A stretch of 64,000 bases of DNA from NCBI GenBank assembly GCA_963715895.1, contig OY970284.1, forward strand, positions 5,167,600-5,231,599, read 5' to 3'. The notes under the pieces were generated by a model. The model worked only from the letters and a program-made list of their open reading frames with translations, ran no database searches and was not told where the DNA came from. The position numbers and the translations under genes are program-made. Positions 1 through 64,000 of this stretch are shown in pieces. Position 1 is the stretch's first letter; every line of letters begins with the position of its first letter. The stretch comes from Thermoanaerobaculia bacterium (GTDB taxonomy: Bacteria; Acidobacteriota; Thermoanaerobaculia; Gp7-AA8).

Positions 1-743
1 AATCCTTCGAGTACGCCGACCGGATCGCGCTCGTCCCGGACCGTGAGGTGCCACGGCACACCCACACCGACGCGCACTTCGTGCTCGTGCTCCGCGGGAC
101 GTACATCACGGAGGCGGGCGATACGCCGGGCCTCTGCGGACCGGGGACGCTCATCTTCAATCCCGCCGGCACCAGTCACCGCGACCGATTCCGTACCGAT
201 CTCGGACGCTTCTTCACGATCTCCCTCGGCCCGGAGCTGACGGCGCGTTTCGCGAACGATCCAGCCACGACCATCCCGGCGCCCGGCCTCGTGCTGGCTG
301 CGAATCGGGCGCATGGGGAGTTGCTGCGCGAGACGGCGCTCTCCGAGCTCGTTCTCGAAGACCTCGGCCTGGAGCTGGTGGCGCGCCTGTTACGAGTCAA
401 CGTGTCTCACGACCGGCAGCCGCCGCGGTGGCTGCTGCGGGTACGCGACTCCATCCACGACCGCTGCACGGAGAGAGTGACGATCCGCGAGCTGGCAGCC
501 GAGGCGGGTGTGCATCCGATTCATTTGGCAAGGACCTTCCGGCGGTACTTCGACTGCTCGCCGGGTGAATACCTCCGGCGTTGCCGGATCGAGAAGGTCC
601 GCGTGCTTCTGGCAACGACGGACACGCCTCTGGCGGAGCTCTCGTTCCAGGCAGGGTTCAACGATCAGAGCCAGCTCACCAACGTCTTCCGGCGGCTCAT
701 CGGCGTACCGCCGGGAGAGTACCGGCGATCGTTCATGGCGTAA
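1..743 (+). CDS. AraC family transcriptional regulator (cupin N-domain + HTH), probably 5'-truncated by the window edge
   Basis: The C-terminal region IRELAAEAGVHPIHLARTFRRYFDCSPGEYLRRCRIEKVRVLLATTDTPLAELSFQAGFNDQSQLTNVFRRLIGVPPGEYRR is a typical AraC double HTH. The frame stays open upstream of the GTG at 48 back to nt 3. Confidence 0.8.
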   Translation, partial: SFEYADRIALVPDREVPRHTHTDAHFVLVLRGTYITEAGDTPGLCGPGTLIFNPAGTSHRDRFRTDLGRFFTISLGPELTARFANDPATTIPAPGLVLAANRAHGELLRETALSELVLEDLGLELVARLLRVNVSHDRQPPRWLLRVRDSIHDRCTERVTIRELAAEAGVHPIHLARTFRRYFDCSPGEYLRRCRIEKVRVLLATTDTPLAELSFQAGFNDQSQLTNVFRRLIGVPPGEYRRSFMA

Positions 744-986
744 CAGGAGGAAAGACCTGTCATCCTGAGCGGTCCAACGGGGCGAGCGCCGTTGATGAGG
801 GAATGAACCGGTATCCTGCACGTGCGGTCCCGCAGACGAGGCCGTCAAAGCAGTGGTGCTCGGTACGAGCCCGTTCCTGAGAGTGGTCCCGGAAGGCCGA
901 AGTCGCCTTGGTGACGCGGCACGATTAGGAGTCGTGTTCGCGATCCCGTTTAGAAGAGTCATTTGAGCTAGGTCTTCCGCTGCGGG

Positions 987-1009
987 TCCGCAAAATTTCA
1001 TTTTGCGGA
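987..1009 (+). promoter_or_regulatory. 10-bp stem-loop overlapping the transposase Shine-Dalgarno
   Basis: TCCGCAAAAT-TTC-ATTTTGCGGA. The 3' arm overlaps GGAGG (1007-1011), 8 nt upstream of the ATG at 1019. Confidence 0.6.
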
Positions 1010-1018
1010 GGTGTTGTC

Positions 1019-2383
1019 ATGGCAAAGCGACCTCGGGTCCTCCGGTCCAAACGCAAGATTATCGGTGATCTGGTCGTAGTCAACCCGGATGCAGCAGGAA
1101 TCGACGCCGGGTCGGAAGAGCACTGGGTGTCGGTTCCCGAAGATCGCAGCGATCAGCCGGTTCGCTCGTTCGGAACATTCACGGCCGATCTACATGCACT
1201 GGCCGACTGGCTGGTGGAATGCCGGATCACCACGGTGGCCATCGAAGCGACGGGGGTGTATTGGATTCCGCTATTCGAGATTTTGGAGGAGCGCGGTCTG
1301 AACCCGAAACTGGTCGACTCGCGAAGCATCGGCTCACGAAAAAAGAAGTCAGACGTGGTCGACTGCCAGTGGCTCCGGCAACTGCACACGTATGGTCTGC
1401 TCAACGGAGCGTTCCGGCCAGGTGCAGACATGCTTCCGCTCCGGGCGTTGATGCGTCAGCGAGACATGCTGATCAGGTACGCCGCTGACCATATCCGGCA
1501 CATTCAGAAAGCTCTCGATCTGATGAATGTGAAGCTTCACCTAGCCGTTTCCGACACGGTTGGCGTCACCGGACTGCGGATCATTCACGCGATCCTTTCC
1601 GGAAAACGTGATCCGATGGAACTGGCCGCATTACGCGAGCCGAGCTGCAAGAGCTCCGAGGAAACCTTCGTGAAGGCGTTGACAGGCAACTACCGCGCTG
1701 AGCATCTGTTTGCGCTCAAACAAGCGGTGGATCTGTTCACCACCTACCAGAACAAGATCAAAGAGTGCGATGCGCAGATAGAGGCTGCGCTCTCGAAGTT
1801 CGACAAAACGCCGGCCACGGCCAGTCTGACACCCAAGCCTGCAAAACGGCGTCGCAAGAACCAGCCTCACTTCGACGGACGGACCCTCCTGTTCGAAATC
1901 ACCGGCATTGATCTCACGTCGGTTCCCTCGCTGGAAGCCTCCACGATCCTGACCATCATCTCCGAAACTGGGACGGACATGTCTGCCTGGTACAACGGCA
2001 AACACTTCGCAGCTTGGCTCAACCTCAGCCCGAACAATCGCATCACCGGCGGCAAACGAATCTTCAAAAACATGCCCGTGATCCGACCAAACCGCGCTGC
2101 TCAGGCCTTTCGAATAGCCGCTCAAACTCTCGAACGGGCTCAGTGTGCTCTCGGAGCATTCTTCCGCCGGGTCAGATCCCGGCTGGGCCGCTCAGGCGCC
2201 ATCAAAGCAACCGCTCACAAGCTCGCCCTCATCTTCTACTCCATGCTCAAGAACAAAACCCAATACCGCGAAGCGGGTGTCGACTACTACGAGGCTCGCT
2301 ATCGCGAACGTCTCGTCAACTCCTTGAAGAAAAAGGCCGCCGAGTTCGGCTTCAACCTCACTCCGATTCAGGAGGTTCATTAG
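1019..2383 (+). CDS. IS110 family transposase/recombinase
   Basis: N-terminal DEDD-like motifs are present (AGIDAGSEEHWV, VAIEATGVYWIPL, SDVVDCQWLRQL). The C-terminal Tnp domain is also present (LTSVPSLEASTILTIISETG...AAWLNLSPNNRITGGKR...HKLALIFYSMLKN). GGAGG lies upstream of the ATG. Confidence 0.9.
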   Translation: MAKRPRVLRSKRKIIGDLVVVNPDAAGIDAGSEEHWVSVPEDRSDQPVRSFGTFTADLHALADWLVECRITTVAIEATGVYWIPLFEILEERGLNPKLVDSRSIGSRKKKSDVVDCQWLRQLHTYGLLNGAFRPGADMLPLRALMRQRDMLIRYAADHIRHIQKALDLMNVKLHLAVSDTVGVTGLRIIHAILSGKRDPMELAALREPSCKSSEETFVKALTGNYRAEHLFALKQAVDLFTTYQNKIKECDAQIEAALSKFDKTPATASLTPKPAKRRRKNQPHFDGRTLLFEITGIDLTSVPSLEASTILTIISETGTDMSAWYNGKHFAAWLNLSPNNRITGGKRIFKNMPVIRPNRAAQAFRIAAQTLERAQCALGAFFRRVRSRLGRSGAIKATAHKLALIFYSMLKNKTQYREAGVDYYEARYRERLVNSLKKKAAEFGFNLTPIQEVH

Positions 2384-2420
2384 AAGACGCCGGAGGCGCG
2401 TAGCCGCAGGCGGAGCGCCG

Positions 2421-2523
2421 GAGGACGGTCGAAGGACCCCCGGCTGCTAACCCGGTTGGGTGGTGGAAGTCGGCGGCCCCCGCCCGTCCCGGGTTAGCAG
2501 CCGGGGGTCCTTCGACCGTCCTC
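2421..2523. repeat. 35-bp perfect inverted repeat with a 33-nt spacer
   Basis: GAGGACGGTCGAAGGACCCCCGGCTGCTAACCCGG (2421-2455) is the exact reverse complement of 2489-2523. Confidence 0.9.
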
Positions 2524-2636
2524 AGCCCCATCCGGGGCATCGGCGACTCAGGATGACGTGTGTTTGTATTGGGGATTCGCCCTACGATGTTTCGTCCGCA
2601 CAAGACCTACGCGGTTCCCCGCTCTATTCTGTCGAC

Positions 2637-3722
2637 ATGCGCCGCGTACTGATCGCCCTACTCGTTGCCACCTTCGCACTCCCCTCCTTCGCCGACGACT
2701 GGCAGACCGCCGACCCCGCCTCGGCCGGCCTCAACGCCGCGCGGCTCGAAACGATGGCCGCGGCCATCAAGGCCGGGGACTTCAAGAGCATCACCAGTGT
2801 GCTGATCGAACGGCACGGAAAACTCGTTTATGAGGCGTACTTCGACGCCGGCGGCGCGGAAGAGCTTCGGAACACACGCTCGGCCACGAAGACGATCACC
2901 GGCATGCTGGCCGGGATCGCCATCGACCGCGGCCAGCTCGCCGGCGTCAGCACCCCCATCCTCCCCTTCTTCAAGGACAAGCTGCCGCTGGCCAATCCCG
3001 ACAAGCGAAAGGAGCAGATCACCGTCGAGGATCTGCTGACCATGAGCTCCCTCCTCGAATGCGACGACTGGAACGATCACTCGCGCGGCAACGAGGAGGG
3101 GATGTACCTGATCGAAGACTGGAGCCGTTTCTATCTCGATCTTCCGATCAAGGGCTTCCCGGCGTGGACAAAGAAACCTGCCGATTCACCTCACGGCCGC
3201 GCCTTCAGCTACTGCACCGCCGGCGTATTCGTTCTCGGCAGAGTGATCGAGCGCGCCACGAAGACGCCGATCCCCGACTTCGCCAACCGTAATCTCTTCC
3301 TTCCCCTCGGCATCCAAAAGGCGGAGTGGCAGTTCTCCCCGCTGGGCGAGGCCATGACCGGCGGCGGACTCGGCCTCCGCAGCCGCGATCTGCTCAAGCT
3401 GGCGCGGCTCTACCTGAACGGCGGCAGGTGGGAAGGAAAGCAGATCGTTCCCGCCGCCTGGGTGGCGCAGTCGCTCCAACCGCATGCGCGCATCGACGAC
3501 GACAACGAGTACGGCTACCTGCTGTGGATGCGCGCCTTCCGCAAGAACGATCCGGCCAGCTTCGCCTGGTACATGAGCGGCAACGGCGGCAACAAGATCC
3601 TCGGCTTCCCCACGCTGGATATGGCCGTGGTCATCACCACAACCAACTACAACATCCGCAACGCCCACCCGCTGGTGGAACAGCTCATCGCGGAACACGT
3701 TCTCGCGGCGGTCGAGAAGTGA
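2637..3722 (+). CDS. Serine hydrolase, beta-lactamase (class C/PBP-like) family, secreted
   Basis: The signal peptide MRRVLIALLVATFALPSFA is present. The SxxK motif SATK lies in NTRSATKTITGML. The track ORF (2460) extends upstream through the inverted repeat, so the ATG at 2637 is preferred. Confidence 0.8.
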   Translation: MRRVLIALLVATFALPSFADDWQTADPASAGLNAARLETMAAAIKAGDFKSITSVLIERHGKLVYEAYFDAGGAEELRNTRSATKTITGMLAGIAIDRGQLAGVSTPILPFFKDKLPLANPDKRKEQITVEDLLTMSSLLECDDWNDHSRGNEEGMYLIEDWSRFYLDLPIKGFPAWTKKPADSPHGRAFSYCTAGVFVLGRVIERATKTPIPDFANRNLFLPLGIQKAEWQFSPLGEAMTGGGLGLRSRDLLKLARLYLNGGRWEGKQIVPAAWVAQSLQPHARIDDDNEYGYLLWMRAFRKNDPASFAWYMSGNGGNKILGFPTLDMAVVITTTNYNIRNAHPLVEQLIAEHVLAAVEK

Positions 3723-3732
3723 CGGTGAGGTT

Positions 3733-6700
3733 CTAAGGCAGATCGATCGTCGCCGTCTCCCCCGCCACGATCATCACCGGCAGGCTGCGGATGACCGTCC
3801 GGTCGGCGGCGATCGTCGAAATCAGATAGGAGCCGGGCGGGAGGGAGTCGTAGGGGCCGTTCAGCCCGATCTGGATGGGGCCGAGGAAGCGTTGCGTTAC
3901 GCCGCCGGGGACGTCCAACCGGACCATTTGCGCACTTCGGGCGCGGATCAGCAGCGAACCGGCGCGTGAAATGGCCACGCTCACCTCAGCGGGCGGCGTG
4001 GTGAAACTCATCATCCTCGGGACGTATCCGCGCGCATACGCACTGGCGTTATAACTTCCCGGCTTGAGCCACACTTTGAAGGTGCCCGTATCGACCTTCG
4101 TGGCCTGGCCGTTGAACTTGTGTGCCGCGTCGGTGACTGCCACGTTCCCGTCGACCGGCGAGCCGGTCGTGGCGTCGACGACGTGAATGAGCACCGCCGG
4201 ACCCTCCTCCAAGCGGATCTCGACGTCCGGCACGGCACCGTTGGCGATGACGATCTGCTGGGACGACGTGACGTACTGATCGCTGCTCACGTTCAGATCG
4301 TACGTGGCGTCGGCCAGCGCATCGATGGTGAATCGGCCGTCGGAATCGGTGCTTGTCGACCCGTATGCCGGCAACCGTGAGGTGACGGTGACGCGCGCGC
4401 TCGACACCGGCCCGCCTGTGGATGCATCGACGACATGGCCTCGCAGCAGCGCGCCGCGGATGTCGATGTCGAACGTTCCGCTCGCGGCCACCGTGTATTT
4501 CGTTCCAAAGGCGACGTTGGGAGCATTGACGCGTACGTCGTAGTCACCCGTGGACAGTCCGGAAGCGATGTAGCTGCCGTCGGACGAGATCATGGCATTG
4601 GCCACCTGCCGGTCCGCCGATGGCGGGATGCCCGGCTGCCTGCTCGGCATGAAAAGGACGCTGCCCGTCGTCACCAGCCCGCCGGCGCGGGTCACATGCC
4701 CGCTGACAGTTATCCCCGCGTCGAAATTCATCTCCACCGCCGGCGCAATGCCGTTCTCGATGGTGATGGTCTTTGAAGGCGCCATGCGGCGCTGCCCCGC
4801 CGCATTCAGAAACGCGTCGACCCGCACCCGGCCGTCGGGCATCCCGCTGAGCGTGAAGTTACCGCCGGAGTCGGCGAAGGCCTGATTGCGCGTCGTGTTG
4901 CCCGATGCTGTGACCGTCACCTGCGTGAACTGCTCCGGCGGAATTCCTGTCACCCGTCCGTTGATCGTCGCGCCGGTCTCCATCGTCAGCGTGACCGGTC
5001 CGCTCTGCGGCAGAACGACGTCACTGGCATCCGCGCTTACGTAGCCGTCCTTCCGCGCCGTCACCTTGTAGGTGCCATCCGCGAGTCCCTGCAGGACGAA
5101 CGACCCCTCGCCGTCCGAGCTCACCATCCCCACCGGCCGGCCATCGCCGCCGACCGTGGCCACATTCGCCATGGCGATCCCCTGGCCGGAGTGGTCGACG
5201 ACGCGGCCATGCAGCTCGCGGCCGGGATCGAGCTCGGCATCGAGATGAATGTCCTTCCCTGCCGTGATCGTGACCGGCTTGTGCAGGATGACGAAGCCCT
5301 GCTTCTGAAACTCGATCGTTTGATCCCCTTCCGCCAGCCCTTCGAGCGTGTACAGACCGTCGCCGTCCGTCGTGGCATTGCCGAAGAACGCCGAGCGCTG
5401 GAAGGCCAGGCGTACCTGCGCTCCGGAAACCGGGGCGCTCGCCGCGGTGACGCGGCCGGAGACCGTCGCACCGCGGTCGAGGGAGATATCGATGCCGCTG
5501 ACGGTCTTGCCATCCTCGACCGTGATGTCGCCGCGCGTAGCGGCCACATATCCGGTCGCATGAACCATGAGTTGCAACTGGCCGGGAGGGATATTGTCGA
5601 GGGCGTAGTGGCCATCGTCCGCATGGATCGGCTGACCGCCAGAGAACGAGCTCCCGGGACCGATGACGTTCGGGGTGGTGCGCCCCGGCAGGAGAATCGT
5701 GAAGTCGGTGACCGGCTGCTGCGTGGCCCGATCGAGGATGCGGCCCTCGACGCGTGCCCCCCGAGGCATCGTGATCGTCACATCGCTGGCCGGCGCGGTG
5801 ACGGATCGAGGCGTTGACGAAAGCCGGCGGTCGCTGGAGAACGCCGTGACCATCGTTGCGCCGGGGGCGATGCCCGCGATCCTGAATGTCCCGTCGGAAC
5901 CGGTGTTGGCATTCCGCGGCATGATCCCCGTCGGCGTCTCCACGATGGCATCGGCGACCGGCGTGCCGTCGGCAAGCACCACGCGCCCGCTGATCTCGAT
6001 GCCGCGGTCGACGTGCACGACGACGGTCGCCGTACGCGCGGACAGCACCTGATTCGGCATCCGCACCGGCGCCACGTCGTCGCCGAACACCATCAGATCG
6101 TGGCGTCCTTCGATGGTCCTGACGGCGACCAGTCCCTCCGCGTTGGTGCGGTGACAGTCAGGAAGGGAAGGATCAGCACAGGCGATGAAAGAACGATCCG
6201 CTCCCTGCGCCGCGCTGCGCGAAACGTTCACCTGCGCATTCGGCACGGGACGTTCGCGCTTGTCGAGGACACGCACCTGCGCGACGAAGCCGTGCACGAG
6301 CGTGATGTTGACGTTGTCGCGGACCTCGCCCGGCTGCCAGACTCGCGACGGCGAGCTGCCGGTGACGTAGTCGCGCTTCCATGCATAAACCGGCAACGGC
6401 AGCGAAGAAGCAGTTGTCGTGATACGCACGGCAAATTCGCCGGCCGCATTCGTCGATGTCGATCGCCCGCGCGCGAGGCCGGGGCTGCCCGCGGAGACAA
6501 ATGCTGCCGCCACCGGTTTCTTGTCCTCATCGAGGACATGCCCCCGCGCACGTGCAAACGGCTGCGCCGTAAAGACGCGGCTTCGCTTCGCCGGGAGCGC
6601 GATACTGGCCTGCTCGATCGCAAACGATGGATGCATCCCGTTGACCGAATAGGAGCGCGGGAGAAGCGAAGCGAACGTGAAGCTCCCCTTGGCATCAGTG

Positions 6701-7575
6701 AGAGCGATCGCCGACGTATCGTCCGGACCACTCAGAGTCATCCGCGCGCCGGCGACGGCCACACCATGCTTGAGCTCGCGCACGGTGCCGGTGAACGTGG
6801 CACCCGGGGCGAGAGGGATCTCGACGGACGCTGCTTTCGAGCGGTTCGCGGATCCGACGTCGCTGCCGTGACTGGCCGTGATCGACTTCCAGCCGTCAGG
6901 AGCGTGGGCGATGGCGAACGTCCCGTCGTCACCCGTCTCCGCCAGCGGCCAGCCATTGATCGAAACGATCGCGTGCGCGACCGGATCGGCTCCCTTGACG
7001 ACACGGCCGCGAACGGCCACACCACGGCTCAGTTTGATCTCGGTCGCGTTCGCCAAACCGCCGCGGGACGAAATCGCGTAATCGGGATGGACGACGATGT
7101 AGCTGCCACCAATCTCCGCCGGCACTTCGCCCGACGCTTTCGTCCGATCGACATCGAGACCGGAGACGACGATCGCATTCGCCACCGGCTTGCCGCCGCT
7201 GGTGACGCGTACGGTACGTGCGGACGGAGAGGCGAGAACGACCGAGCCGAGGTCGTCGCCGTCGACCGTGGCGATGGTCATGCGGCGGCGAGAGGGTGCC
7301 TCGATCGTCACGTCGACGGCGCCCGGAGTTTTCAGCTCGATCGAGAATGATCCGTTTTCGGCCGACTGCACCGAGGCCACCGGGTCGCGCTCGGTCTTAC
7401 CGGCCACCAGCCGCGCGCGCATGGCGTCCGATCCCTCGGCCGCGAACGCGCGGACGGTGGCGCCCGCGATCGGTTTTCCCTCCAGGTCGACGACCGAACC
7501 GGTGATCGCGGCGTGAGCGGTTGCGCAGATGGTCAGGAAAACGGGCAAGGCGAAGGCGATGGCTGGTTTTCGCAT
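3733..7575 (-). CDS. Giant secreted protein made of about a dozen carboxypeptidase-regulatory-like (CarboxypepD_reg) domains
   Basis: The protein is 1280 aa with signal peptide MRKPAIAFALPVFLTICATAHA. A module of type I(S/T)GRVVD..G.P(V/I)A.A.V...... recurs throughout. Confidence 0.8.
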   Translation of the reverse strand: MRKPAIAFALPVFLTICATAHAAITGSVVDLEGKPIAGATVRAFAAEGSDAMRARLVAGKTERDPVASVQSAENGSFSIELKTPGAVDVTIEAPSRRRMTIATVDGDDLGSVVLASPSARTVRVTSGGKPVANAIVVSGLDVDRTKASGEVPAEIGGSYIVVHPDYAISSRGGLANATEIKLSRGVAVRGRVVKGADPVAHAIVSINGWPLAETGDDGTFAIAHAPDGWKSITASHGSDVGSANRSKAASVEIPLAPGATFTGTVRELKHGVAVAGARMTLSGPDDTSAIALTDAKGSFTFASLLPRSYSVNGMHPSFAIEQASIALPAKRSRVFTAQPFARARGHVLDEDKKPVAAAFVSAGSPGLARGRSTSTNAAGEFAVRITTTASSLPLPVYAWKRDYVTGSSPSRVWQPGEVRDNVNITLVHGFVAQVRVLDKRERPVPNAQVNVSRSAAQGADRSFIACADPSLPDCHRTNAEGLVAVRTIEGRHDLMVFGDDVAPVRMPNQVLSARTATVVVHVDRGIEISGRVVLADGTPVADAIVETPTGIMPRNANTGSDGTFRIAGIAPGATMVTAFSSDRRLSSTPRSVTAPASDVTITMPRGARVEGRILDRATQQPVTDFTILLPGRTTPNVIGPGSSFSGGQPIHADDGHYALDNIPPGQLQLMVHATGYVAATRGDITVEDGKTVSGIDISLDRGATVSGRVTAASAPVSGAQVRLAFQRSAFFGNATTDGDGLYTLEGLAEGDQTIEFQKQGFVILHKPVTITAGKDIHLDAELDPGRELHGRVVDHSGQGIAMANVATVGGDGRPVGMVSSDGEGSFVLQGLADGTYKVTARKDGYVSADASDVVLPQSGPVTLTMETGATINGRVTGIPPEQFTQVTVTASGNTTRNQAFADSGGNFTLSGMPDGRVRVDAFLNAAGQRRMAPSKTITIENGIAPAVEMNFDAGITVSGHVTRAGGLVTTGSVLFMPSRQPGIPPSADRQVANAMISSDGSYIASGLSTGDYDVRVNAPNVAFGTKYTVAASGTFDIDIRGALLRGHVVDASTGGPVSSARVTVTSRLPAYGSTSTDSDGRFTIDALADATYDLNVSSDQYVTSSQQIVIANGAVPDVEIRLEEGPAVLIHVVDATTGSPVDGNVAVTDAAHKFNGQATKVDTGTFKVWLKPGSYNASAYARGYVPRMMSFTTPPAEVSVAISRAGSLLIRARSAQMVRLDVPGGVTQRFLGPIQIGLNGPYDSLPPGSYLISTIAADRTVIRSLPVMIVAGETATIDLP

Positions 7576-7593
7576 ATATGTCGTTCGGACGGT

Positions 7594-8238
7594 TCAGGAA
7601 GAAAGACGTTTCACGATTGCAACATGTCCATGTGCGGCGGCGAGATCCGAGGGAGTCTTGCCGTCATCGCCGGCGGCGCGCGGATCGGCGCCGTGGGCGA
7701 GAAGAAGATCGATGATGGTTTCGTCGCCATGCTGCGCGGCGGTGTGCAACGCGGTGTAGCCAAGCTGCTGACGTGCGTTTGCCTCCGCGCCGCGACCGAG
7801 GAGCCGCGTCATCGAGGCGGCGTCGCGGACGGCAGCCGCGGCATGAACGGGCGCCACGCGAAAGACATTGCGCGCGGCCGCATTCACGTCCGCCCCGCGC
7901 TCGATCAGCGTCCGCGCCAGGTCCGGCTGGCGAAAGAAGATTGCCAGTCCGAGCGAAGGGAATCCATCCTCCGAATACGCATCGAGCAGATCGGGATCTC
8001 CGTCGAGCATCCGCAGCGCCAGCGACGCATCACCGAGCGCGCACGCCTCGCCGAACGTCAATACCGCGCCGCGATCGAGAAAGAGCCGCGCCAGCTCCGC
8101 ATGTCCGTTGTAAACCGCGAAGAGGATCGGCGTAACGCCATTCTGCCGCGCACCGATCAGCGAGCGATCCCCATCGAGCAGCGCCGCGACCGCCGCTGCA
8201 TCGTTCGTACGGATGGCTTCGAAGAGATCGTTTGACAT
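7594..8238 (-). CDS. Ankyrin repeat protein
   Basis: Ankyrin consensus repeats are present (GVTPILFAVYNGHAELARLFLDRGA; YTALHTAAQHGDETIIDLLLAHGADP; KTPSDLAAAHGHVAIVKRL). The gene ends 18 nt upstream of the giant repeat protein on the same strand. Confidence 0.85.
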   Translation of the reverse strand: MSNDLFEAIRTNDAAAVAALLDGDRSLIGARQNGVTPILFAVYNGHAELARLFLDRGAVLTFGEACALGDASLALRMLDGDPDLLDAYSEDGFPSLGLAIFFRQPDLARTLIERGADVNAAARNVFRVAPVHAAAAVRDAASMTRLLGRGAEANARQQLGYTALHTAAQHGDETIIDLLLAHGADPRAAGDDGKTPSDLAAAHGHVAIVKRLSS

Positions 8239-8608
8239 GCGCCTCTACTCTGTGGAGAACACCATTGTCCGCGAAAGTTGCTGGACAGTCTAAGGCGGTG
8301 CCCCCTCACTCCACCTATTGCAGAGTTTCGTCATCTCCCGCCCCACCTCGGCGACAATTTTCCGGCACGAATCTTGAGAAGGAACAAGGTGATGGAAAAA
8401 CGGCTTTGCGAGGTTTGCGGGCATTCGCGGGCGGCACACGTCGATGGGGTGCACTGCGCGCTCTGCCGTTGCGCCTCGGAACGGCCCGCGGCGGTGCAGC
8501 AGTCGCTGGCGTTCCGTACCGCGCTGCCGGTTCGTACCGCCGGCATGGGCCGGAAGCGGTAGTCGGGCCGGCAGGATTACTTGGGCCCTCATCGTCGTTG
8601 CCATCCTT

Positions 8609-8827
8609 ATGAGCGACAAGGCCACGAAAGTTTCGAAGACCGTTTCCGTGTCCGAACGCAACCTGCAAAGCGCGGCCCTCCGGCTGCTGCCGAAGCACAA
8701 CAAGCTCGTCTCGCCCGAGGTCGATTATCTTCGACGGGTCCTCGGCGAGCGGGCCACACAGCAGCAGATCGACGAGAAAGTGCTGCAGGTTCGCAAGCTC
8801 CCCTGGTCGGAAATCGTCCACGATTGA
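8609..8827 (+). CDS. Hypothetical small protein (72 aa)
   Basis: The ORF starts at an internal ATG of the track ORF 8444..8827 (MSDKATKVSK...). Composition looks protein-like, but no recognisable motif was found. Confidence 0.35.
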   Translation: MSDKATKVSKTVSVSERNLQSAALRLLPKHNKLVSPEVDYLRRVLGERATQQQIDEKVLQVRKLPWSEIVHD

Positions 8828-8985
8828 ACGACGCAGCCCGCCCCTCTGACGACGCATCGATCCCTTCTCCGGAAGGCGCATGCGATGCGCCCGCCGTGGC
8901 CGAGAACCCTCCTCCCCGCCCCGAAATCCGCGCCGCCCTCGAGCCGACGTGCTGTGGGTCTGGTTGCGCGGACTGTCCTTTCTGA
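8824..8985 (+). CDS. Mini-protein ending in an oxidoreductase-like CCxSGCxxC motif
   Basis: A TTG start at 8824 overlaps the TGA of the upstream ORF (ATTGA). The C-terminus PRPEIRAALEPTCCGSGCADCPF resembles the Oxidored-like (PF09791-type) P..P...CC.SGC..C signature. Confidence 0.4.
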   Translation: MNDAARPSDDASIPSPEGACDAPAVAENPPPRPEIRAALEPTCCGSGCADCPF

Positions 8986-8993
8986 CGCGCTAC

Positions 8994-9094
8994 GCGCGTT
9001 GTCGGTTATCGGTTATCGGTTGTTGGTCCCGCGGCACAGCCGACCACGATGTGATTACCCGAATCCAACCGACAACCGATAACCGATAACCGAT
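8994..9094. repeat. Heptamer-arm hairpin element, copy A (CGGTTRT type)
   Basis: The left arm is GCGCGTTGTCGGTTATCGGTTATCGGTTGTTGG. The right arm is CCAACCGACAACCGATAACCGATAACCGAT. The loop is about 38 nt and contains CCGCGG. Confidence 0.85.
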
Positions 9095-9140
9095 TCCAGC
9101 GCAGCAGTAGACAAAACCTTCAGGCCAGACGTACCGTCTC

Positions 9141-9686
9141 ATGGTCATGCAAAAACTGTTGGTCTCCGCCGCCTTCATCCTCGTTGCGATCTCCGCGGCC
9201 GCGCAGCCGGCGCGCGATGTGTCCGATGCCAATGCCGCCGCGCGGCAACACCTGCGCGACATCGAGCCGGCGCTCACTCTGATGCGGAACGAGGCTGAGG
9301 CGCTGGGGAAGATCAACGAGATCCAGCGGGCCTTGTCGGGGCCGCCGCTGTCGTCGGTCGATCGCGCCTTCCGTCTCATCGACGACTACTCCGGCGGAAT
9401 TGGAAGGCGGGGGGTGAGCCTGCCGCATGAGCAGCAGATCATCGTCATGCACGCCCAGCGAATGATCCAGGATGCGCGGACCCTCACGCCGACCGACTAC
9501 GCCAAATTTCGCGACGACTTTCACCACCTCATCCAGCTCCCGATGGAGTTCGCCGTCGCCCGCGACCTTCAACAGCTCATGTCGCTGACGAACCTCTATA
9601 CGCAGATGACCAACCAGCTCCGCGTCATCGAGACCTCGTCGGTCAACGCCATCAACGGCGCGGCCATCGACTCGACGCGACAGTAG
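9141..9686 (+). CDS. Hypothetical secreted protein
   Basis: An N-terminal signal-like segment is present (MVMQKLLVSAAFILVAISAAAQP). No family was recognised. The gene is bracketed by hairpin elements A and B. Confidence 0.55.
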   Translation: MVMQKLLVSAAFILVAISAAAQPARDVSDANAAARQHLRDIEPALTLMRNEAEALGKINEIQRALSGPPLSSVDRAFRLIDDYSGGIGRRGVSLPHEQQIIVMHAQRMIQDARTLTPTDYAKFRDDFHHLIQLPMEFAVARDLQQLMSLTNLYTQMTNQLRVIETSSVNAINGAAIDSTRQ

Positions 9687-9687
9687 T

Positions 9688-9820
9688 TGCGCTATCGCGC
9701 GTTATCGGTTCTCGGTTGTCAGTTGTATCCGCGGGTCGGCTGCGGGTGATTGCAGTTTGATTGCACGGACGTGATGGTTCAACCGACAACCGATAACCGA
9801 TAACCGACAACGCGCGCAGC
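9688..9820. repeat. Heptamer-arm hairpin element, copy B (CGGTTRT type)
   Basis: The sequence is GCGCTATCGCGCG-TTATCGGTTCTCGGTTGTCAGTTGT ... CAACCGACAACCGATAACCGATAACCGACAA-CGCGCGCAGCGC. It lies between convergent genes. Confidence 0.85.
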
Positions 9821-9822
9821 GC

Positions 9823-10887
9823 CTAGAAACCCATCGCCGCGGCGTACAGCCCGTGAAAGTGATGCACGCCGTTCTCGCGCGGCGGGGAGTAGCGGCCGCT
9901 GTCGTAGGTCGATGAGCGGAGGCCGCGCTGGACGGCCTGGCAGATGTCGATGTCCTCGCGCTGGATCTCGTCGCTGAAGGCGATGGTCTCATCGATGCGC
10001 CGACGGACATCCGCAGCATCGGGATCCCGGAAGTGCCACTCGAAGATCGTCAACGTCCTCTCAGGCCCGAGGGGGACGATGAGGTTGGTCGAGAAGTTGT
10101 CGGGATAAACGTTCAGCATCAGGTTCGGCCAGATCCAGAAGTAGTCGATGTCATCCGACGGATCGTTGAGGCGGATGCGCTCGGGGCGCTTGAGCGGCGC
10201 GTGCTGGATCGAATAGTTAGCCCTCGTCTCGGTGCGATAGCCTGGGTAGTCGATCTCCCGGAAGAGGCCGGGATGAACGATGGGGATGTGATATCCCTCG
10301 AGATAGTTGTCGACGTAAACCTTCCAGTTGCAGTCGAGCGTCCAATCCTTGCGCGCCGCCAGGCGGTAGCCGGCGTAATCGCGCGGCGCAAGGCGCGTCA
10401 CCAGATCGCCGAGAAAATCGCCGAGCGGCGCGGCGGCGGGATCGAGGTTCACGAATACCAACTCGTTCCAGACCTCGACGCGGAAGCGCACCAGCGAGAA
10501 ATCGGCCCGATCGAAACACTCGATGCCGGCCATCTCCGGAGTCTGCAGGAGCCGGCCGTCGAGGCCGTAGGTCCAGCCGTGATAGCCGCACTGCAGCACG
10601 GGGCGTTTTCCCTCCCCTTTGGCAACAGGACCGGCGCGATGGCGGCAGACGTTCGAGAGCGCGCGCAACTCCCCATCCGCACCGCGGACGACGAGGACCG
10701 GTTCGTCCGCGATCGTGGTGGTGAAGAACTGCCCGGCGTCGCGCACCTGACCGGCGCGGCCGGCGAGTTGCCAGGTGCGGGCGAAGATGTTGCGGTTTTC
10801 GGCAGCCAGCACGGCTGGATCGACGTAGTAGTGCGACGGGATCGTGCGCGCAAAGGCGAGGCGGGGATCGAATCGGTAGCCGGTCAT
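9823..10887 (-). CDS. Rieske [2Fe-2S] aromatic-ring-hydroxylating oxygenase alpha-subunit-like protein
   Basis: The Rieske motif CRHRAGPVAKGEGKRPVLQCGYHGWTY (CxH...CxxH) is present, followed by a catalytic domain with YLEGYH. Confidence 0.85.
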   Translation of the reverse strand: MTGYRFDPRLAFARTIPSHYYVDPAVLAAENRNIFARTWQLAGRAGQVRDAGQFFTTTIADEPVLVVRGADGELRALSNVCRHRAGPVAKGEGKRPVLQCGYHGWTYGLDGRLLQTPEMAGIECFDRADFSLVRFRVEVWNELVFVNLDPAAAPLGDFLGDLVTRLAPRDYAGYRLAARKDWTLDCNWKVYVDNYLEGYHIPIVHPGLFREIDYPGYRTETRANYSIQHAPLKRPERIRLNDPSDDIDYFWIWPNLMLNVYPDNFSTNLIVPLGPERTLTIFEWHFRDPDAADVRRRIDETIAFSDEIQREDIDICQAVQRGLRSSTYDSGRYSPPRENGVHHFHGLYAAAMGF

Positions 10888-12182
10888 TTGCGTCGGACAA
10901 GAAGGTACAGCGGAATGGACAGAACGAGCACGCCGACGGCAAAGAGCGAGTTGTGCATGTCGCTCAGGATCGCCCCGATCAGGAAGGCGACGGAGGCCAG
11001 GAAGGCCAGCCCGGTGGTGAAGGGATGGCCGATGGCGCGGAACGGACGCGGCGCGTCGGGCACGCTGCGGCGCATGGCGAAGAGCGAGGCGAAGGAGAGG
11101 GCGTAGTTTGCCACGAAGAAGAACGCCAGGATGGCGATGACCTGCTCGAACCTGCCGGAGATGACGAAGACGGCGGCCAGGAGACTGCTGAAGAGCAACG
11201 CGATGTCCGGCGTCCCCCCTTTATTCACCTCGGCGGCGCCACGCCAGAAGAGGCGGTCGCGGCTCATGGCGAAAAGGACGCGCGGCGCCATCAGGACGTT
11301 CGAGTTCGCCGCGCTGAGCAGCGAGATGATCATGATCACGCGCAGGATCGGATCGCCGTAGGGACCGAAGAGATGGTGCGCCACCACCCCGGCCGCCATC
11401 TTCTGCCCGGCGATGCTGCCGAGCGGCACGACGCGCAGGAAGGCCACATTCACCAGGAGGTAGATGGCCATCACCGCAAACACGCCGCCGAACATCGCCC
11501 GCGGGATGTTGCGTCCCGAGTCCTTCACCTCTTCCGAGAAGTAGATGACCGCGGTCCAGCCGTCGTAGGTATAGATGACCGACTGCAGCGCGAGGATGAA
11601 GGCGATGACGAGCGAGCCTTCATGCACGGCGACGATCGATTCCGTCGTCGGATGGCGCGCGCCGAGGTAGAAACAGGCGGCGATGAGGAAGAGGAAGGCC
11701 AGCGCTTTCAGGAGACTGGTCGCGTCCTGCGTCCAGCCACCCCACCGCACGCCGAACCATTGGATGACCGTGAAGATGGCGATGACCGCCAGCGCGATCG
11801 GCTCGATGCCGCGCAGCGCGGGAAACAGCACCAGCATGTATTCGCCGACGACGATGGAGACCGCGGCCGTGGTGCCGCAGGTCGAGATCCAGTCACTCCA
11901 TCCGACCACCAGCCCGGCGTAGTCGCCCAGAGCGCGGCGGACGAAGACATACTGCCCTCCCGATTCAGGGACGAGCGTGCCCAGCTCCGCAAGGGCATTC
12001 GCGCCGAGGAGCGCGTACAGGCCACCGATGATCCAGACGGCCAGGAACGGCCAGAAGGTGGGGAGCTGTGCCGCGATGTCTCCGGGCGTCCGGAGAATCC
12101 CCGCGCCGATCATGTTCCCGACCGTCACGGCAAGGCCGAACGTCACGCCGAGGACGGTGAGGAGTTTCGCGCGAGGTGGCAA
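10884..12182 (-). CDS. APC superfamily amino-acid permease
   Basis: The protein is a 432-aa polytopic membrane protein. The N-terminus LTVLGVTFGLAVTVGNMIGAGILRTPGDIA is typical of amino-acid permeases. It overlaps the Rieske gene by 4 nt, indicating an operon. Confidence 0.85.
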   Translation of the reverse strand: MPPRAKLLTVLGVTFGLAVTVGNMIGAGILRTPGDIAAQLPTFWPFLAVWIIGGLYALLGANALAELGTLVPESGGQYVFVRRALGDYAGLVVGWSDWISTCGTTAAVSIVVGEYMLVLFPALRGIEPIALAVIAIFTVIQWFGVRWGGWTQDATSLLKALAFLFLIAACFYLGARHPTTESIVAVHEGSLVIAFILALQSVIYTYDGWTAVIYFSEEVKDSGRNIPRAMFGGVFAVMAIYLLVNVAFLRVVPLGSIAGQKMAAGVVAHHLFGPYGDPILRVIMIISLLSAANSNVLMAPRVLFAMSRDRLFWRGAAEVNKGGTPDIALLFSSLLAAVFVISGRFEQVIAILAFFFVANYALSFASLFAMRRSVPDAPRPFRAIGHPFTTGLAFLASVAFLIGAILSDMHNSLFAVGVLVLSIPLYLLVRRK

Positions 12183-12205
12183 GCGGGCGTAAGTGTAGCG
12201 CTGGC

Positions 12206-12323
12206 GGCTTCGCGCGTTGTCGGTTGTCGGTGTGGGGTTGTCGGTTGTCGGTTGTCAGTTGTTATCTGACCACCGATAACCGATAACCCGCACCCCACAC
12301 CGACAGCCAACAACAGCGAAGCC
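12206..12323. repeat. Heptamer-arm hairpin element, copy C (nested)
   Basis: The outer stem pairs GGCTTCGC with GCGAAGCC. The left arm is GTTGTCGGTTGTCGGTGTGGGGTTGTCGGTTGTCGGTTGTCAGTTGTTATC. The right arm is ACCGATAACCGATAACCCGCACCCCACACCGACAGCCAACAAC. Confidence 0.85.
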
Positions 12324-12333
12324 TCCGGAAACC

Positions 12334-13254
12334 CTACTCCCCTTCCTTCACCGACACCGGGCCGTTGTGCGTCGAGAGCGAGACGGTGCGGGCGCCGGAG
12401 CCGAAGTCGAGCTGCCGCGGCCAGCGGGGACCGAGGTCATCGTCGCTGCTGCTCTCGGCGTACGCCTTCTTCGCGGCGCGGCAGGAGGCGCCGCGGCAGC
12501 TCACAGGCGAGTTGCCGTCCGTCTCGACATGCACGCCCGACGCGTAGCTGGCCGGGACCTTGAGCGAGAGCGGGCCATTCTCCGTCGATGCGTCGAGGCT
12601 GCCGGTGGTCCATCCCGATCCGTCCAACTTCACCGAGATCGGGCCGTTGTTCGCGCGCAGCTTCACGTTGCCAGAGTTCCCTACGAACGAGATCGGGCCG
12701 TTCTCCGTGTGAATGTCGAGCGTCCCCGACGATGCCTTGACGGCGATCGGACCGTTCAGCGCATGCGCGGTCACGGAACCGTCGACGCCGTCGACCGAGA
12801 TGGGGCCATTGGTGGCGTCGAGGTCGATCTGGGCGTTGCGGGGGGCGAAGACGAGGAAGTAGATGATGGAGCGCGCGTCGTTGTCGATGTGGCCGGCGCT
12901 CACTTCGTTGCCGGTGACGTTGACGCGGAGATCGTTCACGTTTCCGAGCGCCGAGGCCTTGCAGGCCTTGACGCCGTAGGTCGATGAGGTCGTGCCGATG
13001 ACGCGGATCGATCCGTTCCGGTCGCTGCGCACCTTCAACGAGCGCAAGCTGCTTACCGGCACGTTCTCCTCGACCACCGGAACGTTGCGGTCGTTGTAGG
13101 TGACGTGAATCGCGCTGCAGTCGCGCACGTCCTGCCAGTCATCGGTCGACACCGAGAGACCGTGGCCCGAGTACTCGTTGCTATACGAATGAGATCCGGC
13201 GGCAAGGGGCAATGTGAGGGCGATGAGGGCAGGCAGAAGGGCGAATCGTCGCAT
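12334..13254 (-). CDS. Secreted beta-repeat protein, DUF4097/putative-adhesin-like
   Basis: The signal peptide MRRFALLPALIALTLPLAAG is present. NGPISV/NGPISF/NGPIAV repeats recur about every 20 aa. Confidence 0.6.
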   Translation of the reverse strand: MRRFALLPALIALTLPLAAGSHSYSNEYSGHGLSVSTDDWQDVRDCSAIHVTYNDRNVPVVEENVPVSSLRSLKVRSDRNGSIRVIGTTSSTYGVKACKASALGNVNDLRVNVTGNEVSAGHIDNDARSIIYFLVFAPRNAQIDLDATNGPISVDGVDGSVTAHALNGPIAVKASSGTLDIHTENGPISFVGNSGNVKLRANNGPISVKLDGSGWTTGSLDASTENGPLSLKVPASYASGVHVETDGNSPVSCRGASCRAAKKAYAESSSDDDLGPRWPRQLDFGSGARTVSLSTHNGPVSVKEGE

Positions 13255-13399
13255 GGTGGTTCCTCCGTTCGATCGTTGGACGCCGGGACATCGGGGAAGT
13301 TAGCAGGGGCTGATACGATTGCCGTCTTCCGGAGTTGCTGCCGACAGCAAGAAACTCACATCAGAGTCCGCGGCAGCCTGATCGCCTAGAATCCCCGCT

Positions 13400-14371
13400 G
13401 TGTCCGGCTTTCTCAAACGCGCCGTGCGGCGCCTTCCGTGGCTGAGCGGTCTTCACCGTTACATCGTCGCCCTCGAGGCGGAGGGCGACCAGTTGCGGGC
13501 GGATCTGGCGCACTGGAAGACGTGGATGTCGCCGGGGCACTTCTATTCGCCGATCCCGTCGATGGACGAGATCCGTGCGAGGGAGGGGGAGCTGTTCGGG
13601 ACGCCTCCGCCGTCGCTGCCGGGGATCGATCTACGCGCCGAGGGGCAGGTCGCGCTGGTCAGAGAGCTGGCGGCCTTCTATCCCGAGATGCCCTTTCCTC
13701 GGGAGCAATCGCCGGAGACGCGCTACTGGTTCGAGAACTGGGCCTACTCCTACGCCGACGCCGTCTATCTCTACTCGATGCTGCGCAGGCTCCTGCCGCG
13801 GCGCGTCATCGAAGTCGGCTCCGGATTTTCATCGGCGGCGATGCTCGACACCGCCGACCGCTGGTTGCCGGAGACGTCATTCACCTTCATCGATCCCGAT
13901 ACATCGACGCTCGATGCGCTGTTGCGTCCGCCCGATCGTGAACGCGTCACGGTCATCCGCTCCCGTCTGCAGGAAGTGCCGCTCCAGACATTCGACGCGT
14001 TGGCGGCGAACGACGTCCTCTTCATCGACTCGACGCACGTTTCGAAGACCGGCAGCGACGTGAACCGCATCGTCTTCGAGATCCTCCCCCGCCTCGCCGC
14101 GGGGGTGCTCGTCCACTTCCACGACGTCTTCTATCCGTTCGAGTATCCGAAGGAGTGGGTCTACGAAGGCCGCGCCTGGAATGAGGACTACATCCTCCGG
14201 GCCTTCCTCGAGTACAACGATTCCTTCGAGATCATCCTCTTCGGCACCTGGCTGGCGCGATTCCATCGCGATCTCCTCAAGGAGCTGATGCCGCTGACCC
14301 TGGAGAATCCGGGCGGAAGTCTGTGGCTGAGGAAAACTGCCGCTGGCGCGGCGTTGTCGGTTGTCGGTTGA
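13400..14371 (+). CDS. Class I SAM-dependent methyltransferase-like protein
   Basis: A SAM-binding-like motif is present (VIEVGSGFSSAAMLD), with DVLFIDSTH downstream. The start is GTG. The last codons (ALSVVG*) read into hairpin element D, so the C-terminus is uncertain. Confidence 0.6.
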   Translation: MSGFLKRAVRRLPWLSGLHRYIVALEAEGDQLRADLAHWKTWMSPGHFYSPIPSMDEIRAREGELFGTPPPSLPGIDLRAEGQVALVRELAAFYPEMPFPREQSPETRYWFENWAYSYADAVYLYSMLRRLLPRRVIEVGSGFSSAAMLDTADRWLPETSFTFIDPDTSTLDALLRPPDRERVTVIRSRLQEVPLQTFDALAANDVLFIDSTHVSKTGSDVNRIVFEILPRLAAGVLVHFHDVFYPFEYPKEWVYEGRAWNEDYILRAFLEYNDSFEIILFGTWLARFHRDLLKELMPLTLENPGGSLWLRKTAAGAALSVVG

Positions 14372-14424
14372 TTGGCTGCGCGCGTTGTCACCCGACAACT
14401 GATCACCGACAACCGACAACCGGC
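14350..14424. repeat. Heptamer-arm hairpin element, copy D
   Basis: The left arm is GCGTTGTCGGTTGTCGGTTGAT and the right arm is ATCACCGACAACCGACAACCGGC. An inner mini-hairpin GTTGTC-ACCC-GACAAC is present. It lies between convergent genes. Confidence 0.85.
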
Positions 14425-16347
14425 CTACTGCGTAATCACCAACTCCACCCTCCGATTCTGCTGCCTTCCCGCGGCCGTCTTGTTCGTCGCGACCGGCGCG
14501 TCCTCTCCGCGGCCGGCGGCGGTGATGTGATCCGACGGGATTCCGGCCGAGACGAGGTAGTCGCGCACGGCGTTGGCGCGCTTCTCGGACAAGGCCTGAT
14601 TCTTCGCCGCGGTGCCGACGGTATCCGTATGCCCTTCGACGGCGATCTTGAGCGACGGGTCGGTCTGGAGCTGTTTGGCGATCTTCGTCAGCGTCGACTT
14701 CGCGCCGGCCTTGAGCGACGTCTTGCCGGTATCGAAAAGGATTCCGCCGCTGAGGGTGACGATGATTCCGCGCTGCTCGCTGCGCGTCGATGCGATCCGG
14801 GCAAGCTCGTTCTGGACCCGCAGAATCCGCGCCTCGGCATCCCGCTCGGCGAGCAACCCCTTCGTTTGGTCGAGCTGGGCCTGGGTCTGTTCCGCCGCCG
14901 CCTTCGTCTGATCGAGCTGCGCCTGGGTCTGTTGCGCTGCCGCCTGCGCCTGTTGCGCGGCAGCCTGGGCCTGCTGCGCTTGAACATTCGCCTGCTGCGC
15001 CTGTGCATTGGCCTGCTGGGCCTCGGCCTGGGCCGCCTGCGCCTGCCGCTCGGCATCCTCCGCCTTCTGTCTCAGCGCGGCCGCCTCGGCGTCGGCCTGC
15101 TGGCGGCGAGCCTGTGCCGCGGCGACCGCTTCGTGACGCTGTCTGGCGCGATCGGATCGCGCCGCGTCGTCGCTTTCGAGCGATTGCCGCAACGAGTCGA
15201 GCTCCGCCTGCCGCGCCAGGAGGTCAGCCTGCCGTTGCGAGATGACGTCGGGGCTGATCGCTCCCGACTGCTGCGCGGCGGTCAGATCGCCGCGCAGGCG
15301 CGTGATCCCGGCCTGCATGGCCTCGGCGTTGGCGCGCTCGCGATCGTGGATCGCGCGCAGCGAAAGCTCCTGATCCTCGATCTGCAGCCGGATGATCTCG
15401 ACATCCGAAGGGGATGAGGTGGCGATCGCGGTCTCATACCTGCTGTACGACTCGTCGAGCTGACGCTCCGCGGCGATGCGCGCCTGACGGTCGGCTTCGA
15501 CGCGTGCTTCCGCGGCCCGCCGATTCTCATCGATCTGCTGCCGCAGCCGTTCCACCTCGGCCGCCTGCGCCTGACGGCTGGCTTGTTCGGCGGCAAGTGC
15601 CTGCTGCAGCGCTATTGACCGGCGCTCCGACTCCTCCCGCTGCGCCCGTTCGGCGGCGGCCTGACGCTCGCTGGCCGCCTGCGCCAGACGGGTGCGATCG
15701 AGCTGGATGCCGGGGAGAGCCCGGTTCGATTGCGCGAGACGGGCGAGATAGAACGCACGCCGCCCGATCATCTCGGCGCGATATGCCAGGTGGTCTCCGA
15801 CATCGCTGTTCGTCGTACTCCGTGATACCCGTTTGGCGCTGTCGATGTATCGCTCGGCGTTCCCGAGGTCGTTGTCCGGAACCAGGTCGAGCGCACCCGC
15901 GTCTTTGGCTCGATCGACCGCCAACTGTGCCGTGGCGATGCGGTCCTTCGTGGTGGCGCCGCGGCTGAATTCGATTGTTGGCGACTCTTCGGCCAGCAAC
16001 GTGATGTTGGACGACCCACCGAAGCGCTGGATGTCGGCCTGCAGACCGTGGATCGCTGTATTCGTGCTCAGCCACCGCGCCTTCGCCCCCGCGGCCTCGG
16101 CGGCGATGGTCGCCTCGATGGCGCGCATCTGCGCCTCATTGCGCCTCGATGGCGTGTTCGAGCTCCAGTTCTCCTGGGCAAAGCGCGCCCGGTACGCCGC
16201 GTCGTCGTAAAGGCTCTTGGCGAACACCTGCGCTCCCGCCGCATCCGCCGACGCGAGCGCCTGTTGCGCCATCACCAGATCCGTCGGCTGCGCCTCTACC
16301 GACACAGCAACCAACATGGCGAGCACTGCCGTTCTCAGGATGTGCAT
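14425..16347 (-). CDS. OmpA-family protein with a long coiled-coil / Q-A-rich region
   Basis: The C-terminal OmpA domain is present (LFDTGKTSLKAGAKSTL...VEGHTDTVGTAAKNQALSEKRANAVRDYL...NRRVELVI). The N-terminal signal peptide is MHILRTAVLAMLVAVSVEA. The central region is AQAAQAEAQQANAQAQQANVQAQQAQAAAQQ. Confidence 0.85.
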   Translation of the reverse strand: MHILRTAVLAMLVAVSVEAQPTDLVMAQQALASADAAGAQVFAKSLYDDAAYRARFAQENWSSNTPSRRNEAQMRAIEATIAAEAAGAKARWLSTNTAIHGLQADIQRFGGSSNITLLAEESPTIEFSRGATTKDRIATAQLAVDRAKDAGALDLVPDNDLGNAERYIDSAKRVSRSTTNSDVGDHLAYRAEMIGRRAFYLARLAQSNRALPGIQLDRTRLAQAASERQAAAERAQREESERRSIALQQALAAEQASRQAQAAEVERLRQQIDENRRAAEARVEADRQARIAAERQLDESYSRYETAIATSSPSDVEIIRLQIEDQELSLRAIHDRERANAEAMQAGITRLRGDLTAAQQSGAISPDVISQRQADLLARQAELDSLRQSLESDDAARSDRARQRHEAVAAAQARRQQADAEAAALRQKAEDAERQAQAAQAEAQQANAQAQQANVQAQQAQAAAQQAQAAAQQTQAQLDQTKAAAEQTQAQLDQTKGLLAERDAEARILRVQNELARIASTRSEQRGIIVTLSGGILFDTGKTSLKAGAKSTLTKIAKQLQTDPSLKIAVEGHTDTVGTAAKNQALSEKRANAVRDYLVSAGIPSDHITAAGRGEDAPVATNKTAAGRQQNRRVELVITQ

Positions 16348-16404
16348 GGGTACCTCCTCGTTTGCCGGACGACCCCTGCAAGTGTGATGCGCAGCGGCGC
16401 AACC

Positions 16405-16431
16405 GGAGCGCTGGCGTCTCGCCAGCGCTCC
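16405..16431. terminator. GGCGTCTCGCC-family hairpin downstream of livF
   Basis: GGAGCGCTGGC-GTCTC-GCCAGCGCTCC has an 11-bp stem and lies 6 nt beyond the livF stop. No U-tract follows. Confidence 0.55.
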
Positions 16432-16436
16432 GTCGC

Positions 16437-17147
16437 CTACCCGCCGAGATACGCCTTCTTGATCCGGTCGCTCTTCAGCATCGCGCTCGTGTCATCGGTC
16501 AGCACGATCCGGCCCGTCTCCATGACGTAGCCGCGGTTGGCGGTGACGAGGGCCATGTGCGCGTTCTGCTCGACGAGGAGGATGGGGGTCCCCTCGGCGT
16601 TGATCTCCTTGATGACACGGAAGATCGTCTGCACCATCTGGGGCGCCAGGCCTAAGGAGGGCTCGTCGAGGAGCAGGACCTTCGGCTTCGACATCAGCGC
16701 GCGGGAGATGGCCAGCATCTGCTGCTCGCCGCCGGAAAGCGTCCCCGCGCTCTGCTTGATCCGCTCTTTCAGGACCGGGAAGAGGGTGAAGATCCTCTCG
16801 TACTCCGACGGCTGCACTTTGTCTTTACGCAGGTAGGCGCCGAGCTCGAGGTTGTCGGAAACGGTGAGGTTGGCAAAGATGCCGCGCCCCTCGGGGACGT
16901 GCGACACGCCCATCGCCGCGATGACGTGCGGCTTCGTCCCGGTGATGTTGCGGCCGTCGTAGGTGACCTCGCCGCTGCGCGGCTTGAGCAGGCCGGAGAT
17001 CGTCCGCAGCGTCGTCGTCTTGCCGGCGCCGTTCGCACCGATGAGCGTGACGATCTCCCCCTTCCTCACCTCGAGATCGATCCCGCGCAGCGCCGTGATG
17101 TTGCCGTACGACACTTCGAGTTTGCTGACGCTGAGGATCGCGCTCAT
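16437..17147 (-). CDS. livF: Branched-chain amino-acid ABC transporter ATP-binding protein
   Basis: Walker A (GANGAGKTT), ABC signature (LSGGEQQML) and Walker B (LLLDEPS) are present. It is last in a liv-type operon. Confidence 0.9.
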   Translation of the reverse strand: MSAILSVSKLEVSYGNITALRGIDLEVRKGEIVTLIGANGAGKTTTLRTISGLLKPRSGEVTYDGRNITGTKPHVIAAMGVSHVPEGRGIFANLTVSDNLELGAYLRKDKVQPSEYERIFTLFPVLKERIKQSAGTLSGGEQQMLAISRALMSKPKVLLLDEPSLGLAPQMVQTIFRVIKEINAEGTPILLVEQNAHMALVTANRGYVMETGRIVLTDDTSAMLKSDRIKKAYLGG

Positions 17148-17938
17148 ATGCCGGCCGCCTCCGCCGGTTCGCCAAGGTACGCCTCGATCACGACCGGATT
17201 CGCGCGCACCTCTGCGGGCGTGCCCTGCGCGATCGTTTTGCCGAAGTTGAGGACGATGATCCGCTCGCAGAGCTCCATCACCAGCTCCATGTTGTGCTCG
17301 ATGACCAGGATGGCGATGGCGAAGCGCTGGTGGATGTCGCGGATGGTCTGCAGCAGATCGCGCGTCTCGCGGTCGTTGAGTCCCGCGGCCGGTTCGTCGA
17401 GCAGCAGCAGCTTCGGTTTCGCCGACAACGCCCGGGCGATCTCCAGACGGCGCTGGTCGCCGTACGGGAGGTTTTTCGCGTAGTAATCGGCGCGGTCCTC
17501 CAGCCCGAAGATCTTCAGCAGCTCGATGGCGTCATGTTCCGCGGCCTCCTCGGTGTCGTGAAAGCGATTGGTCTTCAGTACTGCGGCGGCTACCGAGTAT
17601 TCGTAGTGAATGTGGCCGCCGATCTTCACGTTGTCGAGGACGGAGAGTTCTTTGAAGAGCCGGATGTTCTGGAAGGTGCGAGCCACGCCGAGTGCGGTGA
17701 TCTGGTAAGGCTTGAAGTGGTGCGTCGAGACGCCGCCGACGAATATCTCCCCCTCGGTCGGTTTGTAGACGCCAGTCAGCATGTTGAAGATCGTGGTCTT
17801 CCCTGCGCCGTTTGGGCCGATGAGGCCAACCAGCTGGCGCGGCTGAATGGTCAGGTCAAAATGCGACACCGCCGTCAACCCGCCGAAGCGGATGGTCACG
17901 TCGCGCGCGTCGAGCAGAGCGTTTCCGTTCGTCATCAT
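17144..17938 (-). CDS. livG: Branched-chain amino-acid ABC transporter ATP-binding protein
   Basis: GPNGAGKTT, LPYGDQRRLEIARAL and LLLDEPAAG are present. It overlaps livF by 4 nt. Confidence 0.9.
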   Translation of the reverse strand: MMTNGNALLDARDVTIRFGGLTAVSHFDLTIQPRQLVGLIGPNGAGKTTIFNMLTGVYKPTEGEIFVGGVSTHHFKPYQITALGVARTFQNIRLFKELSVLDNVKIGGHIHYEYSVAAAVLKTNRFHDTEEAAEHDAIELLKIFGLEDRADYYAKNLPYGDQRRLEIARALSAKPKLLLLDEPAAGLNDRETRDLLQTIRDIHQRFAIAILVIEHNMELVMELCERIIVLNFGKTIAQGTPAEVRANPVVIEAYLGEPAEAAGI

Positions 17939-18999
17939 TGCGTGGGAGGAGGTGCCGCCTCCTGGTTCCGTTTCTTCTTGCGGCCAAAGACCTGCCAGAG
18001 CTCCCGGCGGCCGAGCAATCCTTGTGGCCGGGTCAGCATCAGGACGATGAGCATGATCGAGTAGATGACCATGCGCGGATCCTTGTCAGCCATCGAATGC
18101 GGCATGAACCCCTTCGCCGCACGCAGCCCCTCCGGGAGGAAGGTGAGGATGATCGCGGCGACGACGGAGCCTGAGATCGAGCCGAGCCCGCCGAGGACCA
18201 CCATGGCCACGACCTCGAACGACTTCTGAAACATGAACGCCGTCGGGTTGAGATACATCGTGTAGTGCGCGTACAGACCGCCTGCCACACCAGCCAGGAA
18301 GGATCCGATGATGAAGGCTTTGACCTTGTAGCGCGTCGTATCCACGCCCATGGCCTCGGCGGCGATCTGATCTTCGCGTACAGCCAGAAAGGCCCGGCCG
18401 ACCGACGAGCGCACCAGCCGCCACGAGATGACGATGGTCAGTCCGCAGACGAGGAAGACCCAGAAGAAATTGCTCCACTGCGGGATGCCGCTGAAGCCGC
18501 GCGCGGCCCCGATCTTGTCGATGTTGAGGATGAACACCCGGATGATCTCGCCGAAGCCCAGGGTGACGATGGCCAGATAATCGCCCCGCAGCCGCAGCGA
18601 CGGCAGACCGACCACGTAGCCTGCAAGAGCCGCGAGCAGCCCTCCGCAGATGACCGCGACGACGAGGAAGACGTTCTGCATCACCCAGTGCAACGTTCCG
18701 GCCGGTATCTTGTCCAGCCGCGGAGCAAAGTGGTAGAAGCTGAGGTAGGCCGCAAAATAGGCGCCGACAGCCATGAATCCCGCGTGGCCGAGCGAAAACT
18801 GCCCGGCATGGCCGTTGATGATGTTCAGCGACACCGCAAGAATGATGTTGATCCCCATGAGGACGAGGATGCGGTTGTAGTAGGCGATTCCGACGATGGG
18901 AATCGCTTCCAACCCGTAGGAAAGTCCGACCAGCACGGCCACGAAGAGAGCCAGCAGGAGGAGGTCGCGGAGCCACCAGGGGATGGATTTGGGGGTCAC
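17935..18999 (-). CDS. livM: Branched-chain amino-acid ABC transporter permease
   Basis: It is a polytopic permease. The track ORF start (19080) translates the GAATGTT repeat (HSTFNIEHSTFNI), so the GTG at 18999 (VTPKSIPWW...) is preferred. Confidence 0.8.
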   Translation of the reverse strand: MTPKSIPWWLRDLLLLALFVAVLVGLSYGLEAIPIVGIAYYNRILVLMGINIILAVSLNIINGHAGQFSLGHAGFMAVGAYFAAYLSFYHFAPRLDKIPAGTLHWVMQNVFLVVAVICGGLLAALAGYVVGLPSLRLRGDYLAIVTLGFGEIIRVFILNIDKIGAARGFSGIPQWSNFFWVFLVCGLTIVISWRLVRSSVGRAFLAVREDQIAAEAMGVDTTRYKVKAFIIGSFLAGVAGGLYAHYTMYLNPTAFMFQKSFEVVAMVVLGGLGSISGSVVAAIILTFLPEGLRAAKGFMPHSMADKDPRMVIYSIMLIVLMLTRPQGLLGRRELWQVFGRKKKRNQEAAPPPTQ

Positions 19000-19016
19000 G
19001 CCCGGCCCCCGAAAGG

Positions 19017-19117
19017 CAATGTTGAATGTTGAATGTTCAATGTTGAATGTTGAATGAGGCTGCGCTCCGCCACAGGGCATTCAACATTCAACATTGAACA
19101 TTCGACATTCAACATTT
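19017..19117. repeat. Heptamer-arm hairpin element, GAATGTT flavour (livH-livM junction)
   Basis: The left arm is AATGTTGAATGTTGAATGTTCAATGTTGAATGTTGAATG. The loop is AGGCTGCGCTCCGCCACAGGG. The right arm is CATTCAACATTCAACATTGAACATTCGACATTCAACATT. Confidence 0.9.
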
Positions 19118-19123
19118 CGGTTC

Positions 19124-20038
19124 TCAAACCTTCTCCGCCTGATACTTCCCAAACAGTCCCGACGGACGGAACAGCAGGATGGCGATCAGGATGATGAAAG
19201 CAATGGCGTCGCGGTAGCTGGAGAACTGGCTGCCGCCGACGAACGATTCGATGATGCCGATGATCAGCCCTCCGATCACGGCCCCCGGAACGTTGCCGAT
19301 CCCGCCGAGCACGGCAGCGATGAAGGCCTTGAGGCCGGGCATGATCCCCATGAGCGGATCGATCTTCGGATACGAGAGGCCGTAGAGGATGCCGGCCACC
19401 GCGGCGAGCACCGAGCCGATGATGAAGGTCATGGAGATGACCCGGTCGGTCGGGATCCCCATCAGCGAGGCTGTCTCGAAGTTGTATGAGACGGCGCGCA
19501 TGGCCCGCCCGAACTTCGTGCCGTAGATGATGTACTGCAAGAGGCCCATGAAGATCACCGCCACGACCAGGACGATGATCTGGTAGTTGGTCGTGGTCAC
19601 GCCGCCGAAGGTGATGAGGTGCTTCTCGACGAGCGTGGGGAAGAATTTCGGATCGGCGCCGAAGACGAACTGGCCGCCGTACTCGAGCAGAAACGAGACA
19701 CCGATGGCGGTGATCAGCGATGCGATGCGCGGGGCGTCGCGCAGAGGCCGGTAGGCGATCCGTTCGTTGAGGAACCCGAACAGGCCGCAGACCACCATGG
19801 CGATGAGCATGACCAGCCCCGCGTAACCCCAGCCGAGGGGACCGCTATGGTTCGGGAGCATCCGGGCGGCGTAGCCGCCGGCGTAGAAGCCGACGAAGGC
19901 GCCGAGCATGAACACGTCGCCGTGAGCGAAGTTGATCAGCTTCAGGATGCCGTACACCATCGTGTAGCCGAGGGCGATCAGCGCGTAAATCGCGCCGACG
20001 GCAATCCCGTTCAGTAGATTCTGGAGGATCTCCTGCAT
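19124..20038 (-). CDS. livH: Branched-chain amino-acid ABC transporter permease
   Basis: It is a 304-aa polytopic protein with the typical LivH start MQEILQNLLNGIAVGAIYALIALGYTMVYG. Confidence 0.9.
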   Translation of the reverse strand: MQEILQNLLNGIAVGAIYALIALGYTMVYGILKLINFAHGDVFMLGAFVGFYAGGYAARMLPNHSGPLGWGYAGLVMLIAMVVCGLFGFLNERIAYRPLRDAPRIASLITAIGVSFLLEYGGQFVFGADPKFFPTLVEKHLITFGGVTTTNYQIIVLVVAVIFMGLLQYIIYGTKFGRAMRAVSYNFETASLMGIPTDRVISMTFIIGSVLAAVAGILYGLSYPKIDPLMGIMPGLKAFIAAVLGGIGNVPGAVIGGLIIGIIESFVGGSQFSSYRDAIAFIILIAILLFRPSGLFGKYQAEKV

Positions 20039-20059
20039 TCAGTGACCGTTGTGGTGTGT

Positions 20060-20198
20060 GGGCTCGCCCTGTTGTCGGTTGTCGGTTATCAGTTGTCAGA
20101 CCGAAAAAAAAGTCCGGCGAACGCTACTCGCCGGACCGGGTTGTGTAAAGACAAATTCGTGTGTCGGGTGTCGGACCGATAACCGACAACCGACAACT
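20060..20198. repeat. Heptamer-arm hairpin element, copy E (livK-livH junction)
   Basis: The left arm is CCTGTTGTCGGTTGTCGGTTATCAGTTGTCAG and the right arm is GTGTCGGACCGATAACCGACAACCGACAAC. The loop carries an intrinsic terminator. Confidence 0.85.
20104..20136 (-). terminator. Rho-independent terminator after livK (intra-operon attenuator)
   Basis: The minus strand reads GTCCGGCGA-GTAGCGT-TCGCCGGAC followed by T8. Confidence 0.8.
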
Positions 20199-20201
20199 AT
20201 T

Positions 20202-21482
20202 CTATTTCCCGCCCGTGGTCGTCGTCGCCGCCGCTGGCGGCGGACCGCCTGTGGTCGTGGTGGCCGCGGCCGGAGCGTTGTTCATCTCCACTTTGCCGCC
20301 CTTGGACGGATCGATCGTGGCCTTGAGCGTGAGCTGGCCGTTCTTGATCTCTTCGATGACGAGCTTCTTGCCCATGGCGTTGCGCTCGGGTCCGATGTTG
20401 ATCGTGCCGGTGACGCCGACCAGACCCTTGGTCTGGCCGATGGCGTCGCGGAGCGACGGCCCGTCCAGCTTCGAGGCCCGCTTCATCGAGTCAGCCAGCG
20501 TCTTCATGGCGTCATAGCCGAGTGCGGCAAGGGCGTCCGGGATCTGGCCGTAGCGCTCCTTGTACTTCTGCACGAAGCTGCTGACCACCGGCGAGGGGTC
20601 GGCGTAGAAGTAATGGTTGGTGTAGAAGCAGCCCTCGAGGGCCTTGCCACCGATCTCGATCAGCTTCGGCGACTCCCAGCCGTCGCCGCCGAGGAGCGGA
20701 GCGGTGATGCCGAGGTCGCGGGCCTGGATGGCGATCTGACCGATGTCGGTGTAGTAGCCGGGGACGTACAGCAGCGAGGGGTTGGTGCCCTTGATGGCCG
20801 TGAGCTGCGAGCGGAAGTCGCTGTCGCCGTTGGCGTAGCTCTGGGTTCCCACGATCTTGCCGCCGAGGGCGGTGAACTTCGCCGTGAAGACCTTGGCCAG
20901 ACCCTGCGAGTAGTCGCTCTTGACGTCGGTGAGCATGGCCACGCTCTTCGGTTTGCCGCTGGTTGTGGCCCATTGGTCGGCGAAGACGGCCTGGTACTCG
21001 CCCTGATAGCTGTCGGTGAAGCAGATGCGGAAGATGTAGTCACCCTTTTTGGTAACCTCGTCGTTGGTCGACGACGGGGTGATCATCGGCACCTTGTTGG
21101 ACTGGCAGATCGGTGCGGCGGCGATGGAGGCGGACGATGCCACTTCCCCGATGATGGCCAGCACGTTGTTCTGCGAGATCAGCTTGGTGACGGCGTTGGC
21201 CGCCTCTTCCTGCTTGGACTGATCGTCCTCGCTGAGGACTTTGATCTTGCGGCCGTTGATGCCGCCGGCGGCGTTGACTTCGTCAGCCGCCATCATGATG
21301 CCGTTGTGGGTCGACTGACCAAACGTGGCCTGTGGCCCGGTCATCGATCCGTACTCGCCGACGAGGATATCCCCCCCGGCCGCGCCCGTGCTGGTGTTTC
21401 CGGTCCCTTCCTTCGGCGGACAGCCCAGAAGTCCGAATGACAACACCGCGAGCGAGATGAAAATGATTAGGTTCTTTCGCAT
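20202..21482 (-). CDS. livK: Branched-chain amino-acid ABC transporter substrate-binding lipoprotein with an A/T/G/P-rich C-terminal tail
   Basis: A lipobox-like signal is present (LSFGLLGCPP). The body belongs to the Leu/Ile/Val-binding family. The C-terminal tail is NNAPAAATTTTGGPPPAAATTTTGGK. Confidence 0.85.
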   Translation of the reverse strand: MRKNLIIFISLAVLSFGLLGCPPKEGTGNTSTGAAGGDILVGEYGSMTGPQATFGQSTHNGIMMAADEVNAAGGINGRKIKVLSEDDQSKQEEAANAVTKLISQNNVLAIIGEVASSASIAAAPICQSNKVPMITPSSTNDEVTKKGDYIFRICFTDSYQGEYQAVFADQWATTSGKPKSVAMLTDVKSDYSQGLAKVFTAKFTALGGKIVGTQSYANGDSDFRSQLTAIKGTNPSLLYVPGYYTDIGQIAIQARDLGITAPLLGGDGWESPKLIEIGGKALEGCFYTNHYFYADPSPVVSSFVQKYKERYGQIPDALAALGYDAMKTLADSMKRASKLDGPSLRDAIGQTKGLVGVTGTINIGPERNAMGKKLVIEEIKNGQLTLKATIDPSKGGKVEMNNAPAAATTTTGGPPPAAATTTTGGK

Positions 21483-21582
21483 AGATCTCCCCTCAAAGAG
21501 CCCGGATTGTACAGCACGCGAGGAAGGCCGCTGACGGCGCCAGGCTCCGGACTGAACAACCTCAGCGCTCGACCGGACCTCA

Positions 21583-21622
21583 GGGGAACCGCGTGGGGCC
21601 GAGGGGGAACCGCGTGGGGCCG
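21583..21622. repeat. Short tandem duplication upstream of livK
   Basis: GGGGAACCGCGTGGGGCCG occurs twice with a 21-nt period (21583-21601 and 21604-21622). Confidence 0.85.
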
Positions 21623-21660
21623 GACCTTCTATTCCCGCTGACGGTTAGAGCGCACCCTCC

Positions 21661-22074
21661 TCACGGCTCCTGACTGATGAAGATCTTGTTGCCGTAGAGA
21701 TCCTCGAGCTGCACGCCGGTGCCCCACGGACCCGACTGCGGTTCGCCGAGGAACGTAACTCCCAGGGGCTTCATCCGCGTGTAATCGGCCACGCAGTCGG
21801 AGGTGTCGACTCCCAACAAGGCGTGACTGCCGGCTTGTTTGCCCACCAAGGCCTTGTCCTCGGCGGTCGTGGCCAGCTCGAGCGCGAGCGTCAGGTCTCT
21901 GTTCCCCGGCAGCGAAATGGTGACCCAGCGATTCTCGCCGAAGGCCTTGTCCTCGACGAGCTCGAAGCCGAGCTTCCGTGTGTAAAACTCGATAGCCGCG
22001 TCGTAATCGAGAACCAGCACGCTGATGATCTTGACCTTGTTCATGTTGTCGCCTCCCGTTGTGTTTTCGCTCAT
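21661..22074 (-). CDS. VOC family (glyoxalase/bleomycin-resistance/dioxygenase) protein
   Basis: The protein is 137 aa. The patterns VLVLDYDAAIEFYTRKLGFELVEDK and PWGTGVQLEDLYGNKIFI are typical VOC fold. Confidence 0.8.
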   Translation of the reverse strand: MSENTTGGDNMNKVKIISVLVLDYDAAIEFYTRKLGFELVEDKAFGENRWVTISLPGNRDLTLALELATTAEDKALVGKQAGSHALLGVDTSDCVADYTRMKPLGVTFLGEPQSGPWGTGVQLEDLYGNKIFISQEP

Positions 22075-22083
22075 GCCGCCAAT

Positions 22084-22977
22084 TTAGCCGCGGCCGCGCG
22101 ACGGGACTTGTAGAAAAACGACATTGTCGTGGTCACGCAGGATGCCTTGAATGTCCCTCATCTCGCGGGCGAACTGGCCCGGTGTACGGCCGGCGAGCTC
22201 CCGGAAGTCGTGGATGAAGTGTGCCTGGTCGGTGTACCCGTACTCGTGAGCCAGGTCCGTCAGGCTCTGGTCGGGGGTGAACATCAGACGCTTGCGAATC
22301 TCCTCGAAACGGATGGCGCGGGCCAGCGTCTTTGGTGAAACGCCGACCACGTCCTGGAACTGCCGCTGAAGCTGGCGGCTGGAGAGGTTGCATTGCTCCG
22401 CAAGCTCGGTGAGTCGGAACTGGCCCTTCCGGAGGTGCAGCATGCGCGCGGCGGCCTTGATCTTTCCAGGATCGACCGTAGCCGTGAGGAGTCTTTCAAT
22501 CAGGTGATCTTCGACGACGGTCACCGCGGTGTCGTATTCACCCGCGAGGACCGCCGGCTCAACCTTCGCTGCCAGCTCCTCCCACTGCTGACCGATCGCC
22601 GTCCTCAGGTTATTGCCGCCCCGCGCCCCATCGGCGAGGAAGGGGAATGCGCCCCAGGCGTGGAATCGTATGGCCACGATCCTGACGGTGCCGCGGCAGC
22701 GGAAGAGCAGTGGTTTCTGGTGAAGTCCGACCAGGATGGCCCTCGGCATCTCGCGATCAGGCACGCCCTCCGCGTGCAGGACATAAGGGTCGCCGAAGTT
22801 CAGGATCAGCTCGATGTACGCATCCGGCGTGACATCCTCGGCAGGATGCTCAGCCGTGTACTCCCGCTCCATGATCCAGAAGCACTTGACGTGGCCCTGA
22901 AGCGATACGTGGGGGACGTGCTCCTTGTATTTCACGTTCGACCCAGGAGAATAACCCTCCGCGGCCCGGCGCTCCAT
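22084..22977 (-). CDS. AraC family transcriptional regulator
   Basis: The C-terminal HTH is LTELAEQCNLSSRQLQRQFQDVVGVSPKTLARAIRFEEIRKRL...LAHEYGYTDQAHFIHDFRELAGRTPGQF. It lies immediately upstream of the VOC gene. Confidence 0.8.
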   Translation of the reverse strand: MERRAAEGYSPGSNVKYKEHVPHVSLQGHVKCFWIMEREYTAEHPAEDVTPDAYIELILNFGDPYVLHAEGVPDREMPRAILVGLHQKPLLFRCRGTVRIVAIRFHAWGAFPFLADGARGGNNLRTAIGQQWEELAAKVEPAVLAGEYDTAVTVVEDHLIERLLTATVDPGKIKAAARMLHLRKGQFRLTELAEQCNLSSRQLQRQFQDVVGVSPKTLARAIRFEEIRKRLMFTPDQSLTDLAHEYGYTDQAHFIHDFRELAGRTPGQFAREMRDIQGILRDHDNVVFLQVPSRGRG

Positions 22978-23079
22978 CCGCGCGGGGTCAGGAACGCTCG
23001 CTCAACTATTCGCCTTCTCCGCCATCGTAAACGGGAAGACATACGTCGCTCCGCGCCGGTCGGACGGGAATGCCTGGAC

Positions 23080-23433
23080 TCAGCGAGCGAAAACAAAGCG
23101 GACCACGGCGAAGCCAACTCCCAACGCAGCGGCACTAAGAAACCGGCGGAACGGTTCCGCGTTTGCCGATTCTTTGCGTATTTCGAGAAAGAAAAAAAGA
23201 GCTCCCAGACCGAGAGGGACAACCACAAGCGCCACGGCGCGCACTGAAGAGGACGCGATGAGATGCTGAGAGAACCGAAGTGTCGCTGTTCCGAGCACGA
23301 TTCCGGTAAGGCAGTGGCCGAGCACCGCTACGAAGTCGGATTTCCATCCTTCCCACGCCACGCGGTCCGCCAGGAAGTCGAAGAAAACCTCTCCCATGAT
23401 CTGAACGCCTATCTCGATCAGGAACTCGATCAT
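23080..23433 (-). CDS. Hypothetical small membrane protein
   Basis: The protein is 117 aa with several hydrophobic segments. It lies in a visibly AT-richer stretch. No family was recognised. Confidence 0.4.
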   Translation of the reverse strand: MIEFLIEIGVQIMGEVFFDFLADRVAWEGWKSDFVAVLGHCLTGIVLGTATLRFSQHLIASSSVRAVALVVVPLGLGALFFFLEIRKESANAEPFRRFLSAAALGVGFAVVRFVFAR

Positions 23434-23599
23434 CCATCACTTCCCGGCTCCATTTTCTGCGATCTTTGAGAAGGAAAGCTGCTTCCCGTCGCATGGGGTC
23501 AGGCCCTCGATTCTTGTCCGCATTCTCTCTCGAAGACAAAGGCGGCCCCGAGATCTCGCGATTGAAACCCAGTCGCGGTGAGCATGCTATTCTCGACGC

Positions 23600-23764
23600 A
23601 TGGAATGGCGTGAAATCATGCCGCCGGTCGTGAAGCCCGATAACGTCGACCCCAAGATCGCGCACGAGACGTTGCTCGAGATCATCGCCGAGCGTAAGGC
23701 GCGGGAAGAGCGCCGGAAATCGAAGCCGGCCAAGTCCGGCAACACCAGACGAGCGAAACGTTAA
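23600..23764 (+). CDS. Hypothetical 54-aa basic-tailed protein (not in the ORF track)
   Basis: The translation is MEWREIMPPVVKPDNVDPKIAHETLLEIIAERKAREERRKSKPAKSGNTRRAKR. Its stop lies 1 nt before the GTG start of the TIR-like gene. Confidence 0.3.
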   Translation: MEWREIMPPVVKPDNVDPKIAHETLLEIIAERKAREERRKSKPAKSGNTRRAKR

Positions 23765-23765
23765 C

Positions 23766-24395
23766 GTGAGCGACCGGTCGTACGATCGCAGCGTCTTCGT
23801 CAACTGTCCGTTCGATCGCGCCTATCGGCCGATGCTCCGGGCAATCATGTTCGCCATTCATGATTGCGGTTTCACAGTCCGCTCAGCGCTGGAAGTTCAG
23901 GACTCCAGCGACGTAAGATTTCAAAAGATCGTGCGGATCATCCGCGGTTCTCAATTTGCGATCCACGACATCTCGCGGGTCCAGCTCGACCGAACCACTC
24001 GTCTCCCACGTTTCAATATGCCTCTCGAGCTTGGGCTGTTCCTCGGCGCGAAGGAGTTCGGTGATTCCGAGCAACATGCAAAGCACTCGCTCGTTCTTGA
24101 TCGGATGCCGTATCGGTACCAGAAGTTCTGCTCAGACCTCGCCGGACAGGACATCGAAGCGCATCACAATCGTCCGTCACGAGCGATCGAGCTCGTGCGC
24201 AACTGGCTGAGCGGACCAGGCGGAGAACGAGGAAAACTCATCCCAAGCGGGTCCGTCATCGCGGCGCGCTACGAAAACTTCGTGGCTGACCTGCCGCGCT
24301 GGTGCGAGCGGCAGAAGCTCGTCCTATCGCGGTTGACCTACGGTGACGACGACTCGCTGATCACGGACTGGCTTAGAACCAATCCGATCATCTGA
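23766..24395 (+). CDS. TIR-like nucleotide-binding domain protein (COG4271/PF10137-like)
   Basis: A TIR-like layout is present: SVFVNCPFDRAYRPMLRAIMFAIHDCGF ... QFAIHDIS ... PRFNMPLELGLFLGA ... FCSDLAGQDI. This is similar to the xRxNVxxELGyFxG / SDLxG pattern of TIR-like predicted nucleotide-binding proteins. The assignment is from memory of the motif, not from a search. Confidence 0.45.
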   Translation: MSDRSYDRSVFVNCPFDRAYRPMLRAIMFAIHDCGFTVRSALEVQDSSDVRFQKIVRIIRGSQFAIHDISRVQLDRTTRLPRFNMPLELGLFLGAKEFGDSEQHAKHSLVLDRMPYRYQKFCSDLAGQDIEAHHNRPSRAIELVRNWLSGPGGERGKLIPSGSVIAARYENFVADLPRWCERQKLVLSRLTYGDDDSLITDWLRTNPII

Positions 24396-24397
24396 CC

Positions 24398-25867
24398 CTA
24401 CAAATTCACCCACACGCTCTTCGTCTGCATGTACTTCTCCAGCGCGTCCCGCCCCTGATCCCGCCCGAATCCCGATTCCTTGAAGCCGCCGAACGGCAAC
24501 GCCGGGTCGTAGAGGTTGTAGCTGTTGATCCAGACCGTGCCGGCTTTGATGGAGCGGGCGATGCGGTGGGCTTTGGAGATGTCGCGGGTCCAGACGGCGG
24601 CGGCGAGGCCGTAGACGGTGGCGTTGCCTTTGGCGATGGCGTCGTCGGCGTCCTTGAATCGGATGGTTGCCAGGACCGGACCGAAGATCTCTTCGCGGGC
24701 GATGCGGTGATCGACTTCGACGTCGTCGAAGATGGTCGGCTTGACGAAGTAGCCCTTGCCGGTGCCGATGTCGGTCCGTTCCCCGCCGGCGACGAGCTTG
24801 GCGCCGTCGCTCTTGCCGGCCTCGATGTACGACAGCACGGTTTCCATCTGTTCTTTGGAGACCAAAGCGCCGAGGCGCGTCTTGGGGTGGAGAGGGTCGG
24901 CGGCCACCATCTTGCTGGCGCGCTCGGTCACCTTGGCCATCAGCTCGTCGTGCGCGGATTCCTCGACGAGGAGCCGCGAACCGGCGGCGCAGACTTCCCC
25001 TTTGCCGTAGAAGATGGCGTTCAGCGCGCCGCGGGCGGCGGCTTCGAGATCGGCGTCGGCGAAGACGATGTTCGGCGACTTGCCCCCGAGCTCGAGCGAC
25101 ACCTTCTTCAACGTCTTCGCCGCGCGGGCCATGATCCCTCTCCCCACCTCGGCGGATCCGGTGAAAGCGATGGCATCGACGCCGGGATGATCGACCAGGG
25201 CGTTGCCAACCACGGAGCCGCGTCCCGGGACGACGTTCAGGACACCGGCCGGCAGGCCGCACTCTTTGGCGTACTCGGCGAACTTAAGCAGCGAGAGCGA
25301 AGTATTCGACGCCGGCTTGATCACTACGGTGTTGCCGCACGCCAGGGCGGGAGCGATCTTCCAGACCGCCAGCATCAGCGGGAAGTTCCACGGCGTGATG
25401 GCGCCGACGACGCCGACCGGCTCGCGCAGCGTGTAGGTGAAGGCGTTGTCGGCGATGGGGATGGTCTCGCCGGTCACTTTTCCGCTCCAGCCCGCGAAGT
25501 AGTACAGGCACTCCGCCGCGGCGGGCGTATCGACGTACTGCGATTCGAAGATCGGCTTGCCGTTGTCGATAGTCTCGATGCGTCCGATGTCGGCGGCGCG
25601 GGCGCTGAGCATGTCGGCGATACGCCAGAGCACCTTGGCGCGGTCGCGCGGCTTCATCTTCTGCCAGTCGCTCCCCGGCTCCATCTGCGCGCGGGCGGCG
25701 CGTACGGCGGCATCGACGTCCTCCGCTCCCGCCGAGGCGATGTCGGTGATCTTCTCCTCGGTGGCGGGATTGGTGGTGGCAAAGGTCTCGCCGGATCGGG
25801 CGTCGACGAATTCGCCGTTGATGAAGAGCTGGTTCCGGATGGTTCCTTCTTCTGGAATCACGCTCAT
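24398..25867 (-). CDS. NAD(P)-dependent aldehyde dehydrogenase
   Basis: ALDH motifs are present: VSLELGGKSP, GEVCAAGSRLLV (catalytic Cys) and EEIFGPV. Confidence 0.9.
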   Translation of the reverse strand: MSVIPEEGTIRNQLFINGEFVDARSGETFATTNPATEEKITDIASAGAEDVDAAVRAARAQMEPGSDWQKMKPRDRAKVLWRIADMLSARAADIGRIETIDNGKPIFESQYVDTPAAAECLYYFAGWSGKVTGETIPIADNAFTYTLREPVGVVGAITPWNFPLMLAVWKIAPALACGNTVVIKPASNTSLSLLKFAEYAKECGLPAGVLNVVPGRGSVVGNALVDHPGVDAIAFTGSAEVGRGIMARAAKTLKKVSLELGGKSPNIVFADADLEAAARGALNAIFYGKGEVCAAGSRLLVEESAHDELMAKVTERASKMVAADPLHPKTRLGALVSKEQMETVLSYIEAGKSDGAKLVAGGERTDIGTGKGYFVKPTIFDDVEVDHRIAREEIFGPVLATIRFKDADDAIAKGNATVYGLAAAVWTRDISKAHRIARSIKAGTVWINSYNLYDPALPFGGFKESGFGRDQGRDALEKYMQTKSVWVNL

Positions 25868-26973
25868 GCCGTTACCGCTTCCTCGACGTACGGGGTAATG
25901 TCGAAGTTCCGCACGTACATCTCGTGGACCTGCTCCATCTCCGCGTCGCTGAGCGGCGGGTGGTCGGAGGAGGCGGCGAATTCGCGGATCTGTTCTTCAT
26001 CGTAGATGTTCGGGAGCGCGGAGAGGATGGACTTGTGGGCGTAGAGCCAGAGAAGAGCGAACTGGCCGAGGGTCACGCCGCGTTCTTTGCGCAGCAACTC
26101 CAGGCGATCGACTTTCTGCAAACCCTCCACCATCCAGGAGCGCGGGCGGTGCGAGCGGTGGTCGGTCTCGTCGAACTTCGTGTCGAGTGTGTACTTCCCT
26201 TCCAGCATCCCCGAGGAGTGGGTGACGCGGATGAGGAACTGCGGATCGGGATCGGCCTTCCAAGCGCGGAACGACGGATCGAAGGCAGATGACGGCGTAC
26301 AGACCTTCTTCCCCAGCTCGCCTCTCATCGATTCGGGCACGCCCGCGTACGCCGGCCCCTTCGCGGCGGCGAGGATGAACTCGCGGCCGGGGTCCTGCTC
26401 GAGGACGTTGTAGATCATCTGCGTGACCGGCGCGTGGCGCACGGCGTTGGCGTAGATCCCTTCGTCGCGCCAGCCGATGGCCGGGCCGAGGGAGGGACCG
26501 TAGGAGAGGATTTTGCCTTCGCTCTTCAGCGCCTCCAGCGTCTCCCAATGCTCGTCTTCCATTAGCGTGACCACGCGCGGGTTGTGCGGCTGATAGATGG
26601 CGACATGATCGACGCCGAGCCGCTGGAGGGACTGCTCGATAGCGAAGCGGACGAACTTCGGCGACATGTCCTGCGGCAGCTCGCGCTGGCCCCGGGGACG
26701 CTCGGGATTGTTGTAGAAGTCGTAGCCGAACTTTGTCCCGACGATGACCTCGGGATGCTCGGCCAGCAGAGGCTTGAGCATCGTCTCGCCGCGGCCGTTT
26801 CCATACGCGTCGGCGGTGTCGATGTAGTTGATGCCGGCGTCGAGCGCGATCCCGATCAGGCGCCGCGCTTCATCGTCGGTGTAATTGCCCCACCAGCCGG
26901 TGGTGAGTGTCCAGGTGCCAAAACCGAGCTCGGAGAGCTCGAGATCAGTGTCATGAAGCTTTCGGTAGCGCAT
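25864..26973 (-). CDS. Aldo/keto reductase
   Basis: MRYRKLHDTDLELSELGFGTW...GINYIDTADAYGNGRGE is present. The ATG at 26973 is preferred over the track start at 27060. It overlaps the ALDH gene by 4 nt. Confidence 0.85.
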   Translation of the reverse strand: MRYRKLHDTDLELSELGFGTWTLTTGWWGNYTDDEARRLIGIALDAGINYIDTADAYGNGRGETMLKPLLAEHPEVIVGTKFGYDFYNNPERPRGQRELPQDMSPKFVRFAIEQSLQRLGVDHVAIYQPHNPRVVTLMEDEHWETLEALKSEGKILSYGPSLGPAIGWRDEGIYANAVRHAPVTQMIYNVLEQDPGREFILAAAKGPAYAGVPESMRGELGKKVCTPSSAFDPSFRAWKADPDPQFLIRVTHSSGMLEGKYTLDTKFDETDHRSHRPRSWMVEGLQKVDRLELLRKERGVTLGQFALLWLYAHKSILSALPNIYDEEQIREFAASSDHPPLSDAEMEQVHEMYVRNFDITPYVEEAVTA

Positions 26974-26986
26974 GACGGAAAAGATA

Positions 26987-27688
26987 TCACCGAGCGGCGC
27001 GCCTGCGACCCTGTGGACCGACGACAGCGAAGGCGTACGTGCCAGTGAAGGTCGGCACACCGAAATCGATCACCTGCCAGTGAACGATGTATGTGCCTGC
27101 CGGGAGTGAGGCAATCGTCGCGGATGCCGTCTGGCAGCGTGCCGGTAGCGGTGTAATGGGAGGCAGTTCGTTATCGACATCGTCGGAAACTGTGACTTCA
27201 TTGCCGCTGATCGAAACGCTCGTCTGCCCAGCGAAGTTCGTCGCGAGCAAGCGCGTGAGCGACAGCACGACAGGCTTTCCGGCGATTGGCGCGAGCGGAT
27301 CTACCGTGAACATTCCGTCGCTGCAGCTCGCCGCCGCGGATGTAACGATGAACGATCCCGACATCGGCGAGGAGGTGCTCAGACGAACCGTCACACTGTA
27401 GTAGCCGGGTGGAAGAGTGCCGATCTGAACGAGTCTTTGTCCGCACGGAATGTCGCCGAGAGAGGCCGGATCGGCGTGAACGGTAGGCTGATCAATGGTG
27501 ATCTGATTCCCATCGATGGCGAGGGAAGGCGCCTGGATGAAGCCGAGATATGGCGCTGAATAGGAAAGCGCGACGGGCTGGCCGGCCACCGGGGAATCGG
27601 GCTGAACGGTAACGCCAAGGGTGCAGGGGGCAGCCGAGGCCAGTGCGGAGAAAAGCAGTAGCGCCGCGGCGATCTTCAGTACTTTCAT
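26987..27688 (-). CDS. Hypothetical secreted protein
   Basis: The signal peptide MKVLKIAAALLLFSALASAAPC is present from the internal ATG at 27688. No family was recognised. Confidence 0.5.
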   Translation of the reverse strand: MKVLKIAAALLLFSALASAAPCTLGVTVQPDSPVAGQPVALSYSAPYLGFIQAPSLAIDGNQITIDQPTVHADPASLGDIPCGQRLVQIGTLPPGYYSVTVRLSTSSPMSGSFIVTSAAASCSDGMFTVDPLAPIAGKPVVLSLTRLLATNFAGQTSVSISGNEVTVSDDVDNELPPITPLPARCQTASATIASLPAGTYIVHWQVIDFGVPTFTGTYAFAVVGPQGRRRAAR

Positions 27689-27761
27689 CAAATCCTCCAA
27701 AAACAAAACGGCGCGACCTGAGGCCGCGCCGTCCGTGGTCACATCTGTATAAGTGATGATA

Positions 27762-28562
27762 CTACTTTCCGGCGAACTGAGGCTTTCTCTTCTGGTTGTA
27801 GGCGCTCAGCCCTTCCTTCGCGTCTTCGCTCTGGAAAAGCTGCTGTTGCAGTTCGCGCTCGATGGCCAGGGCTGACTCGAACGGGACTTCCCAGCCGCTC
27901 TGGACCGCCCGCTTGATGCGGCCGACGGCGCGTGAGGCCTTGTTCGGGGGGCAGAAGCTCTGGGCGTACTCCATGACCCGGTCCCACCACTTCTTGCCGT
28001 CCTGCTCGGCAGGCCAGAGGTAGTTGATCACGCCGAGACGGAGCGCTTCCTCGAATTCGAAGAGGCCCCCTTCGACCATCAGTTCGATCGATTTCGTCTT
28101 CCCGACGAGGCGCGACAGGCGCTGCGTGCCGCCCGTCCCGGGGAGGACGCCCAGGGTCACCTCCGGCAGGCCGCACTTCCCGCCGCCCTGAAGGGCGATA
28201 CGGATGTCGGCGGCCATGGCGATTTCCAGCCCGCCGCCGACGGTGTGGCCGTTCAGCGCGGCGATCACCAGCTTCGGCGTCTGCTCGAGTCGGTTCAGAG
28301 TCTCGTTCGCGTGCAGACAGAAGTAGTACTTGAACTGCGGTGTGACCTCCGAAAGCATCTTGATGTTCGCCCCGGCGGAGAAGAACTTGTCGCCCGAGCC
28401 GCGGAGCACGATCACGTAGACGTCGTCGTCCATACGCGCGCTAAGGATGCACGTATCGAGCTCCTTGTTCATTTCGTAGGTGTAGGTATTCGCCGGGGGG
28501 TCGTTCAGCTCGAGGATCGCCACGCCTTTTTCCACCCGGTAATCGATGAGATTTCCAGCCAT
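27762..28562 (-). CDS. Enoyl-CoA hydratase/isomerase (crotonase) family protein
   Basis: MAGNLIDYRVEKGVAILELNDPPANTY...ALNGHTVGGGLEIAMAADIRIA is present. The track ORF N-terminus (TDNRQPTTDNR) is a translated hairpin repeat, so the ATG at 28562 is preferred. Confidence 0.85.
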   Translation of the reverse strand: MAGNLIDYRVEKGVAILELNDPPANTYTYEMNKELDTCILSARMDDDVYVIVLRGSGDKFFSAGANIKMLSEVTPQFKYYFCLHANETLNRLEQTPKLVIAALNGHTVGGGLEIAMAADIRIALQGGGKCGLPEVTLGVLPGTGGTQRLSRLVGKTKSIELMVEGGLFEFEEALRLGVINYLWPAEQDGKKWWDRVMEYAQSFCPPNKASRAVGRIKRAVQSGWEVPFESALAIERELQQQLFQSEDAKEGLSAYNQKRKPQFAGK

Positions 28563-28613
28563 GTTGTCTCCTGTTCGGTAAATGCGGCGCGCATTGTATG
28601 TGATGCGGGGGCG

Positions 28614-28790
28614 GGGGTCGGTTGTCGGGAGTCGGTTGTCGGTTGTCGGTTGTCGGTTGTCGGTTGTCGGGGAGGTGGGAGTTGACCGGCTCATCTCCAC
28701 CCCACGCGAGAACCGATCACCGGGAACCGACAACCGATAACTGACAACCGACAACTCGATACAGAGGAACCGACACGACAACCGAGAACC
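28614..28790. repeat. Heptamer-arm hairpin element, copy F (longest; divergent intergenic region)
   Basis: The left arm has five consecutive perfect TCGGTTG units (28632-28666). The right arm is GAACCGATCACCGGGAACCGACAACCGATAACTGACAACCGACAAC...GAACCGACACGACAACCGAGAACC. Confidence 0.85.
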
Positions 28791-28852
28791 TCTCGCACTG
28801 GCACCCTAGTTGCTCAACCATACCCAGTGGACAACCTGAAGGAGACACAACC

Positions 28853-29104
28853 ATGAACATCATCGGATGGCTTCTATTCGGCCTCGTAGTGGGCGCGATC
28901 GCCAAGTTCCTCATGCCTGGACGCGACCCGGGTGGGTGGATCGTGACGATCCTCCTCGGCATTGCCGGCTCGTTCGTCGGAGGCTTCCTCGCTTCGATGC
29001 TCGGCCACAACGAACAGACGGCGGGATGGATCGGCTCGATCATCGGCGCGATCGTCCTGCTCTTCATCTACCGCCTCATCGTCGGCCGGCGCGCCGTCGT
29101 CTGA
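28853..29104 (+). CDS. GlsB/YeaQ/YmgE (transglycosylase-associated) family stress membrane protein
   Basis: MNIIGWLLFGLVVGAIAKFLMPGRDPGGWIVTILLGIAGSFVGGFL is the family signature. An RBS GAAGGAG lies upstream. Confidence 0.85.
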   Translation: MNIIGWLLFGLVVGAIAKFLMPGRDPGGWIVTILLGIAGSFVGGFLASMLGHNEQTAGWIGSIIGAIVLLFIYRLIVGRRAVV

Positions 29105-29133
29105 CGACCCAACGCCCCCCGACTCACCCTCCC

Positions 29134-29160
29134 AAGGCCCCCGAAACGGGGCCTTTTTTT
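29134..29160 (+). terminator. Rho-independent terminator
   Basis: AAGGCCCC-CGAAAC-GGGGCCTT runs into a T7 tract. Confidence 0.75.
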
Positions 29161-29320
29161 GTGCCGGAAGGAACGGTTCAACGGCCGGCTGTGTTCTTCG
29201 TAGCATGCAACGGACGCCCGCGAAACATTTCGCCGGCTCGTTCGTCTCAAATTGAAAGCGCGGCCACGCCGCCATCCAAACCGGCATGGCGCCGCTCCCA
29301 ACCGTTAAAATGACCAGAAA

Positions 29321-30910
29321 ATGACCAGCAACAAAGGAGCTTCAACCCATATGAATCCATCCACCAAACGCATTCTGTCGACGATCGCGATCATCATCGC
29401 TTCGGTCGCGTTCGGTGTCGTCATCAGCGCCGACCTCGGCCTGATGCGGCCGTCGAACGCTCAGTCAGCAGCCATCCAGACCACCTCAGGCGGTGTGCCG
29501 GCCGTCTCGGTCACCATCCCGTCGTTCGCCGACGTCGCCGCCCGCGTCATGCCGGCCGTCGTGTCGATCACGTCGACCGAGGTCATCAAGACGAGCGACC
29601 TTCGCAATAAGAGCCCCTTCGGAGGCGACCCCTTCGAATTCTTCTTCCCGAATCCAAACGGACAGCGAAGCCCGCACGGAAAGACTCCGGATGAAGACGA
29701 CGAGCGCAAGCAGGTCGCCGGCGGCTCGGGCTTCATCATTTCACCGGATGGTTACATCGTCACGAACAACCACGTCATCGACGGCGCCAGCAAGGTTCAG
29801 GTCCACTGGGGCGCCGACGAGAACGGCAATGGCGGACACACCAGCGAGGCCAAGATCATCGGCCGCGATCCGGCCACCGACATTGCCCTTCTGAAGATCG
29901 AGGCCGGCCAGACACTGCCGAGTCTCCCCCTCGGCGACTCCGACCGCATCCGCAAGGGTGACTGGGCCATCGCCATCGGCAACCCGTTCCAGTTCGAGAA
30001 CACGCTGACTGTCGGTGTGATCTCCGCAAAGGGACGGGCCCTGGGGCTGAGCGACCAGACCCGTTCCTTCGAGAACTTCATTCAGACTGACGCCGCCATC
30101 AACTTCGGCAATTCGGGCGGCCCGCTCATGAACATCAACGGTGAGGTCATCGGAATCAACACCGCCATCCGCGGCGGCGGCGCGCAGGGCCTCGGCTTTG
30201 CCACTCCGATCAACACCGCCAAGCGCCTGCTGCCGCAGCTCCGGCAAGGCCATGTGACGCGCGGCTACCTCGGCATGGGCATCCTCGATCTCTCCGAAGA
30301 CGCGCGCGCGGGCTTCAACCTTCCGCCTGATACGCGTGGCGCACTCGTCCAGACCGTCGAGCCGGGACTTCCGGCGGCGAAGGCCGGACTCCAGCCGGGC
30401 GACGTCATCATCGAAGCCGATAAACAAACGATCAACAGCAACCGCGCCCTCATCGACTACATTTCCTATCTGCCCGTCGGCAGCAAGATCGATCTGACGG
30501 TCATTCGCGACGGCAAGCACCGTACGATGACCGCCTCGACGATCGAGCGGACACTCGAGACCGACAACAAGACGGATACGACGAAACCCGAAGAGGTCGC
30601 CCCTGCCCGCAACAAGCTGGGCATGTCAGTCCAGGAGCTGACGCCGCAGTTGCGCCAGACCTACGGCCATTCCGACAACATCGCAGGTGTCGTCGTGACG
30701 AATGTCAAAGAAGTCTCGGCAGCCGGCGACGTCCTCAGCGAAGGCGACGTGATCAGCGAAGTGCAGGGCGAGAAGGTTACGAACCTCGCGCAGTTCCGCG
30801 CGGCGATCGATCGTCTCAAGCCGGGCCAGACGGCGCGTATCTATGTGACGTCACCGGGCCGCAGCGGCGCCGCGATCTCTGGATACCGTTTCATCCACGT
30901 TCCCGCCTGA
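29321..30910 (+). CDS. htrA: Do/DegP/HtrA family periplasmic serine endoprotease with two PDZ domains
   Basis: The catalytic motifs are TNNHVI, DIALLKI and GNSGGPLMN. C-terminal PDZ-like regions are present. Confidence 0.9.
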   Translation: MTSNKGASTHMNPSTKRILSTIAIIIASVAFGVVISADLGLMRPSNAQSAAIQTTSGGVPAVSVTIPSFADVAARVMPAVVSITSTEVIKTSDLRNKSPFGGDPFEFFFPNPNGQRSPHGKTPDEDDERKQVAGGSGFIISPDGYIVTNNHVIDGASKVQVHWGADENGNGGHTSEAKIIGRDPATDIALLKIEAGQTLPSLPLGDSDRIRKGDWAIAIGNPFQFENTLTVGVISAKGRALGLSDQTRSFENFIQTDAAINFGNSGGPLMNINGEVIGINTAIRGGGAQGLGFATPINTAKRLLPQLRQGHVTRGYLGMGILDLSEDARAGFNLPPDTRGALVQTVEPGLPAAKAGLQPGDVIIEADKQTINSNRALIDYISYLPVGSKIDLTVIRDGKHRTMTASTIERTLETDNKTDTTKPEEVAPARNKLGMSVQELTPQLRQTYGHSDNIAGVVVTNVKEVSAAGDVLSEGDVISEVQGEKVTNLAQFRAAIDRLKPGQTARIYVTSPGRSGAAISGYRFIHVPA

Positions 30911-30938
30911 ACACACCTCAAACAACGTTCGAACGAAA

Positions 30939-30965
30939 AGCCGGCGAGCAATCGCCGGCTTTTTT
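30939..30965 (+). terminator. Rho-independent terminator
   Basis: AGCCGGCGA-GCAA-TCGCCGGCT is followed by a T-run. Confidence 0.8.
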
Positions 30966-30982
30966 GTTGGACAATCGCTCTC

Positions 30983-31990
30983 GTGCAAGACCTCATGCGC
31001 CGCGCGCTGGAGCTGGCCGCCCGCGGCCGCTACTCCGTCAGCCCGAATCCAATGGTCGGCTGCCTCATCGTGCGCGACGGAAACGTCATCGCCGAGGGAT
31101 GGCATCAGAGAGCCGGCGAACCGCACGCGGAGATCGAGGCGCTGCGTAACGTCGATGCCCGCGGTGCGACGATGATCGTGACGCTCGAGCCATGCACACA
31201 CCACGGCCGCACGCCGCCCTGCGCCGACGCCATCATCGCCGCCAGCGTCTCGCGAGTCGTCATCGCCATGCGTGATCCGCATGCTGTCGCCGCTGGCGGC
31301 GTCGAGAAACTGCGTGAGGCCGGCATCGAGGTCGTCACCGGAGTCCTCGAAGAGGAGGCGCGCAAGCTCAACGAGATTTTCGTTCACGCCGTCACGCACC
31401 GCCGCCCCTTCGTGCTGCTGAAGGCCGGCATGACGCTCGACGGCAAACTGGCCACGGTCACGCGTGAAAGCAAATGGATCACGTCCGAGGCCGCACGTCA
31501 GAAGAGCCTGGAGCTGCGCGAAGAGTACGACGCCATCCTTGCCGGCGGCGGCACGGTGGCAACCGACAATCCCCACCTCACCCGACGCCTCGGCTGGAAC
31601 ACCGCACGCGCCGGCTGGATGCGCATCATCCTCGACCGCCGCCGGATCGTGCCGCCGGACGCGCACGTCTTGACCGATGGCGGTACAACGGTTCACATCG
31701 TCGATGATGCCGATCTCGACGCTCTTCTCGCCGACCTATACGAACGCGGCATCCATTCGGTGATCGTCGAAGGTGGTTCACAGGTGCTCTCGGAGTTCAT
31801 CCGCCGAGGACTGTGGCAGAAGATGATCCTCTTCATCGCTCCGATGATGATCGGCGGCGCGGAAGCGCCATCGATATTCAGCGGCGAGGGCATCGCGAAG
31901 TTGACGGACGCGTATCGGTTTCGGTTTGATCGGGTGGAGGCTGTGGGTGGGGATGTGATGATTACTACTTACCCCTCAGAGTCCTCCTGA
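30983..31990 (+). CDS. ribD: Bifunctional riboflavin biosynthesis deaminase/reductase
   Basis: The deaminase motifs HAEIEAL and TLEPCTHHGRTPPC are present, with a C-terminal reductase domain. The start is GTG. Confidence 0.9.
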   Translation: MQDLMRRALELAARGRYSVSPNPMVGCLIVRDGNVIAEGWHQRAGEPHAEIEALRNVDARGATMIVTLEPCTHHGRTPPCADAIIAASVSRVVIAMRDPHAVAAGGVEKLREAGIEVVTGVLEEEARKLNEIFVHAVTHRRPFVLLKAGMTLDGKLATVTRESKWITSEAARQKSLELREEYDAILAGGGTVATDNPHLTRRLGWNTARAGWMRIILDRRRIVPPDAHVLTDGGTTVHIVDDADLDALLADLYERGIHSVIVEGGSQVLSEFIRRGLWQKMILFIAPMMIGGAEAPSIFSGEGIAKLTDAYRFRFDRVEAVGGDVMITTYPSESS

Positions 31991-32078
31991 GAAGGACGTT
32001 TTATGAGTCTGCTGCACCGGTCGCTGCAGAGACAGTCAGCGCACTGCAGCGCGAGGATCGCTGCGGTAGAATCAGGCC

Positions 32079-32224
32079 GTGTATAACGAGTTCACATCCA
32101 TCATCGAGCAGGACGGCGAATGGTTTGTAGCCTACTCACCCGAGAGGACGCTCGCGAAAATCTGGCCGAGGCGATCGCACTCATCCTCGAAGATCTCCGC
32201 CAAACTAACCAGTGGGGAGTGTAG
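32079..32224 (+). pseudogene. Decayed HicB-family antitoxin remnant (internal deletion/frameshift)
   Basis: Frame A reads VYNEFTSIIEQDGEWFVAYSPE. After a frame change the sequence reads EDARENLAEAIALILEDLRQTNQWGV*. Together these resemble the two ends of about 70-aa HicB-like proteins with the middle missing. Confidence 0.45.
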
Positions 32225-32229
32225 TCACG

Positions 32230-32430
32230 ATGACGAGAGTTCAGGCGCTTGAACAAGAGATCGAACGGCTTTCCCCAGAGGAATTGGTGGAGCTGCGGGT
32301 GTGGCTTGACGAACGCGAAGCCGAAGCATGGGATCGCGAAATCGAACGCGATGCGGCATCGGGCAAGCTCGACAAGCTTTTCGAAAAGTCGATGGCAGAT
32401 CACCGCGCGGGTAAGAGCCGCGAGATTTGA
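32230..32430 (+). CDS. Putative addiction-module antitoxin
   Basis: The translation is MTRVQALEQEIERLSPEELVELRVWLDEREAEAWDREIERDAASGKLDKLFEKSMADHRAGKSREI. Its stop overlaps the toxin start (TTGA). Confidence 0.6.
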   Translation: MTRVQALEQEIERLSPEELVELRVWLDEREAEAWDREIERDAASGKLDKLFEKSMADHRAGKSREI

Positions 32431-32684
32431 AACACTACACCAGCCCGGATTTCTGGCACCTCTTCGACCGTCTTCCCTCGGATATTCAGACTCTCGCGCG
32501 CGAAAACTATGAGTTGCTGAAAGCCAACCCACGCCATCCATCGCTCCATCTGAAAAAGGCCGGAGAGTACTGGTCCGTACGAATTGGTCTCGGCTATCGT
32601 GCCCTTGGCAAGGACGTCGAAGGTGGCATCCTGTGGGGCTGGATCGGACTGCACGCCAAATATACGAGAATCCTTTCGTCTTAG
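32427..32684 (+). CDS. RelE/ParE-superfamily type II toxin
   Basis: The protein is 85 aa: FWHLFDRLPSDIQTLARENYELLKANPRHPSLHLKKAGEYWSVRIGLGYRALGKDVEGGILWGWIGLHAKY. The TTG start is coupled to the antitoxin stop. Confidence 0.6.
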   Translation: MKHYTSPDFWHLFDRLPSDIQTLARENYELLKANPRHPSLHLKKAGEYWSVRIGLGYRALGKDVEGGILWGWIGLHAKYTRILSS

Positions 32685-32692
32685 GACTAGCC

Positions 32693-33286
32693 ATGTTCAC
32701 CGGCATCATCAATCACAGCGGCATCATCGATTCTCTCGAACGCCTGGCGTCGGGAGCACGGTTGCGGCTGCGCACGACCGACAGCGAGCCGTTCACGCTT
32801 GGCGAAAGCCTGGCGGTGAATGGCGTCTGCCTGACCGTCCTGCCGCAGGAGGACGGCATGCTACTCACCGATGTCTCCAACGAAACGCTCGCGCGCACGA
32901 CGCTGGGCGCGCTGACCAGCGGCGCGCGCGTGAACGTCGAGCGTGCCATGGCCCTCGGCGATCGCCTCGGCGGGCATCTCGTCCAGGGACATGTCGACTG
33001 CGTCGGGACGCTTCTGTCGATCGCCCCCGAGGGCGACTTCGCGGTCTATCGCTGGAGCTGCCCGGCCGAATACAAGGAGCTCATCGTCGACAAGGGCTCG
33101 ATTGCCGTCGACGGGGTGTCATTGACTGTCGTCGATCCGGACAGCGCGAGCTTCGGCGCGGCGCTGATTCCGGAGACTCTCCGCCGCACAAACCTCGGCG
33201 ATGCCGCGATCGGCGACCGCGTGAACCTCGAGCTGGACATGATCGCCAAGTACGTCCGTTCGCTCGTAGCGCCGTATTTGCGGTAG
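32693..33286 (+). CDS. ribE: Riboflavin synthase alpha chain
   Basis: MFTGIINHSGII...GESLAVNGVCLTV...GSIAVDGVSLTV shows the duplicated Lum-binding repeats. The ATG at 32693 is preferred over the track start. Confidence 0.9.
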   Translation: MFTGIINHSGIIDSLERLASGARLRLRTTDSEPFTLGESLAVNGVCLTVLPQEDGMLLTDVSNETLARTTLGALTSGARVNVERAMALGDRLGGHLVQGHVDCVGTLLSIAPEGDFAVYRWSCPAEYKELIVDKGSIAVDGVSLTVVDPDSASFGAALIPETLRRTNLGDAAIGDRVNLELDMIAKYVRSLVAPYLR

Positions 33287-33310
33287 CGCAGTCTCGCGGT
33301 CTCGCGGCAT

Positions 33311-33726
33311 GTTCCTCCGCCTGCGTGTCGTGTTCCTCCGCCTGCGTGTCGTGTACCTTCGCCCGCGTGTCGTGTACCTTCGCCCGCGTGTCGTGCTCCT
33401 CCGCCTGCGTGTCGTGTACCTTCGCCCGCGTGTCGTGCTCCTCCGCCTGCGTGTCGTGTACCTTCGCCTGCGTGTCGTGAACCTTCGCCTGTGTGTCGTG
33501 AACCTTCGCCTGCGTGTCGTGTCCCTCCGCCGGCGTGTCGTGTACCTTCGCCTGTGTATCGTGTACCTTCGCCTGCGTGTCGTGTTCCTCCGCCCGCGTG
33601 TCGTGTACCTTCGCCTGCGTGTCGTGTACCTTCGCCTGCGTGTCGTGAACCTTTGCCGGCGTGTCGTGTACCTTCGCCGGCGTGTCGTGTTCCTCCGCCT
33701 GCGTGTCGCGTTACTCCGCCTGCTGG
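33311..33726. repeat. 21-bp tandem repeat array (about 19.5 units), non-coding minisatellite
   Basis: The unit consensus is GTACCTTCGCCTGCGTGTCGT, with variants GTTCCTCCGCC, GCTCCTCCGCC, GAACCTTCGCC and GTCCCTCCGCC. Units follow head-to-tail with no spacers. All six frames are open across the array. Confidence 0.95.
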
Positions 33727-33984
33727 ACAAAACCGCGGGGGGTCACACCTTCGTATTTCGCAGAGCGCTAAACCACTGACCTCGCACGACTTGAGCACAT
33801 CAAGATCAACGCCGCGACCAGTCAGGTAGTTATTCGCATTTCACCGTCGCCGGGAAATGTCGCGCCGTATTTGCGGTAGCGCAGGAACGCTGTTTCGCGG
33901 CATTGAAGGTCGAGTTGCCGCGAGACCCCGCAACCGGCAGACCCCGTAACCGCGTCCTCGCAACCGCGAATACACTGTCGCGGC

Positions 33985-35028
33985 GTGATCGTCTACAAGA
34001 AAACGCCGCATTTGCGCATCGCGCGCGCACAGGTGCCGGAGCCGCCGTACTGGGCAGCCTCAACGATTGCTCCGTACAGCCCCCGGCGTGCGGCGCCGAT
34101 CGCCGTCGACTACCTCGATCTTCGCGCTTCCTGCGCCGAGCGCTTCGAGGTCTCGGTCTGCGACAACGTCCGCGACGATCTGGATCGCAGCACGGCGCGG
34201 CATCCTCTGCACGCGCCGGCGCTGATCGATGCCGCCGAGTTCGCGGAAGTCATTTTCGGCCGCGGCGAGGAAGTGCTCCAGTTCTGCGCCGACCAGCACG
34301 TTGCGGCGATGCAGCTCGTTTCGGCGCGCGGTGCGCTGCCGGGGCAGGTTCCGGACAACACGGTCATCACCATCGCCGCCTGGCCGCTGGAGCTGGCGCG
34401 CCTCGGCGCTCTCTTCGCCGAGGCGAAAGAGCGCGGGCTGCGGTGGGGCGTGGTCATTCCGATCATCTTTCCGGTGACGACCGACCTCGCCGGCCTCGCC
34501 CAGCTCGCGGAGCTGGCCAAAACGTACGAGGCGTCGTTCTTTACCGGCGTTCCGATCGAGCTGGACGCCACGGCGCGCAACGCGCTGGCGCAATCGCTGA
34601 CCGGCGAGGTGCGCGACGATCACTTCGAGATGCTCTTCCACTCCGACCTCGGCCCCATACGGCTGGCCACCGAACGCCACATCGCCGCACTGGCCGGCGA
34701 GATCAACGCCGCCGACTTCGTCATTCCGCCGCGCTGGGACCGCCCGACCAATTGGAACGCCGCCGTTCTCCTCACGCTGACGGCCAGCCGCATCCTGGCG
34801 ATGAACCGCGACGAGGAGCTGGCCTGGCGACTGACCCGGTCGGCGAAAGTGGTGGCCTTGCTCGAAAAGCCGATCGAGCGCGTTGCGCAGGCCGCAAGTC
34901 TGTCGATCATCGACTCGCTCGACGAGATCAGCGTCGACCTGCTGACGGAGTGGCTCGAAACCGGCAGATCAAGCTTTGCCGGACACATCGAGAAGCAGTG
35001 GAGGCTCCGGAGGGATAGCGGGGGGTAA
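33985..35028 (+). CDS. Hypothetical protein
   Basis: The ORF is 347 aa with a GTG start and protein-like composition. No motif was recognised. Confidence 0.5.
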   Translation: MIVYKKTPHLRIARAQVPEPPYWAASTIAPYSPRRAAPIAVDYLDLRASCAERFEVSVCDNVRDDLDRSTARHPLHAPALIDAAEFAEVIFGRGEEVLQFCADQHVAAMQLVSARGALPGQVPDNTVITIAAWPLELARLGALFAEAKERGLRWGVVIPIIFPVTTDLAGLAQLAELAKTYEASFFTGVPIELDATARNALAQSLTGEVRDDHFEMLFHSDLGPIRLATERHIAALAGEINAADFVIPPRWDRPTNWNAAVLLTLTASRILAMNRDEELAWRLTRSAKVVALLEKPIERVAQAASLSIIDSLDEISVDLLTEWLETGRSSFAGHIEKQWRLRRDSGG

Positions 35029-35137
35029 GTCGGGCCGAAGGCAAGCGGCCCATCCGCTTGAATGCTTCCTTGAATCCTACCGGGATGAAAGCAGGATATA
35101 CCAGAAAATTCCAAAAGCGAACGGAATTGTGGAATCG

Positions 35138-35782
35138 ATGACAAGACGCCAGACAGTCGCGCTCGTCGCATCCGTCGGGCTGGTCATCCTTCTCGGCATT
35201 GCAGCCGGAGCCTGGTTCATCGCGCACCGCATGGAGCAGATAGCGGCCGCAGCCATAACTCGCAAAGAGGAGATGGCCGACCTCGGCTCACTCGTCACCC
35301 GCGTCCGTAACCTGAATCGCCTGGAGACGGCCACGATGCGCGTGGCCAGCATCAGCACGACCAGGCAGACGTACGACCTGATCCCGAACGCGCTGGCCGG
35401 CGACGAGCTGACCCTTTACTCCGCCGGCGATGTGATCGCCGGCGTCGACCTCTCACTCCTGAAGCCCGATGACGTCCACCGCGAGCCTGACGGAACCATC
35501 GTCGTCCGCCTCCCCTCACCGCAACTGCTGGTCTCGCGCCTGGACAACCGCGCCTCCCACGTCATCCAGCGCCGCACCGGCGTCTTCCGCCGCGCCGACA
35601 TCGGCATGGAAGGCCGCGCCCGCCAATACGCCGAGCAGAACATCCGCAACGAAGCGATCCGCCGCGGCATCCTGCAACTCGCGCAGAAGAACGCGGAAGG
35701 GCGGGTGGCGGAGCTGCTGCACACGCTAGGGGCGGCGAAGGTGAGGTTTGAGGGTGGGAAAGGGAATGCCGTGGCCCGCTAG
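35138..35782 (+). CDS. DUF4230-like membrane-anchored protein
   Basis: An N-terminal TM segment is present (VALVASVGLVILLGIAAGAWFI). The body resembles DUF4230 (LETATMRVASI...AGDVIAGVDLSLL...VRLPSPQLL). The ATG at 35138 is preferred. Confidence 0.6.
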   Translation: MTRRQTVALVASVGLVILLGIAAGAWFIAHRMEQIAAAAITRKEEMADLGSLVTRVRNLNRLETATMRVASISTTRQTYDLIPNALAGDELTLYSAGDVIAGVDLSLLKPDDVHREPDGTIVVRLPSPQLLVSRLDNRASHVIQRRTGVFRRADIGMEGRARQYAEQNIRNEAIRRGILQLAQKNAEGRVAELLHTLGAAKVRFEGGKGNAVAR

Positions 35783-35888
35783 ACGCCGATACGCGACGTA
35801 GTACTGAAGTGTTCATCTAATTTGTATTGACAAAATACTTCAACGGGCTCACATTGCTCGTTGAGAGCCGGGACAATGAGAATTAGCA

Positions 35889-36194
35889 ATGTTCGAAGCA
35901 AACGCGACCAAGGTAACGATGCTTTTCCCACTGCTCGGAAACGACAGCGAGCCCTTTTCGGCGGGCGTCTGGGGATGGTGGCTGGATAACATCGTCACGT
36001 TCGGTGCGTACCACGAGCTGGCGTCAAGAGGCACATGGAGAGGCATGACCGAGCAGCATCGGTGCGTCAAGATCGTTATCGTCGACGAATCCGAGATTCA
36101 GCGTCTGGAAGCTTTCCTGGCAGAGGCGCGTGAGGCGTTTGGGCAGGAAGTGATGTACTTCGAAGCCGTACGAGTTCACTTCAAGCTCATCTAG
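35889..36194 (+). CDS. Hypothetical protein (AT-richer islet)
   Basis: The ORF is 101 aa and no family was recognised. Confidence 0.35.
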   Translation: MFEANATKVTMLFPLLGNDSEPFSAGVWGWWLDNIVTFGAYHELASRGTWRGMTEQHRCVKIVIVDESEIQRLEAFLAEAREAFGQEVMYFEAVRVHFKLI

Positions 36195-36221
36195 CTCTCC
36201 GCCGCGCGGAACATAAACTGA

Positions 36222-36611
36222 ATGAGATACCTCAATCGTAATTCCGGGTTGCAGATCGACCTGTCGCACCTCGACAGCGATCGAAAGCGTTTCTACCAAT
36301 CGGCTATCGAGAAGCTCGATGAGAACGTCCCCTGGCTCGAGTTTGAAGATTTTGCGTTTTCCTTCGGCTCTCCCGTCTTCAGAGCTTCGCGGAATCGGCA
36401 GGAAGTTCTTGGCGACCCGCTCTACGTCGTGCTGAAGGACATCTGGTTGCGACTTGGCATCAGGCAAGGCCTTGTTGCACCGTCAAAGGAGCCCGTTGCC
36501 AGTGCCAAAACGACCAGCAAAGCCCGGCAGGCCAATCCGCACATCGCGGCGCATCGCGGTCACCTGGAGATTGCCGATAAACCTGCTCTTCCGCGTCGAC
36601 GCAGTCGCTGA
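36222..36611 (+). CDS. Hypothetical protein (3' end uncertain)
   Basis: The first roughly 90 aa of this 129-aa ORF look protein-like. The tail overlaps the RHH ORF out of frame and looks non-native. Confidence 0.3.
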   Translation: MRYLNRNSGLQIDLSHLDSDRKRFYQSAIEKLDENVPWLEFEDFAFSFGSPVFRASRNRQEVLGDPLYVVLKDIWLRLGIRQGLVAPSKEPVASAKTTSKARQANPHIAAHRGHLEIADKPALPRRRSR

Positions 36612-36717
36612 AGCCGAAGGCGTCACGACGACGGAGTGGGTCGAGCGAGCGATTTTGAGCACGCTTAATTCGCGCACCCTGCCTACGAGCGATCCAACAC
36701 TTTCTTCGCCACGCTGA
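36502..36717 (+). CDS. Ribbon-helix-helix (CopG-like) small DNA-binding protein candidate
   Basis: AAGGAG (36485-36490) lies upstream of the TTG at 36496 and the GTG at 36502. The segment RRIAVTWRLPINLLFRVDAVAEAEGVTTTEWVERAILSTL fits a beta-strand + helix RHH pattern. It overlaps the convergent trpE end by about 35 nt. Confidence 0.4.
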   Translation: MPKRPAKPGRPIRTSRRIAVTWRLPINLLFRVDAVAEAEGVTTTEWVERAILSTLNSRTLPTSDPTLSSPR

Positions 36718-38107
36718 TCGCCTGTTTCAGCGCGGCCGACTTGCTCATCGCCTCCTCGTATTCGCGTGCTGGATCCGAGTCGTAGACGATGCCGGCGCCG
36801 GCCTGGACGGAGGCGTGGCCTTTGGCAAGCACGATCGTGCGGATGGCGATGCAGGAGTCCATGTTGCCGCTGAAACCGAAGTAGGCCACCGCGCCGCCGT
36901 ACGGGCCGCGGCGAGTCGTTTCGTGGGCGTCGATCAACTCCATGGCCCGAATCTTCGGCGCACCGGTGAGGGTGCCGGCGGGAAAACAGGAGAGGAAGAG
37001 ATCGACGGGACTGCGGTCGCCGCGCAGCGTCCCCTGGACGTTGGTGACGAGATGCATGACGTGGCTGTAGCGCTCGATGTGGGCGAAGTCGGAGACGGAG
37101 ACCGAGCCGCTGACGCAGACGCGGCCGAGATCGTTGCGGCCGAGGTCGACCAGCATCAGGTGCTCCGCCCGCTCCTTGGGGTCGGCCAGAAGCGCGTGCT
37201 CCAGCGCGGCGTCCTCAGCCGGCGTCGCTCCGCGCGGGCGGGTGCCGGCGATCGGCCGCGTCTCCGCGCGCGTGCCGTCGACGCGTACCAGCATCTCCGG
37301 CGACGCGCCGACCAGCGTGCACTCGGGCGTGCGCAGCAGGAACATGTATGGCGACGGATTGATCGAGCGGAGCACGCGATACAGCGTCAGCGCGTCCGAC
37401 TCGCAGAATTCGGTGCTCCACCGCTGCGACAGAACGATCTGAAAGATCTCGCCGGAGACGATCTCCTCCTTCGCCGTCCGTACCACGGACTCGAAGTCCT
37501 CCCGCGGAATGTTGGGAGAGAACGTCACGTCCGCCCCCTTGTCCGGAAACGCCAGCAGCTCTACGCGCGCGGCCCGCAGCCGCTCGATGGCGCGGTCGAG
37601 GCGCGCGTTCGCTTCCGCGAGCGACGCATGCGCATCAGAGGTGAAGATGTTGGCGATGACGTAAAGGCGCTGCTTCACGTGATCGAAGACCACTACGTTG
37701 TCAAAGAAGATCAGCCGCGCGTCGGGGATGCCGGTTTCGTTCCGATACGAATCGGGGATGCGCTCGATCCAGCCGGCCACGCTGTAGCCGAAGAAGCCCA
37801 CCGCGCCGCCGAAGAACGGCGGAAGCGACTCCTCGCCGTAAACGCGCAGCGGCTGCAGCTCGTTGTTCAACACGCCGACCGGATCGGGCGTCGACTCGTC
37901 GAAGCGAAGGCTGCGCCGCGGCTCGAAGCCGACGAACGAATAGCGGCCGACGTTTTCACCTCGCTCGACGCTCTCGAACAGAAAAGCCTCGCCATCGCCG
38001 GATAGGGCGGCGAATGCCGCAACAGGGGTGATGGCGTCCGCGCTCAATTCGCGGGCGATGGGTACGATGTCGTAGTCCTTGCGAAGGTCATCCAGGTTCA
38101 TTGACAT
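36683..38107 (-). CDS. trpE: Anthranilate synthase component I (TrpE/PabB family)
   Basis: Chorismate-binding motifs are present (GTRPRG, LMLVDLGRNDLGRV, GGAVAYFGFSGNMDSCIAIRT). The start is MSMNLDD (38107) or MNLDD (38101). The latter overlaps the aroDE stop as ATGA. Confidence 0.85.
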   Translation of the reverse strand: MSMNLDDLRKDYDIVPIARELSADAITPVAAFAALSGDGEAFLFESVERGENVGRYSFVGFEPRRSLRFDESTPDPVGVLNNELQPLRVYGEESLPPFFGGAVGFFGYSVAGWIERIPDSYRNETGIPDARLIFFDNVVVFDHVKQRLYVIANIFTSDAHASLAEANARLDRAIERLRAARVELLAFPDKGADVTFSPNIPREDFESVVRTAKEEIVSGEIFQIVLSQRWSTEFCESDALTLYRVLRSINPSPYMFLLRTPECTLVGASPEMLVRVDGTRAETRPIAGTRPRGATPAEDAALEHALLADPKERAEHLMLVDLGRNDLGRVCVSGSVSVSDFAHIERYSHVMHLVTNVQGTLRGDRSPVDLFLSCFPAGTLTGAPKIRAMELIDAHETTRRGPYGGAVAYFGFSGNMDSCIAIRTIVLAKGHASVQAGAGIVYDSDPAREYEEAMSKSAALKQAISVAKKVLDRS

Positions 38108-39372
38108 GCCTCGAGAAAAAGCTCGCTCTGCCGCGCAGCTTGCGCGCGGAGGAGGTCGAGCCCGTTGAAGTCTGCGTGGGAATCGCGTCCGTATGCCGCT
38201 TCGATGATGGTAGCGGCATCCGGCAGCGGAATGGATACGTTTTGCGGCAACGTGTTGATGACGAGATCGCCGCGCCACGACGGCAGTTGATCGAGCGGCC
38301 GGGCACTCAGTTTGCCCGCGGTGCGATTGAACACGGTTGACTCGATGCCGGCGCGGCGAAGGGCCACCAGCGCCGCACGCGCCGTGCCGCCCGCGCCGAT
38401 GACCGCCGCCGTCCGTGCCGAGGTTCTGCCGATCAGCGCCGCGAAGCCGTCGACGTCGGTGTTGTCGGCGACGATCCTGCCGCCGATCCGGACGAGTGTG
38501 TTCACCGCTTCCGCGTCGCGCACGTTCCGGCGAATGTCCGCGCCGATTTCCGAGGCGAACGCAAAGGCTTCTTCCTTGAACGGAGCGGTGATCGACATAC
38601 CGGTCGGCGCGAAACGTTCACCTCGGACAAATGGTTCGGCGATGTCGCGAAAATCGTCGCTCTCGAAGATCGCGTACGCAGCCGCGACGCCGCGCTCACG
38701 GAAAATGGCGTTGTGAATGGCCGGTGAGCCGCTGTGCGCGGCCGGGTTGCCGGCGATGGTGAAAATCTTCTCCGCATGCAACGCCTTGCGATCCGGGCCA
38801 TAGATCGCCAGCCCCTGCGCCAGCGTGAGCTGCCCCGGTGCGGCGTGCCGGGCCTCGTCGACGCTGACGAACTGCAGCTCCGATCCGAAGAAGGGAGCCA
38901 GGATGCGGGCATACAACCCGCGGCCTCCCATTCCGATGACGGAGAGGTTGCTCCTTCCTTCGAGCAGCGCCAGCAGGCGGACGTTGTCAGCGAAGTTCCG
39001 CGGCGTCACTGCAAGCTTCACGTGGTCCGCGCGCATCTCCGAGACGAGGGCGTCAACGTCCGGCATCCCTTCGTAATCGTGATGCGAGAGGATCACGCGA
39101 CGCCCAACCGGTATGGGTTGACCCCACTCAGCATCGATCATGTCCGCCTCAGCATCCGCGACCGGCGCCCCGCCGCGATTCGTGGCGATGACCGGTTTTG
39201 CCGTCGCCGCCCGCACCGCCGCCCAGTCGACGGCCCGTCCGCCGAAGGCATCGACGCGCAGTTCGATGGCATCGTGATCGTCGCGCAGTGCGCCGATCAC
39301 CTCGATGGCCTTTCCCGGCGTCTCTTCGTAGATCGTTACCACCAGTTGCATCAACGTTAGCCTCATCCTCAT
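38098..39372 (-). CDS. Fused type I 3-dehydroquinate dehydratase / shikimate 5-dehydrogenase
   Basis: The N-terminal half is AroD-like (AIELRVDAF...ILSHHDYEG...VKLAV). The C-terminal half is AroE-like (GNPAAHSGSPAIHNAIF...VIGAGGTARA). Confidence 0.8.
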   Translation of the reverse strand: MRMRLTLMQLVVTIYEETPGKAIEVIGALRDDHDAIELRVDAFGGRAVDWAAVRAATAKPVIATNRGGAPVADAEADMIDAEWGQPIPVGRRVILSHHDYEGMPDVDALVSEMRADHVKLAVTPRNFADNVRLLALLEGRSNLSVIGMGGRGLYARILAPFFGSELQFVSVDEARHAAPGQLTLAQGLAIYGPDRKALHAEKIFTIAGNPAAHSGSPAIHNAIFRERGVAAAYAIFESDDFRDIAEPFVRGERFAPTGMSITAPFKEEAFAFASEIGADIRRNVRDAEAVNTLVRIGGRIVADNTDVDGFAALIGRTSARTAAVIGAGGTARAALVALRRAGIESTVFNRTAGKLSARPLDQLPSWRGDLVINTLPQNVSIPLPDAATIIEAAYGRDSHADFNGLDLLRAQAARQSELFLEACQ

Positions 39373-39670
39373 CGGGAAGAGGTGCGGATACGACCGGTCG
39401 ATATTCGCGCCCCTTCCGTTGCGGGGCGCGTCTTCACGCTACCCGCTAGCTGCGGCGAAACCACCACCAGTTGCGCGGCGCGTTCATCGTCCGAGGAGAG
39501 TAACGGCGAAGATCGGGAGTGTCAACTGGGTGAGAATGCAGGCTGAGCGCTCGATCCATTCCGGCGCAAGTCTTGCTGAATCGACGAGTGCTCTTGCGTA
39601 CCGCCGAAAAAAGGAGCATCGTTACAACCTTCCCTGGTCAGTTGTCCCAAGCAGATCGTGGAGGTGCCGC

Positions 39671-42600
39671 GTGGAACTGTCACGTAGGGGTTTCCTGAAG
39701 GCGACGACAATCGGTGGCGCAGTCGCCCTGGGGTTCGATCTCACCAAAGCCCACGCGGAGATGCGGGAGTTCAAAATCTCCCGCACGACCGAGACGCGCA
39801 GCATCTGTCCGTACTGCGCTGTTTCCTGCGGCGTGATCATCCACACGCTCGGCGACCGCTCGAAAAATGCCACCTCCTCGGTGGTGCATATCGAAGGTGA
39901 TCCCGATCATCCGGTCAGCCGCGGCAGCCTCTGTCCCAAGGGCATCACCCTCAAGGACGACATCAACAACACCAACCGCATCACCTCTCCGAAGGTGCGC
40001 CGGCCCGGCTCCGATCACTGGGAGAGCATCAGTTGGGACGACGCCATCGCCGGGATCGCCCGGCACATCAAGGACACCCGCGACCGCTGTTTCGTGGCCA
40101 AGAACGCGGCCGGACAGGTGGTGAACCGCAATCCCGGCATGGCCATGATCGGCGGCTGCACCGATACCAACGAATTCAACTTCCTGCAGTGGAAGGCCAT
40201 CACCGGCCTGGGGGTGCCGTACCGGGATACCCAGGCCAGAGTTTGACACGGCCCCACGGTGGCCAGTTTGGCCGCCACATTTGGCCGTGGAGCGATGACC
40301 AACGGATGGGTCGACATCAAGAACGCCGACGTCATCCTGGCCATGGGCGGTAACCCCGCCGAAAACCATCCTGTCGGCTTCAAGTGGTTCATGGAAGCGA
40401 GGAAGACGCGGGGCGCGAAGATCATCGCCGTCGACCCGCGCTTCACTCGGACGGCAGCGGTGGCCGACCTCCACTCACCCATCCGCTCGGGGACGGACAT
40501 CGCCTACCTGCTTGGCCTGATCCGCTATGCCATCAACACCGGCCGCTTCCATTCCGACTATGTGAAGATCCATACGAACGCGCCTTACATCGTGAACGAC
40601 AAGTACGCGTTCAATGACGGTCTGTTCTCCGGCTTCGATTCCGCCAAGCATCAGTATGTGAAAGACAGTTGGGCGTACGAGGCCGATCCGAAGACGAAGG
40701 GATATACGCTCGATCCTACGCTGCAGCATCCCCGCAGCGTGTTCCAGCTCCTGAAGCAGCACGTCGACCGCTACACGCCGGAGATGGTGGAGCGGATCTG
40801 CGGCACGCCGAAGGAGACCTTCCTGAAGGTCGCCGACATCGTCACCTCCACCGGCAACGCCCAGCGCGTCGGGACGATCACGTACGCGCTGGGATGGACG
40901 CAGCATTCGACCGGCGTCCAGATCATCCGGGCCGGAGCAATGCTGCAGCTCCTTCTCGGTAACGTCGGCAGGCCAGGCGGCGGCGTGAACGCCTTCCGCG
41001 GACACTCGAACATTCAGGGAGCGACCGATACGGCCGGAACGTTCGAGATCCTTCCCGGCTACCTGAAAACACCCGCCGCGGCCGCCCAGACGCTGGCCGA
41101 CTACTACACGGCCGCCGTACCGACCACACTCAACAAAGAGGCGTGGACCTCGATGAACTACTGGGTCAATTACCCGAAGTTCATGGTGTCTCTGCTCAAG
41201 TCCATCTATGGCAACGCCGCGACGAAGGATAACGACTACGGCTACGCCTGGCTCCCCAAGGTGGATGGCAACTATTCGTGGATGTACATCTACGACGACA
41301 TGTACCGCGGCAGCTCGATGCGGGCCGGCGGCAAGGAGCCCGGTCCTGAAGGCTTCATTACCTTCGGCATGAACCCGGTCGGACTGGGGCCCAATTCGAA
41401 GAAGATGATCGCCGCCTTATCGAAGCTGAAGTGGGCGGTGGTGATCGAGAACGTGGAGACAGAGACCGCCCGCTTCTGGAACGCGCCGTCCCAATATGGC
41501 GGCGCGCCGCCGTCCAAGATCCAGACGGAGGTCTACATGCTGCCGGCGGCCTCCTTCGCGGAAAAGGACGGCACGTTCACGAACTCCGCGCGCTGGCTGC
41601 AATGGAAGTGGAAGGCGCTCGATCCGCCCGGACAGGCCAGGAGCGATCAGGAGATCATCTCCCGCATCTTCCTGGCCGTGCAGAACCTCTATCGCAAGGA
41701 AGGTGGCGCGCTTCCCGAGCAGGTGCTGAACGTCAACTGGGCGTACAGCAACCCGACCAACCCCGATCTCTCCGAGGTGTTGAAGGAGATGAATGGGAAA
41801 GCGCTGGCCGACCTTCACGATCCGGCCGATCCGACGAAGGTCCTCAAGACCGCCGGCCAGCAGATCGACGGGTTCGGGCAGCTCATGGACGACGGCTCGA
41901 CAATGTGCGGCAACTGGCTGCACTCGGGCGTGTTCACCGAGGCCGGGAACAACGCGCAGCGCCGCAACAACGCTGATCCGACCGGGCTGGGGATGTTCCC
42001 CACCTGGGCCTTCTCCTGGCCGGCGAACCGGCGGATCATGTACAACCGGGCCTCGGCCGACGCCCAGGGAAATCCGTGGGATCCGACCCGCGTCGGCATC
42101 AAGTGGAACGGCCAGAAGTGGGTCGGCGACGTACCGGACATGAAGCCCGACGCGCCTCCCGGCACCTTCGGCGCCTTCATCATGCTGCCCGAGGGTGTGG
42201 GACGGCTTTACGCCGGCGCGTTGAATGACGGACCGTTCCCCGAACACTACGAGGCCGTTGAGGCTCCGGTCGACAATCCGCTGCATCCGAAGGTGACCTC
42301 CAATCCGACGGCCTTGAAGTTTGCCTCGGACAAAGACGTGATCGGAGACCGGAAGGACTTCCCGATCGTCTGCACGACCTACCGGCTGACCGAGCACTTC
42401 CACTACTGGACGCAGCACCAGCACAAGGGGGTGCTCAACGAGCTGGCGCCGGGATTCTTCGTCGAGATTCCGCAGGCGCTTGCCGATCAGAAGGGAATCG
42501 CGAACGGCTCCAAGGTCAAAGTCACCTCGGCTCGCGGATCGATCGAGGGGACGGCCATGGTCACCAAACGCCTCCGGCCGATGAAGGTCGACGGCAAGGA

Positions 42601-42754
42601 GCTCTGGCAGATCGGTTTCCCGATCCATTGGGGCTTCGCGGGCGATCCCGGCCATACCGGGCCGCTCGCCAACTTCCTGACCGCCTCGGTAGGCGACCCA
42701 AACACATGGACGCCCGAATACAAGGCGTTCCTCGTGAACCTCGACAAGGCGTGA
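39671..42754 (+). CDS. fdnG: Formate dehydrogenase major (alpha) subunit, Tat-exported, selenocysteine-containing (in-frame TGA at 40244..40246)
   Basis: A GTG start follows GGAGG. The Tat signal is VELSRRGFLKATTIGGAVALGFDLTKAHA. The 4Fe-4S motif CPYCAVSCG is present. Track ORFs 39419..40246 and 40259..42754 share a frame and are joined by TGA in the conserved context QARV-U-HGPTVASLAATFGRGAMTN. Confidence 0.9.
40247..40290 (+). promoter_or_regulatory. Candidate bacterial SECIS hairpin
   Basis: The stem GGUGGCC (40258-64) pairs with GGCCGCC (40270-76) around the loop AGUUU. It starts 11 nt after the UGA. An outer pairing CCACGG/CCGUGG (40254-59 with 40285-90) is also possible. Confidence 0.5.
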
Positions 42755-42764
42755 GGAGACGACG

Positions 42765-43643
42765 ATGGCCGGTCAAACGCTCGAGATCAAACGCTCCTCC
42801 GCCGCGATGTGGGGCACCCGCACCGGGATTCGCACCACCCCGACGGTGGCCAAGTACATCGATACGACCACCTGCATCGGATGCAAGGCCTGCGAGGCAG
42901 CGTGCCAGGAATGGAACGACCTCGGAACGGTGGAGACGGAGCAGACGGGGACCTATCAGACGCTGCCGACGCTCGATGCGAAGTTCTGGAACCTGATCCG
43001 CTTCAACGAGCGGGAGGTCGACGGCGGCCTGATGTGGATGATGCGCAAAGACCAGTGCATGCACTGCGCGGAGCCGGGCTGCCTGGAAGCGTGTCCGGCC
43101 CCCGGAGCGATCGTGCAGTACGGGAACGGAATCGTCGACGTCGATCCGTCGAAGTGCATCGGCTGCGGCTATTGCGCGACCGGCTGCCCGTTCGACGTGC
43201 CGAAGTTCCACGTCAAGAGCGGAAAGATGGCCAAGTGCACCCTGTGCGTCGACCGCGTCGAGGTGGGGCTGGAGCCGGCATGCGTGAAGGCATGCCCAAC
43301 AGGCTGCCTGAACTTCGGCACGAAAGACGACATGGTGGCTCTCGGGAAGGCGCGCGTGGGCCAGCTCAACAAGAGCGGCTTCAAGGATGCCATGCTCTAC
43401 GATCCGGAAGGTGTCGGCGGCACGAGCGTGGTCACGGTGCTCGGTCACGGACATCCGGAATGGTACGACCTGCCCGTCGATCCGAACGTCCCGGTGCTGG
43501 TGCGCCTGTGGAAGTCGGTCATCCGCCCGGTCGGCGTTCTAGCCGCACTGGTTACGGCGATCGGAACATTCGCTCACTACACGAAGTACGGGCCGATCGA
43601 GCCCCCGCCGCGGGATGGTGGACCGGACGATCACGCGAATTGA
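42765..43643 (+). CDS. fdnH: Formate dehydrogenase iron-sulfur (beta) subunit
   Basis: Four ferredoxin-type Cys clusters are present (CIGCKACEAAC; CMHCAEPGCLEAC; CIGCGYCATGC; CTLCVDRV...C). A C-terminal TM anchor is present. Confidence 0.9.
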   Translation: MAGQTLEIKRSSAAMWGTRTGIRTTPTVAKYIDTTTCIGCKACEAACQEWNDLGTVETEQTGTYQTLPTLDAKFWNLIRFNEREVDGGLMWMMRKDQCMHCAEPGCLEACPAPGAIVQYGNGIVDVDPSKCIGCGYCATGCPFDVPKFHVKSGKMAKCTLCVDRVEVGLEPACVKACPTGCLNFGTKDDMVALGKARVGQLNKSGFKDAMLYDPEGVGGTSVVTVLGHGHPEWYDLPVDPNVPVLVRLWKSVIRPVGVLAALVTAIGTFAHYTKYGPIEPPPRDGGPDDHAN

Positions 43644-43677
43644 TGGAATCCTGACGTTCTTACCTGCGGAGGGAAGC

Positions 43678-44373
43678 ATGACTACGATGGCGCACGGACA
43701 GACTGAGGCCGGAGTCGCAGCGGCTCGCGCTCGTGAGAATGTCGTCGCCGGCGGCGACATCGTGCGGCATCGCCGCTCGTCACGGCTCATTCACTGGTCG
43801 TTGGCCGCAACGTTCATCCTGGCGCTTTTGAGCGGTATGCCGATCTGGACTCCGCTCTTCGGCTGGATGGCCGGTCTGCTCGGCGGATTGGAAGTCTGCC
43901 GTTGGCTGCATCCCTACGTCGGATCGCTCTTCTTCATCCTCTCGGTCGTGCAGTTCTTTCACTGGTTGGGCGACATGCACCTCACGTCTGCCGATCGGAA
44001 ATGGTTTGGCGGGAAAACGATCAGGTACATGAAACATGAAGAGATCGGGACCGACCCCGGCAAGTACAACGGCGGCCAGAAGCTCTTCTTCTGGGCGGCC
44101 ACTCTCGGCGCGATCGGTCTGCTGCTATCGGGATTGATCATGTGGTTTCCGCTGTATTTCCCGCAGATGGTCAGAGAGTTGGCGATTCTTCTTCACGACA
44201 TCACCTTCATCTGCTTCCTCCTCGCCATCATCGGTCATATCTACCTCGGCACGGCCGCAGAGCCGGGGACGTTCCGGGCCATGACCCGCGGCACGGTCAC
44301 CCGTGCCTGGGCGCGCCTGCATCATCCCGGCTGGTTCGAGGAAGTGACGGGGGATGAGGCGCGAAAGCGCTGA
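43678..44373 (+). CDS. fdnI: Formate dehydrogenase cytochrome b556 (gamma) subunit
   Basis: It is a four-TM protein with conserved His (RLIHWSLA, WLHPY, HDITF, IGHIY). The ATG at 43678 follows an RBS. Confidence 0.8.
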   Translation: MTTMAHGQTEAGVAAARARENVVAGGDIVRHRRSSRLIHWSLAATFILALLSGMPIWTPLFGWMAGLLGGLEVCRWLHPYVGSLFFILSVVQFFHWLGDMHLTSADRKWFGGKTIRYMKHEEIGTDPGKYNGGQKLFFWAATLGAIGLLLSGLIMWFPLYFPQMVRELAILLHDITFICFLLAIIGHIYLGTAAEPGTFRAMTRGTVTRAWARLHHPGWFEEVTGDEARKR

Positions 44374-45196
44374 CCTTCTCCTGATGATCGGGACATCGCG
44401 GAGACTCTCACCGGCAGCAGAGTTGGAACGCCGCGCCGGGCGTGCCGCGTTGCTGGCCGGCCAGACATCCATCGCGAACGAACCGCTCCTCTTCGCGTCG
44501 TCACTCTGCCGCGCGCAGAGCGCGTCTGCCGCCGTGATCGATGAGGCGCATGCGGCACGGCCGCTGACCGGTCGCCTCGACGACGACGTCGCGCGCCTCC
44601 TGCCATTGTGCGAAACGATCATCCGGGCCGGGGCGGAGCACGGCCCCGAGCCGCTCGCCGCCGACGCGCATAGACGGCGATCGGAGGGAAGCGAGACGGC
44701 GGCAATACGTCTGCTGACCTACTGGAATGACGATACCAGCGCGCGGGAGGACTACCTCTCGCGCGCGGTTCTGCGACCTTACGCGGAGGTTCTTCGCGCG
44801 AATCAGGTGACGCCCGGCCGGCTTCACCGTCCCGGTCATTGTCCGTTCTGCGGCGGAGCACCTTGGATCGGCGTTCTGGTTCCCATGCAAGATTCCGAGG
44901 GAAGCTTGCGTCTTCTCGGTTGCGCGCTCTGCGGCAACGAATGGAACGTCAACCGCGTCCGCTGTCCCTCCTGTCAGGAGGAAAATCCGGCCAAACTGCC
45001 GGTCTACCAGAGCGATGCCCATCCGCTGGTGAGAATCGAATCGTGTGAGACCTGCCGTCGCTACGTGAAGTCGATCGATCTCACAAAGGACGCACGGCTC
45101 ATCCCCGAAATCGACGAGATGCTCTCCATTTCGATGGACCTCTGGGCAATGGACGAGGGTCTGACGCGCATCGAGCCGGGACTGGCGGGGATCTGA
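44354..45196 (+). CDS. fdhE: Formate dehydrogenase accessory protein FdhE
   Basis: Four CxxC pairs are present (CPFCGG, CALCGN, CPSCQ, CETCRRY) in FdhE spacing. Confidence 0.85.
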   Translation: MRRESADLLLMIGTSRRLSPAAELERRAGRAALLAGQTSIANEPLLFASSLCRAQSASAAVIDEAHAARPLTGRLDDDVARLLPLCETIIRAGAEHGPEPLAADAHRRRSEGSETAAIRLLTYWNDDTSAREDYLSRAVLRPYAEVLRANQVTPGRLHRPGHCPFCGGAPWIGVLVPMQDSEGSLRLLGCALCGNEWNVNRVRCPSCQEENPAKLPVYQSDAHPLVRIESCETCRRYVKSIDLTKDARLIPEIDEMLSISMDLWAMDEGLTRIEPGLAGI

Positions 45197-45198
45197 CT

Positions 45199-45633
45199 TT
45201 GAAAAATACCGATACGCTGCTGCGCGCGCAACGCGCGTTGCGCAGCCGCTTTGACGATTTCCGGCAGGCCTTTCAACGCGACGATCGCACGGCGCTGCAT
45301 GTCGCCCTGGTCGACTTTGAAGAGCAGTTCCGGCGATGGACGGAGACCGAAGAGAAGACCCTCATTCCAGCGCTGGCGCGGAACGGCATTCCCGGACGCG
45401 ATCCTCGGCGCGAGCTTCGTCTCGAATACGTGCAGATCCGGGAGCTGACGCGTTATCTCGTCCGCCAGCTCGACGAAGGAATCCGCGCCAACGATCTGAC
45501 CGGCTTCGTCGAGAACCTCGACCGCCGCCTGCGCGCGCACGAATCGGAAATGGAGCGGATCTATTACCCGGCCGCGCGAACCCTGCTGACCGCGGAGGAG
45601 TGGAGCATCCTGGAATCGGCGCAGCCGGAGTAG
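45199..45633 (+). CDS. Hypothetical protein, weakly hemerythrin-like
   Basis: The ORF is 144 aa with a TTG start 2 nt after fdhE. Spaced H/E motifs are present (HVALVDFEEQF...EEKTLIPAL...HESEMERIYYPA). The call is tentative. Confidence 0.35.
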   Translation: MKNTDTLLRAQRALRSRFDDFRQAFQRDDRTALHVALVDFEEQFRRWTETEEKTLIPALARNGIPGRDPRRELRLEYVQIRELTRYLVRQLDEGIRANDLTGFVENLDRRLRAHESEMERIYYPAARTLLTAEEWSILESAQPE

Positions 45634-45642
45634 CGGTCTTCG

Positions 45643-45772
45643 GGAGCGCTGGCGTCTCGCCGGCTGGCCCAGCGGCGTCTCGCCGCTGAGAGGGGTTACC
45701 AGCGAAGGTATGGTGACTCGCCAGCCCGGAGGCGAGACGCCTCCGGGCCAGCCGGCGAGACGCCAGCGCTCC
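45643..45772. repeat. Composite palindrome of the GGCGTCTCGCC family
   Basis: The outer 27-nt arms are GGAGCGCTGGCGTCTCGCCGGCTGGCC (45643-69) and its exact reverse complement (45746-72). The inner hairpins are CAGCGGC-GTCTC-GCCGCTG and CCGGAGGC-GAGAC-GCCTCCGG. Confidence 0.9.
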
Positions 45773-45796
45773 GTTCCGGCAGCGCTCCGCGCTGTC

Positions 45797-46105
45797 TTAT
45801 CCGAGCTGGTGAATCTCGAACGCTGGCTCGTCCGGGACTTCGCGCATGGCGTCGTAGGTGGCTTCCAGTTGCTCGCGCGGCCAGCCGAGGAACATGCCAT
45901 CTCCACGATAGACGGATCGGCCGTCGGGCAATTCGGCCAGCATGATCGATCCGCTTCCCTGATCGGCGCTGATCTCCATCCGCCAGCCGGCATGCGTGAC
46001 GCCACTCTCGCGCATCCGGATGGGAGCACGCTCGAGCGAACCAAGAGTGGCATTGGTCAGCAGGGAGCCGATTTTCCCCGGAGCGTCGTCGTCCATCGTC
46101 GACAT
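45797..46105 (-). CDS. Hypothetical protein
   Basis: The ORF is 102 aa and no family was recognised. Confidence 0.4.
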   Translation of the reverse strand: MSTMDDDAPGKIGSLLTNATLGSLERAPIRMRESGVTHAGWRMEISADQGSGSIMLAELPDGRSVYRGDGMFLGWPREQLEATYDAMREVPDEPAFEIHQLG

Positions 46106-46113
46106 TGTAGTTC

Positions 46114-46926
46114 TCAGGCAACCTGACCGGCGTAGATGTTGAACCTGCCGTCGCGGACGAAGCCGAGGAGGGTCAGGTTGAACTCGCGGGCCAGATCGAC
46201 GGCCAGCGAGGATGGCGCGCCGACGGAGGCCAGGAGCGGAATGCCGGCTACGATCGCTTTCTGCACTAGCTCGAAGCTGGCGCGGCTGCTGACCATGAGG
46301 ATCCTCCCGGAGAGCGGCGTCGCCCCTTCGCGAAAGAGGGAACCGATCACTTTGTCGACGGCGTTGTGACGGCCGATGTCTTCGCGGGCCCGGAGCAGGT
46401 TCCCGTCATAATCGAAGATCGCGGCGCCGTGAATCCCTCCCGTGGCGCGAAAAGCCGTTTGGTGCTCCTGCAGGACGGACGGAAGACGATGGATGATATC
46501 TCCGCCGATCGATCGTCCCGCGGGCAACATCGTGGCCGCGACGCGGAGCGCATCGATGGAGGTCTTGCCGCAGACGCCGCAACTGGACGTGGTGTAGAAG
46601 TGGCGGTCGAGCTTACTGACGTCGAGCTTCGCGCCTCGATGCAGCGACAGGCGGATGATGTTCGGCGACCCCCAGTGGCGGATGGAATCGATCTCTTCAT
46701 GGGAGCGGATCAGCCCTTCGGTGAAGAGAAAGCCGCTGGCCAGGTCGGCGTCGTCGCCCGGCGTGCGCATCGTCACGGCGATGTTCTTCTCCCGCGCTTC
46801 TCCGCCGGCCTCCCACGCCACGCGGATCTCCAGCGGCTCCTCGACGGCAAGGACGTCGGTATCCTCGGTCGACGCCTGCTGCGTCACCCGGGTCATGGTA
46901 ACGGAGGCGATTCGTTCTTCGGGCAT
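46114..46926 (-). CDS. fdhD: Formate dehydrogenase accessory sulfurtransferase FdhD
   Basis: SSCGVCGK and GRHNAVDK motifs are present. The ATG at 46926 gives 270 aa. The 751-aa track ORF is a read-through artefact. Confidence 0.9.
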   Translation of the reverse strand: MPEERIASVTMTRVTQQASTEDTDVLAVEEPLEIRVAWEAGGEAREKNIAVTMRTPGDDADLASGFLFTEGLIRSHEEIDSIRHWGSPNIIRLSLHRGAKLDVSKLDRHFYTTSSCGVCGKTSIDALRVAATMLPAGRSIGGDIIHRLPSVLQEHQTAFRATGGIHGAAIFDYDGNLLRAREDIGRHNAVDKVIGSLFREGATPLSGRILMVSSRASFELVQKAIVAGIPLLASVGAPSSLAVDLAREFNLTLLGFVRDGRFNIYAGQVA

Positions 46927-46964
46927 CGCTGCGATTGTGAATGAAGTGAGACCTGTATCGTTCT

Positions 46965-47813
46965 CTATTTGACCGCGCCCACAGTGAAGCCCTCGATGAA
47001 CCGGTCGAGAAAGAGGTTGTAGAGGAAGCCGATCGGCAGGCTGGTGATCAGGCACGCCGCCATCAGCGATCCCCAGTAATAGACGTCGCCGCGCACCAGA
47101 AACGTCGGCACACCGACACCGACGGTCTGATGGGCCGCCGAGGAGATGAAGGTCAGCGCGTAGACAAACTCCTGCGTCACCAGGGTAAAGGCGAAGATCA
47201 CCACCGTAAGGATCCCCGACGTCGACATCGGGATCATCAGCTTCACGAACGCGCCCCATTGCGTGAGGCCATCCACCAGTGCCGCATCCTCGAGATCGCG
47301 CGGGATCGATTTGAAGAACCCCATCAGCAGCCAGGTCGAGAACGGGATGGTAAAGGTGGGATAGACGACGATGATCGACCAGAGCGAGTCCTGCAGGCCG
47401 AGGAATGAGACCACCTTTGATAACGGGATGAAGAGCAGCGTCGGCGGCACCAGGTAGGTGAGAAAGACACCGATGCCGAGCTGCGTTCCCCACTGGCCGG
47501 TGAGGCGTGCCAGTGCATACGCGGCCGGCACCGCCAGCAGCAGCGTGATGATCACCACGATCACGCCGGCGAACATCGTGTTCAGGACCCATCGCGGAAA
47601 AAGCGTCTCGTGGAAGAGCAGCCGCAGGTGATCGAGCGTCGGCGGCTCGGTGAAGAGGAACGGATTGTTCTTGAGGTTGTTGAGGTCCGTGTTGCGTTTG
47701 AAGGTGGTGATCAGCATCCAGTAAAACGGGAAGGCCAGCACCACCGCGAAGAAGATCCGCACCAGCCACATCACGATCTTCGGAAGAATCCAGGTCAGCC
47801 GCCGGCGTGCCAT
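46965..47813 (-). CDS. Carbohydrate ABC transporter permease (MalG-like)
   Basis: It is a 6-TM protein with an EAA-like loop (IPRDLEDAALVDGLTQWGAFVKLMIP). Confidence 0.85.
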   Translation of the reverse strand: MARRRLTWILPKIVMWLVRIFFAVVLAFPFYWMLITTFKRNTDLNNLKNNPFLFTEPPTLDHLRLLFHETLFPRWVLNTMFAGVIVVIITLLLAVPAAYALARLTGQWGTQLGIGVFLTYLVPPTLLFIPLSKVVSFLGLQDSLWSIIVVYPTFTIPFSTWLLMGFFKSIPRDLEDAALVDGLTQWGAFVKLMIPMSTSGILTVVIFAFTLVTQEFVYALTFISSAAHQTVGVGVPTFLVRGDVYYWGSLMAACLITSLPIGFLYNLFLDRFIEGFTVGAVK

Positions 47814-48695
47814 CTACGTCACCTCCGCGCGGTGCGCCGAGCGCAGGACGACATAGGCGGCGATGACCAGCAGCGGCACCAGGAAGATCGAGATGGCCGC
47901 CCCCTCCGCCAGGTCGGAGCCGAGGATCCCGGCGAAGAACGCCTCCGTCGGAATCACCTGCGTCGTGTCGTACGGTCCTCCTCGGGTGAGGATATAGATC
48001 ACGGTCATGTCGGTGAAGGTGAAGATCGCCCCGAACAGCACCGCGACGTTGATGATCGGCAGCATCATCGGAATCGTGATCTGAAAGGTCGTACGGAAAA
48101 AGCCCGCACCATCCACCGCCGCGGCCTCGGGGATGTCTTTGGGGATGGCTGTCAGCCCCGCCAGAATGATCACCGTCGCGAACGGCAGCATGTGCCAGGT
48201 GTGCACGAGGATGACCGACATCATGGCCAGCTTCGGTTCGCCTAGCCACATCGGCGTGTCGTATTGATTCACGAGGTGGAACCGCACCAGCACCCAACTG
48301 ATCACGCTGTAGAGCGAGTCGAGGATCCACTTCCATCCGAGGGATCCGATCGACACCGGCGCCACCCACGGCAGCAGGATGAGAAAGCGAAAGAATCGGC
48401 GGCCCGGGAAGGCTTCTCGCAACGAAAGGGCCAGAATGTTCGCGCCGATGAGCACCAGCGCCTGGGAGCTGATGGTAAAGACGAACGAGTTCTGAAGCGC
48501 GCGCCGGAAGGCCGGGTTGTGCAGGATGCTGACGAAGTTCTGCAGGCCGACGAAGTGGTAGGAGACGCTGCCCACTTTGGCGTCGCTCACGCTGTAGAGA
48601 AAGGCCATGACGAAGGGCACGCCGACGAGCGCGACGATGTAAACGATGGCCGGCATGAACATCGCCGGCCCGAGCCAGCGCTGACGCCGGATCAT
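47814..48695 (-). CDS. Carbohydrate ABC transporter permease (MalF-like)
   Basis: It is a 6-TM protein with an EAA-like loop (IPKDIPEAAAVDGAGFFRTTFQITIP). Confidence 0.85.
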   Translation of the reverse strand: MIRRQRWLGPAMFMPAIVYIVALVGVPFVMAFLYSVSDAKVGSVSYHFVGLQNFVSILHNPAFRRALQNSFVFTISSQALVLIGANILALSLREAFPGRRFFRFLILLPWVAPVSIGSLGWKWILDSLYSVISWVLVRFHLVNQYDTPMWLGEPKLAMMSVILVHTWHMLPFATVIILAGLTAIPKDIPEAAAVDGAGFFRTTFQITIPMMLPIINVAVLFGAIFTFTDMTVIYILTRGGPYDTTQVIPTEAFFAGILGSDLAEGAAISIFLVPLLVIAAYVVLRSAHRAEVT

Positions 48696-49738
48696 GCGGG
48701 GATGCTCCTCGGCGCAGTCCTCTTCTCGCTGACGTGGTCGAAGAACTTCACGTCGCCGAGGGCAACGGCGAAGTTCTGCAGCGAACCGTCGGGCAGCGAT
48801 ACGGCGTGCGTGGAGGGAATGCGCGACACCGCCTTCCGCCCGTCGAATGCCCCTCCGGCGATCGTTCCGTACAGGACGCGCTCGGCGCCGAGATACTCGC
48901 CGTGTGAGATCTGGAATCCAAAGGAGATGTGCTCTCCCGACCGCACCGCCACACCCGGCGGCAGAAAGTGCTCGGGACGGAATCCGATGATGACGTCGGG
49001 CCCGGGCAGGATGTTCATCGGCGGCGAACCGAGGAACGTGGCCACGAAGGTATCGGCCGGCTCGTCGTAGACGTCGGCCGGCGTACCGATCTGCCGCACG
49101 GCGCCCTGCGACATCACCACGACGCGGTCGCCCATGGCCATGGCCTCGACCTGATCGTGGGTGACGTAGATGGCGGTCGTGCCGATGCGTTTCTGAAAGT
49201 GCTCGAGCTCCTCACGTGCCGAGGCGCGGAGCTTGGCATCGAGGTTCGAGAGCGGCTCATCGAGAAGAAACAGCGACGGCTCGCGCACGATGGCGCGGGC
49301 CAATGCCACGCGCTGGCGCTCTCCGCCGGAGAGCTCGCGCGGCTTTCGGTCGAAGAGATGCTGGATGCCGAGCAGCGATGCCGCCCACTCGGCCTGCTTC
49401 TGCCGCCGCTCCTTCGGCACGCCCTGCGCTTTCAGCGGAAAGACGATGTTTTTGAACACGGATAGATGCGGATAGAGCGCGTAGCTCTGGAAGACCATGG
49501 CGATTCCGCGCTCGCGCGGCGTGAGGTCATTGACCAGCTTGCCGCCGATGAGGATCTCGCCGGAGGTCGGCTCCTCGAGGCCGGCGATCATTCGGAGAAG
49601 CGTAGTCTTGCCCGAGCCGGAAGGGCCGAGGAGGACGAGGAACTCGCCCTCCCGGCTCTGAAGATCGACATTGACGACGGCGCCGACGTTTCCGCGCTTG
49701 AAGACTTTGTTGAGTTTGCGTGTCTCGACGACCGCCAT
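48692..49738 (-). CDS. Sugar ABC transporter ATP-binding protein (MalK/UgpC-like)
   Basis: GPSGSGKTT, LSGGERQRVALARA and FLLDEPLSNLD are present, with a C-terminal regulatory domain. Confidence 0.9.
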   Translation of the reverse strand: MAVVETRKLNKVFKRGNVGAVVNVDLQSREGEFLVLLGPSGSGKTTLLRMIAGLEEPTSGEILIGGKLVNDLTPRERGIAMVFQSYALYPHLSVFKNIVFPLKAQGVPKERRQKQAEWAASLLGIQHLFDRKPRELSGGERQRVALARAIVREPSLFLLDEPLSNLDAKLRASAREELEHFQKRIGTTAIYVTHDQVEAMAMGDRVVVMSQGAVRQIGTPADVYDEPADTFVATFLGSPPMNILPGPDVIIGFRPEHFLPPGVAVRSGEHISFGFQISHGEYLGAERVLYGTIAGGAFDGRKAVSRIPSTHAVSLPDGSLQNFAVALGDVKFFDHVSEKRTAPRSIPA

Positions 49739-49762
49739 TCCGTTGCGCTCCTCCCCGAAAGC

Positions 49763-51112
49763 TCACTTCCACTTGGCAAAGATACGGCGGACTTCCGTGT
49801 CGGCGGCCTTGACGGCATCCTCGGGGGACATCTCGTCGCGCGCCGCCTTGGCGAACATCGTCGGAATGACGAAGGTGTTGAAGATCTCGTCGATCGGTGC
49901 CGTGGCATAGCCGGGAAATCCGACGTTCGTCGACCAGGTCATCGCATCTCCGAGGACCGCGTACTTGTTCGTCGGCACGGCCTTCGGATCGTTGGCCAGT
50001 TGCTCCTTCAGGTTGGGAACCGTCTTCGGGAAGCAGGGGAAGTTGTAGAACTCGCTCCCCTTGAAGGCGTTGCCGAAGTCGTCGATGAGATCGGCCAGGA
50101 ACTGCTTGGCCCCCTCCTTGTTCTCGGCGAACTCCCAGACCACGTAGCAGCTCATGACGTGCTCGGAAGCGATGCGGCGCACCGGTCCTTTGAGCGCCGG
50201 ACGAAGCTGGATCTGCTTCGACATCTCGGGGTTATCCTTCTCCGCCGAACGCGTGACCGAGATGGCATTCTGCACGTACGACAACTTGCCGGCCAGAATC
50301 CCGCGGTTGTTCGACGACGGATCCCACGAGAAGACTTCGGCCGTCTCGGTCTGCTTGAAGAGATCGCGGAAGAACTTGACCGCTTCCACGGTCGCCTTCG
50401 AGTTCAGCGAGGGGTTGCCGTTCGCGTCCTGCTCCGATCCGCCGAACGACCAGAGACAGGCCCGGGTGGCCATGTTCGTGTCCAGCTCCTGCGAGAGGCC
50501 CAGGCCGCAGGGATTGCCGAGCTTCGGATCGTCTTTGATTCTCTTTGCGCCGACGAGGAGGTCGTGCCACGAGTCCGGCCCGTGCGGGAAGCCAACCTGC
50601 GACCAGAGGTCCTGCCGATAGTTGCCCGGATCGGGAACGAAGGAGTCGGAGAAGGCGAAGAACTTCTTGGTCTTGGGGTTGTAGCTGGACCTGACCGCAA
50701 GTTCGATCGGATTCCCGTGCTTGTTCTTGACATGCTCGACGATCTCGCGGTGATCGATGACCTGTTTCTCGTACGCGGCCGGCGGCGCCAGGAACATGAA
50801 GAGGTCGTGCCCCTTCTGCGCAGCCACCTCGGCGGCGGCGCGGGCGTTGATCTCTCCGATGGCGATGTGGTCGACGATGACGTTGGTGTTGTGCTTCGCT
50901 CCCCACTCCTTGGTGAAGACGTTGTCGAACCATTTGTCGTACCCGGGAACGAAGTGACTCCACTGCACGATCTTGAGGGTCTTCTGCTGGGCCAGCGCCC
51001 GCGCCGGGAAGAGGAACGCCGAGGTCATCCCCGCGGCAACGGCCGCTCCTCCTGTCAGCTTGACGAACTTCCTCCGACTGATCTTTCCACCTGATTGCTT
51101 TGACATGACCAC
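49763..51112 (-). CDS. ABC transporter extracellular solute-binding protein (Tat signal)
   Basis: SRRKFVKLTGGAAVAAGMTSAFLFPARALA is present. It is the first gene of the sugar ABC operon. Confidence 0.8.
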   Translation of the reverse strand: MVMSKQSGGKISRRKFVKLTGGAAVAAGMTSAFLFPARALAQQKTLKIVQWSHFVPGYDKWFDNVFTKEWGAKHNTNVIVDHIAIGEINARAAAEVAAQKGHDLFMFLAPPAAYEKQVIDHREIVEHVKNKHGNPIELAVRSSYNPKTKKFFAFSDSFVPDPGNYRQDLWSQVGFPHGPDSWHDLLVGAKRIKDDPKLGNPCGLGLSQELDTNMATRACLWSFGGSEQDANGNPSLNSKATVEAVKFFRDLFKQTETAEVFSWDPSSNNRGILAGKLSYVQNAISVTRSAEKDNPEMSKQIQLRPALKGPVRRIASEHVMSCYVVWEFAENKEGAKQFLADLIDDFGNAFKGSEFYNFPCFPKTVPNLKEQLANDPKAVPTNKYAVLGDAMTWSTNVGFPGYATAPIDEIFNTFVIPTMFAKAARDEMSPEDAVKAADTEVRRIFAKWK

Positions 51113-51692
51113 CCTCCTTTCTTCAGCGACCGGTCACCTGTGGAAGCGCCATACACCGCGTCATGAATCACTCATGAACGTTTGCTTGCGGGGATGCGGA
51201 ACGACCTGGTCCGCGCATGAAAAACGAAGTGGATCGCCTGCGCGGGACTGATGCACCGCGGATCGAAGCGACGGGTATCGAGGAAGGTCCTCGAGGAAAG
51301 AGTATCGATTGCCTCGCCCGGGGATCACTTCCATCGTCGTCCTCCGATGGGGGCCGGAAACAGCGAAAAGTATACTGCGCCCAGGTACCGAAACGGAGCT
51401 TACGTTCAGGTCATCCGGGGCTAACCCCTGGCTAACCGGGGAGGTTCATTTTTCAGTGGCTTTCTTCCACCTCTTCGTCTAGTGTGAGCAAAGGAAACCC
51501 GCTTACTCCTAATGTCGCGCGCCCCGGGGGGAGATCGATTGATTGACCCTGTCCAGAGAGGTTCGCTGTTGCCCGCAAGTGCTGCCCGGCACTTCTTCAC
51601 ACGTGTCTTCCGACCAGGTTGTGAGCTGCGCTCGTGCGCATCGCTTACTCGTTCCTCTGTCGACTAAAGGCCCCCGAGTGAAAGGAGATGAC

Positions 51693-52802
51693 ATGGAAAA
51701 ACCTACCCCCAGGACCCGCGGTTTCTTGTTTCCGTTATCGATCCTCGCAATCCTTCTCTTCGCCACCGCCGCTCATGCCCAGGCAATCATCAAGGTCAAC
51801 GACAACGTCAACATGAAGATCGGAGCGCTCGTTCAGGGATGGGCCGATGAGGCGCAGGACGCCACGACGAAGGGTTACGCCCAGAACCTGTTCCTGAGAC
51901 GGATGCGCTTCATCGTCGCCGGTCAGGTCTCGCCCACCGTCTCCTTCTTCTTCGAGACCGACAATCCGAACCTCGGAAAGGCCCCCAAAGCGCTCGCCAG
52001 CGGCTTCGTCACGCAGGATGCCTTCATCGAATGGAAGCCGATCAGCAGCGCCTTCATGATCGACGCCGGGATGATGCTTCCGCCTCTCTGCCGCAACTGC
52101 CTGGAGAGCGCTGCCACCCTGCTGTCGCTCGACTACGGCACCTATTCCTTCACCGAGAGTGCTCCGACGCAGTCGGCGGTCGGCCGCGACACGGGATTCC
52201 TGGCCAAGGGATACCTGGATGACAGTCACGTCGAATATCGCGCCGGACTGTTCCAGGGGGTACGCCAGAACGCCTCCCTCGGCCATACCGCGGCCGGGAA
52301 TCCGTTCCGTACCACCGGGCGTGTCATGTACAACGTGTGGGACACCGAGGTCGGATACGTGATCCCCGGCATGTACCTGGGAAACAAGAAGGTCCTCTCA
52401 TTCGGCGTCGGTGCGGATCACCAGAGCAGCTACAAGGCCTACTCCGCGGACGCCTTCCTGTCGCTGCCGTCGGTGAACAAGGACGCCTTCAACGGCGAGC
52501 TCACGCTGCTCCATTTCGATGGTGGAACGTTCCTCACGTCCATTCCCCGGCAGCGCGACATGACGCTGCAGGCGGGCTACTACCTGGCTGCCTCGAAGGT
52601 CATGCCCTTCGTCCGCTTCGAAGACCAGAAGTTCAGTCTCTCGTCGAACAACGGAAAGGACAACCAGCGCCTCCAGGGTGGTCTGACGTGGTATCCGAAC
52701 GGCAATAACTACAACATCAAAGGAGCCTACGGCCGCGTGAAACCGAAGGTGGGGAACACCACCAACGAGCTCACGGTGCAGATGCAGTTCTTCTACTTCT
52801 GA
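51693..52802 (+). CDS. Outer-membrane porin (phosphate-selective porin O/P-like)
   Basis: An RBS AAAGGAG lies upstream. The signal peptide is FLFPLSILAILLFATAAHA. The pattern is beta-strand-rich and the protein ends in a C-terminal aromatic residue (...QMQFFYF). Confidence 0.6.
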   Translation: MEKPTPRTRGFLFPLSILAILLFATAAHAQAIIKVNDNVNMKIGALVQGWADEAQDATTKGYAQNLFLRRMRFIVAGQVSPTVSFFFETDNPNLGKAPKALASGFVTQDAFIEWKPISSAFMIDAGMMLPPLCRNCLESAATLLSLDYGTYSFTESAPTQSAVGRDTGFLAKGYLDDSHVEYRAGLFQGVRQNASLGHTAAGNPFRTTGRVMYNVWDTEVGYVIPGMYLGNKKVLSFGVGADHQSSYKAYSADAFLSLPSVNKDAFNGELTLLHFDGGTFLTSIPRQRDMTLQAGYYLAASKVMPFVRFEDQKFSLSSNNGKDNQRLQGGLTWYPNGNNYNIKGAYGRVKPKVGNTTNELTVQMQFFYF

Positions 52803-52862
52803 CGAGGCGCAGTCATCAAGTCGAGCGCCCTTGGGGGCGGCTTGCGGAAAGAGAGACTGGAT

Positions 52863-54236
52863 ATGAGTAGTACCGCAGCGGGAAGTTTAGGCACTGCCTC
52901 CGGACGAACTACCTACCCCATCGGCAAGATCATCTTTGCCTCCGGGCTCGGGACGATGATCGAGTGGTACGACTTCTACATCTTCGGAAGTCTCGCCGTG
53001 ATCATGTCGGAGCTCATGTTTCCGAAAGGCGACCCGGCCTGGGCACTGATCAAGACCTGGGCTTTGTTCGCAACGGGCTTCGTCGTCCGCCCCTTTGGAG
53101 CGATCGTGTTCGGACGGGTCGGCGATCTGATCGGACGCAAGTACGCCTTCCTGGTGACGCTGACGATCATGGGTCTGTCCACCTTCGTCATCGGTCTCCT
53201 TCCGACGTACTCCAGCATCGGCTTGCTGGCGCCCTCGATCCTGCTGGTCCTCCGGCTCCTGCAGGGTCTGGCCCTCGGCGGCGAATACGGCGGAGCCGCT
53301 GTTTATGTCGCCGAGCACGTCCCGGACAATAAGCGCGGCTACTACACGAGCTTCATCCAGGTCACCGCCACGCTCGGCCTCTTCGTCTCTCTCGGCGTGA
53401 TCCTGGGTGTGAAGAAGATGATGTCAGACGCCGACTTCAAGGCGTGGGGATGGCGCGTGCCGTTCCTTCTGTCGATCATTCTCGTGGGAATGTCTCTCTA
53501 CATCCGCATGAAACTGAAGGAGTCGCCCCTTTTCAGCTCCCTCAAAGCGTCAGGCAAGTCTTCCATCGCGCCGCTTCGCGAGAGTTTCGGCAACTGGGCC
53601 AATCTCAAGATCGTGCTGCTCGTCCTCTTCGGTGCCACGGCCGGGCAGGGGATCGTCTGGTACACCGGACAGTTCTATGCACTGTCGTTCCTGCAGACGG
53701 TGCTGAAGGTTGACCTCGTCAAGGCCAGCATCGTCGTGGCCGTTGCCCTCCTGTTCGGCATGCCGTTCTTCGTCGTCTTCGGCGCCCTTTCGGACAAGAT
53801 CGGACGCCTCAAGATCATGATGGCCGGCAATCTGATCGCCGCCCTTACCTATCTTCCGATCTACCACGCCATGAAAAACAACATGGGCGACCCGAAGCAT
53901 CCGAACATGGTGATCCTGATGTTGCTGGTCTTCGTCCAGGTCATCTACGTAACGATGGTGTACGGGCCGATTGCGGCGTTTCTCATCGAGTCGTTCCCGG
54001 CGAAGATCCGCTATACCTCGTTCTCGCTCCCCTACCACATCGGCAACGGCTGGTTCGGCGGAACCCTACCGCTCATCGCCGGTCTGATGGTCGAGAAGAC
54101 GGGAAACATCTTCGCCGGTCTGTACTGGGTCATTGGCGTGGCCCTGATGACGTTCTTAGTGGGCTCCTTCGGACTCAACGAACGTAACCGCGTTCAAATC
54201 TGGGACGAGGCGAAGGAAGCCCGGCCGACGGACTGA
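52863..54236 (+). CDS. MFS transporter, metabolite:H+ symporter-like
   Basis: It is a 12-TM pattern with the motif FGRVGDLIGRKY. The ATG at 52863 is preferred over the TTG at 52842. Confidence 0.85.
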   Translation: MSSTAAGSLGTASGRTTYPIGKIIFASGLGTMIEWYDFYIFGSLAVIMSELMFPKGDPAWALIKTWALFATGFVVRPFGAIVFGRVGDLIGRKYAFLVTLTIMGLSTFVIGLLPTYSSIGLLAPSILLVLRLLQGLALGGEYGGAAVYVAEHVPDNKRGYYTSFIQVTATLGLFVSLGVILGVKKMMSDADFKAWGWRVPFLLSIILVGMSLYIRMKLKESPLFSSLKASGKSSIAPLRESFGNWANLKIVLLVLFGATAGQGIVWYTGQFYALSFLQTVLKVDLVKASIVVAVALLFGMPFFVVFGALSDKIGRLKIMMAGNLIAALTYLPIYHAMKNNMGDPKHPNMVILMLLVFVQVIYVTMVYGPIAAFLIESFPAKIRYTSFSLPYHIGNGWFGGTLPLIAGLMVEKTGNIFAGLYWVIGVALMTFLVGSFGLNERNRVQIWDEAKEARPTD

Positions 54237-54247
54237 GTCGATTTTCA

Positions 54248-54275
54248 CGACGGGGGCAGAGAGTTCTGCCCCCGT
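54248..54275 (+). terminator. 12-bp GC-rich hairpin after the MFS gene
   Basis: The hairpin is GACGGGGGCAGA-GAGT-TCTGCCCCCGTC. No clear U-tract follows. Confidence 0.55.
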
Positions 54276-54285
54276 CACTGTGTAC

Positions 54286-54355
54286 TCGGGGTTGCTGGGT
54301 TGCTGGATTGCTGGATTGCTCGGTAACCCTGTAACCCAGCAACTCAGCAACTCCG
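54286..54355. repeat. Repeat-arm hairpin element, 8-nt GGRTTGCT flavour
   Basis: The left arm is GGGTTGCT GGGTTGCT GGATTGCT GGATTGCT. The loop is CGGTAACCCTGTA. The right arm is ACCCAGCAACTCAGCAACTCC. Confidence 0.85.
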
Positions 54356-54479
54356 ATCGAGGCAAACGCACACGCGGAACGCCGGTTCGTGATCGCCGAC
54401 ACATCTAATCGTGACGAGGCTCGTTTCCCAGGCCGGCCGCCGGCCTGACGATGAGCAAATCATCAAAGAAGAGGTCACG

Positions 54480-56390
54480 ATGCCGCGAACCTGCCGGAGT
54501 TACGAAGAGACCTACGCGCAATCGATGCAGGATCCGGAGGGGTTCTGGGCGGAGGCAGCGGAGGACGTCCACTGGTTCCGCAAGTGGGATCAGGTTCTGG
54601 ACCGCTCCCATGCCCCTTTCTACCGATGGTTCGCCGGCGGTGTGACCAACACCTGCTACAACGCGCTCGACATTCACGTCGAGAACGGCCGCGGAGAGCA
54701 GGCGGCGCTGATTTATGACAGTCCGCTTGCCGGCATCGTCCGCTCGTTCACGTATCGCGAGCTGCGGGATCTCGTGGCCCGTTTCGCCGGTGTGCTCGTC
54801 TCGCAGGGAGTCCGGAAAGGCGGCCGCGTCATCATCTATATGCCGATGGTCCCCGAAGCGGTGGTGGCCATGCTCGCGTGCGCACGCATCGGGGCCATTC
54901 ACTCGGTCGTGTTTGGAGGGTTCGCCGCGCCGGAGCTTGCCAAGCGGATCACGGATGCGAAGCCGAAACTGATCGTCTCGGCGTCCTGCGGGCTCGAGCC
55001 CGGCCGTATCGTCCCTTACAAGCCGCTGCTCGATGACGCTATCGCCCTCTCTCCCGAAAAACCGGAACGTTGCATCATCCTGCAGAGGCCCCAACTCGCG
55101 GCTTCACTGATGGATAGCCGCGATGCCGACTGGGAAGAGCTGATGAAGGAGGCCGTGCCGGCCGATTGCGTCCCGGTCCAGGCCACCGATCCGCTCTACA
55201 TTCTTTATACGTCCGGAACGACCGGGCACCCGAAAGGGGTCATTCGCGATAACGGCGGACACCTGGTGGCGCTGAAATGGAGCATGGAGTTCGTCTATGG
55301 CGTCAAGCCGGGGGAGGTGTTCTGGTCCGCCTCCGACATCGGCTGGGTCGTCGGCCATTCGTACATCGTTTACGCCCCGTTGTTCCACGGTTGCACCTCG
55401 GTGCTCTACGAAGGAAAGCCCGTGGGGACGCCGGATCCCGGCGCCTTCTGGCGCGTCATTTCCCAGCACGGTGTGACCGTCCTCTTCACCGCTCCCACCG
55501 CCTTCCGGGCGATCAAACGAGACGATCCCAACGGTGAGCACATGCGCCGCTATGACCTGCGCGCGCTTCGCTATCTCTTCCTTGCCGGCGAACGCTGCGA
55601 TCCCGACACGCTGCTCTGGGCGCAGGAGAAGTTAGGCATTCCGGTCATCGATCACTGGTGGCAGACCGAGACCGGCTGGGCCGTCGGCGCCAATTGCGTC
55701 GGGCTCGGCCCCTTTCCGGTAAAGCCGGGATCGTGCACCAAGCCGGTTCCGGGATACGACGTGCGTATCCTCGACGAGGCCCACGAGGAAGTCGCCGCCG
55801 GAGTATTGGGAAACATCGTCATCAAGCTGCCGTTGCCGCCAGGTTGCCTGCCGACGATGTGGAATGCCGACGCCGAATACGAGAAGTGGTATCTGCAAAC
55901 CTATCCCGGTTATTACAGGACCGCCGACGCCGGCATCAAGGACGCGGACGGCTACCTCTGGGTCATGAGCCGTACGGACGACATCATCAACGTCTCCGGA
56001 CACCGGCTCTCTACCGGTGCCATGGAGGAAGTGCTGGCCTCGCATCCCGACGTCGCCGAGTGTGCGGTCCTCGGCGTGGCCGACCCGATCAAGGGAGAGG
56101 TTCCGCTCGGCTTCGTCGTCCTCAAATCGGGCGTAAACCGTGATCACCGCCTGATCGTCGACGAGCTGATCCGCGCCGTACGCGATCGCATCGGACCGGT
56201 GGCGTCGTTCAAGACCGCGACCGTTGTGAAGCGCCTGCCGAAGACCCGTTCCGGAAAGATCGTGCGCGGCACGATGAAGAAGATCGCCGACGGTTCGGCG
56301 TACACCGTTCCGCCGACGATCGACGATCCGGCAACGCTCGACGAGATTGCAGGATCGCTGGCCGCCCTCGGCTATCCGCACACGGGTTAA
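54480..56390 (+). CDS. Propionate/acetate--CoA ligase (AMP-forming acyl-CoA synthetase)
   Basis: The AMP-binding motif YTSGTTGHPKG is present. The N-terminus YAQSMQDPEGFWAEAA is Acs/PrpE-type. The ATG at 54480 is preferred. Confidence 0.85.
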   Translation: MPRTCRSYEETYAQSMQDPEGFWAEAAEDVHWFRKWDQVLDRSHAPFYRWFAGGVTNTCYNALDIHVENGRGEQAALIYDSPLAGIVRSFTYRELRDLVARFAGVLVSQGVRKGGRVIIYMPMVPEAVVAMLACARIGAIHSVVFGGFAAPELAKRITDAKPKLIVSASCGLEPGRIVPYKPLLDDAIALSPEKPERCIILQRPQLAASLMDSRDADWEELMKEAVPADCVPVQATDPLYILYTSGTTGHPKGVIRDNGGHLVALKWSMEFVYGVKPGEVFWSASDIGWVVGHSYIVYAPLFHGCTSVLYEGKPVGTPDPGAFWRVISQHGVTVLFTAPTAFRAIKRDDPNGEHMRRYDLRALRYLFLAGERCDPDTLLWAQEKLGIPVIDHWWQTETGWAVGANCVGLGPFPVKPGSCTKPVPGYDVRILDEAHEEVAAGVLGNIVIKLPLPPGCLPTMWNADAEYEKWYLQTYPGYYRTADAGIKDADGYLWVMSRTDDIINVSGHRLSTGAMEEVLASHPDVAECAVLGVADPIKGEVPLGFVVLKSGVNRDHRLIVDELIRAVRDRIGPVASFKTATVVKRLPKTRSGKIVRGTMKKIADGSAYTVPPTIDDPATLDEIAGSLAALGYPHTG

Positions 56391-56459
56391 GAGAATCTTC
56401 GCGACTTCACCGATAAATTCGCCGCCGCGGTCGTCTCCCCTGACGAAAGGAGATGAACC

Positions 56460-56795
56460 ATGAGTGAGCAAGTACGCAGTGAACAAATCGCGAGATCGAG
56501 GACAGATGAGAACCCTGGGCCGCTGGCCGGCATTACCCTGATCAACGACAGCGGAACGACGGTGACGGCGATCGTCGGCCATTGGTGGTGGGGGCTGGTC
56601 ACCGTCGCCTATGTGAATCCGGGCCATCGGATCCTGTTGCCCGCGGGGAGCGCCGCGAACGACGTCTTCCTGCTCAACCAGGTGACGGCGCACGTCGCGG
56701 TCACGGTGATCGAGCTGCCATGCACCTCCTTCGTCACCTTCAATAAGAAGAAGGTCGTCCATTCCGGTGCCACGGTGAAGGTGAGCGAGTTCTAG
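56460..56795 (+). CDS. Hypothetical protein
   Basis: The ORF is 111 aa, preceded by AAAGGAG. No family was recognised. Confidence 0.45.
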   Translation: MSEQVRSEQIARSRTDENPGPLAGITLINDSGTTVTAIVGHWWWGLVTVAYVNPGHRILLPAGSAANDVFLLNQVTAHVAVTVIELPCTSFVTFNKKKVVHSGATVKVSEF

Positions 56796-56870
56796 AGGCA
56801 CCGCCGCGTCGCGCGATACGACTCCACCCTCACCCGATCAGGGTGGGGGTGGAGTCTGTGCGGGGATCGC

Positions 56871-57287
56871 TCAGTCCCAGCGCCCGCGGCCACGTGACAA
56901 CGCAAAGCGGCCGCTGCCGAGGAAGGCGATCGCCAGGGCGCTGAAGAAGTAGAGCAATTGGAGCTCTCCATGCAGGGCGCCGGTCTGACGGTCGACGTCA
57001 AACATCTTCATGCCGAGAACGAGGTACGACGCCATCGACATCTCGAATACGACGACGAGAGCCGCGACTCGCGTGAAGATCCCGGCGATGAGCAGGATCG
57101 GCGCCACGACTTCCGCGACGTACACGCCGTACGCGAGCCATGCGGGCAGGTGATGCGCCTGCAGCGGTCCGGCCATCCAGGCCACGCCGTGCCGCAGTTT
57201 CGAGATTCCGTGAAAGGCGAGCAGGACCGCCACGGTGAGTCGGAGAATGAGCTTTCCTTGGTCGTCCATGACGTTCTCCTTAGCCAC
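56871..57287 (-). CDS. DoxX family membrane protein
   Basis: It is a 138-aa four-TM protein. LLAFHGISKL...GVYVAEVVAPILLIAGIFTRVAAL is typical of DoxX. Confidence 0.7.
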   Translation of the reverse strand: MAKENVMDDQGKLILRLTVAVLLAFHGISKLRHGVAWMAGPLQAHHLPAWLAYGVYVAEVVAPILLIAGIFTRVAALVVVFEMSMASYLVLGMKMFDVDRQTGALHGELQLLYFFSALAIAFLGSGRFALSRGRGRWD

Positions 57288-57494
57288 TAACGTTGAATCG
57301 CATGGCTCACTTTAGCGAAGAGAGACCGATCGAGCTTCTAGAGCCGAGGTAGAGGACAGTCTGCCAGTTGATTTTGTCGCTGTACAGGGTCGGCCTGGAT
57401 GCCGAGCTAAGATATCGTCGAAAGGAAATATCCGCGTATGTCCGTAGAGAGAAGGGGCGATCCCGGTTCGATCCCGTTCAGTTCCACCAACCCG

Positions 57495-58253
57495 ATGGAC
57501 CGGCAGCTCTTTCTCGTCCTTGGACTCAACCGCAGCGGCACCTCGGCTCTGACCAAGGCACTGGCGGCGTGTGGCGCCGCGATCGGGTTTCAGCATCCAG
57601 CGCTCGCCACCGGCCTCTGGAAAAATGACCAATGGCATCCCGCCGGCGGCTACGAAAGCCACGAGGTCCCTCCGGTGCTGTGGCTGGTGCGGGAGATCGT
57701 CGATCGCGCCGGCGGCACCCAGGCCAACCCGCTCATCGGCGATGAAATCAGTCTAAGCGTCACGGACACCTTCGCCGTGGCCGGGCTCCTCAACTCCATC
57801 CCTTCGTTCCCGTTCGCGATCAAAGATCCGCTGCTGACGTTCCAATACCGGCAGTGGAAGCAGATTGCGCGCGAGGCGAAGATCGACACGCGCGCTGTCG
57901 TTTCGCTGCGCGACCCGCTGCAGAGCGCGCACGCGCTGCTCAAGCGCCGCTTCTGCCGGACCATTCGCGGCGGTCTGGAACAGTGGCTTCGGTACTACAG
58001 CGAGGTCAAATTCCTCCTCGACGCCGGCGAGCAGCCGATGATCGTCTTCTATGACGGCGACATGGACTCGTACCTGCCGCAGATAGCGGCGCTCTGCGGC
58101 GCGCTCGGCCTGACCTTCGACCGGGAGAAGGTCCGGGGAGGCTTTACTCCCGCCCCGCGCCAGGAGCACGACGCGGGCGAGATGGACCAGCATCCTCTCG
58201 GCGACGCCATCCGCCGGCTGTTCGACGATCTGCGGTCACGCAAACTCGAATAG
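57495..58253 (+). CDS. Sulfotransferase-family protein candidate
   Basis: MDRQLFLVLGLNRSGTSALTKAL resembles the PAPS 5'-phosphosulfate-binding loop (xxRSGTT/S) at the extreme N-terminus. The rest was not assignable by eye. Confidence 0.5.
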   Translation: MDRQLFLVLGLNRSGTSALTKALAACGAAIGFQHPALATGLWKNDQWHPAGGYESHEVPPVLWLVREIVDRAGGTQANPLIGDEISLSVTDTFAVAGLLNSIPSFPFAIKDPLLTFQYRQWKQIAREAKIDTRAVVSLRDPLQSAHALLKRRFCRTIRGGLEQWLRYYSEVKFLLDAGEQPMIVFYDGDMDSYLPQIAALCGALGLTFDREKVRGGFTPAPRQEHDAGEMDQHPLGDAIRRLFDDLRSRKLE

Positions 58254-59408
58254 CGGCCGCAGCAGCATCTCCTGGCCCAAGGTGCGTTTGAGCACGCGCG
58301 GCACGGCGTCGCGGTCACGCTCGCCGCGAAGGATGCCGGCGAGCATGGCGCGCGACTCGGGCGGCAGACGCAATGGGATCGTTCCCTCGGCAGCGAGGCG
58401 CGCGAGCGACTCGGCGACCCATTCCGCCGGATCGGCTTCCGGCAGCAGTTCCGCGAGCGCATCGCGGATCGGCGGCCAGGAGCGGTATGTCAGCAACAGC
58501 GCCAGCAGGATGCGATCCTCCGGTCTGGCCACGCGCGACCACCGGATCGAATAGAAAAGATCGACCTCGTGGCCGGCGTCGGCCATCCCGGCAAACCACG
58601 CCCCCTGATGCTTTGCGCCGAGCGCAACCGTCTCCTCGATCGCCCCCGCCGCGCGCAGGTAGTGCCAGTTCTCGAGCAGGTGCCATACCGCGTCCCACGG
58701 CTGCTCGCGTTTGATCAGCAGGCGGATGTAGTCGAGCCCCTTCGGCGTGGCGCGCAGGCTCTCCGCCATCTTGCGCGTGTAACGGAACCGCTCGGGCACG
58801 GCCACGAAACGCCAGTCCTCGCGCAACACCTGCGTGGCGATGGCCGGCCGAAAGTACTGGAACTGCCGCAGCGCCGGCGTGCGCGGCGGCGTGCGGATGA
58901 CCAGAACGACCGTCGGTTCGTCGAGATGCCACACCTGATGGATGAAGCTGGAGCCCGGATCGATACGCCGCACGTCGCCTTCGCGGATCATTTCGATCGC
59001 GGCCACGCGAAGCTCGCCGGTGCGGACGGCCGGATCGACCCGACCGGCGCCTGCAAAGTCGAAGGTGCCATGCAGGGTCCTTCCCGAAAGGTTGAGAAAG
59101 GCCCCGGCGAAGTCGTGATCGTGCACCACCACCTCGGGCGTGGTGTAGACGTAGACACTGACGAAAAAGCGCGCATTCGACCAGACCGTGAACGCCGACG
59201 GTCCGAACGGTCCGAAGGGATTGCACGCCGCGGGAAAGCGCTGCCGGGACAGCGTCCAGTCGGCGAGCGCGGCGAGATCAAAGGAGCGGTCGGGGCGGGC
59301 CTCCGCGAGCAGGCGCGCCGCGATCCGCGGAAGGTCACGAGGTTTGTAGCCTGCCGCCTTCCACTCCGCATCGATCCGCGCGGCCAGCCGCCGCAGCGCC
59401 GGGACCAT
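58236..59408 (-). CDS. Hypothetical 390-aa protein (possible cupin-like core), divergent from the lasso operon
   Basis: Coding-like composition is present. The segment VVVHDHDFAGAFLNLSGRTLHGTF...IHQVWHL suggests a His-rich metal site. No family was recognised. Confidence 0.5.
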   Translation of the reverse strand: MVPALRRLAARIDAEWKAAGYKPRDLPRIAARLLAEARPDRSFDLAALADWTLSRQRFPAACNPFGPFGPSAFTVWSNARFFVSVYVYTTPEVVVHDHDFAGAFLNLSGRTLHGTFDFAGAGRVDPAVRTGELRVAAIEMIREGDVRRIDPGSSFIHQVWHLDEPTVVLVIRTPPRTPALRQFQYFRPAIATQVLREDWRFVAVPERFRYTRKMAESLRATPKGLDYIRLLIKREQPWDAVWHLLENWHYLRAAGAIEETVALGAKHQGAWFAGMADAGHEVDLFYSIRWSRVARPEDRILLALLLTYRSWPPIRDALAELLPEADPAEWVAESLARLAAEGTIPLRLPPESRAMLAGILRGERDRDAVPRVLKRTLGQEMLLRPLFEFA

Positions 59409-59577
59409 CGTCAGGAGTCTCGCTTACATAATTCCATTCGTCAAGCGCCGCGGCAACCCGCCGTCACCCCCTTGACTGCATGGCCAGCCGATGAGCCGGG
59501 CCATGCCGCACGCGTTTCAAGAAATAAATAGCGAAACCCATTGACACGCACGTGTGTTTTTGTGCACCCTTACGTCT

Positions 59578-59844
59578 ATGCGCGCCGACCCGCGAGTCCG
59601 GCTGGTCATGAAGGACGAAGGCGCGGTATTGCTCCACCTTGGGAACGGCCACTACCAGAGTCTCAACAAGACCGGGGCGCTGATCTGGAAAGAGATCACC
59701 TCCGGTGCCACGCTCGATGAGACGGTGACGCGGCTCTGCAGTCGATTTCCAGCCATTCCCCGGGAGCGCGTCGAAGGGGACGTGCGCGAATTCGTAGCGC
59801 AACTCAAGGAACGCGACCTGGTTGCGCTGGAGACTGAACGATGA
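59578..59844 (+). CDS. Lasso peptide biosynthesis PqqD-family chaperone (B1 / RRE)
   Basis: LVMKDEGAVLLHLGNGHYQSLNKTGALIWKEITSGATLDETVTRLCSRFPAIPRERVEGDVREFVAQLKERDLV is a typical PqqD/RRE fold sequence. It overlaps B2 as ATGA. Confidence 0.85.
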   Translation: MRADPRVRLVMKDEGAVLLHLGNGHYQSLNKTGALIWKEITSGATLDETVTRLCSRFPAIPRERVEGDVREFVAQLKERDLVALETER

Positions 59845-60203
59845 TCGCCGCCTGGCTTCGGCTGGCCGTTGTCGACTTGCTCGTCTCCTTTGGCGGCTTT
59901 CCTCGTCTGCACCGCTTCATGCGCGGCATCGCGGTTCGCCAAACGGAGAAGGCCGCCACGGCCGAGCAGGTCTGCCGCACCCTCGACCGCGCCGCGGTCC
60001 ACTACCCCCGCGAGCTGCAGTGCCTGAAACGCTCTGCGGCGATGACCTGGCTCCTCCGCGCCCGCGGCTACCCCGCGGCGATGATGTTCGGCGCCACCGT
60101 CACTCCGTTCATGGCCCACGCCTGGGTCGAACTCGACGGCCGCGTTATCAGTGAAGACGAGCGGACGATTCGCGGTACCTACGACGTCCTGGACCAATGG
60201 TGA
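59841..60203 (+). CDS. Lasso peptide biosynthesis B2 protein (transglutaminase-like leader peptidase)
   Basis: The catalytic Cys context is RELQCLKRSAAMTWLL and the His context is FMAHAWVELDG. The size of 120 aa fits split-B systems. Confidence 0.85.
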   Translation: MIAAWLRLAVVDLLVSFGGFPRLHRFMRGIAVRQTEKAATAEQVCRTLDRAAVHYPRELQCLKRSAAMTWLLRARGYPAAMMFGATVTPFMAHAWVELDGRVISEDERTIRGTYDVLDQW

Positions 60204-61954
60204 TGGAGCTCTTCGGAACGCTCCATCGCTTTCCTTCCGACTCGGTGACGATGTCTCCGTCGGTCGCGGACGGCGAGCTGGCGATCTCGTTCGACGGCCG
60301 TCTCGACGATCCGAACGACCTCCGTGCCGAGCTCTCGCTTCCGTGGCATGCCGGCAGCGAAGCGATCATCGCCGCCGCGCATCGCCGCTGGAACGACGAC
60401 TTCCTCGCCCACCTCACCGGCGACTTCGCTTTTGCTCTCTGGGACTCACGCACAGCGCGACTTCTCCTGGCGCGCGACTGCTTCGGCGTACGCCCGCTCT
60501 TCTTTCATCGGAGACCCGAGGCCATCACCTGGTCGTCGCGTCTGCAACTGCTGCTCGACTACACCGGCTGCGACCGCACCCCTGACGACGACTACATCGT
60601 CGCCGTCCTGGCCAACGGCGGGCGGCTCGACGTCAGCCCCTACGCCGCCATCGCGGCGGTGCCGCCGGCGAATTTCGTCACGTTCACCCGGGACGGGCAA
60701 TCGACACGCACCTACTGGCGGCTCGATCCCGCAAGCGAGGTCCGCCTCGCTTCCGATGCCGAATACGAGGAGCGGTTTTTCACCCTCTTCCGCAGATCGG
60801 TGCGCAACCGGCTGCAGGCCAAGGGTCCCGTTTTCGCGGAACTGAGTGGTGGCGTCGACTCCTCGTCGATCGCCGCGGCCGCCGACGACGTCATGCGCGG
60901 CGAAGGCCGGCCCAACGACGCGCTGCAGACGGTCTCGCACATCTACGAGGAGACCGCACAATCGGACGACGGCCCCTTCATCGCCATCGCCGAACGAGCG
61001 CTCGGCCGGCCGGCACATCACTTCCTTGAACGCGATGCGCGGATCTTCTCTTCGATCGCCGAAGAGTACCCGTACGAGGCGCCGGCGCCGTACTGGGCCG
61101 GCGCGGAGCTCCGCGCGCGCGTCGCCGCGCGCGTGGCAGAACGCGGGGGCTCGGTAATCCTCAGCGGCCTCGGCGGCGATCACATCTGCTGGAGCGATAC
61201 CGACACGCCTCCGGCCGTCAGCGACCACCTGGCCCGCCTGCGCATCGGAGCGGCGGCGCGGGAGGCCAGGGAGTGGTCCGCCGCGATCGCCGTCCCGCAA
61301 ATGAGAATCCTGGCACGCGCCGCACGGCTGGCCATCGGCGCCCGCTTCGGCCTGCGCCACCACGCTCCGAACCTTCCTCCCTGGCTCGACCCGCGCCTCG
61401 CCAAACGCCGCCCGGGCCTCGACCTCAGCGGGTTTCGTCTCCCCAGCCGGCGGGAGTTCGTGCTGGTCATGCGCGCACTGCTGGATGCGATCCGGCTCCG
61501 GCACTCCGTCGATCCATCCATCGAGGTGCGCTATCCATTCGCCGACCGCGACCTCGTCGAATTCACCTTCGCCCTGCCCATCGAACAGCATCTTCGCCCG
61601 CACGAGATGCGCTCGCTCCAGCGGCGCGCCATGGCCCGCCTGCTGCCGCCGGAGATCGCCCAGCGGAAGTCGAAAGGGGGTCCGGCCAAGGCCATTTACC
61701 TGCGGCTGCGGCAGGTCTGGCCGGCGCTCCGTCCGCTCGTCGAGCGCGAGCGCCTGCGCGTCGTCGAGCGCGGCTACGCCGACCGCGCCATCCTGCTGAA
61801 CGCGCTGCAGCGGGCGGGACACGGACAGAACGTCAACGCGCCCTTCCTGATGCGCGTTCTGGCCGTCGAATTCTGGCTCCGCAAACTGGAACGGGCCGCC
61901 ACGGCCGGCGAATCGCCGCGGCGGAATCCCGCAATCACGACCGAAAGGAGGTGA
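60197..61954 (+). CDS. Lasso peptide isopeptide-bond-forming cyclase (asparagine synthetase-like, C protein)
   Basis: The ATP pyrophosphatase motif ELSGGVDSSSIAAAA is present. The Asn-synthetase B-like architecture spans 585 aa. Confidence 0.9.
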   Translation: MVMELFGTLHRFPSDSVTMSPSVADGELAISFDGRLDDPNDLRAELSLPWHAGSEAIIAAAHRRWNDDFLAHLTGDFAFALWDSRTARLLLARDCFGVRPLFFHRRPEAITWSSRLQLLLDYTGCDRTPDDDYIVAVLANGGRLDVSPYAAIAAVPPANFVTFTRDGQSTRTYWRLDPASEVRLASDAEYEERFFTLFRRSVRNRLQAKGPVFAELSGGVDSSSIAAAADDVMRGEGRPNDALQTVSHIYEETAQSDDGPFIAIAERALGRPAHHFLERDARIFSSIAEEYPYEAPAPYWAGAELRARVAARVAERGGSVILSGLGGDHICWSDTDTPPAVSDHLARLRIGAAAREAREWSAAIAVPQMRILARAARLAIGARFGLRHHAPNLPPWLDPRLAKRRPGLDLSGFRLPSRREFVLVMRALLDAIRLRHSVDPSIEVRYPFADRDLVEFTFALPIEQHLRPHEMRSLQRRAMARLLPPEIAQRKSKGGPAKAIYLRLRQVWPALRPLVERERLRVVERGYADRAILLNALQRAGHGQNVNAPFLMRVLAVEFWLRKLERAATAGESPRRNPAITTERR

Positions 61955-61961
61955 AATCAAA

Positions 61962-62108
61962 ATGACGGAAAGAAAGGAAGAAGAAGGCTACGAAGCGCCT
62001 GAGATCTTCGAGCTCGGCCGCGCCGAGGAACTGACGCTCGGCAAACCGATGGGCGGATGGCCCGACGACTTCGAGCAGTTCATCAAGCCGCAGCCGCCGT
62101 ACTGCTGA
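61962..62108 (+). CDS. Lasso peptide precursor (A peptide), 48 aa; not in the ORF track
   Basis: The translation is MTERKEEEGYEAPEIFELGRAEELTL|GKPMGGWPDDFEQFIKPQPPYC. AAAGGAGG lies 9 nt upstream. The leader has Y-17, P-14, I-12, G-8 and T-2. The core starts with Gly and has Asp at position 9. Confidence 0.8.
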   Translation: MTERKEEEGYEAPEIFELGRAEELTLGKPMGGWPDDFEQFIKPQPPYC

Positions 62109-62115
62109 TGGCGCC

Positions 62116-62144
62116 CGAGGTGCCCTGTCCCGCAGGGCACCTCG
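62116..62144 (+). terminator. 12-bp hairpin immediately after the precursor gene
   Basis: The hairpin is CGAGGTGCCCTG-TCCCG-CAGGGCACCTCG. No U-tract follows. Confidence 0.55.
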
Positions 62145-62238
62145 TCTAGCGGTCACGGTCGCCGGTTCCCTCCGCTTTGCGTATCATTCGGAAGCGTTAC
62201 AGAAGCTTTCTTGTAACGACCGGCATCGGAGGTGACAC

Positions 62239-62973
62239 ATGAGAATCGTCTGGATCGTGACCGCACTCCTCGTAATTTCCGCCTCGGCGTTTGCGCAACC
62301 CTCCGGCCAGTACCTCCGGATGCAGGGCTTTCCGCAACACGGTTATATCGAGATCCCCGATGACGTCCTGCTCGACACCCCCTCGATGACGGTCGAGGCC
62401 TGGGTCTCGGTTCGTGACGCGCACGGCGGTACGGGCTGCTCCTCGATCGCGGGGAAGGGATTCCAGACCGGTTGGTGGCTCGGACTGTGCGGCACGACGA
62501 TGCGCAGCTACTTCAACGGCTCGTCAAGCCTCAGGGACGGCGGCGTCATCCCGGATGTGCCCACCACCGTCTGGATCCACATCGCGGCCGTGACGGATGA
62601 GACGACACACACACGCAAACACTACATCAACGGAAATCTCGTGTCCCAGGGAGCAGAGGCTCCCCGGTCCGTGTCGACGCTCCCCATGCGCATCGGGAGC
62701 GACCCGAACTGGGACTTCATGCCCGAGGGAGGCATCGACGACTTGAGGATCTGGAAGGTTGCCCGGACGCAGGAGCAGATTCGCCAGACCATGTTTACGG
62801 GCTTCATTCCGGAAGCGAACGACGTCACCGGCGTGTTCCAGGGACTCGAAGCCTGGTACCGATTCGAAGGCAACGCCTTTGACTCGTGGCGTACGCACCA
62901 CGGAACGATCGTCGGAACCGGAATCAGCTTCGCCCAAGCCCCCCCCTTCCGGCGGCACTCGGCGGGACACTGA
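62239..62973 (+). CDS. Secreted LamG / concanavalin-A-like lectin domain protein
   Basis: The signal peptide is MRIVWIVTALLVISASAFAQP. Typical LamG strings are present (MTVEAWV..., WIHIAAV..., GGIDDLRIWKVARTQEQIRQ). Confidence 0.6.
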   Translation: MRIVWIVTALLVISASAFAQPSGQYLRMQGFPQHGYIEIPDDVLLDTPSMTVEAWVSVRDAHGGTGCSSIAGKGFQTGWWLGLCGTTMRSYFNGSSSLRDGGVIPDVPTTVWIHIAAVTDETTHTRKHYINGNLVSQGAEAPRSVSTLPMRIGSDPNWDFMPEGGIDDLRIWKVARTQEQIRQTMFTGFIPEANDVTGVFQGLEAWYRFEGNAFDSWRTHHGTIVGTGISFAQAPPFRRHSAGH

Positions 62974-63767
62974 TGGTCATGACACGATTCGTTGCCGCGC
63001 TCGCGATCAGCCTCGGCATGGCCACATCCTGCCTTGCCGGGGACACGCTCGCCGACGCACTCAGGATCATCCAGAGCAAGGAGATCGTCGATCTCACGCA
63101 CACCTTCAGCGCGGCCACGCCGGTGTGGAGCGGCTTCGGACCAGCCACGATGAGCGCCGCGTGCGATCCGAAAACCCACAACCCCTACACGATCGAGCAC
63201 GACGGCTTCCGCACGACGTTCTATTCGATGGTGGGGCAGTACGGCACGCACGTCGATCCGCCGGCGCATTTCCGCGCCGACGGCATGACCATGGACGAGA
63301 TTCCGCTGAAGCAGATGATCCTGCCGCTGGTCGTTTTCGACATCACGCCGTTGCTGCCGAAGGATCCGAATCACGCCCTCACCATCGACGACATCAAGGC
63401 GTGGGAAAAGGAGCACGGCACGGTCCCGGCCGGCGCATTCGCCGCGCTGCGCACGGACATGAGCAGAGACTGGACGGCTAATCCCGAGCGCTTCAAGCGC
63501 TCGCCGTTCCCGGCGTGGTCGCTTGCCGCCATCAAGTTTCTATTCGAAGAGCGGAAAGTAACGGCGATCGGACACGAGTCACTCGACACCGACACGACGG
63601 AGTCGATGGATTCGGAGACGTGGATCCTGAAGCAGAATCACTATCAGATCGAGGCCATGGCCAATCTCGATAAGGTGCCGCCTGCCGGCGCCGTCATCGT
63701 CGTCACCTGGCCAAAGGTGGAGCATGGCGTCGGCTTTCCGGCGCGGGCGTTTGCGATCCTGCCGTGA
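62973..63767 (+). CDS. Cyclase family protein (kynurenine formamidase-like), secreted
   Basis: The motifs VDLTHTF and YGTHVDPPAHF (HxGTHxDxPxH type) are present, with a signal-like N-terminus. The ATG overlaps the upstream stop (TGATG). Confidence 0.8.
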   Translation: MVMTRFVAALAISLGMATSCLAGDTLADALRIIQSKEIVDLTHTFSAATPVWSGFGPATMSAACDPKTHNPYTIEHDGFRTTFYSMVGQYGTHVDPPAHFRADGMTMDEIPLKQMILPLVVFDITPLLPKDPNHALTIDDIKAWEKEHGTVPAGAFAALRTDMSRDWTANPERFKRSPFPAWSLAAIKFLFEERKVTAIGHESLDTDTTESMDSETWILKQNHYQIEAMANLDKVPPAGAVIVVTWPKVEHGVGFPARAFAILP

Positions 63768-63770
63768 GGC

Positions 63771-63795
63771 GTTCTCGGTTATCGGTTATCGGTCA
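63771..63795. repeat. Solo arm of the CGGTTRT heptamer element
   Basis: GCGTTCTCGGTTATCGGTTATCGGT lies between convergent genes. No complementary arm is visible nearby. Confidence 0.6.
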
Positions 63796-64000
63796 GCTCT
63801 TCCGGACTCGGTAGCCGAGGCGCTCGAGCTCGGCGGCGACGCGCGCGGCGTGATCGCCCTGGATCTCGATCTCGCCGTCTCCTGCCGTGCCGCCGGCACC
63901 GCATCGTTTTTTCAACGACGCCGCCAGATCCGACAGCGAGTCAGCCGTCAACTGGAATCCGCTGGCGATGGTCACGCTCTTTCCCGCGCGGCGCTTGCGG
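63793..64000 (-). CDS. yciH: SUI1/YciH family translation initiation factor, 5'-truncated by the window end
   Basis: LKKRCGAGGTAGDGEIEIQGDHAARVAAELERLGYRVR is the SUI1 C-terminal signature. The frame stays open to nt 64000. Confidence 0.85.
   Translation of the reverse strand, partial: RKRRAGKSVTIASGFQLTADSLSDLAASLKKRCGAGGTAGDGEIEIQGDHAARVAAELERLGYRVRKS

Follow-up and report, generated by a model that had tools for sequence, protein, structure and literature searches.

A predicted lasso peptide precursor gene closing a B1-B2-C-A operon in an uncharacterised soil-bacterial family

Does a 48-aa open reading frame that directly follows a lasso-type cyclase gene encode the precursor of a lasso peptide and, if so, at which residue would the ring close, and would the product be modified further by genes nearby? 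The frame lies in a window of 64,000 nucleotides, the term window denoting here the whole stretch of DNA that was analysed. Lasso peptides combine a very stable scaffold with activities as antibiotics, enzyme inhibitors or receptor antagonists, and to our knowledge nearly all characterised lasso peptides come from Proteobacteria, Actinobacteria and Firmicutes. We consider it highly likely that the frame is the precursor (A) gene of a B1-B2-C-A lasso operon and that its product is matured along the pathway proposed below.

The precursor gene and the operon upstream

The gene content and layout observed at the locus are the following.

59554..59844, plus strand: B1, a PqqD-like RiPP recognition element (leader-binding chaperone) of 96 aa, whose stop overlaps the B2 start by 4 nt
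59841..60203, plus strand: B2, a transglutaminase-like leader peptidase of 120 aa, which overlaps the C start by 7 nt
60197..61954, plus strand: C, an asparagine-synthetase-like lasso cyclase (ATP-dependent macrolactam synthetase) of 585 aa with an SGGVDSS ATP-binding motif
61946..61953, plus strand: Shine-Dalgarno element AGGAGGTG, 8 nt before the precursor ATG and overlapping the C stop codon
61962..62108, plus strand: precursor (A) gene of 48 aa with an ATG start and a TGA stop at 62106..62108
61962..62039, plus strand: predicted leader peptide MTERKEEEGYEAPEIFELGRAEELTL, 26 codons
62040..62105, plus strand: predicted core peptide GKPMGGWPDDFEQFIKPQPPYC, 22 codons
62116..62144, plus strand: G+C-rich hairpin with a 13-bp stem and a 3-nt loop, directly after the precursor stop
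61935..62156, minus strand: antisense ORF of 73 aa, with a GC3 atypical of genes

Retranslation of the precursor gene gave MTERKEEEGYEAPEIFELGRAEELTLGKPMGGWPDDFEQFIKPQPPYC, identical to the sequence quoted in the original prediction, and its ATG is the earliest possible in-frame start after the preceding stop codon. The original prediction also called the gene hidden, which is correct relative to an ORF track with a 60-aa cut-off; however, the 48-aa protein is already a called protein in a public protein collection, and it exceeds the cut-off of a curated lasso leader model, so that standard annotation would already name the gene.

The three genes upstream lie on the same strand, intact and overlapping, and the precursor starts 7 nt downstream of C. 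B1 passes Pfam PqqD (67.2 bits, cut-off 23.4), reaches 59.7 bits with NCBIfam lasso_PqqD_Strm, below the cut-off of 70, and is 50-63% identical to the B1 genes of related loci. B2 matches Pfam Transglut_core3 (79 bits) and NCBIfam NF033537 lasso_biosyn_B2 (75.5 bits, cut-off 33). C passes Pfam Asn_synthase (134.5 bits) as well as GATase_7, and among NCBIfam models it scores highest with the lasso isopeptide cyclase NF033535, where its 235 bits stay below the strict 'exception' cut-off of 525. Neither a transporter nor an isopeptidase gene was found next to these genes. As annotated, the locus is a complete four-gene B1-B2-C-A lasso peptide operon.

The precursor itself carries a lasso leader. 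Counting from the Leu-Gly junction confirmed the register originally given, namely Y-17, P-14, I-12, G-8 and T-2, with Ile replacing the Leu of the lasso leader recognition motif YxxPxL...G (PMC6784204). NCBIfam NF033521 lasso_leader_L3 matches residues 10-27 with 24.5 bits against a cut-off of 19. All three features that mark a lasso precursor were found here: the recognition motif together with Thr at -2, a core with Gly first and an acidic residue at one of positions 7 to 9 (Gly1 and Asp9), and adjoining genes for B1, the B2 peptidase and an Asn-synthetase-like cyclase. Other curated models gave less. Pfam DUF5974 (PF19399) aligns with residues 14-31 only, at 19.6 bits, below its gathering threshold of 38.5, and the NCBIfam benenodin and albusnodin subfamilies (cut-offs 33 and 30 bits) left the precursor unmatched at E<=0.1; sibling peptides from related loci score merely 13-25 bits with these two. 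The combination of the leader motif and a tail of 12-30 aa in which core position 7, 8 or 9 is acidic has a single instance in the window, and none of 300 windows simulated from a second-order Markov model contained it.

Leader binding, cleavage and cyclisation follow one scheme in the established lasso pathway, from which we infer the course of processing at this locus. The 48-aa peptide would be translated from the ribosome-binding site lying across the 3' end of C, and its leader motif YxxPxI...G...T would be bound by the PqqD-like B1. The B2 cysteine peptidase would then cleave after Leu-1, with Thr at -2 as recognition residue, and so free Gly1; finally, C would adenylate the Asp9 side chain and couple it with the Gly1 amine as the tail passes through the ring.

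The predicted ribosome-binding site is strong, and an (A/G)GGAGGTG Shine-Dalgarno element precedes every homologous precursor. On the 3' side, the hairpin region (a 71-nt segment) folds with -38.4 kcal/mol and z = -4.2, and none of 200 shuffles is as stable. Its stem sequence recurs after the precursor of the nearest relative, L257. A U-tract is absent after the hairpin, which may therefore be a terminator or a transcript-stabilising structure; a scan for canonical intrinsic terminators called none near the precursor gene, the hairpin included. Just 3' of the hairpin lies a gene for a secreted LamG/concanavalin-like protein (62239..62973, plus strand). No homologue of it was found in any related locus, and it is thus probably outside the cluster.

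The antisense ORF that the original prediction described over the precursor is indeed present, and it raises the possibility that the sense ORF is silent and that the real gene is the antisense one, or that there is none at all in a decayed or silent cluster. An antisense frame is open in L257 as well, and a sigma-70 scan showed no promoter-like site near the precursor gene. However, open antisense frames are expected at 63-69% G+C, and this one has no match to a Pfam family; its GC3 of 0.61 lies below that of the sense ORF (0.78) and of the neighbouring genes (0.73-0.84). The nucleotide differences between the precursor and that of L257, which number 9, 6 and 16 on sense codon positions 1, 2 and 3, suit the sense frame, as do the conserved Shine-Dalgarno element and peptide homologues, and none of the overlapping genes B1, B2 and C is disrupted. 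Hardly any likelihood is left to the silent or antisense reading, and the sense ORF is taken as the gene in what follows.

Two further features of the window, upstream of the operon, were observed. At 39419..42754 on the plus strand lies the gene for a selenocysteine formate dehydrogenase alpha subunit, which the ORF lists split in two; it has an in-frame TGA at 40244..40246 and an Rfam SECIS_3 element at 40241..40299 (76.7 bits), and it is followed by genes for Fe-S and transmembrane subunits, with an FdhD gene nearby; such an arrangement is ordinary. In addition, a 751-aa ORF at 46114..48369 on the minus strand has an FdhD/NarQ domain confined to its last ~240 residues; nothing in Pfam matches the long extension on the N-terminal side, and the ORF may be an over-long call in G+C-rich DNA.

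Homologous precursors, ring position and tail

A direct, word-indexed homologue search with the 48-aa peptide returned only the window's own protein, and relatives were therefore reached through the cyclase. This gave a clade of 20 metagenomic homologues that are 48-74% identical to C, the highest value being that of L257; among species-representative genomes, no cyclase was found above ~36% identity. All relatives on long enough contigs show the order B1-B2-C followed by a gene of 41-49 aa. In this way 17 distinct homologous precursors were obtained, each directly downstream of a cyclase in this identity range. Their leader consensus is YExPE[VI]x[ED][LIVM]GxAxxLTx, and their cores start with G-x-x-x-G-x-[WF]-P-[DE], three of them being one residue shorter before [WF]-P. 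At 9-14 of the 17 leader motif positions, the window precursor is identical to the individual relatives (16 compared). The precursor clade thus observed has at least 18 related members, which are known only from soil metagenomes and none of which is characterised.

A family profile was built from 16 of the 17 relatives, with the window peptide left out, and compared with the 1,391 ORF segments of the window. The precursor was found with E=1.6e-17 and the runner-up with E=0.9, a gap which indicates that the window holds a single precursor, that at 61962..62108; no second one was found within the window. The risk raised originally, that a better-scoring precursor might exist elsewhere in the cluster, can therefore be dismissed, as no other ORF segment beats E=0.9. 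Together with the NF033521 match, the B1, B2 and C genes upstream and the likewise placed homologues, this result supports the lasso precursor identity that was first proposed.

Two features within the core bear on the structure of the product.

62064..62066, plus strand: GAC codon of Asp9, which is predicted to accept the Gly1 amine in the isopeptide bond, in an aligned column that is always Asp or Glu
62100..62105, plus strand: Tyr21-Cys22 codons TAC TGC, a lineage-specific C-terminal extension

The core has Gly1, Asp9, Asp10, Phe11, Phe14 and a lone Cys as last residue, all as originally described, and the macrolactam had been placed between Gly1 and Asp9. Comparison supports this placement. 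Directly behind the conserved [WF]-P, 17 of 17 relatives have Asp or Glu, and position 10 is taken by L, G, V, A, S or H, with His in L257. An invariant acidic column followed by a variable one points to Asp9, not Asp10, as the acceptor. Over the ring segment, GKPMGGWPD, the window core is 8/9 identical both to L012 (GKPMGDWPD) and to L257 (GNPMGGWPD), in the latter case despite 4 nucleotide changes.

The ring might instead close elsewhere, either as a 10-residue Gly1-Asp10 ring or after cleavage at another site, for example from Gly5 or Gly6 to Glu12. Both Asp10 and Glu12 do stand in the core, and Glu12 also occurs in L257. However, none of the 17 relatives has an acidic residue at position 10 and only a minority has one at position 12, and no junction other than Thr-Leu/Gly gives Thr at -2 with the leader motif in register. 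Furthermore, natural lasso rings have been described with 7-9 residues only (PMC6784204; PMC8498205). Closure at another residue is consequently scarcely more probable than the silent or antisense reading above, and the Gly1-Asp9 ring is retained. The predicted product is a 22-residue class II lasso peptide with a 9-residue Gly1-Asp9 ring, a 13-residue loop and tail, and a monoisotopic mass of 2518.145 Da. Assignment to class II, as the classes are defined in PMC6784204, follows from the single Cys in the core, with which no intramolecular disulfide can form.

Both Phe11 and Phe14 had been proposed as plugs. The second proposal fares better than the first, because the profile alignment puts Phe14, not Phe11, on the conserved Trp of the family; by this alignment, Phe14 would be the most likely upper plug. 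It should be noted that the window tail, DFEQFIKPQPPYC, departs from the conserved W-x-F ending of the family, and threading and plug residues are therefore less predictable here than in the relatives.

The tail is also a family outlier in length, as the cores of other close relatives end at 17-20 residues. In the alignment with L257 (2144..2224 compared), whose tail is GNPMGGWPDHWEQWSKVQNP, the TAA stop of this relative stands exactly opposite the TAC (Tyr21) of the window, which is then followed by TGC (Cys22) and TGA. A one-base difference at the stop codon thus explains the extra Tyr-Cys, and since other relatives also stop nearby, the extension is probably derived. Judged from these aligned codons, Tyr-Cys is likely a stop-loss extension of a RiPP core, and the terminal Cys appears as incidental, not as a family feature. 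The emphasis that the original prediction placed on the C-terminal Cys is therefore not sustained, the nearest relative lacking these two residues altogether. A precedent for a single terminal Cys in class II peptides is albusnodin, whose core has its lone Cys at the very end (GQGGGQSEDKRRAYNC; PMC12427821, Table 1). However, albusnodin needs an acetyltransferase, has a non-YxxP leader and shows no sequence similarity to the window precursor, in which the Cys belongs to a non-conserved two-residue extension.

Some related clusters show variations of their own. Two or three tandem precursor genes occur in L098 (5743..6330), L140 and L176 (2310..2664, minus strand), and in some of the tandem-precursor cores the ring segment is shorter by one residue (GKGDDWPD, GGGGDWPD, GRCGDWPD), which would mean that a single cyclase makes rings of both 8 and 9 residues. 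In L007 (7781..7918; the same as L094), Phe and not Gly stands right after the T-x cleavage motif, together with Glu9 (FNQFADWPEVVGVRFIFSP); a Phe1 lasso core, as predicted here, would be unusual.

The two-gene cassette beside the operon

Upstream of B1 lie two genes that might be connected with the operon.

58236..59408, minus strand: conserved protein of 390 aa with a thiol-dioxygenase-fold cupin (~residues 60-200) and flanking helical domains, divergent from B1 across a 145-bp gap
57438..58253, plus strand: sulfotransferase-superfamily-like protein of 271 aa, convergent with the 390-aa gene, with an 18-nt overlap

Each is a candidate accessory gene, the 390-aa gene possibly a tailoring gene, and the link of each to the cluster is putative. 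The 390-aa protein has no match in Pfam, NCBIfam or PDB sequences, and none to Pfam CDO_I, PCO_ADO or PDB sequences even at E<=10. Its AF2 model (pLDDT 86, pTM 0.84) shows a central cupin barrel, and with this model each of the top 50 Foldseek hits in the PDB is a thiol dioxygenase, with E values as low as 1e-7. The enzymes of this group (CDO, MDO, ADO and those acting on ergothioneine and mercaptosuccinate) resemble the model in the cupin fold, with a TM of about 0.6 on the target. Three His of the 390-aa protein, H96, H98 and H157, stand in HxH...H spacing, are invariant across 36 homologues and are candidates for a three-His iron site of the thiol dioxygenase kind. There are also differences: the 390-aa protein has about twice the length of a thiol dioxygenase, it has extra helical domains, and most of the peptides associated with it are without Cys. 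The family comprises about 90 clusters, all annotated as hypothetical proteins, mainly from MAGs of Thermoanaerobaculia and Vicinamibacterales.

The 271-aa protein scores 16.3 bits with Pfam Sulfotransfer_3, below the cut-off of 27 and over the N-terminal PAPS-loop region only. Two distant phmmer relatives, P0224 and P0226, pass this model with 30.3 and 35.2 bits, and as only such distant relatives pass, the sulfotransferase relationship is transitive only. Homologues that are 57-88% identical adjoin the 390-aa gene in six other loci (L258, L259, L260, L263, L267 and L175).

This raises the possibility that the lasso is made and then modified by these two proteins, so that the product is not a plain class II peptide; Cys22 thiol oxidation, or hydroxylation followed by sulfation, would be possible modifications. 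The three-His set and the fold of the 390-aa protein are consistent with such a role, but there is no sequence-level match to thiol dioxygenases. The pair is syntenic with the cluster, in the arrangement of the window, in the nearest relatives L258, L259 and L260. In a sister subclade, a 390-aa homologue and a Methyltransf_21 gene flank the cluster in three arrangements, and in L098 they are co-directional with the precursors and lie just after them. More generally, the 390-aa gene is nearly always beside a transferase gene, which is Methyltransf_21 at 11 loci and the 271-aa homologue at 7 loci including the window; neither a LanB nor a Methyltransf_21 gene was found in the window itself.

The cassette, in this wider sense, stands beside lasso clusters in the window, L259, L176, L012, L098 and L099, and beside LanB or LanB/LanC genes in L262, L263, L264, L267, L174, L175 and L269, with L012 having both. 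Its occurrence next to two kinds of RiPP cluster speaks for a tailoring role; against it stand L173, L261 and L266, where the cassette has neither a lasso nor a LanB gene within the fetched flanks.

A further point concerns the C-termini of the associated precursors. Cys-Pro forms the C-terminus of each of the six lanthipeptide-type precursors that adjoin the cassette.

L269, 13737..13895, minus strand: Pro-ending lanthipeptide-type precursor
L264, minus strand: two Pro-ending lanthipeptide-type precursors, ending near 15870 and near 18036
L263, minus strand: Pro-ending lanthipeptide-type precursor, ending near 15487
L175, 351..590: Pro-ending lanthipeptide-type precursor
L267: Pro-ending lanthipeptide-type precursor, ending at 5421

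Among the cassette-linked lasso precursors, 7 of 8 end in Pro, as Ala-Pro or Asn-Pro (those listed being from L012, L098, L176 and L257). A C-terminal Pro is thus found in 13 of 14 cassette-linked precursors as compared with 1 of 6 cassette-free lasso relatives, in a sample of about 20 loci and with no correction for shared ancestry. The sole exception among the cassette-linked precursors is the window peptide, which breaks the pattern because of its Tyr-Cys extension.

Oxidation of Cys22 by the thiol-dioxygenase-fold protein was considered and is largely rejected, as most cassette-linked cores, and that of L257, have no Cys. With Cys missing from most of these lasso cores and Cys22 itself non-conserved, a Cys-directed role of the family is unlikely. 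Overall, modification of the window's lasso by the two proteins seems improbable, although far more credible than closure of the ring at another residue. A RiPP tailoring role of the cassette in general is about equally doubtful, and slightly more doubtful again is the specific proposal that it is an undescribed tailoring set common to lasso and class I lanthipeptide clusters of Acidobacteriota-type bacteria, from whose MAGs the loci with the cassette come, acting C-terminally. The plain class II lasso remains the preferred product. If the proposal were true, the cassette would modify the window tail, possibly at Tyr-Cys, and the result would be a modified lasso of a new kind.

Relation to known lasso systems and significance

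The operon shows similarities to the split-B clusters of Actinobacteria (fusilassin/fuscanodin, lariatin and propeptin type), but there are also differences. Common to both are the separate PqqD-like B1 and transglutaminase-like B2, the asparagine-synthetase-like C, the YxxP...G...T-x leader register, Gly1 and an acidic residue 9. In contrast, the order here is B1-B2-C-A with the precursor last, there is no adjacent D transporter, the leader of the window clade has Ile or Val where the published split-B motif has Leu, and the source lineage looks like Acidobacteriota or related soil bacteria, going by the names on relatives. An acyl-CoA synthetase gene, used as a further taxonomic marker, gave top hits at 71-73% that are scattered among MAGs of Chloroflexota, Acidobacteriota and Gemmatimonadota. 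Lasso clusters with B1-B2-C-A order and small, manually annotated precursors have been described on soil fosmids assigned to Acidobacteria, with no product reported (PMC9064862); these are likened to the present operon by gene order only.

When the core was compared with the 57 characterised lasso cores of Table 1 in PMC12427821, the best matches were propeptin and BI-32169, with about 7/22 identities and low alignment scores. Gly1, Pro3 and Asp9 are common to the window core and both of these peptides, and propeptin, BI-32169 and RES-701-1 have the same predicted ring size and acceptor (a 9-residue Gly1-Asp9 ring). Furthermore, RES-701-1 and relatives of the window precursor such as that of L096 have G-x-x-x-G-T-x-P-D in common. 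However, the tails of all three known peptides are unrelated to the window tail, and shared ancestry is unsupported beyond the class. A propeptin-like ancestry was thus rejected, the resemblance of about 7/22 identities being too weak. In the literature searched, none of the core motifs GDWPD, GGWPD and WPDGL occurred in connection with lasso peptides, nor did any paper link these peptides to cysteine dioxygenases or cupin enzymes.

The class to which the peptide is assigned is a known one, and what is new is a member of an uncharacterised soil-bacterial family, not the class. As standard models already flag the gene, this is a routine genome-mining find. What the comparison adds is support for the ring, the demonstration that the terminal Cys is incidental, and a recurrent two-gene cassette beside RiPP clusters. 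None of the 57 characterised cores closely resembles the clade, whose conserved ring pattern is G-x-x-x-G-x-W-P-D. Finally, it should be noted that the window comes from a 6.6-Mb contig and may therefore offer a tractable source strain or a clean DNA template, with which heterologous production of this predicted lasso peptide would be straightforward to attempt.
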